From an uncultured archaeon (lineage in GTDB: Archaea; Asgardarchaeota; Lokiarchaeia; Sigyniarchaeales; SOKP01): 30,876 bases of DNA. Both the position numbers and the translations under genes were made by a program. The notes beneath the pieces were generated by a model. That model was not told the DNA's origin. It ran no database searches and was given only the letters and a program-made list of their open reading frames with translations. Where the stretch lies: positions 1 through 30,876 of the forward strand of contig CAYLZE010000060.1 in assembly GCA_964388035.1 (NCBI GenBank). The letters run 5' to 3'. How positions within the stretch are numbered: position 1 is the first letter of the stretch; every line of letters begins with the position of its first letter. Below are positions 1 through 30,876 of the stretch, piece after piece.

Positions 1-131
1 AATTAATTAAGATAAAAAGTATTTTTATAAAGGATAATTGATTAGTTCTCTAAATTTTGCGTGAATAATAATTAACATATTATATTTTGGTTCATAAACA
101 TTAATATAAATAGAGTTTTCCTCAATTAAAA

Positions 132-1268
132 ATGGATGACTTGGAACTTCTCGTTGATTTCGCTACATATCTCAAAGAAAAAAAAAGTGAAGGGAAGAAA
201 ATCATTGCTTTCATGGCGCATGATAATTTCCCAGAAGAATTGATTCATGCAGGGGGTTTCATACCTCTACGCTTAGTTTTTGCGGGAACTGATGATTTAA
301 TGAATATTAGTCATGAATACCTGCCACCTTCTACATGTTGCTTTGCTCAAACTTGTATAGGACTATTCAAATTGAACTTGAGTAAATATAATTTTCTGAA
401 ATTGATCGATCAATTTGTAGTAAGTAATCATTGTGTTAGTGATATTTGTTCTTCAGAAATTATCACGAAATACTTTGACATTCCTCGGTTGAATTTTTAC
501 ATGCCTTATACTGCCTCGGAATATTCCTTCAAGTATTATAAATTAGCTTTACTTGACTTTAAAAAGCAATTGGAAGAAATTAAAGGCAGTGTCATATCAA
601 ATGCTAATTTGTTTGAAAGCATTAAGAGATTTAACGAGTTTAAATTAAACCTTGCTAAAATAAACGATATCCTCAATGATGGTGTTAAAAAACTTGAGAT
701 CTTCCAGAAAGCCTTGTTATATGGTCCCATATTAAATTCCGAGTTAGAAAGCATCATATCACAACATGATTCCAAGAAAGGAGGAAGAGCAAAAAATGAA
801 AAAGACATTATCTTAACGGGATGTTCTATCTTTATCGGGGATAATTTAATTGATTTAATTAAAAAAAGTGCCGGAAATATTATCCATTATGATACTTGGA
901 TTGGGGAGCAATATTTTTTACAATATTTTAACGAGGAACTTTTAAATTCAAATACGAATCCAATTGATTTATTAATCGAACGTTTTAAAAATAATATTAA
1001 TGGAGATCACCTTGTTCCTAATTTTTTGGAAAATAAGGTTGCAAGGATCGAAAAGCTCTATGAAGAGCATAAAAAGCAAACGGGACGAGAACCCATTGTT
1101 ATTAATCATATTCTTAAATTTTGTGATCATATAAGTCTTTTCCAAAATCTTCTTAAGGAAAAATTACAAGAAAAGGGAATTAAGGTGTTAAATTTAGAAC
1201 GAGATTATTCCGGGGGAAATAAGGGACAGATATCCACGAGAATTGAAGCATTTTTGGAGATGGTATAA
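132..1268 (+). CDS. 2-hydroxyacyl-CoA dehydratase / benzoyl-CoA reductase family subunit (HgdB/FldC-like)
   Basis: N-terminal 'GKKIIAF..PEELIHAGGFIP' motif; Cys motifs (STCC, HC, KFCD); C-terminal 'LNLERDY..GQISTRIEAFLEM', the hallmark of this family. Confidence 0.9.
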   Translation: MDDLELLVDFATYLKEKKSEGKKIIAFMAHDNFPEELIHAGGFIPLRLVFAGTDDLMNISHEYLPPSTCCFAQTCIGLFKLNLSKYNFLKLIDQFVVSNHCVSDICSSEIITKYFDIPRLNFYMPYTASEYSFKYYKLALLDFKKQLEEIKGSVISNANLFESIKRFNEFKLNLAKINDILNDGVKKLEIFQKALLYGPILNSELESIISQHDSKKGGRAKNEKDIILTGCSIFIGDNLIDLIKKSAGNIIHYDTWIGEQYFLQYFNEELLNSNTNPIDLLIERFKNNINGDHLVPNFLENKVARIEKLYEEHKKQTGREPIVINHILKFCDHISLFQNLLKEKLQEKGIKVLNLERDYSGGNKGQISTRIEAFLEMV

Positions 1269-1269
1269 A

Positions 1270-2619
1270 ATGAGTGTATTTGCAGATGATGTAGTCAATT
1301 TTAAAAGTGTTCTTTCCATGGCTTATGATTTTCTCGCCTCGAGAGAGTATTTAAAAAGAAAAAAGTTCCGGGATCGTAAGAAATTAGTATCTGTGGCTTT
1401 ACCTTTCTCAGATTTGGTATTTGCATCAGGTGCCATTCCAGTTTTCCCAATAAGAATGGAACAATTTAAAATAAATAAGTATCTCTTGGCATTGAACTCA
1501 GCCAAGAATTTGATGGGATGGGAGTTAACCACCAAATTGCTCGGATTTGCAAGACAATTTGACTTTTTAAAGCTCATTGATACGATTCTGGATGATGTGA
1601 TTAATACATTAAATAAAAAATATAATGATTTATATGATTTAGGGGTCGAGAGTGGTATATCCACAGATTTTTGTTATGGTATCAAATCGTTATTTGGAAT
1701 GCACGTGTCAAAAGGAAAAAACGTGGATGCGAATTTAAATGTAGCCATCCGGTGTAGTGCTTTCAATAAGTATTTTGAATCCTTGAAAACGATTGTTCCG
1801 GAACAAATTTGGATTGATATTCCTCCCAGAATAGTTGGGAATCCCAAAGAAACCTTGGAGATTTTTACAGAGAATATCTCCAAAGCGATCACTTCTTTAG
1901 AAAATTTAACAGGTAATGTAATAACTGATAATAGTCTAAATAAACAATTTAGGATTGGAAACCAGGTTAAAAGATATTATAGGACCATAATATATGAAAT
2001 TAGTGCTTCGGATTTCTACCCTTGTAATCCTGCGACGTTTGCTGAAATTTTGGCATTAATGGGAATTACCTTTCAGGATTACAATTCCAATGCTCAAGCC
2101 TATTTAGAAAACATGAGCCAATTAGTGAATGAAATGCGGGAAAGAATTAAGAAGGAAATCGGCATGGACGTTTCAGGGATGCCTCGAATCCTTCTTACCC
2201 CTGTTTTTGGAGGATGGGATCCTATCTCTCAGGAAATTCTATATAAATTAGGGGGAAGAGCTTTATATGCAGATTGGGAAATTTTAGGGTTGCTTGATGA
2301 AATAAACGTGTCAAAAAATAGCAATCCTGTAGAGGAATATGCTAAATATTTACTGAATGCTTCAACTAATGGTATTGGATGTGATAATGATACGCTTACG
2401 AATTCTTATTTACGGATCGCAAAGAAAATGAATGTGGACGGGTTAATATTCAACCAACTTTTTGGTTGTCATTCGATCACTAACTGCTATACCATGCTTA
2501 GGAGTAAGATTAGAAAAACATTGGAAATCCCAACTACTGTTATTAATTTCAATAAGATAAATGAAGGCAGAGATCAGTTAGAAACCAGGTTGGGAGCATT
2601 CATGGAAATGTTTCATTAA
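1270..2619 (+). CDS. 2-hydroxyacyl-CoA dehydratase family subunit (partner of the upstream gene)
   Basis: DFCYG, RCS and 'VDGLIF...FGCH' Cys motifs; ends 'QLETRLGAFMEM'. Start moved from 1243 to ATG 1270, 1 nt after the upstream TAA, which avoids overlap and implies an operon. Confidence 0.85.
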   Translation: MSVFADDVVNFKSVLSMAYDFLASREYLKRKKFRDRKKLVSVALPFSDLVFASGAIPVFPIRMEQFKINKYLLALNSAKNLMGWELTTKLLGFARQFDFLKLIDTILDDVINTLNKKYNDLYDLGVESGISTDFCYGIKSLFGMHVSKGKNVDANLNVAIRCSAFNKYFESLKTIVPEQIWIDIPPRIVGNPKETLEIFTENISKAITSLENLTGNVITDNSLNKQFRIGNQVKRYYRTIIYEISASDFYPCNPATFAEILALMGITFQDYNSNAQAYLENMSQLVNEMRERIKKEIGMDVSGMPRILLTPVFGGWDPISQEILYKLGGRALYADWEILGLLDEINVSKNSNPVEEYAKYLLNASTNGIGCDNDTLTNSYLRIAKKMNVDGLIFNQLFGCHSITNCYTMLRSKIRKTLEIPTTVINFNKINEGRDQLETRLGAFMEMFH

Positions 2620-2714
2620 GATCAACATTTTTTTTAATATTTGGATTGGAAAGGACAAAATAGAAGTGTCCCCTTTAATGTTTCGGTTTAATCCCAGAAG
2701 ATGGAAATTAGTAA

Positions 2715-3293
2715 TTAGGATCCAAAAAAATCACTTGGTCGTAATAAATGAGGTTCTTCCTCCTTTTGTTTCTTCTTTTTGGCTTCGTTGGGATCTATCC
2801 ATTCTGTAGTTGAATCTTTTGCTACTTTCTGAGCAGGGGCAGTCATTGTGGGTGGTTTTAAGCCCATACCTGCAGTAATTTGTTCTATTTCTTGGGTTGA
2901 TTGCCCATAGGCAGAAGCACTCAAGGGGGCACCCTTTAATATCTTTAATTCACTTAATATTTTCTCAAGGTTCATTGATTGGACGCTTCTATTCATCGTA
3001 TCCATGATCTCTTGCAAAGACTGAGAAGTTTCTTTTAAACCTTTAGGATTTATCCCCGTAAGTAAGGAATCCAAATTGGTACTGATATTTTCATTTAATT
3101 CTTTCAATGAATCGAGAACCGTGTTCCAATGTTTATTCATTTGGCTTTCTATTGCACTTATCATCTTGATGGTTTCATTCATGAAATTCACGTGGGCTTC
3201 ATAACGTTCTTCATCTTTTGCCCGCAACTCGCTTATAAGTAAAATTAACTTTCTTAGTGATTCTTTTTCTTGCTCGCTCATTTTAACCTTCAT
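2715..3293 (-). CDS. Hypothetical coiled-coil protein with disordered C-terminal tail (possible ESCRT-III-like; see findings)
   Basis: 192-aa ORF filling the gap; heptad-like helical first ~120 aa; Pro/Ala/Thr/Lys-rich tail. Start may be the second Met (3281). Confidence 0.8.
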   Translation of the reverse strand: MKVKMSEQEKESLRKLILLISELRAKDEERYEAHVNFMNETIKMISAIESQMNKHWNTVLDSLKELNENISTNLDSLLTGINPKGLKETSQSLQEIMDTMNRSVQSMNLEKILSELKILKGAPLSASAYGQSTQEIEQITAGMGLKPPTMTAPAQKVAKDSTTEWIDPNEAKKKKQKEEEPHLLRPSDFFGS

Positions 3294-3646
3294 CCAATTA
3301 TTATAAAAATCTATTATACATATAATAATTATTAAATTTAAATTTATTTCCCTTTCATTGAATATTCATTAAAAGAACAAAATAAGATTCTCAATTCTTA
3401 CTAACATTATCCACCTAATTGTCATTTTTTCCCTTTTTTGTTATATTTAAAAATGAATTCAATATTTCTGAAAAGATTACGGGAATGCCTTAATGTTTAA
3501 GGTAGTCCAACTGTTTTAACAAGCGAAATAATAAAAAAAAGAATTTGCTAACACATGTTAAATTTTATATAGTCACAGTTAAAAAGGTGGTCAGTACACT
3601 ATATAACAAATACAATACTAAATTAAAAGAAAAGAAAAGAAAATTT

Positions 3647-5122
3647 ATGTTGAGTTCGATGTTGAACCATCCTAAAATTCTCGAAATTAATACATGGATA
3701 TGGTTAAACGAAATCTCGAGAAAAAAGGGAGAAAAGATAACATTATTAACCATTCCAGAAGAATATCTAGATTTTTGGCAAGCAAATTTTGATTACGTGT
3801 GGTTAATGGGCGTTTGGGAACGAAGTCCAGAGGGAAGAAAGATATCGCGTGAAAATGAAGACTTAACGAGGGAATATGAAGCCGTATTAAAAGATTTCTC
3901 TAAAGAAGATGTTGTGGGTTCACCTTACTCTATTCATTCATATAATGTTGATGATTATTTCGGAGGAAATGAAGGATTACAAAGGATTCATTCACGACTT
4001 AATAAAAAAGGATTATCATTAATTTTAGATTACGTTCCTAATCATTTAGCAGTAGACCATGAATGGATATCGCAGTTCCCCGAAATGTTTATTCAAGGAA
4101 CAGAAGAAGATTTAAAAACAGAACGAAATACCTTCTTCAAAGCCAATGGAAAGATATTTGCTCATGGTAGGGACCCCTATTTCCCTGCTTGGACGGATAC
4201 TGTTCAAATAAATGCATTTTCAGAGATTGCACGAATAAAAACATTTACTTTATTGGATAAAATCGCTCAATTCTGCGAAGGGGTAAGGTGTGACATGGCT
4301 ATGTTATTGACTACCAACGTTTTTAAGAAAACGTGGGAAAAATATGCAGGAAACACCCCCCAACGAGAATTTTGGGAAGATATCATATCAAAGGTTCACA
4401 AGAATAACCCAAATCTTATTTTTTTAGCCGAAGTATATTGGAATTTAGAATGGAAACTCATGCAACAAGGTTTTGACTATTGCTATGATAAAACTCTTTA
4501 TGATCGGTTATTAAAGGGTGATGTAAATGAAATTAAATTACATCTTCTAGCAGATATGAAATATCAACGCAAACTTCTTAGATTTATTGAAAATCATGAT
4601 GAAAAACGAGCTTATAAAAATTTTGGCAAGGAAAAATCTAAAGTGGCTGCTTTGATAACACTAACACTTCCTGGAGCGGCATTAATCCATGGCGGACAAA
4701 TGCAGGGAAATGAGATAAAAGTCCCGGTTCAATTAGGCAGAAAACCATTGGAGGAAGAGAAAAAATCCTTACATGAATATTATTTAACCATTTTAAATTT
4801 ATCGTCGATGGAAGCGCTTCTACAAGGTCAATGGGAATCATGTGAAGTAAATCCGATTGATTCCTATAATCATTCAAATACAAATTTGATCTCTTATACA
4901 TGGTTTACCAATAAATCCCGGATATTATTAGTCATAAATTATAGTTCTATAAAATCACAAGGACACGTTAAAATCCCCGATATGAATTTCGGAGAAAAAG
5001 CTTGGACGTTCAAAGATTTATTCCATCATGCAGAATATAAATATCAAGGAAAAGATCTTCAGAAATATGGTCTATATATCGATTTAAGTCCTTGGAATTT
5101 CCACTTTTTCGAAGTATTCTAA
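3647..5122 (+). CDS. GH13 alpha-amylase family glycoside hydrolase, cytoplasmic
   Basis: GH13 conserved regions: LDYVPNH, GVRCDMA (nucleophile D), FLAEVYW (acid/base E), FIENHDE; also GSPY motif. Start probably ATG 3647 or 3659 rather than TTG 3545. No signal peptide. Confidence 0.92.
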   Translation: MLSSMLNHPKILEINTWIWLNEISRKKGEKITLLTIPEEYLDFWQANFDYVWLMGVWERSPEGRKISRENEDLTREYEAVLKDFSKEDVVGSPYSIHSYNVDDYFGGNEGLQRIHSRLNKKGLSLILDYVPNHLAVDHEWISQFPEMFIQGTEEDLKTERNTFFKANGKIFAHGRDPYFPAWTDTVQINAFSEIARIKTFTLLDKIAQFCEGVRCDMAMLLTTNVFKKTWEKYAGNTPQREFWEDIISKVHKNNPNLIFLAEVYWNLEWKLMQQGFDYCYDKTLYDRLLKGDVNEIKLHLLADMKYQRKLLRFIENHDEKRAYKNFGKEKSKVAALITLTLPGAALIHGGQMQGNEIKVPVQLGRKPLEEEKKSLHEYYLTILNLSSMEALLQGQWESCEVNPIDSYNHSNTNLISYTWFTNKSRILLVINYSSIKSQGHVKIPDMNFGEKAWTFKDLFHHAEYKYQGKDLQKYGLYIDLSPWNFHFFEVF

Positions 5123-5215
5123 AACTTTTTCACTACACTATTTTAAATTGATGTTTAAAACATTAATAGAGGTTCCTTTAAGAAATTTTTAAAACATTTA
5201 AAGATTTTAGAATTT

Positions 5216-6529
5216 ATGGAAACTAAAAAGATCATTAAAGCGGTAATTCTCGCAGCTGGAGAGGGTAATAGACTCAAGCCCATTACCTCTAATCGACCTA
5301 AACCCATGATACCCTTAGCAGGAAAGCCATTACTAGAACATACCCTCATTGGATTGAAAAATGCTGGGATTGAAGAGGTTTTATTAATTGTAGGATATAA
5401 ACAGGAGATAATAAGGGCTCATTTTAGAGACTTCCTAGAAAAAGAGGGGATGAAAATAACTTATACTGTCCAAGAAGAGTATTTAGGTACAGCACATGCC
5501 ACGGGTCATGCGAAAAAGTTTGTCAAAAATGATTGTTTCTTGCTCATGTATGGAGATTTATTAGTGGATCCTCTTATTTTCAAGGAAGTAATCCAGAAAT
5601 TCATGGAGAATGAGGTTAAAGGATTAATTTCTTTAATGGAAGTAAAAAATCCTCAAGCTTTTGGTATAATTTCTTTAGACTCTAAAGGTAAAGTCACCAA
5701 AATAACTGAAAAACCTGGCCCCGAATTGAATTTAGGAAATTTAGCTAATGCAGGGGTCTACATCTTTGACCCATTAATTTTTGAAGCTGTTGAGAAGACT
5801 GAGAAATCTATTCGGGGGGAATATGAATTTACTGATTCAATGGAAATCTTGATGAAAGATTTTGCCGGCGATATTCTGGGTTATATTATAAAGGATAAAT
5901 TCTGGAGCGATATAGGATTACCTTGGCAATTATTAGATGCTAATGAATTTATGTTAAAAACGATTAAAAATGAGAACCTTGGAATAGTAGAGAAAAATGT
6001 TGAAATCACGGGAAATGTCCATGTTGGAGATCACACCGTAATTAAAGCGGGTTCAGTGATCCAAGGACCTTGTTTTATAGGAAATGACTCTTTAATCGGA
6101 CCAAATGCATTTATTAGACCCTTTACTTCTATAGGAGATAAATGCCATGTAGGAATAAGTGAAGTAAAAAATTCCATTATATTTTCCCGCACAAATATCC
6201 CCCATTTTAATTATATCGGAGATAGTATTATATGTGAAAATGTGAACTTGGGAGCAGGCACTAAAGTTGCTAACCTACGGTTTGATGATCAGAGCATAAA
6301 AGTCAATGTGAAGGGGAAATTAGTCGATTCTCAAAGGAGAAAATTTGGCACGGTTATTGGCCCCAATGTAAAGACGGGTATAAATGCAAGCATCATGACG
6401 GGAAAAATTATAGGGGAGAACTGCAGGATTGGAGCTCACACTTTAGTTATTGAAGATGTTGAACCAAATACGCTCTATTATCAAGATCCAAACAGAGGTA
6501 TCATTAAAGAGAAAACCATCACTCAATAA
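5216..6529 (+). CDS. glmU: Bifunctional sugar-1-phosphate nucleotidylyltransferase/acetyltransferase (archaeal GlmU)
   Basis: LAAGEGNRLKP..RPKP nucleotidyltransferase motif; QEEYLGTAHA; RGEYEFTD; C-terminal hexapeptide repeats with PHFNYIGDS, NLGAGT and ANLRFD; clustered with glmS and glmM. Confidence 0.92.
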   Translation: METKKIIKAVILAAGEGNRLKPITSNRPKPMIPLAGKPLLEHTLIGLKNAGIEEVLLIVGYKQEIIRAHFRDFLEKEGMKITYTVQEEYLGTAHATGHAKKFVKNDCFLLMYGDLLVDPLIFKEVIQKFMENEVKGLISLMEVKNPQAFGIISLDSKGKVTKITEKPGPELNLGNLANAGVYIFDPLIFEAVEKTEKSIRGEYEFTDSMEILMKDFAGDILGYIIKDKFWSDIGLPWQLLDANEFMLKTIKNENLGIVEKNVEITGNVHVGDHTVIKAGSVIQGPCFIGNDSLIGPNAFIRPFTSIGDKCHVGISEVKNSIIFSRTNIPHFNYIGDSIICENVNLGAGTKVANLRFDDQSIKVNVKGKLVDSQRRKFGTVIGPNVKTGINASIMTGKIIGENCRIGAHTLVIEDVEPNTLYYQDPNRGIIKEKTITQ

Positions 6530-6584
6530 TAGTAAGTACTATATTCCTTAGAAATAGATAGAATTGACATTTTTTGCGTAATCT

Positions 6585-8102
6585 TCATTCTTTATTCAAT
6601 TCTTCGGGAAAATAGAGAATGAAATTGCTTCCTTGAGTATAATCACCTTCCACTCTATCTTCAACAATTATTTGTCCATTAAATAAGTCCACTATCTTTT
6701 TTACGACAGATAATCCTAAGCCCATTCCTCGAAGACTTTTACTTTTATTTCTTACTCTTAAAAAAATAGAAGATTTATGGTCTGACTGTATTCCAATTCC
6801 ATTATCTAAAAACTCTATTTTTATAAAATTTACTTTATTTATCTTTTCCTTAGATACTCTAATATATATTTTCACAAAGGGATTATCATTATATCGGATT
6901 GCATTACTCAGTAAATTTTCGAAAACATCTGATAAAATCTCGTTTGCATTAATATATAATGTGCTATACGGATTTTCGATGGTAATATCTAAAGGTCTTT
7001 CGAGTTGGACCTTTTTAATAGTATTAACCGAATTTTTCAAAACGGGAATAATATTCATCGATTTTAGAGACATTGCTTTTTCTTCTATTTGTGAAAGTTT
7101 TCGAATATTCGAAACCAAGCTAGCCCCTCTTTTAACCTCCTCTTCCATTATGTTCAAAATATTTTCAAATTCTTTTAAATTTCCTTTACTACTTAATTTA
7201 TCTCGAGTTAATTCTAAAGCGGATAACATGTTTTGCAATATACTATTTGTATCATGAGCAAATAATTCTTTATACATCTCAGCAAGATTAAAAGCTTCAC
7301 GATATTTCTTTTCGGATATTTTTATTCGCTGTTCAGCATCTCTTTTTTCCGTTATATCTCTAGAAAATACTAAGGATTTTTCTTTTCCATCTACATCCTT
7401 AAAGATGGTACCATTTGTTTCTACCCATATATGATGACCACTTTTATGTATGAGTCGAGTAATGGTGGTTCCTTGACCAGTTTTTGCCCCTTGTACAAAA
7501 TCAATAAAAACTTTCTTTTGATCTTCAAGTGGGATTAATTTAAAAATGCTCATATTGAGTAATTCCTCTTTAGTATAGCCCAATGTGTCATAATGTGCTT
7601 TTCCATTCACGTAATCTATCTTTAAATTATCATTAATGATTGTAATTAAATCCTTAGCATTTTCAGTAATGAGCAAAGATTTTTTTTCCAAAAAATGTAA
7701 CTTCTCTAAATCAGCTTCATGTTCTTTGCGCTCGGTTAAATCACTAATAACAGCAGCAACTAGTATCTTCTTATTAATCTTGTAGAAATTTGCTCTCCCA
7801 TTTACAGGAATATAATATCCCGCTTTATGCTTTAAACGATACTCAATAGACAGAGAAGTGTGGGACCTTCGTGAACGCTTTATTTCTTTACTAAATTTTT
7901 GATAATCCTCTGGATGCACGAAATGAAATATATTCAAACCAATGAATTCCTCGGGAGTATAACCTAATAAATCATGAATTCTGGAATTAATATAAAAAAT
8001 GGATCCGCTTAAATCGACAACAATGAGGACATCTAAGATATTGTCAACTAAATTTTTAAAGAAAGACATTTCCTCAATATCAATAATATTAGCCTTTGGC
8101 AA
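6585..8102 (-). CDS. Soluble PAS-PAS sensor histidine kinase
   Basis: Two PAS/PAC domains (FVHPED...DLTERK; LIPLED...RDITEK); H-box AHDTNSILQ, N-box NLLSNAIRY, G1 DNGIGI, G2 GMGLGL; no transmembrane segment. Confidence 0.93.
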   Translation of the reverse strand: MPKANIIDIEEMSFFKNLVDNILDVLIVVDLSGSIFYINSRIHDLLGYTPEEFIGLNIFHFVHPEDYQKFSKEIKRSRRSHTSLSIEYRLKHKAGYYIPVNGRANFYKINKKILVAAVISDLTERKEHEADLEKLHFLEKKSLLITENAKDLITIINDNLKIDYVNGKAHYDTLGYTKEELLNMSIFKLIPLEDQKKVFIDFVQGAKTGQGTTITRLIHKSGHHIWVETNGTIFKDVDGKEKSLVFSRDITEKRDAEQRIKISEKKYREAFNLAEMYKELFAHDTNSILQNMLSALELTRDKLSSKGNLKEFENILNIMEEEVKRGASLVSNIRKLSQIEEKAMSLKSMNIIPVLKNSVNTIKKVQLERPLDITIENPYSTLYINANEILSDVFENLLSNAIRYNDNPFVKIYIRVSKEKINKVNFIKIEFLDNGIGIQSDHKSSIFLRVRNKSKSLRGMGLGLSVVKKIVDLFNGQIIVEDRVEGDYTQGSNFILYFPEELNKE

Positions 8103-8296
8103 TGATCCTAAAACCTTCTATGTCCCCAATAAAATGAAAAATTAAGGAATGAATATATTATTATATTTTTAATCATAAATTAGATATTTATTTTTATTGA
8201 TTAATTCTCCCAAGATTGATTGAGACATTCACTTAATGCTCGACTTTGAATTGAATGATCATCCCATTAAAAAAAATAATTATCAAAAAGCTTTTT

Positions 8297-9571
8297 TCAT
8301 GCGGGAAAAAATAATATTAACGGGTTTAATTGTCCTTTGAGAGAGATCCTTTCATTTTTTGGAAGATTTACTAAATTTTCTGCTACATTATTGATAGAAT
8401 TCTCTAATTCATCAATGTGAAATAAAGTTCTTAAATTAGGTTTTTCAGGAGTAGAAATTATTTTTCTTTCCCATTTCATCCCTAATGCGTTTGCTTGTAA
8501 TTGTAATCCCGCAAGCGCCATTCCGGATTCAACTTCTGCCCAATATTTAGTATTCATTACAAGTTTTCCTATCGTTCCGTGACCAATTCCTGAACATGGT
8601 TTCTTTCTATCTATGCATAACATTATGAAATAATGGGAATATTTTACATTAAATTCCTTCTCAATCTCAGTTTTGTTAATTTGAGAAGTATAGTTATGCA
8701 GTAAGTGATCATAATTATCTTTATCATCTATTTTAAGCCATCGATTCAATCCCGAAAACCCAACGGGATTATACCAATATCCCCCTTTAGGGAGGGAAGC
8801 TAGATTCTCTATAATAATAACGGGATATACCGCATATCCTGCGCAACCCGAAGCATGAACTCGTCCAAACCCATTCTTATCCAAAGTATCTCGATTGCCA
8901 TGAGTGGCATGATCGGTTTCTCCTTCACATGCCCATAATAATTGGGAGAGTTGATACAAGGAAGAATGATTAGGTGGTTGCTTTTCTATTTTATTAAACA
9001 CGACATCATCTAAAGGGATGCCTTGATATTTATTTTCATAGATAGCACGGTTTTCATAACAAGCAGGAGTTTCTAAGAGAAATATGCCTTCTTGGGGTTT
9101 TTTATCAATAGGAGACAAGATATCCTCCATTAAATCTCCGCGATCTCGCTCTCGAACCGCCACAGAATATAAAAAAGTATAATCTTGCTTATAAAAGTCA
9201 TTTACTAATTTATTTATTTTTTTGGGAGCTCTTGCTCGTTGAGAGACGCCGAGCCCCATGCTATCCACCTCTAAGGAAAGATATTGCCAAATAAGGCCGG
9301 TTTGGACTAATTCCTCCATTTCAAGAGGAGTTTTGAGTATTAAATCAGGATACACTTCCATGCAATATTGGGTCGTTTCTTTATCCGTGATGAAATCTAA
9401 ATCAGTTCCTCTATATTGATATATACCACCTTTATACTCCTCACTTCCTTCAGGGAGAACAATGAATAAGGTTTTTAAAGGAGCAGCTTGATGAGCGGAT
9501 TGACAAGTATTCAAAACTTCTGCCCTTGATAAAACGTGTCCTTTTCCCGAACAATCCTTTCGACTTGCCAA
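8297..9571 (-). CDS. Tandem nitroreductase-fold (SagB/ThcOx-like) protein
   Basis: C-terminal half has LSQLLWACEG, GRVHASGCAGY, LPKGGYWYNP and ESGMALAGLQLQANALGM, resembling SagB-type motifs. N-terminal half has a degenerate copy (GGIYQY, QTGLIWQYLSLEVDSMGLG). True start is probably 9592 or 9595. Confidence 0.7.
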   Translation of the reverse strand: MASRKDCSGKGHVLSRAEVLNTCQSAHQAAPLKTLFIVLPEGSEEYKGGIYQYRGTDLDFITDKETTQYCMEVYPDLILKTPLEMEELVQTGLIWQYLSLEVDSMGLGVSQRARAPKKINKLVNDFYKQDYTFLYSVAVRERDRGDLMEDILSPIDKKPQEGIFLLETPACYENRAIYENKYQGIPLDDVVFNKIEKQPPNHSSLYQLSQLLWACEGETDHATHGNRDTLDKNGFGRVHASGCAGYAVYPVIIIENLASLPKGGYWYNPVGFSGLNRWLKIDDKDNYDHLLHNYTSQINKTEIEKEFNVKYSHYFIMLCIDRKKPCSGIGHGTIGKLVMNTKYWAEVESGMALAGLQLQANALGMKWERKIISTPEKPNLRTLFHIDELENSINNVAENLVNLPKNERISLKGQLNPLILFFPA

Positions 9572-9789
9572 ACATTCTTGCAGGCTTTTAATTATTTTTC
9601 ACCTTCTTTTTTTTAGCCTAATTGAATTCTAAATAATCAAGTAATACTAGTTAAATAGATTTTTAATCATCACGGTTTGTTTTTATTATTCGTTGGAATA
9701 TTGAAACAATGGTACGATTAGGAAATTCTTAAAGAGATGAGATGGAATGGATTGTATTTAACCACATGGAAGAATTAAGAAACTTTATC

Positions 9790-11637
9790 CTAATGAACCG
9801 TAACTGTTTTTGCCAGATTAGCAGGTTGATCGGGATTTAAGCCCACATCAACGGAATAGAAATATGCCAGAAGTTGGAGCGAAGGAATGAATGTTATGGG
9901 CGATAATAAGTTATAATACTTATTTCCTGGTTGATTAATACGAATAGTAACATCACTCATATTGCTAATTTTTTTATCATCTGCGACAACTACAGAAATG
10001 ATAAAACCCCCTCTCGCCTTGAATTCCATCACGTTTCCCACTAACCTCTCATATGTGTCATCTGGGGGTGCAATGAAAATTATTGGAAATCCGTCTCTTA
10101 CTAGTGAAATGGGACCATGTTTCGCATGAGCGGCAGAATATCCTTCAACAAATCGGCAGGCAATTTCTTTTAATTTTAATCCTCCTTCCTTCGCAGTAGC
10201 AATGGATATTCCACGTGCTAAAAAGAAAAAATTGTGACTCTTTTCAAGATTTGAAACAATATCTTTTATTTCTTTAACGTCTTTTCTCAAGAATTCTTCC
10301 ACGATAGTAGGCGTATTATACAAGGCCTCCTCATATAATTGCATTTCCTCTTCAGATTCGAATTTAAGAAGTCTCCCTATTTCAATAGCGATCATTGCTA
10401 AGGTCAATACTTGAGTACTATAAGTTTTTGTCGCGGCCACTCCAATTTCAGGCCCCGCACGCGTAACTATCACGTGATCCGAATATCTAGTAAGAGAGGA
10501 GCCCACAATATTAGTAATCGAGAGAACTTTAGCTTTTTTCACTTCTTTTGCCCATCTAATGGCTTCAATTAAATCAATTGTTTCGCCGGATTGTGAGATT
10601 GCAATGACAATGGCACCCTCTTCCAACGAATTGCTCAATTGTGTTTGAAACTCAGAGCATTCTATTGCTTCTATATATTTTCCTAAAAAATAAGTAACGA
10701 TAAATTTTCCCGCCAAGGACGCATAAAATGAGGTCCCAGCAGCAGTTATATAAATTTTATCAGAGTTAATAAGTAACTCCGCAAATTCTCTTATTGTTTC
10801 TTTGGGAATGGTTAAAGTTTTCCCAAGCGCTAGCGGTTCTTCATGAATTTCTTTCAACATAAAATGTTCGTATCCTCCCTTTTCTGCAGCATCAATACTC
10901 CAGTTGATCTTTTGGATTTCTTTTTCAATTTTTTCATCGCTAGATAAAGAATAAAATTCTGCTTCACCTGCTTTAAGAATTGCCATTTCATCATCATTTA
11001 GGATATAGCATTTTCTGGTATAAGGGAGAAATGCTGGAATATCAGAAGCGCAATACGTTGTTTTATTTTCTTCGATTCCAACAATTAATGGAGATTCCTT
11101 TCTAATTACAACGAGATAATCGGGATAATCAGCGTGACAAGCTACAATAGCATATCCCCCCTTACATCTTCTTAGCGCCTTTTTTGAGGCGGTCTTGAAA
11201 TCTAATCCTTGATTCATTAAATCTTCAATCAAATGGGGAATAACTTCTGTATCTGTATCGGAGATAAACTTATGGCCCTTTAAAACTAATTCTTCTTTTA
11301 ATTCGAGGAAATTATCGATAATACCGTTATGGATGACAGCAATTTTCCCGGTACAATCCAGATGAGGATGACTATTTTTTTTTATGGGAGGTCCGTGTGT
11401 TGCCCATCTTGTATGTGCTAAGGCCATTCTTGAACCATTTGGAAATTCATCTAATTTTAATCGGGCATGAATTTCATCTATTTTTCCCGCATCTTTTTTA
11501 ACAAACAAACTGCCATCGTTTTGAGTAACAATTCCACAAGAATCATATCCTCGATATTCCAATCTTTTTATGCTTTCCAAGGCAATTTTACCAATCGGAA
11601 TATCCTCCTTAGTTATCACACCAAAGATTCCACACAT
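9790..11637 (-). CDS. glmS: Glutamine--fructose-6-phosphate transaminase (isomerizing)
   Basis: MCGIFG start; LEYRGYDS; HTRWATHG; HNG; SQSGET; AGPEIGVAATK; KHGP; NLAKTVTV end. Confidence 0.97.
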   Translation of the reverse strand: MCGIFGVITKEDIPIGKIALESIKRLEYRGYDSCGIVTQNDGSLFVKKDAGKIDEIHARLKLDEFPNGSRMALAHTRWATHGPPIKKNSHPHLDCTGKIAVIHNGIIDNFLELKEELVLKGHKFISDTDTEVIPHLIEDLMNQGLDFKTASKKALRRCKGGYAIVACHADYPDYLVVIRKESPLIVGIEENKTTYCASDIPAFLPYTRKCYILNDDEMAILKAGEAEFYSLSSDEKIEKEIQKINWSIDAAEKGGYEHFMLKEIHEEPLALGKTLTIPKETIREFAELLINSDKIYITAAGTSFYASLAGKFIVTYFLGKYIEAIECSEFQTQLSNSLEEGAIVIAISQSGETIDLIEAIRWAKEVKKAKVLSITNIVGSSLTRYSDHVIVTRAGPEIGVAATKTYSTQVLTLAMIAIEIGRLLKFESEEEMQLYEEALYNTPTIVEEFLRKDVKEIKDIVSNLEKSHNFFFLARGISIATAKEGGLKLKEIACRFVEGYSAAHAKHGPISLVRDGFPIIFIAPPDDTYERLVGNVMEFKARGGFIISVVVADDKKISNMSDVTIRINQPGNKYYNLLSPITFIPSLQLLAYFYSVDVGLNPDQPANLAKTVTVH

Positions 11638-11778
11638 TTTTTATCAACAGAAATATATTAAAAAAATAATTATCTTATAACACTCTAGTTAACTATAAAA
11701 TTTATAATTTAATCTAAGAAAGAAAACTTTACGCTTATATATATCAATTTAATTAATATAATCAAACTTGTTTTAAGC

Positions 11779-12891
11779 ATGACTGCCAATAATCCGAAAA
11801 AAGATGAAAACTACCCGGGATTCTATACTAAAAAAGAAATATTTGAGATTCCTTCTGTTTTGAAAAGGGTATTAAAAAATAGAGTAAGGTTGAATGAAAT
11901 TGCAAATAAGATCGTACAAAGGAAATGTCGACATATTTACTTGATTGGAGCAGGAAGCTCCTATCATGCAGGTTTCGCAATTTCCTACATGTTTAATAGG
12001 ATAACCAGAATTCCAACTTTTACAGAATATTCCATGGAGTTTCAATATTTAATTAAACCCATTTTAGATGAAACCGATTGTATTATTGGCTTGTCACAGA
12101 GCGGAGAGACAAAAGATACCATAGAATCCATACAGCTTGGAAAAGCACTCGGATGTTTAACAATTGGCATTACGAATACTCATAATTCAAGTTTAATGAA
12201 AGCTTGTGAACATTCAATTTTTCTGGAATGTGGTGAAGAAAAAAGTGTATTAGCTACAAAAACGTATGAAGCCGAATTGGCAGTATTAGCACTTCTTTCT
12301 TTAGAATTGGCAAGAATCCGAGAAACTCTGTCCATGGACGAATACCACGTATTGTTTGAAGAATTACAATTACTTCCGGTAAAAATAGAAAAATTTTTAC
12401 CAAAGTTACATCAAAGGATAAAGCGGCTCTCAAATTATTTCAAATTTGCTGAATTTTGCTTCATTTTGGGAGCAGGTCCCGATTATGCCACTGCAATGGA
12501 AGCATCCTTAAAGTTAAAGGAAGGGGCAAGAATTTTCGGACAAGCTTACGCCACGGCAGAATTTCCTCACGGTCCCATCACCTTGGCAGATTCAAAAACT
12601 TGGATCCTAGCGATCATTCCCCATGAAGAAGATCAGAGAAAAAAAAACTTGATTAATTTATTAAAACGAATTAAAGAGAGAAAAGCTACCATCTTGGCAA
12701 TATATGAATCCACCCGAATTGATGAGGTGCCCAAGGTTATTGATTTTGGGATTCGCGTTCCGAATACTTTGTTAGATTTACAACCGCTTCTCATGATTTT
12801 AGGCGTTCAATTGCTTTCACTGGAAATAGCAAAAATTAAAGGACTTAATCCAGATACGCCTAAATTTCTATCAAAAGTATCAGGAATATAA
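11779..12891 (+). CDS. SIS-SIS protein, GlmS isomerase-domain paralog lacking the glutaminase domain (GlmD-type glucosamine-6-phosphate deaminase candidate)
   Basis: KEIFEIP, GAGSSYHA, LSQSGETKDT, GEEKSVLATKT, EASLKLKE, EFPHGP, NPDTPKFLSKV; no Ntn glutaminase domain. Confidence 0.85.
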   Translation: MTANNPKKDENYPGFYTKKEIFEIPSVLKRVLKNRVRLNEIANKIVQRKCRHIYLIGAGSSYHAGFAISYMFNRITRIPTFTEYSMEFQYLIKPILDETDCIIGLSQSGETKDTIESIQLGKALGCLTIGITNTHNSSLMKACEHSIFLECGEEKSVLATKTYEAELAVLALLSLELARIRETLSMDEYHVLFEELQLLPVKIEKFLPKLHQRIKRLSNYFKFAEFCFILGAGPDYATAMEASLKLKEGARIFGQAYATAEFPHGPITLADSKTWILAIIPHEEDQRKKNLINLLKRIKERKATILAIYESTRIDEVPKVIDFGIRVPNTLLDLQPLLMILGVQLLSLEIAKIKGLNPDTPKFLSKVSGI

Positions 12892-12968
12892 TAACCTATT
12901 ATTTTTATAGGACGATTAAGAAGGGTTCGGTTAAAAATAGGAACCATGGGAGCAACAAGATAAGAGGT

Positions 12969-14402
12969 TTATATGATTTCTAATTTTTTTATGTGCTCAA
13001 CTACGATACGATTCATTTCTTTGGACCGTTCTAAATCCGTATTGGATTCGCCTGAAATTCTAAGATAAGGACTCGTGCCAGAACGTCGAATGAGAATCCA
13101 ACCCTTATCATAATCAAATCGAACCCCATCCAATTGGTTAATAGTTTTAATTTTAACTTGCATTTCATCGGAAGCACTTTCCATCTCTTTAATAATCTTA
13201 TCCGTAATACCATCCGTGAAGGGAATATCCCTTTTAAGATGATGGTTGGTACTATAATAAGGGTAATTAGGAATCTCTTCCAACAATTCTTTTAGGGTTT
13301 TTTTCGTCTCAATAAGCATTTGCAATACTTTCGCAATCGTTGCGATGGAATCGGGACCATAATGGGTACTTGGCCATATATACGTTCCCGAATTCTCTCC
13401 CCCCACAAAACCATTACATTCTTTTAATGCAATTGCAACTTTTATATCGCCAACTTCTGTTCTTAAAACCTTACATCCTAAAGGGTTTAAAACATCCTCA
13501 ACCAAGCTTGAAGAATTAATGGGAGTGACCACCGTCATGTTTTCTTGAAAGATTTTTGTCCCCCGATATTTTTTGAGGTAATATTTAGCCATCAAAGCGA
13601 AAAGCCTGATGGGATCTACAATTTCTCCTTCCTCATCCAAAAAAATTACCCTGTCTGCATCTCCATCTAAAGCAATTCCAATATCTTCTTCTTCAGATGC
13701 TCTTAAAAAGAGGGATACTTGCTTCAAGTTTTCCTTGCTTGGTTCTGAAAGCCTTCCCGGGAATTTTCCATCCATCTGACTATTTAAAGTGGTGACATTT
13801 ACATTATAACTGCCTAATAGCTTTGGGACAATTTCACACCCGGCACCATTTCCTGGATCCACAATAACATGTAAATCACTTCCATCAAAATCGATTCGAC
13901 TCTTAATATCCATGATGTGAATGTCATTAATATCAAGAATAGGAATTACTTTTCCAATTTCATCCCATTCTTTATTAATAAATGCCTTGGTATCATAAAT
14001 CTCCGAGATCTTTTCTTCTTGTTCCCGGGTATATCCCATTCCCGAAGGATTCCAGATTTTCAATCCGATATATTCTGGAGTGTTATGGCTCGCCGTGATC
14101 ATGCATCCAGCAGAACCTTCTAAATATCTTAAAGACATTGCTAACGTGGGCGTAGTAACCACCCCCAATGTTTTTACTATACATCCTGTACTCATTAGTC
14201 CCGAGATTAAAGCATATTCTATAGGCAAAGCAGAAGTTCGAATATCTCTCCCAATAACCACCGTTCCAACCCCATTTAAGTATGTACCTAATGCGAGACC
14301 AACTTCCAACGCCATTTGTGGAGTAAACATTAAATCGGATTCGCTATAATTCTGAAATATCCGCCTGATTCCAGAAGTGCCGAAGATATTAGATCCTGAC
14401 AT
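12969..14402 (-). CDS. glmM: Phosphoglucosamine mutase / alpha-D-phosphohexomutase
   Basis: FGTSGIR; TASHN phosphoserine loop; DGDADR metal site; GENSG sugar loop; RRSGTSP; glm cluster context. Confidence 0.9.
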   Translation of the reverse strand: MSGSNIFGTSGIRRIFQNYSESDLMFTPQMALEVGLALGTYLNGVGTVVIGRDIRTSALPIEYALISGLMSTGCIVKTLGVVTTPTLAMSLRYLEGSAGCMITASHNTPEYIGLKIWNPSGMGYTREQEEKISEIYDTKAFINKEWDEIGKVIPILDINDIHIMDIKSRIDFDGSDLHVIVDPGNGAGCEIVPKLLGSYNVNVTTLNSQMDGKFPGRLSEPSKENLKQVSLFLRASEEEDIGIALDGDADRVIFLDEEGEIVDPIRLFALMAKYYLKKYRGTKIFQENMTVVTPINSSSLVEDVLNPLGCKVLRTEVGDIKVAIALKECNGFVGGENSGTYIWPSTHYGPDSIATIAKVLQMLIETKKTLKELLEEIPNYPYYSTNHHLKRDIPFTDGITDKIIKEMESASDEMQVKIKTINQLDGVRFDYDKGWILIRRSGTSPYLRISGESNTDLERSKEMNRIVVEHIKKLEII

Positions 14403-14870
14403 TTTATTTAATACGAGTTTTATTTAAGTACTTATCTATTTTATTAAAATTCCATTTGTTATATTTAGTTATATTAAATGGAAGAAAGCTTAATTTTTAA
14501 ACTTTATATCTATATTATTCCCTTATTTAAGCATCTTTTTTAGTGCTTTAAAGGAATTCATTAGTACATGTCATTAAATGAGGAATACACCACAAGTAAA
14601 TAATTTCATTCGAACCTTCCTTTAATAAAAAAAAATAGAGCCATAAATCAATTTAGAGTAATGCGATTATATTTCTTCTCTTAGTTTTATCAAAGTGAAA
14701 GGAGACTAAGTCTATTTACATTTTTTATGTGTAGTGCTCTATTTTGCTTCCAGTTAAGATTTACGATTTTGATTAAATATAACAATAAATTATTAATCCC
14801 ATGTACTATTATTTCAATAGAAAATATAGCACGGGGTACATAAACCCTAAAAGATTTACGTGGATTTATC

Positions 14871-16676
14871 ATGATCCTTCAAGGTTTGTTTAACATACTT
14901 GACTTATATTTAAATGAAATAGATTTATTTTATGAGGCGCTCGACCGCTTTTTTTGGCAAGAGTTGAGAATTTTCTTCGCCGATTTATCCCTCGGTCGAG
15001 AAGAACTATTCGAAGAGAATTTAAAATCTTCCGAAAATAATTTCACAAATAAAGAAGAATTACTGCAGAAAAATTTTAAATTTTTTAAATCTTTAATAAC
15101 TGAGGATAAGGAATCCTTCCGTAAGAAATTAAGATATATCTTCGAAAAAAACTATAAATCTCCCCGAGATTTAAGAAGAGAAATAAGAAATCTGCGGAGA
15201 CAAAATAATCTTACAGAATGGGAGCAAAAAAAAGAAGAATGGAAGATTCAGAGAGAAAAATTGCGAAAACAACGGAGATTAAGGCGACAAAGTAGAAAAC
15301 ACAGAATAAAATATCACATGACCGAAATCGTGAATAAGGTAGAACAAGATTTTCTTACGTTTTTAAAGGAAGAATTCATTTCATTAGGGTTCGAAAAAGA
15401 ATACATAGAAATGAGATTCATGGACCCTTTTTTAGAGATCAAAAAGGAAGAAAAAGAGACGGTTTCCTCTCCTTTAGAATTATATAAAAAAAAAATTGCT
15501 CCCGTACTCTATGAGATCTTTTTAGAAAAAATTGCAGACTATCTAGTTGATATTAATGCGGCTCAGATCCTTTTAAATTTGAAAGCACGTGGCTTCTTGC
15601 CAATTGAATTCATGATGGAATTACGAAATCTGAAAGAGCTTTTGGGAAAGTCAGAAACAACTGCAAATCTAAAAAAATATATTCAGATTAGAGATAAAGT
15701 CATTCAAAAATTACGAGAAAATAAGGATAAAATTGAAAGTATAGAAAAATTAGAAGAACCTCGGGATAAATTGCAATTGATGTATTTGATTTTTCGAATA
15801 ATTGATTTTTGTGGCGTGGAAAAATTATTCGACTTTTCGTCTCTTAGAAAGTATTTGAAAAACAATCTTTCAGAATGGTTAATTTCCATTCCTTTGATCT
15901 CGCTTAAGAACCCTGACCTTTATTTCTGTGGGATCTATTTAGCAAACCATTTAGGAATGGAGGTTGACACGAAAAAGGTTAAAAATTTCTTGCAAGAGTT
16001 ATACGATGAGAATATAGATGAATTCGAGGCTCCTATTATTGAAGCCTCCGATAAATTATATTATTATCTAAAATCCACTTCCCTAATTAAATGGAAATTA
16101 AGTGAAGAAAAAATCATCAGATTAGTACGAGCAGACCCGAGTTTTTTCAAATCTAACTATTTACAAGAATTAGAAACATCACAATTGGTAGTTATCCTAA
16201 AATTGTATAATTTTTTAGGCATTCTGGATAAAGTTAATCCGCAAAATATCAAAGCAATCATTGAAGAATTAAGTACGAGGGTAACTCCCGAGGGAATTAA
16301 ACAGTATCGTGATGGGATAATTTCTTCCGAAGCAACTTATTACATTTTATTTAATAGTTACATGAGAAATTCGCTAGAAGAACTAAAATCCATCGATTTT
16401 TTAGAAACAATTGTTTCAAGAATTTATAGAAACCTCGAAATTCTTGATATCTCTCAAAATGTTAACTATGACTTAATTAGTGAACTTTTCTATTCGATAG
16501 AATCCTTAAAACTATTTAATTGCATTGAAACAAAAGAAATGATTCTCCATCTCGCCAATTTTTTGTTTCCTAAGGAAATTGTAACTAAAATCCGACAAAG
16601 AGAAGAAATTGGACGTTCTTCGGCCAAATTTAGGCATTATAAAGTAGATAGAATCACCGGAGAAACAGTTTACTGA
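14871..16676 (+). CDS. Hypothetical alpha-helical protein with a highly basic insert and helical-repeat C-terminal domain
   Basis: 601-aa uninterrupted ORF; no confidently recognised catalytic motif. Confidence 0.85.
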   Translation: MILQGLFNILDLYLNEIDLFYEALDRFFWQELRIFFADLSLGREELFEENLKSSENNFTNKEELLQKNFKFFKSLITEDKESFRKKLRYIFEKNYKSPRDLRREIRNLRRQNNLTEWEQKKEEWKIQREKLRKQRRLRRQSRKHRIKYHMTEIVNKVEQDFLTFLKEEFISLGFEKEYIEMRFMDPFLEIKKEEKETVSSPLELYKKKIAPVLYEIFLEKIADYLVDINAAQILLNLKARGFLPIEFMMELRNLKELLGKSETTANLKKYIQIRDKVIQKLRENKDKIESIEKLEEPRDKLQLMYLIFRIIDFCGVEKLFDFSSLRKYLKNNLSEWLISIPLISLKNPDLYFCGIYLANHLGMEVDTKKVKNFLQELYDENIDEFEAPIIEASDKLYYYLKSTSLIKWKLSEEKIIRLVRADPSFFKSNYLQELETSQLVVILKLYNFLGILDKVNPQNIKAIIEELSTRVTPEGIKQYRDGIISSEATYYILFNSYMRNSLEELKSIDFLETIVSRIYRNLEILDISQNVNYDLISELFYSIESLKLFNCIETKEMILHLANFLFPKEIVTKIRQREEIGRSSAKFRHYKVDRITGETVY

Positions 16677-16953
16677 ATTTATTTAATTTTACTAATTTTT
16701 AGCCCCTAATATAATACCTTCTTCATGACCGAAGAGAATATTTGTTCACCTTTGTAAGTAAGATATTCCGACTTATTTTTCCATTTAATCAAAATGTGAA
16801 AAAATATTGATATATTCAAAAATCTCTTCCTTAAGTTTTATCATTTAAATCCTTTTATAGAATTTAGAAAAATTAATTTATTATCAAACATTTACACATT
16901 CAAATCTATGCTCATGTAGAATAATCAGTGCCCTAATTCAGAAAGAAAAATCA

Positions 16954-17808
16954 ATGCCATACATAAAAAATAAAGATGGTTATAATCTTTACTACGAAGA
17001 TATCAACCCTTTCTCGAAAAACTGCACTATTATTTTAATTCATGGATTTGCATCCTCTGCATCTTTTTTTAAAGAACAAATCAAGGTTTTAAAACAAAAT
17101 TATAGAATCGTTGCATTTGATGCATTAGGACATGGAAGAAGCGACCATCCCGAGAAATTAGACATCTCCTGCAATGTAAGATATGAAATCATAAGGGATG
17201 TCGAAGACCTTATAGAGTTTTTGAATATAAAAGGAGAATTTGGGCTTATAGGGCATTCATTGGTAGGAGGAATGATTGCCCAGCAAATCGCATTAAAACA
17301 TCCCGAGCGGGTAAAATTCTTGATTTTATTGAACTCGGGGTATATCATGATAGATAATGTAATTAGAAACATTTTCTACAATTTATTACCCTACTTTATT
17401 CGCATGAATTTTTTGGAAGTCGTGGCAAATAGCGTGGAAAAGATCTTGGATAAAACCATTCCTTATATTGTTGCCTCTTTGGCAGATTCCCTTGTGGGGA
17501 GTAATTTAACAAAAGAGGAGCTCTACATGAAAATTGAGGACCAGATTTTTCGAATGATCCATGAGATAAAAGAGTATGATCCTTCCGGTATTATATGCCC
17601 CACGCTCATAATAGGAGGAAGATTGGATAATTTCAGTCCTGAAATGATGTCTGAACGCCTTCATGAAATGATATATAATTCTCAATTAGAAATAATAGAT
17701 ATGGCAGGGCATTTTTGTCCCGCTCAACGACCTGATGTGGTTAATGAGATTATTTTGGATTTTTTAACTCAATTCCTCAAAGGTAACAAACTGGCAGCAC
17801 ATTATTAA
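16954..17808 (+). CDS. Alpha/beta fold hydrolase
   Basis: LIHGF oxyanion motif; FDALGHGRS; GHSLVGG nucleophile elbow; PTLIIGGRLD (Asp); AGHF (His). Confidence 0.9.
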   Translation: MPYIKNKDGYNLYYEDINPFSKNCTIILIHGFASSASFFKEQIKVLKQNYRIVAFDALGHGRSDHPEKLDISCNVRYEIIRDVEDLIEFLNIKGEFGLIGHSLVGGMIAQQIALKHPERVKFLILLNSGYIMIDNVIRNIFYNLLPYFIRMNFLEVVANSVEKILDKTIPYIVASLADSLVGSNLTKEELYMKIEDQIFRMIHEIKEYDPSGIICPTLIIGGRLDNFSPEMMSERLHEMIYNSQLEIIDMAGHFCPAQRPDVVNEIILDFLTQFLKGNKLAAHY

Positions 17809-17890
17809 GGCAAAAGGATAGAATAGACAATAATTTTATCTTTAAAAGATTGTTCTAAATATAAATGAAGACCTTGCTTCCAAGTACATT

Positions 17891-18262
17891 ATGATGTCAA
17901 GAATTGAAAATGATGAAATTACTCCTATTTCTTTCTTCAAGCATGAAGTGGAACAGTTTATTGAGCAGAGAGGATGGAAAAAGTATCACACTCCTAAAAA
18001 TTTGATTCAAGCCTTACAGATTGAAGCAGCAGAACTCTCCGAGTTATTTTTATTCAAGGATCTTCCCAAGGAAAAAATCTTGGAAAATAAAGAATTATAT
18101 CAAAACATTTCCCATGAAATAGCAGATATATTTATTTACTTGATTAGTCTCATAAATTCTTTAGATATCGATCTAACGCGTGCCTTTATTAATAAAATGA
18201 AAATAAATGAGATAAAGTATTCTAAAGAAGAATTTAACCAAGGATTATATTACAAGAAGTAG
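17891..18262 (+). CDS. MazG-like nucleotide pyrophosphohydrolase (DCTPP1/RS21-C6 type)
   Basis: RGWKKYHTPKNL, EAAELSE, EIADIFIYL and KMKINEIKY match the all-alpha dCTP pyrophosphatase family. Confidence 0.88.
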   Translation: MMSRIENDEITPISFFKHEVEQFIEQRGWKKYHTPKNLIQALQIEAAELSELFLFKDLPKEKILENKELYQNISHEIADIFIYLISLINSLDIDLTRAFINKMKINEIKYSKEEFNQGLYYKK

Positions 18263-18330
18263 ATTATTCCTTTATTTTTAACTTAATAAGAAGAATTTTA
18301 ATAAAATCTATACCTTTCCTTCATGAAATC

Positions 18331-19311
18331 ATGATAAATGATAATATTGATGAAAAAATCAAGGCCCAATTCGAGAATACATTGAGCGAGACAAACTTCC
18401 CGAATAAGTTAGGCATTCTCTATAAAGGAAAAGTGAGGGATAATTACACGAGAGATGACATGCGCATCATTATTGCAACAGACCGATTATCGGCGTTTGA
18501 TCGGGTCATTACTACCATACCTTTTAAGGGGGAATTACTCAATAAAGTATCTTCGTTCTGGTTTGAGAAAACGAAGGATATAGTGAAAAATCATTTAATC
18601 TCCGTGCCCGATCCTAATGTTTCTATCACCCATCAATGTGAAACTCTTCCCGTGGAAATGATTGTAAGAGCTTATATTACGGGAACCGCTTGGCGTAATT
18701 ACACGGAAGGTATTCATACTTCTGGAATAGAACTCCTTAAGGGATTGAAAAAGAATGAAAAATTAACCGAAATCGTGCTGACTCCTTCGACAAAAGAGGC
18801 TTCTGGCCATGATATCTATATTTCAAGGGAAAAGATAATTCGAGAAAATATTGTGGAGAAGGATATTTATGAAAAAATGGAACAAGCCTCTTTAAAGCTT
18901 TTTAAATACGGCCAAGCTCACTGTAGCAAAAATGGATTAATCATGGTGGATACCAAATATGAATTCGGATTAAAGGATGGAGAATTAATGGTCATCGATG
19001 AAATACATACTCAAGATTCTTCCCGTTTTTGGATTGCAGATAGTTATGAAGAAGCATTCAATAAAGGAGAAGAACCTGAAATATTAGATAAAGAAATCTT
19101 TAGAGGATGGTTAATGGAAACGTATCCAGATGTTTTCCCAAACATAAAACCAGATCAACCCATACCCCCCATTAAAGATGATATAAAAATAGAATTGGCG
19201 AAGAGATACATGAAAAGTTTCAATAAAATCACGGGATTACCTTTTAAGGCAACACCCATGAACGTGAAAAAAAGAATTGAAGCGAATTTAAAAAAAGCAG
19301 GTTATTTATAG
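18331..19311 (+). CDS. purC: SAICAR synthetase
   Basis: YKGKVRD, TDRLSAFD, IPFKG, PVEMIVR, TPSTK, DTKYEFG, DEIHTQDSSRFW, DKE. Confidence 0.96.
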   Translation: MINDNIDEKIKAQFENTLSETNFPNKLGILYKGKVRDNYTRDDMRIIIATDRLSAFDRVITTIPFKGELLNKVSSFWFEKTKDIVKNHLISVPDPNVSITHQCETLPVEMIVRAYITGTAWRNYTEGIHTSGIELLKGLKKNEKLTEIVLTPSTKEASGHDIYISREKIIRENIVEKDIYEKMEQASLKLFKYGQAHCSKNGLIMVDTKYEFGLKDGELMVIDEIHTQDSSRFWIADSYEEAFNKGEEPEILDKEIFRGWLMETYPDVFPNIKPDQPIPPIKDDIKIELAKRYMKSFNKITGLPFKATPMNVKKRIEANLKKAGYL

Positions 19312-19353
19312 GGCTAAGTTAAATTTATCAATATATTATAATTATTTGTTAGT

Positions 19354-19578
19354 ATGCTAGATTTATTGATTATTTTTTCCAATATTACGTTATTGCTTGT
19401 TGCATTCATCCTTCTTGTAATCCAATTTTTTAGATTAAAGCCAGAAAGATATGAAAATCTTGCTAATAAGAAATTTCCAAGAATAAGTGGATATATTTTA
19501 TTATTCTCTCTTTTCTCGATGCTTATCTTAATTCTAATAAGTGTCTTTATAAAAGGAGGAAGTTTTGTCATGACATGA
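19354..19578 (+). CDS. Small two-TM membrane protein, hypothetical
   Basis: 74 aa with two hydrophobic stretches flanking a basic loop; same strand and 42 nt downstream of purC. Confidence 0.5.
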   Translation: MLDLLIIFSNITLLLVAFILLVIQFFRLKPERYENLANKKFPRISGYILLFSLFSMLILILISVFIKGGSFVMT

Positions 19579-19816
19579 GTAAGATGGAATCGAATTTTCA
19601 TTGAAAAAAAAAACTTTTCATTTGATTCGATAACATTTCAACAATAAAAATGATATGTGGGAAATCATTTTTTATATTAGTTGGAGGGAAATGATAAAAA
19701 GGATTATCATGTCCCTTGTTTTTCCTTATAGAGTTTTTGTTTTATAAATATATAGAAATTATTTAATTATTAATAAGAACTAATTTAATTAGAGCTATCA
19801 TTTTTTTCTTTTAAAA

Positions 19817-20098
19817 ATGGAAGTTAATCAATTTATTGTGGAAATTGTTCTGGAGAATAAAGCTTTAGCTCGTGATCCAACTGGGGAGACGATAAGAAAG
19901 GACCTGTTGGTTAAAAAAGGATATGAAATGGTTACTAACGTAAGATCCGGACAATATCTTCGCATAACTCTTAAAGCAAGAGACCAAGAGGATGCATCAA
20001 AAATTGTAAATGAAATGGCTAATGCTTTAAGAATTTTTAATCCTGTAACTCAAGATTTGAAAATTTTAAAAATATCAAAACAAGATATCCATGATTAA
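19817..20098 (+). CDS. purS: FGAM synthase subunit PurS
   Basis: K..ARDPTGETI, VRSGQ and NPV motifs; directly upstream of purQ-purL. Confidence 0.92.
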   Translation: MEVNQFIVEIVLENKALARDPTGETIRKDLLVKKGYEMVTNVRSGQYLRITLKARDQEDASKIVNEMANALRIFNPVTQDLKILKISKQDIHD

Positions 20099-20103
20099 TA
20101 AAA

Positions 20104-20811
20104 ATGACTATTAAAATAGCGGTCATTCAATTTCCTGGTTCTAATTGTGATTTAGATACAATTCACGTTCTTCAAAATGTAATGAACGTGGAAGCCGATT
20201 TAGTCTGGCATAATAATTTTAAAGGGGCAAATTACGATGGAGTAATCATCCCGGGTGGGTTTTCATTTGGAGATTATTTAAGAGCAGGAATAATTGCTGC
20301 GCACAGCCCTGCTATGGGAGAGGCCAGAATGATGTTGAAAGAAGGAAAACCCGTTCTAGGAATATGTAATGGATTTCAGATTTTAATCGAAGCAGAATTC
20401 CTCCCCGGAGCATTATTACAAAATGAACATCTAAAGTTTATATGCAAGTGGATAAATGTTAAGGTGGAAAATGTTAACACCGCATTCACAAACAAAATGA
20501 AAGCCGGTGAAGTCTTGGATTTACCCATTGCACACGGGGAAGGAAGGTACTTTACTGATCAATTAAAAGAACTACAAGATAATCATCAAATTATTTTAAA
20601 ATACGTGAATAAGGAAGGCGAAATGACTGAAAAAGCAAATCCAAATGGTTCTCTAGAAAATATTGCGGGAATATGTAATTTGGAACGGAATTGCATGGGT
20701 CTCATGCCCCATCCAGAACGTTCAAGCGAGAAAATTCTAAGTCCTTATTCCACGACTCATGGGCGTCTGTTTTTTGAATCAATGATTGAATTCATAAGGA
20801 GGAATTGTTGA
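20104..20811 (+). CDS. purQ: FGAM synthase glutaminase subunit PurQ
   Basis: [43 protein letters not shown]. Confidence 0.97.
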
Positions 20812-23057
20812 AAGTGCCAAGGGTAGAAGTTGATGGAAAAAAAGTAGACGTGGACCTGTATCAGAAGGAGATAGAACAAATTAATACTTCTCTGGGGCGG
20901 GCTCCCAATATGACGGAATTAGGAATGTTTGATGTAATGTGGAGCGAGCATTGTTCTTATAAATCTTCTCGACCGCGGTTGAGATTATTCGAGGATGCGG
21001 AAAAGAATTATAAACATGTTTTGGCTGGGCCAGGTCAAGATGCTGGAGTCATTGATATTGGAGATGGATATTGTATTGCATTTCGTATTGAATCCCATAA
21101 CCATCCTTCCGCAATAGAACCTTATCATGGCGCTGCTACGGGAATCGGAGGAATTATTCGGGATATATTGTGCATGGGGGTGCGTCCCATTGCCTTGCTG
21201 GATCCCCTACGTTTTGGAAAGTTAAAAAATAATCCTCATTCTCAATGGTTATTTAAGTACGTGGTAAAGGGAATCGCGGATTATGGCAATTGTACGGGTA
21301 TTCCGACCATAGGAGGAGAAGTGGAATTTGATGAAAGTTTTGAGAATAATTGTTTGGTAAACGTGGCATGTGTAGGGCTTGGAACGATTGAGGATTTTAA
21401 CCACGCGCCGAGTAAAGCATATAATCCCGGAGATTATGTAGTACTCATGGGCGGATCTACCGGAAGGGATGGAATCCATGGAGTAACCTTTGCCTCAAGG
21501 ACTTTGACTGATATGTCAGAAGCAGATAGACCGGCAGTTCAAATCGGAGATCCCTTTACTAAAAAGATCATTATTGAAGCCACCTTAGAAGCTGTCAAGA
21601 CGGGCTACGTGCGGGGTTTAAAGGATTTAGGCGGAGGTGGTCTCTCATGTGCATTGAGCGAATTGACGGGAAATGGCGGGACTGGAGCTGTTATTGATTT
21701 GGGAAATATATATACTAGGGAACCTGGTATGAATTCCTTTGAAATAATGCTTTCAGAATCTCAAGAACGAATGGCTTTTATTATAAAACCCGACGGATTG
21801 AACGACATTTTGAACATTTTTCAAAAATATGAGGTTGCACATGCGGTGATTGGAAGAATTGATGATAGTAAAGTGTTAAAAATTTTTGATGGAGAAAGAC
21901 TTATAGTAAGCATTCCCGCGGTTGCGCTTTCTGATGCGCCCGTGATTGAAAGAGAAGAAAAAAGACCTGAATTTCTTGATGAATTGCTAAATCAAGCGAC
22001 CCCTCCATTAACTACACCAATTTCAGAAATTGTTCATGAATTAATCGCTTCGGAGAATATTTGCAGTAAAAAATGGGTTTATAGACAGTATGACCACGAG
22101 GTCGGGATCCGTTCGGTTGTTAAATGTGGAGATGGTGATTCCGGAGTATTACGGATAATTGGGACGGATAAATTTATTGCAGTAAGTGTGGGTACTAATT
22201 CAAAGCATTGCTATTTAGATCCCTATGAAGGAGCAAAAGAAAGCGTGGTAGAGAGTTGTGCTAATGTAATTGCCAATGGAGCTCGTCCTTTAGGAATGGT
22301 AAATTGCTGTAATTTTGGCAATCCCGAGATCCCCGAGTCCTATTGGTATTTTTCTCAAGCTGTTAAAGGGATGGCTGATGCGTGTAAATATTTAAGAATT
22401 CCGGTAGTAGGAGGGAACGTTTCCTTATATAATGAAGATGAAGTTACTCATACAGCAATTAAACCTGCTCCGGTGGTCATGATTGTGGGCCTTCTGGAAG
22501 GTGAAAAAAATATCATTACTTTACCTTTTAAAACTCCTGGAAATGATATTTTTCTCATCGGAGAAACTAAAGCCGAATTAGGAGGATCGGTATATCATAC
22601 TGTAATTCATGGAATTACAGGAGGTACACCTCCAAAAATTAAGGAAGAAACTATTAAAAAAAGTTGGGATTATATTTTCGAATTATATATGAAGAGTTTG
22701 GTCCTTGCAAATCATGACGTGAGCAAGGGCGGGCTTCCAATTGCTATAGCCGAGATGTGCTTCAAAAATAAATTAGGTGCTGAGATAACCTTTAATAATG
22801 GAATTTCCGCTTTAAGAGATGATGAATTCCTTTTTAGTGAATCAGCGGGACGCTTCATTATTGAGACTAAACCAGAACATGGGCAAGAAGTAGAAAAAAT
22901 TGCTAAAAAATTTAATATAAAGCTTAAGAGAATCGGTACGGTTCTTTCCGAACCGCATATCATTATAAAAGGGTTAAATGAAAAGAATATAATTTTGGAT
23001 GTATTAAAATTAAAAAACCTTCATGGTTCTACCCTTAAAAATCTCATGGAACTTTAA
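20805..23057 (+). CDS. purL: FGAM synthase subunit PurL
   Basis: WSEHCSYKSS, ESHNHPS, TGRDGIHG, LSESQERM, QYDH, NFGNPE, GGNVSLYN, HDVSKGG, FSES. TTG start overlaps the purQ stop. Confidence 0.97.
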   Translation: MLKVPRVEVDGKKVDVDLYQKEIEQINTSLGRAPNMTELGMFDVMWSEHCSYKSSRPRLRLFEDAEKNYKHVLAGPGQDAGVIDIGDGYCIAFRIESHNHPSAIEPYHGAATGIGGIIRDILCMGVRPIALLDPLRFGKLKNNPHSQWLFKYVVKGIADYGNCTGIPTIGGEVEFDESFENNCLVNVACVGLGTIEDFNHAPSKAYNPGDYVVLMGGSTGRDGIHGVTFASRTLTDMSEADRPAVQIGDPFTKKIIIEATLEAVKTGYVRGLKDLGGGGLSCALSELTGNGGTGAVIDLGNIYTREPGMNSFEIMLSESQERMAFIIKPDGLNDILNIFQKYEVAHAVIGRIDDSKVLKIFDGERLIVSIPAVALSDAPVIEREEKRPEFLDELLNQATPPLTTPISEIVHELIASENICSKKWVYRQYDHEVGIRSVVKCGDGDSGVLRIIGTDKFIAVSVGTNSKHCYLDPYEGAKESVVESCANVIANGARPLGMVNCCNFGNPEIPESYWYFSQAVKGMADACKYLRIPVVGGNVSLYNEDEVTHTAIKPAPVVMIVGLLEGEKNIITLPFKTPGNDIFLIGETKAELGGSVYHTVIHGITGGTPPKIKEETIKKSWDYIFELYMKSLVLANHDVSKGGLPIAIAEMCFKNKLGAEITFNNGISALRDDEFLFSESAGRFIIETKPEHGQEVEKIAKKFNIKLKRIGTVLSEPHIIIKGLNEKNIILDVLKLKNLHGSTLKNLMEL

Positions 23058-23081
23058 AGTACATGAATTAATCAATCCAAA

Positions 23082-23088
23082 AAGGAGA
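23082..23088 (+). promoter_or_regulatory. Shine-Dalgarno-like site for the purF-like gene
   Basis: AAGGAGA about 6 nt upstream of ATG 23095. Confidence 0.5.
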
Positions 23089-23094
23089 GTTTAA

Positions 23095-24531
23095 ATGGAA
23101 AAAAGAGAATCGTGTGGAATATTTGGCATCTCTTGTAATGATTTTAGCTATTCCGTGGCAGGCATGATATATAGCGGATTAATGGCCTTGCAACATCGAG
23201 GGCAATTATTTACGGGCATTTCAACCTATAGTAATTGCAAGCTCTTTACATATAAAAATCGAGGAATAGTTGCTAAAGTCCTGAATCCTAATAAATTAAA
23301 AACCTTCAGTGGTAATATCGGGATTGGCCACGTGAATTATGGTACCCGAAGAATCATTTCCGTGGAGGAAGCACAACCTTTTCATTTTAAATCCATGGAA
23401 AATGAATTTACACTGGCATTTAATGGAAGAATAACGAATTCTGATGTTATAAGTGATAAGCTAAAAAATATGGGGCGAATTTTCATGGGGAATAGCGATG
23501 CAGAACTGTTTGCCACCCTGATAGATACTTTCTCTAAATTGTCCGAGAATAATAGCATGATTGAGGCATTCAAAATGATAACAGAGTTCGTGGAAGGTGC
23601 ATATTCATTAATTCTATTAAATAAGGATGGAAATATTCATGTGTTAAGGGACCCTTATGGCTATAAACCATTATGTTATGGTAAACTCGAAGCTGATGGA
23701 AGAATATTCTACATTGTAGCATCTGAATCTTGTGCTTTGGATGTACTTGGTGCAACATTACAAGCGGATGTCATGGCGGGAGAAATGGTAAAAATTAATC
23801 CCATAGATGGAATTGAAAAAACTAAAATAAAAGAATCACGAAGTTTGGGCCCTTGTTTATTTGAATACATTTATTTTGCACGCCCCGACTCCATCTTGGA
23901 TGGTATTTCCGTAGCTAATGTTCGATATCGTCTAGGTAGATGCCTTGCACGGCAAGATAATTTCGATGCATTGGATACAATTGTGGTCCCAGTACCCGAT
24001 TCAGGAAGAAGTGCGGCGATGGGTTATGCTTGGGAATCTCAAGTTCCTTATCAAGAAGGTTTGATCAAAAATCGTTATGTTTGGCAATTAAAAGTTAACG
24101 ATTTAAAAGAAAAACTTAATGTCATAAAAAGCGTGGTAAAGGATAAAAATGTTATCCTTATTGATGATTCCCTCTTGAGCGGAAAAACAATTAAAGAGAT
24201 AATTGCGATGTTAAGAACTGCTCAAGTAAAAGCTGTTCATGTCAGGGTTAGTGCTCCTCCCATTATAAATAACTGTGATAAAAATGATTCCTTTTCTAAC
24301 CGAGACCTCTTAATTGCCTATCAAATGAAACAAAAAGATGAGAAGAACTATGTAGAAGAAATTCGAAAATACATTGGAGCGGATTCTCTCAAATTTCAAA
24401 CCATGGAAGGATTAATTAAATCAATCGGTATAAACAAATCAACGGTTTGTCGAGCTTGTTTTGAAAATAACGTGAAAAATGATGGGAACAAAGAAGAAAC
24501 AAAAGCTAGCATCATGTATCCCCAACTTTGA
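23095..24531 (+). CDS. purF: Amidophosphoribosyltransferase homolog (divergent PurF)
   Basis: ESCGIFG, LQHRGQ, RDPYGYKPL, ASESCAL, CLFEYIYFARPDS, PVPDSG, IDDS, GADSL, CRAC. Several active-site motifs are altered (see findings). Confidence 0.88.
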   Translation: MEKRESCGIFGISCNDFSYSVAGMIYSGLMALQHRGQLFTGISTYSNCKLFTYKNRGIVAKVLNPNKLKTFSGNIGIGHVNYGTRRIISVEEAQPFHFKSMENEFTLAFNGRITNSDVISDKLKNMGRIFMGNSDAELFATLIDTFSKLSENNSMIEAFKMITEFVEGAYSLILLNKDGNIHVLRDPYGYKPLCYGKLEADGRIFYIVASESCALDVLGATLQADVMAGEMVKINPIDGIEKTKIKESRSLGPCLFEYIYFARPDSILDGISVANVRYRLGRCLARQDNFDALDTIVVPVPDSGRSAAMGYAWESQVPYQEGLIKNRYVWQLKVNDLKEKLNVIKSVVKDKNVILIDDSLLSGKTIKEIIAMLRTAQVKAVHVRVSAPPIINNCDKNDSFSNRDLLIAYQMKQKDEKNYVEEIRKYIGADSLKFQTMEGLIKSIGINKSTVCRACFENNVKNDGNKEETKASIMYPQL

Positions 24532-24816
24532 TCCCTCCTCCATTTTTTAAAGAATTACATGAAATATCGATATATTAGAAGCGTTCTACCTATCTTTGGT
24601 CATGAGAATATGCCCCAAATACGAAGGAGCTGATAATTTAAAAAGCAAATTTATTTATTTTTGCATCTCTTATTAATAAATTAGAATTATTTAATTTAAT
24701 CAAGTAATCGATTGAAATATATATTAGGTCATCTTCATAATAAAATGAAGTAAAATTGGGAACTATTAAAAATTTTATTAAGTTAAATTATTTTTAGAAG
24801 AGGATATGAATAAAAA

Positions 24817-25008
24817 ATGAGAGCCCGAGCATGTTTGAAATGCCATGAGTTCGTGTTAGTTCGGCCAAACGATCCCAAGAATCAACTTCTCATAAAAGAG
24901 TTCGAATCTCACCATATGATGCATACTTTGATTACTTTAGATTATGCAGAGATAAAAGACACCTATAAAATGTATGGTGCGGAAACCCAAGAAGAACAAA
25001 CTTCTTGA
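24817..25008 (+). CDS. Small putative Zn-binding protein (CxxC...HxxH)
   Basis: 63 aa with CLKC and HHMMH; purine-rich GAGGA upstream; sits alone in an otherwise very AT-rich gap. Confidence 0.75.
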   Translation: MRARACLKCHEFVLVRPNDPKNQLLIKEFESHHMMHTLITLDYAEIKDTYKMYGAETQEEQTS

Positions 25009-25130
25009 TTTGAAGCAATAAAAAGCTATTTTTATGAGTTCATTGTTTATTATAAATTCGCCCTTGATTTTTCTTTTCATTCTTATTAATTCATGATTGA
25101 ATTAAAAACGGAGTTCTAGAAATCTATTTA

Positions 25131-26276
25131 ATGATCATTGCACTCTCTTTGATCATGGTTTCAAAAAAGATAATAAAATTAGCAACTTTATTAAGACAAA
25201 ATATCTTTGCCTTTTTTATCGTAATATTATGGTTTTTAATTAATTATCTCGGCTTTTTAGCAATTCTCGCAGATCCTTTTGAGGCATTAACAGTTTTATT
25301 TTTTTTTACGCATCTCGAAACCCCCTATGGAAATTTTTACATGACATATTCAGATTTTGTAATATTTGGTATCCTGTTTTCTCTTATCACCATTGAGTTA
25401 TTCAGAAAATATAATCCAGAAGATACTTGTAGAAAATATGCCCGGAAATTTTCCGATCATGCGATTATTATTGGATATAATCATCTCGGAAAAAGAATTG
25501 CTAAATATTTAGAGGAGCTTGATAAAAAATGTGTTATTATTGAAATAGATCAAAATAAAATACAAGACTTAATAGATAAAGAAGATGCTGTTATCCATGA
25601 TGATGCTCTCTTAAAAACTACCTTAATTGATGCCGGAATTGAACAAGCAAAGGCTGTTTATGTCTTAAGTGATAATTTAGAACTTCAAATGGTCGTTAAC
25701 CATCACGTAAGAAGAATGAATGAGACTTGTAAATTAATATTGAGGATTTATGAAGATGATATAGCAGAAATCTTTGAACCACTTTACAACGCTGGTACCA
25801 TTTCAACTTCAAAAAATGCCGCCAAGTACCTGCTAAATGAAATCAAGGAAAAAAATTTTGAAAGAATCCTAATCACGGGGGTAAATCACATAACAGCGCG
25901 CATCATAAATCATATCACGGAATTTTTGCATTCCGTTCAATTAATAATTATAGAAGAGAATGAAGATAAAGTGAAGAATCTATTAATAAATAAAAGTCTC
26001 CAAGTAATTGACTCAGATCTCGGAGAATTAGATCCCTTCAAACAAATTGAGCTTAAAAAAGTCGATTGTGTCATCAACATGAACTCCGACATCTCCATTT
26101 GCCTCCGCTTAACGAAAAAAATCAGAGATTTTAATCCCCATTGTAAAATCTTCAATAGATTTTTTTTAGATAACGTCGCTTCGGTATTAGAGGACCCACC
26201 CTTCAATTCAGAAATAATTAGTTCATCAAAATTTACTATAGAATACATGAAGAACAACGCCATGCTCTCATTTTAA
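25131..26276 (+). CDS. 2-TM membrane protein with tandem RCK/TrkA-N domains (K+-channel-like, lacking the GYG filter)
   Basis: Two TM helices, then DHAIIIGYNHLG Rossmann RCK motif and LIDAGIEQAKAV; second RCK at ILITGVNHIT. Start may be 25155. Confidence 0.85.
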   Translation: MIIALSLIMVSKKIIKLATLLRQNIFAFFIVILWFLINYLGFLAILADPFEALTVLFFFTHLETPYGNFYMTYSDFVIFGILFSLITIELFRKYNPEDTCRKYARKFSDHAIIIGYNHLGKRIAKYLEELDKKCVIIEIDQNKIQDLIDKEDAVIHDDALLKTTLIDAGIEQAKAVYVLSDNLELQMVVNHHVRRMNETCKLILRIYEDDIAEIFEPLYNAGTISTSKNAAKYLLNEIKEKNFERILITGVNHITARIINHITEFLHSVQLIIIEENEDKVKNLLINKSLQVIDSDLGELDPFKQIELKKVDCVINMNSDISICLRLTKKIRDFNPHCKIFNRFFLDNVASVLEDPPFNSEIISSSKFTIEYMKNNAMLSF

Positions 26277-26424
26277 TTCCCACCTCCTTTTCTTTTGATT
26301 TTTAAAGTTTAAAGAAAATTAAGATTCTTATATTTGATTTTTTCGGGGAAATTAAAAAATTTAATAATAAAAGGGCATATTTATCTTATTTAATGGGTTA
26401 TTTTAGATTTGTTGGAGAGAAACG

Positions 26425-26598
26425 ATGAAAAATTATAACTTCCTTTTATATTTTGCAATTCTACTATATTTATTCGTGCTTTTCTATTCCTTTTTCGTCA
26501 CACTTGCATTGAATATTATTATTTCCTTAATCCCCCTAGCGATATTCATGATGCTCTATTTTATCCGTAAAAAGAATAAGGAGGCGGAAGGATCATGA
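26425..26598 (+). CDS. Small hydrophobic membrane protein (57 aa), not in the ORF track
   Basis: Manual translation: MKNYNFLLYFAILLYLFVLFYSFFVTLALNIIISLIPLAIFMMLYFIRKKNKEAEGS*. GGAGAG SD upstream; stop overlaps the next start (ATGA 26595-26598). Confidence 0.7.
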   Translation: MKNYNFLLYFAILLYLFVLFYSFFVTLALNIIISLIPLAIFMMLYFIRKKNKEAEGS

Positions 26599-27434
26599 AT
26601 ACCGGATTTCAAATTTTCATTATTTCTGTTTTAATCGCATTTATTTTACTTATCATTCACTCTTTAAAGAAAAATGGGTGGAAAGAAACCGTGATTTTTT
26701 TTGGTTTCGGTTTTATCTTTGGGTTAATCCGAGAACTGATATATCGTACTTTTTTTGTAAATTATGCTTTTAATGAAATGCCCTTGCAACTCTTCGGAAC
26801 GCCCCTTACCATAATATTCGGTTGGATCTTCACATTTTATTTAGGATATGCTTTATGCGTGAACTTTATAGATGTTAACACTTCTCATGCTCATGTACAA
26901 TTAATAATCTTTTGTGCGATTTTTTCTTCTACTATTTGTTTCTCAATTGAGACTACAGCAATGTATATGGGGTGGTGGAAGGTATTTTTTGAAACTTCCA
27001 GCTATGCTGCCTCTGATCTCCTGGCAGGCTGGTTTTATACCACTCTTTTATTTTTTAGTTTATATTTCATTATTATTAAGAAATTAAGAGGGATAAAAAA
27101 CTACCTCTTACCCATATTACTCATCGTATTAATTGCTTATATTGAAATTGTAGAGATATTGCCTTTTACATTAGAGACTATTCCATTGATTATTCTTTAT
27201 TTTCTTATTATATTAGTGATTATTCTTTTATACCCTTACTTAGCAATCCTGATCATTACCTTAGCATTACTTTTCTTCATAGAACCATCAAGAGCTTTAA
27301 CTACTAATGATTTAAGAATTCTAATCTTCTTTATCGTTGAATATAGTTATTTTGTCTTAATACTTAGATACCCAAAAATATTTACCATGCAACTCATAAA
27401 ATTTAAAAAAATAAAAACTCCAATAGAGCAGTGA
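26595..27434 (+). CDS. Polytopic membrane protein, CruF/carotenoid-biosynthesis (DUF422)-like
   Basis: E...Y.F...FGTPLTIIFGW...Y, ETTA..MGWW and LAGWF follow the recalled order of CruF-family motifs; 8 or more TM segments. Confidence 0.6.
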   Translation: MNTGFQIFIISVLIAFILLIIHSLKKNGWKETVIFFGFGFIFGLIRELIYRTFFVNYAFNEMPLQLFGTPLTIIFGWIFTFYLGYALCVNFIDVNTSHAHVQLIIFCAIFSSTICFSIETTAMYMGWWKVFFETSSYAASDLLAGWFYTTLLFFSLYFIIIKKLRGIKNYLLPILLIVLIAYIEIVEILPFTLETIPLIILYFLIILVIILLYPYLAILIITLALLFFIEPSRALTTNDLRILIFFIVEYSYFVLILRYPKIFTMQLIKFKKIKTPIEQ

Positions 27435-27693
27435 ACTAATTTCTACGTAAAAATGTAGCCAAAAAGAAGCGAAAAATTTACATGAGATTTGAAATTGGAC
27501 CAAGTAAATGCTCTTAAATGCTAAAAGAAAGGGAAGTATTTACCTATTGAATTATTAATTTTCCAATTTATTGTAATATTCTTATTTTCTTCTGGATCTT
27601 GCATTCAATAATGTTTTTAAGTACGTTATAATGAAACAAACTTTAATAATTCCACGACGTTTTATTAGAGAGAAATCCTTTTAAATAATTGAT

Positions 27694-27990
27694 ATGCGGT
27701 TTTCAGATATGTTCAGTCTAGAAAAAACAAACAATGACGAGACCTTGGATAAGGCGGTTCAAAATTACATCAACATAGCCGAATGCTTGAAAGGTATAAG
27801 CGATATTGTACATATTAGTCTTTCCAAGGATGATTTTTATACGGAGTTAACGATGGATAATTTAGTAATTTTGCATAATAATATTCTGGACTTAATTGAA
27901 AACGATGAAGGAGTAAAACAATTAAAAAGGAAAATTCTAAATAAAGAAATTAAGGTGGATAGAACCCTTAATTTCTTTTTTGATGAATAA
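27694..27990 (+). CDS. Hypothetical helical protein
   Basis: 98-aa ORF with amphipathic helical pattern filling the gap; start may be 27709. Confidence 0.7.
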   Translation: MRFSDMFSLEKTNNDETLDKAVQNYINIAECLKGISDIVHISLSKDDFYTELTMDNLVILHNNILDLIENDEGVKQLKRKILNKEIKVDRTLNFFFDE

Positions 27991-28009
27991 AAAAAAGAGA
28001 ATGAGATGG

Positions 28010-28039
28010 TTAGGGAATATATTAGGGGATATTCCCTAA
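28010..28039. terminator. Perfect 11-bp inverted repeat between convergent genes
   Basis: TTAGGGAATAT-attagggg-ATATTCCCTAA, followed by a pyrimidine-rich tract. Confidence 0.5.
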
Positions 28040-28077
28040 TTTTCCTTATATTTGCTCCTTTTTATCGAATGCACGCT

Positions 28078-29178
28078 TCATGTAAGGTCGACAATTCTAT
28101 TCTCATATGAAGAATCATATGCAGCTTCAATAATTTGATGAGCTTTAAGTCCAATTTCTAATCCGGGATAAGGATCATTCTCAGTTAAAAGAGATTCTAA
28201 AAAGCTTATATCTTCAAAAAAGAAAGGACCAATCCCAAAAGACTTTAGGTCAAATCTTCTATGATTAACATATTCAGAGGAAATATCATTAAAATTCAAC
28301 CTTTTTTTCTTTCTATTTATCAGGGTCGAAAATTCCTTAAATCCTGCATTGTAACCATCTACTAATATATAGCCATTTTCAAAATAAATTTCCATCCTTC
28401 TTTCATCTATTTTAGCCATGGTCCATATACTGGTTAGATCTCCCGTGAAACCATCGCTATATTTAAAGTTCAAGAGAGCAACATCTTCCAGACTTTTTTG
28501 AGTGAGGGGGGAGATATATCTAATATTTGCATGAACATGAGCGAGATTCCGTTCATCTGCAAATAGATACTCCAGCATATCCACATCATGGATACTGTGC
28601 TCGAATAAACATCCCGCGTGAGCAAGGCTGGGATCTTTTCTCCAGAGAGAGGGATGAGCTTTTGATCCTACAGGCCATTCTTGAGAATCTCTAAATATAA
28701 AGGATAACGGCTTTCCTAAAGCTTCTTTATTTTCAAAAATTTCCTTTTTTATCTTCCAGAAAACAGGATCATGTCTTAAAACCAACCCTACTTGAGTAAA
28801 GATTCCGTGCTTATCTCTAATTTTTATCATCTCATTTACTTCTCGGGATGAAAATGCAATAGGTTTTTCACAAAAAATATGCTTTCCCGCTTCGGCTGCT
28901 TTAATATAATATTCTAGATGAAATTTGGTGGGGGTGGTAATATATATTATATCAATGTTCTTATCCCGAAGTAAATCATCTGGATCCGTGGTGAACAACT
29001 TGACATTGTACGGATTATTTTTTTTTAAATTATTTAACTTTGTTTCATCCAGATCGGCGATCCCTTTAATTTTAATTGGTTTATTATGTTTCGATAATAC
29101 CCCATCTTCGATTATCTTTTTTAAACAGCTCAGGTGCACGGTTCCAATGGAGCCCGCTCCAATTAATCCGATTTCCAA
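28078..29178 (-). CDS. Gfo/Idh/MocA family oxidoreductase
   Basis: IGLIGAGSIG, IDIIYITTP, AGKHIFCEKP, GCLFEHSIHDVD. Confidence 0.93.
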   Translation of the reverse strand: MEIGLIGAGSIGTVHLSCLKKIIEDGVLSKHNKPIKIKGIADLDETKLNNLKKNNPYNVKLFTTDPDDLLRDKNIDIIYITTPTKFHLEYYIKAAEAGKHIFCEKPIAFSSREVNEMIKIRDKHGIFTQVGLVLRHDPVFWKIKKEIFENKEALGKPLSFIFRDSQEWPVGSKAHPSLWRKDPSLAHAGCLFEHSIHDVDMLEYLFADERNLAHVHANIRYISPLTQKSLEDVALLNFKYSDGFTGDLTSIWTMAKIDERRMEIYFENGYILVDGYNAGFKEFSTLINRKKKRLNFNDISSEYVNHRRFDLKSFGIGPFFFEDISFLESLLTENDPYPGLEIGLKAHQIIEAAYDSSYENRIVDLT

Positions 29179-29382
29179 ATTTAATAGCTCAACTCTTTTA
29201 ACTATTATTAAATATATTTATTTTTGATACCCTATTAAATTAAAGCTTTCATAATATTAATGAATTTATTTCTCAAGGGATATTGGCTCACTTAGAAGAA
29301 AATAAGGTTTAATTTGAATGTAGACCAAAATACCATATTAGATATTAGAAAGTTTAAAAAATAAAACTCGAATGTGAAATGC

Positions 29383-30450
29383 ATGAATTTGGGCTACAAT
29401 TCTCTCTCAAATTTATCCAAGATAAGAAAAAACGTGAGAAGAAAAAGGATTTCAAGCCACGATAGAACGGGCGCTAATAGTGATAATGTAATTGTTCCAC
29501 CAAATGAAAAACATGAAATCTGTAATATTTCGGGTGCGGGAAATATCAGACATGTATGGATGACTTTAGCTTCGGCGGATCCTTTTTATTTGAGAAAGAT
29601 TATCTTGCGCATGTGGTGGGACAATGAAGAACATCCCTCTGTTGAAGTCCCGATTGGGGATTTCTTTGGGGTGGGACATTCGAAAACCGTTAATTATTGG
29701 AGCTTGCCTCTTTCAATGGGACCCGAAGATGGAAAAGGATTTAATTGTTGGTTTCCCATGCCTTTCTCAAAAAATGCACGAATTGAAGTAGAAAATCAAA
29801 CCGAACTGCCTCATGTAAATTATTTTTATATCGATTATGAAGAATATGATGAGTTAGATCCTTCCCAGGGGAGATTTCACGCTTGTTGGAATAGACAAAA
29901 TCCGTGCGATGGTAATGACTATGCAAAAATTAGAAGAAGAAGTAAGATTGAACGATGGAATGCTAAAAATTTAAGCCATGAAGGAGATTATGTCATTCTT
30001 GAGGCTGAAGGAGAAGGGCATTACGTGGGTTGTCATTTAGACATTCATAACCTATTTGAAACTCGCGTGCATAATTGGCCGGGAGAAGGAGATGATTATA
30101 TCGAGATCGATGATAGAAAAATTGTACTCTACGGAACTGGAACCGAAGATTACTTCTGTGGGGCTTATTGTCCCACGCAATATTTTAGTTCCCCTTATTT
30201 TGGAATTCCATTATCCGGAGGGAAAAATTGGAGCGGTAAAATCTCTTATTATCGATATCACGTGGAAGATCCCATTTACTTTACTAAAAATATTAAGGTG
30301 AAGATTGAACATGGACATGCAAATCAAAGATCAGATGATTATTCATCAACGGCTTACTGGTACCAGATAGAACCCCATAAAATATTGAAACCTTTACCAA
30401 CTGTAGAATTAAGAATCCCTCGAATGAAACCGGAAGAACTTCCCAGATAG
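29383..30450 (+). CDS. Glycoside hydrolase family 172 (DUF2961)
   Basis: SSHDRTGAN, WDNEEHPSVEVPIGDFFG, FPMPF, GEGHYVG, WPGEGD, GTGTEDYF, IEHGHAN, AYWYQ. ATG 29383 preferred over GTG 29374. Confidence 0.92.
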   Translation: MNLGYNSLSNLSKIRKNVRRKRISSHDRTGANSDNVIVPPNEKHEICNISGAGNIRHVWMTLASADPFYLRKIILRMWWDNEEHPSVEVPIGDFFGVGHSKTVNYWSLPLSMGPEDGKGFNCWFPMPFSKNARIEVENQTELPHVNYFYIDYEEYDELDPSQGRFHACWNRQNPCDGNDYAKIRRRSKIERWNAKNLSHEGDYVILEAEGEGHYVGCHLDIHNLFETRVHNWPGEGDDYIEIDDRKIVLYGTGTEDYFCGAYCPTQYFSSPYFGIPLSGGKNWSGKISYYRYHVEDPIYFTKNIKVKIEHGHANQRSDDYSSTAYWYQIEPHKILKPLPTVELRIPRMKPEELPR

Positions 30451-30465
30451 TGGAAAATCAAAGCC

Positions 30466-30480
30466 TTTTTTTTGTTTTTT
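30466..30480 (+). terminator. Oligo-T archaeal-type terminator candidate
   Basis: TTTTTTTTGTTTTTT 15 nt after the GH172 stop. Confidence 0.4.
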
Positions 30481-30616
30481 CTTAGACCGAAATTAACTTG
30501 CATATATCGAATATTACTGAAACGGAGAATGAAAATAAAATTAAATTTATTCTAAATTTATTTTTAATTATTTTTCTAAAAACTAAATCAATCTTCAAAA
30601 AGGAGAGACAACGCGT

Positions 30617-30876
30617 TTATTCCAAATTCTTTAATCCGGAAAAATGATTATCTATAATAGTATCTACTTTTTGATCAATTTTTATGTTTGGAGCAGTTTG
30701 CTTGAGTTCATTTTTACTTTCTATGAAAATCTTAGTGGAGATTTCTTTTGCTAATTTAGAATTACGGTCTCCTTTCATGAAAAATACAAAATAAATCGCT
30801 TTTTTCTCACTTAAAAATTCCCGCGTCACAACATATATATGAGATTGGTCAGAATCCTCACCAAATGTAATGCTGG
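30617..30876 (-). CDS. Partial (5'-truncated) hypothetical protein, possibly longin/roadblock-like
   Basis: The frame stays open from the called GTG 30829 to the window edge: ...SITFGEDSDQSHIYVVTREFLSEKKAIYFVFFMKGDRNSKLAKEISTKIFIE... Confidence 0.7.
   Translation of the reverse strand, partial: SITFGEDSDQSHIYVVTREFLSEKKAIYFVFFMKGDRNSKLAKEISTKIFIESKNELKQTAPNIKIDQKVDTIIDNHFSGLKNLE

Follow-up and report, generated by a model that had tools for sequence, protein, structure and literature searches.

A PurF paralogue with shortened glutamine and flexible loops accompanies canonical PurF in one family of Lokiarchaeia

The last gene of the pur operon in the DNA analyzed here (a stretch of 30,876 nt from an uncultured Lokiarchaeial archaeon, hereafter the window) encodes a divergent paralogue of PurF, with class-II Ntn glutaminase and type-I PRTase domains, which we refer to as F2. 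This gene, an ORF of 478 aa at positions 23095–24531 of the plus strand (the strand of every feature given below), is a duplicate of a Lokiarchaeial purF that has been selectively maintained and is confined to one Lokiarchaeial family. Our leading reading, offered tentatively from the pattern of motifs lost and kept, is that F2 is an accessory paralogue, most likely regulatory and ligand-binding, that would not run the coupled reaction from glutamine to PRA.

F2 starts at an ATG placed 7 nt downstream of a Shine-Dalgarno-like GGAG (23084–23087) and ends at a TGA, beyond which a T-run (24532–24550) probably marks the end of the operon; the genes farther downstream vary from genome to genome. 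In the window, F2 closes an operon in the order purC (18331–19311; Pfam SAICAR_synt), purS (19817–20098; TIGR00302 at 41.8 bits, exceeding the cut-off of 39), purQ (20104–20811; Pfam GATase_5), purL for FGAM synthase II (20805–23057; Pfam AIRS, AIRS_C and FGAR-AT linker), and F2 itself, which begins 37 nt after the end of purL. An alpha/beta hydrolase and MazG-like genes, recognized through Pfam, precede purC (16954–18262), and their gene order is conserved in relatives.

The protein was examined by domain searches, alignment, and structure prediction. Pfam assigned GATase_7/GATase_6 and Pribosyltran to F2 and no further domain types. Residues 7–457 were aligned with B. subtilis PurF (1ao0) at an E-value of 4.6e-81 and 38% identity over the full length, and the score against the PurF equivalog model TIGR01134 was 341.8 bits, short of the cut-off of 350. 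The AF2 model of F2 reached a pLDDT of 91.2 and TM-scores of 0.84–0.88 to 1ao0/1gph; as modeled, the two-domain Ntn-glutaminase plus PRTase fold is intact. Model pLDDT was lower at the remnant of the glutamine loop (78) and at the flexible loop (73–85), and the C-terminal tail is variable in F2.

Two groups of changes, one in each domain, set F2 apart from canonical PurF. The earlier note on this DNA, made from the sequence alone, had listed a series of motif substitutions, and every one of them was seen when F2 was aligned with 1ao0. In the glutaminase domain, Leu stands in place of the acid of HRGQ(E/D) (HRGQL, 23194–23208). No F2 member has this acid; 44 of 54 have Leu or Ile there, compared with Glu in 65 of 65 canonical Lokiarchaeial copies. 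The glutamine loop is reduced to a remnant, HVNYGT, that is three residues shorter (23329–23352), as it is throughout F2, and the window copy reads GHVNYGT where 1ao0 has GHVRYAT. Arg73 of this loop, which we take from the E. coli and B. subtilis PurF literature to be glutamine-binding (as we take from it the roles of the acid at position 29 and of Lys326), is Asn in the window copy. Across F2, this position holds Cys (32 sequences), Gly (7), Asn, Ser, or Ala, and never the conserved Arg. The idea that a nearby basic residue (GTRR in the window copy) compensates for Arg73 was rejected, as these positions are not conserved in F2. The reading of AHNGN to AFNGR as a further defect also had to be dropped: canonical Lokiarchaeial copies, including that of the same genome (AFNG), likewise have FNG, and the Asn-Gly pair is kept.

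In the PRTase domain, KNRY is followed by a flexible loop of 16 aa instead of 24, from which RTFI...R is deleted (24067–24120), leaving an 8-residue gap against 1ao0. A loop of 15–16 aa, equivalent to a deletion of 8–9 aa, was found in 54 of 54 F2 clusters; by comparison, of the 150 best representatives from a search of 1.84 billion proteins, nearly every one has 24 aa. The flexible loop of PurF closes over PRPP and builds the NH3 channel (PMC7056826), and the same paper covers the roles of the flexible, PRPP, PPi, and glutamine loops and of the A and C sites. In the PRPP loop (DDSLLSGKT in place of the canonical DDSIVRGTT; 24163–24189), DDS and G.T are kept and the Arg is exchanged for Ser, which occupies this position in 54 of 54 F2 sequences versus Arg in 65 of 66 canonical copies. 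Finally, where 1ao0 has PCFYGID, the window copy has NCDKNDS (CDKNDSF, 24274–24294); the Fe-S Cys is kept (54/54), YxGID is gone from every F2, and a new Asn is nearly invariant (52/54).

The retained elements are equally consistent among F2 members. Cys7 (codon 23113–23115) aligns with Cys1 of 1ao0 and is the predicted mature nucleophile after a six-residue propeptide. Cys1 was present in all 48 F2 sequences whose N-terminus is covered and, together with Gly2, HRGQ, and Asn-Gly, is close to invariant. The Asn-Gly oxyanion pair lies within FNG (23419–23427), with Asn101 in 51 of 54 and Gly102 in 53 of 53 sequences; Asp127 (SDAE) is kept in the window copy and in only 37 of 54 F2 sequences. The PPi loop, VPVPDSGRSAA (23986–24018), is identical to that of the canonical copy, and residues 301–330, which span this loop and KNRY, form the best-conserved stretch of F2 at 82% mean pairwise identity. 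YFARPDS is likewise retained, and the PPi loop, KNRY, and DDS..SG.T occur in all members. The four predicted [4Fe-4S] ligand positions, of the B. subtilis type, are invariant: Cys254 (23854–23856), Cys394, and Cys452 and Cys455 of CRAC (24448–24459). Alignment with 1ao0, together with the ORF and the GGAG, thus bears out what had been noted earlier as intact in this gene (reading frame, Shine-Dalgarno motif, propeptide and Cys, YFARPDS, and Fe-S cysteine positions). Overall, the PRTase domain is better conserved in F2 than the glutaminase domain, which is the faster-evolving half.

F2 is not peculiar to the window. Homologues formed about 54 clusters at 90% identity, mostly full-length and, where named, labeled Lokiarchaeota or Promethearchaeota; the lesion pattern is no accident of one sequence, as it recurred in 9 of 9 genome orthologues of relatives and in 54 of 54 database clusters. 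Within one Lokiarchaeial family, F2 is carried patchily, by 17 of 135 genomes in 10 of 13 genera, and in all 17 it lies directly after purL, with gaps of 0–40 nt or overlaps, and has an intact reading frame. When three genomes without F2 were searched by tblastn, no remnant was detected after purL. In the tree, all F2 sequences formed one clade (SH-aLRT 100) with a long stem, nested in the Lokiarchaeial PurF clade (96). A dN/dS of about 0.14 at dS 0.92 was obtained from genomes G014 and G140, the one pair that was usable, most others being saturated (dS > 1.3) or undefined. The substitutions are therefore both shared by orthologues and under purifying selection, as the earlier note had proposed to check, and its suggestion that this is not a normal PurF was sustained. 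dN of F2 was 1.6–2.9 times that of PurF/PurL, and 91 columns were at least 95% conserved, compared with 170 in the canonical set. Ser362 and Asn397 are the only clear new active-site invariants; judged from these alignments, F2 has mostly lost constraint rather than gained invariant residues.

A canonical PurF elsewhere in the genome, which the earlier note had envisaged, was found on another contig of the host (C46) with all motifs intact and a score of 438.9 bits against TIGR01134. Contamination was rejected as its source, because both copies also occur in a sister genome (G001) and because the canonical protein of G000 falls among the canonical copies from its own family. Canonical PurF was found in 16 of the 17 F2 genomes; in the remaining one, G140 (95% complete), it was not detected. 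Many genomes of the family have the canonical copy without F2. Neither outcome that would have refuted the earlier note applies, since the genome has another purF and the orthologues of F2 depart from the canonical form as well; nor is this copy simply decaying.

A second paralogue of Lokiarchaeia, designated F3, lacks Cys1 and keeps the PRTase flexible loop and xDSIVRGT. F3 was present in 4 of the 17 F2 genomes versus 84 of 118 other genomes, counts that are not phylogenetically independent; F2 tends to be missing where F3 occurs, with four genomes holding both. F2 is about 30% identical to F3 and branches from Lokiarchaeial canonical PurF. By sequence, what the two paralogues appear to have in common is the scaffold, the predicted Fe-S cluster, and the ligand loops, and not catalysis. 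Their patterns can be compared with PurF' of Crenarchaeota, a conserved extra PurF-like gene near purF or other pur genes that lacks the N-terminal Cys and for which neither a biochemical nor a regulatory role has been established (Brown et al. 2011, PMC3261824). Like PurF' and F3, F2 is a conserved extra archaeal PurF-like gene; the N-terminal Cys is missing from those two, which keep the flexible loop and xDSIVRGT, whereas F2 is the reverse, with Cys1 kept and the loop lost. It is thus F3, and not F2, that corresponds to PurF' as characterized by a missing N-terminal Cys and an intact PRTase half.

Among the roles proposed earlier for F2, the pseudo-enzyme or regulatory subunit and the nucleotide or PRPP sensor appear the best, and on these our leading reading builds. 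F2 would be matured as PurF is. It no longer has the two mobile elements whose closure builds the channel for ammonia and the active site for PRPP, namely the glutamine loop with Arg73 and the PRTase flexible loop; the PPi loop, KNRY, and DDS..SG.T, the elements that hold ribose-5-phosphate and pyrophosphate, are retained. The same elements also make up the A and C sites, at which inhibitory nucleotides bind. F2 would still bind PRPP and/or purine nucleotides and would tune the first pathway step when the pur operon is expressed, in oligomers that probably combine it with canonical PurF. Speaking for this reading are the canonical copy in most F2 genomes, the shared lesions and retained motifs, the purifying selection, the better-kept PRTase domain, the place of F2 in the tree, the strict position after purL, the intact modeled fold, and the tendency of F2 to be missing where F3, with its opposite lesion, occurs. 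In its narrowest form, which we regard as unlikely, F2 would be a non-catalytic subunit of mixed tetramers with canonical PurF, using its nucleotide/PRPP sites and Fe-S cluster to reset feedback, and F3 would be an alternative version of the same role. Literature searches returned no description of the F2 variant, nor of any such regulatory PurF subunit.

Known systems offer partial parallels. With canonical [4Fe-4S] PurF (B. subtilis type; 1ao0/1gph; TIGR01134; EC 2.4.2.14), F2 shares the two-domain fold, the pur-operon location, the propeptide and Cys1, HRGQ, Asn-Gly, YFARPDS, the PPi loop, KNRY, DDS, and the four Fe-S cysteines; it differs in having no Arg73, HRGQ(E/D) acid, PRPP-loop Arg, or YxGID, in its two shorter loops, in its sub-cut-off score, and in being an additional copy in a genome that also has a canonical one. 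In trypanosomatids, the AdoMetDC 'prozyme' is a non-catalytic paralogue that regulates its active relative. F2 resembles it as a recent duplicate with some catalytic elements lost (the PRTase loop, Arg73, and the acid), the fold kept, and an active copy co-occurring (16/17 genomes); unlike the prozyme, F2 retains the nucleophile, and with it the oxyanion hole. PurR of B. subtilis is a PRTase-fold sensor of PRPP that has no catalysis and carries a DNA-binding domain. F2 keeps the type-I PRTase fold but, unlike PurR, has only GATase and PRTase domains.

Some observations count against the leading reading. One is genome G140, with F2 and no detected canonical purF, and another is that the F2 and F3 counts lack phylogenetic independence, with both paralogues in four genomes. 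A further one is the conservation of Cys1 (48/48), Gly2, Asn101, and Gly102, which would be unexpected in a dead subunit. Why Cys1 and the oxyanion hole are kept throughout F2 is not accounted for by a purely dead enzyme, and the kept residues suggest that Ntn chemistry, or self-processing at the least, has persisted. This conservation, which includes HRGQ, also speaks for a doubtful but substantive alternative, namely that F2 has been neofunctionalized: Cys1 would still serve as an Ntn nucleophile, its target being some amide or thioester that is not free glutamine, the PRTase half would only bind a 5-phosphoribosyl ligand as substrate or activator, and the reaction would not be PRA synthesis. 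The replacement of charged glutamine-site residues (Arg73 and the position-29 acid) by small or hydrophobic ones, the new invariance of Ser362 and Asn397, and the retention of the general type-I PRTase motif for ribose-5-phosphate are in keeping with such a change. However, the former glutamine-site positions vary among F2 members (position 73; Asp127 in 37/54), which looks like relaxation and not fixed specificity, the glutaminase domain is the half that evolves faster, and gene context yields no candidate substrate.

Improbable, in our view, is that F2 still forms PRA, as an isozyme made along with the rest of the pur operon, whether streamlined, uncoupled, or dependent on ammonia. F2 does take the operon slot that purF has in other lineages (in sister families, the canonical gene comes after purC or purQ), retains Cys1, the oxyanion hole, the PPi loop, and DDS, falls just 8 bits under the TIGR01134 cut-off, and is accompanied by no detected canonical copy in G140. 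Against this, the flexible loop is cut from 24 to 15–16 aa in all members where almost every other PurF keeps 24, Arg73 is gone from all of them, 16 of the 17 F2 genomes have kept the canonical copy, and most genomes of the family do without F2. The ammonia-dependent variant suggested in the earlier note is disfavored in particular because the NH3-dependent half-reaction requires the PRTase flexible loop, which is deleted in F2.

Slightly less probable is that F2 works not with PurF but with FGAM synthetase (PurL/PurQ/PurS), its neighbor, or with a different enzyme of the pathway, for example by holding a labile phosphoribosyl intermediate or by sensing PRPP or nucleotides. The invariable position next to purL and the retained loops for ribose-5-phosphate and pyrophosphate agree with such a partnership, but purF after purL or purQ is ancestral in many lineages, and the adjacency may simply be inherited. 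That F2 is a decaying duplicate, a pseudogene in the making, is very hard to credit: its roughly twofold faster evolution than the canonical copy, many lost conserved columns, and patchy distribution stand against intact frames in 17 genomes of 10 genera, 54 mostly full-length clusters, the low dN/dS, the 91 conserved columns, and strict synteny.

Duplicated purF genes of archaea have been a question since 2011 (PMC3261824). Where the source names them, F2 genes are called 'amidophosphoribosyltransferase', and therefore metabolic reconstructions of Lokiarchaeia could mistake F2 for a working enzyme. The step of purine synthesis that PurF catalyzes is the committed one and is under feedback control, and the enzyme is a textbook case of ammonia channeling. 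In F2, the two loops that make the channel are gone, and the nucleophile, the Fe-S cysteines, and the ligand-binding loops have been kept, long under selection, in Asgard archaea. F2 is thus a natural experiment on what the remaining PurF scaffold may be used for, be it regulation, sensing, or new chemistry. If the narrow form of the regulatory reading, with F2 in mixed tetramers, is true, a subset of Lokiarchaeia would have had the feedback on their committed purine-synthesis step reset.

The gene under study (F2, a name used here also for its orthologues) lies at positions 23095-24531 on the forward strand of this window of about 33% G+C. It encodes 478 aa between an ATG start, with GGAG 7 nt upstream, and a TGA stop followed by a T-run, in agreement with the intact, Shine-Dalgarno-led frame described in the earlier note. 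F2 starts 37 nt past the purL stop and is preceded, on the same strand, by genes for an alpha/beta hydrolase (16954-17808) and a MazG-like protein (17891-18262), then by purC (18331-19311), purS (19817-20098), purQ (20104-20811) and purL (20805-23057). The AT-rich spacer past the operon contains a small ORF (24818-25009, forward strand; about 63 aa, starting MRARACLKCHEF). Pfam searches assigned F2 class-II glutamine amidotransferase domains and a phosphoribosyltransferase (PRTase) domain, and TIGR01134, the NCBIfam purF equivalog model, covered it end to end at 341.8 bits, slightly under the curated cut-off of 350.

The nearest solved structure was B. subtilis PurF (1ao0/1gph), which aligned with residues 7-457 at E 4.6e-81. 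Alignment with 1ao0 confirmed the motif changes that the earlier note had read against a PurF consensus: HRGQE to HRGQL, GHVRYAT to GHVNYGT, DDSIVRGTT to DDSLLSGKT, PCFYGID to NCDKNDS, and a flexible loop shortened by an 8-residue gap where the canonical protein has RTFIxPxQ. The features said to be retained were likewise found, with Cys7 pairing with the mature Cys1 nucleophile and with YFARPDS and cysteines at all four Fe-S ligand positions (254, 394, 452, 455) present; Asp127 (SDAE) is also retained. AFNGR should be struck from the list of lesions, because its Asn-Gly pair is still there and Phe for His is a lineage trait found also in the canonical PurF of the same genome. An AlphaFold2 model built from 89 sequences (mean pLDDT 91.2, pTM 0.90) was placed by Foldseek on 1ao0/1gph with TM 0.84-0.88, and the fold is thus predicted to be intact; local pLDDT was lower in the glutamine loop (78) and the flexible loop (73-85), both of them shortened, as well as around CDKNDS (80), and fell to <50 in the C-terminal tail.

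The earlier note had raised a canonical PurF encoded elsewhere as one possibility. When the assembly (5.47 Mb, 211 contigs, 96.7% complete, 7.3% contamination) was searched with TIGR01134, such a gene (F1) was recovered on another contig, C46, at 438.9 bits. It carries HRGQES, NRYATTG, NRYVWRTFIMPGQQKRK, DDSIVRGTT, CYMGIDF and CLAC, is 45% identical to F2, and adjoins hisF/hisH, outside any pur operon. purD was also found in this genome.

Among 40 related genomes, three PurF-like groups were distinguished: F1, matched in nearly all; F2, 48-71% identical to the window protein; and F3, proteins of about 470 aa, about 30% identical, with Gly for Cys1, an intact flexible loop and xDSIVRGT. The lesions of the window protein are common to its orthologues (9 of 9 F2 proteins). 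In a collection of 5.8 billion proteins, the 54 top-ranking clusters were F2; those with names bore Lokiarchaeota/Promethearchaeota labels (one, Heimdallarchaeota), and all were annotated just "amidophosphoribosyltransferase". Cys1 was present in 48/48 clusters having an N-terminus, HRGQ in nearly all, the oxyanion pair as Asn in 51/54 and Gly in 53/53, the four Fe-S cysteines in 53-54/54 each, and KNRY and the DD and SG of the PRPP loop in 54/54. The residue after HRGQ is Leu or Ile rather than an acid in 44/54. In a glutamine loop that lacks 3 residues, position 73 is occupied by Cys (32), Gly (7) or another amino acid. All 54 clusters have the flexible-loop deletion and Ser for the PRPP-loop Arg, and in place of YMGID they carry a different sequence that has gained an Asn in 52/54. 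Exhaustive HMMER searching of 1.84 billion cluster representatives returned one full-length F2 representative plus fragments, followed in rank by Lokiarchaeial F1 and then ordinary PurFs. The flexible loop is exactly 24 residues in nearly all of the best 150 representatives and 15-16 in F2. Other erosions, of loops or of the nucleophile, mark a few unrelated PurF-like representatives from other parts of the database (P0257, P0177, P0181, P0193, P0225 and P0233), one example pairing a 14-aa loop with Ser in place of Cys1; degenerate PurF paralogues have thus arisen independently in other lineages.

All 135 genomes of the Lokiarchaeial family were scanned, and F2 was found in 17, representing 10 of 13 genera; it is rare in the two large genera (1/54 and 5/42 genomes). 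In all 17 it lies directly 3' of purL, at 0 to about 40 nt or with slight overlap, in the order hydrolase, MazG-like, purC, purS, purQ, purL, F2, and the genes downstream vary. Every family genome examined, whether it carries F2 or lacks it, shows this same arrangement of the hydrolase and MazG-like genes (16954-18262 in the window, forward strand) ahead of purC. Past purL, the F2-less genomes G003, G004 and G016 have non-coding DNA with no detectable F2 remnant, and the F2-less G009 has F3 and then F1. Since F1 itself comes after purC or purQ in sister families, F2 holds the ancestral purF slot of the operon and the F1 of this family is elsewhere. Sixteen of the 17 F2 genomes yielded F1 or contig-end fragments of it; F1 was sought and not found in G140 (95% complete). 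Separately, one genome (G012, L040:9420-12242, reverse strand) has a 941-aa PurL frame and no separate purQ ORF between purS and purL, suggesting a purQ-purL fusion or read-through. In other families of the order (L033, L032, L034), canonical purF comes after purQ-like and purL-like genes only about 30-36% identical to those of the window, and FGAM synthases of more than one type may operate in this order.

A maximum-likelihood tree (quick search, LG+C20) joined all F2 sequences in one clade (SH-aLRT 100) with a long stem (0.76). This clade was nested within that of Lokiarchaeial F1 (SH-aLRT 96) and clustered with the F1 proteins of the same family (SH-aLRT 91), and the terminal branches of F2 were 2-3 times the length of those of F1. 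With the usual long-branch caution, this placement and these lengths point to a duplicate of a Lokiarchaeial purF that evolved rapidly after duplication. Each of the 17 genomes encodes F2 in an open frame of 461-511 aa. Purifying selection on the substituted protein was evident in the closest pair (G014-G140, dS 0.92), with dN/dS 0.14 versus 0.09 for PurL, most other pairs being saturated at synonymous sites; across pairs, F2 exceeded F1 or PurL in dN by a factor of 1.6-2.9. In 11 genomes with both proteins, the glutaminase domain averaged 50% pairwise identity among F2 and 77% among F1, and the PRTase domain 59% and 74%, respectively. The best-conserved stretch of F2 is residues 301-330 (PPi loop and KNRY, 82%). 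At least 95% conservation was seen in 91 columns of F2 versus 170 of the F1 set, 74 being shared with the same residue. This is a pattern of constraint lost at catalytic elements, with scaffold and ligand loops maintained.

F3, whose lesion is the reverse of that in F2, is absent from the window's genome but occurs in 88 of the 135 family genomes with 75-90% identity among copies (for example at L031:3-1406, forward, and L046:4264-5679, reverse). It starts MGGLFGV without HRGQ, retains RSFMPQDQ..R..KMKL, EDSIVRGTQ and the Fe-S cysteines, and usually adjoins canonical purF. F3 was present in 4/17 F2 genomes versus 84/118 others (Fisher p = 2e-4, the genomes being related), and the two are mutually exclusive in three genera. 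There is a hint here that, if F2 and F3 substitute for each other, the shared role is non-catalytic. F3 resembles the Cys1-less PurF' of Crenarchaeota (PMC3261824), from which F2 differs in having Cys1. The nearest known type to F2 is B. subtilis-type PurF, yet F2 fails several of its defining features, and our literature search found no description of the F2 variant.

In E. coli PurF, Arg73 binds the glutamine carboxylate, Asp29 is required for glutamine-dependent activity, and Lys326 (the K of KNRY) contributes to the allosteric site for nucleotides. Lost from F2 are both closing loops, Arg73 and the acid; retained are the PPi loop, KNRY and DDS..SG.T. In PurF, the glutamine loop serves glutamine binding, and the flexible loop shuts over PRPP, only then allowing an ammonia channel of about 20 Å to form; the PRPP loop holds ribose-5-phosphate, the PPi loop holds pyrophosphate, and these two sub-sites are shared in part by the A and C sites, where inhibitory nucleotides bind (PMC7056826). 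From these losses and retentions we infer that F2 cannot run the coupled reaction and has probably kept the ability to bind PRPP, purine nucleotides or both.

The main rival explanation is that F2 catalyses a new Ntn-type reaction. Its universal Cys1 and oxyanion hole fit such a reaction, or continued self-processing, and their retention is the strongest objection to a regulatory reading. Besides the deletions, only seven columns are conserved in both F2 and F1 with differing residues, of which only Ser362 and Asn397 fall in active-site motifs, and a newly fixed active site is not obviously present. The ammonia-dependent variant entertained in the earlier note appears unlikely from the same motif losses; the interpretation in that note is supported in part, in that F2 is not a normal PurF, a canonical purF is present elsewhere in the genome and the substitutions are kept under selection. 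A decaying gene is ruled out by the maintained scaffold and ligand loops. Because F2 is found alongside F1 and is lacking in most relatives, it is best regarded as accessory. We favor a regulatory role, in which F2 would act as a ligand-binding subunit and would probably assemble with F1 into mixed oligomers.
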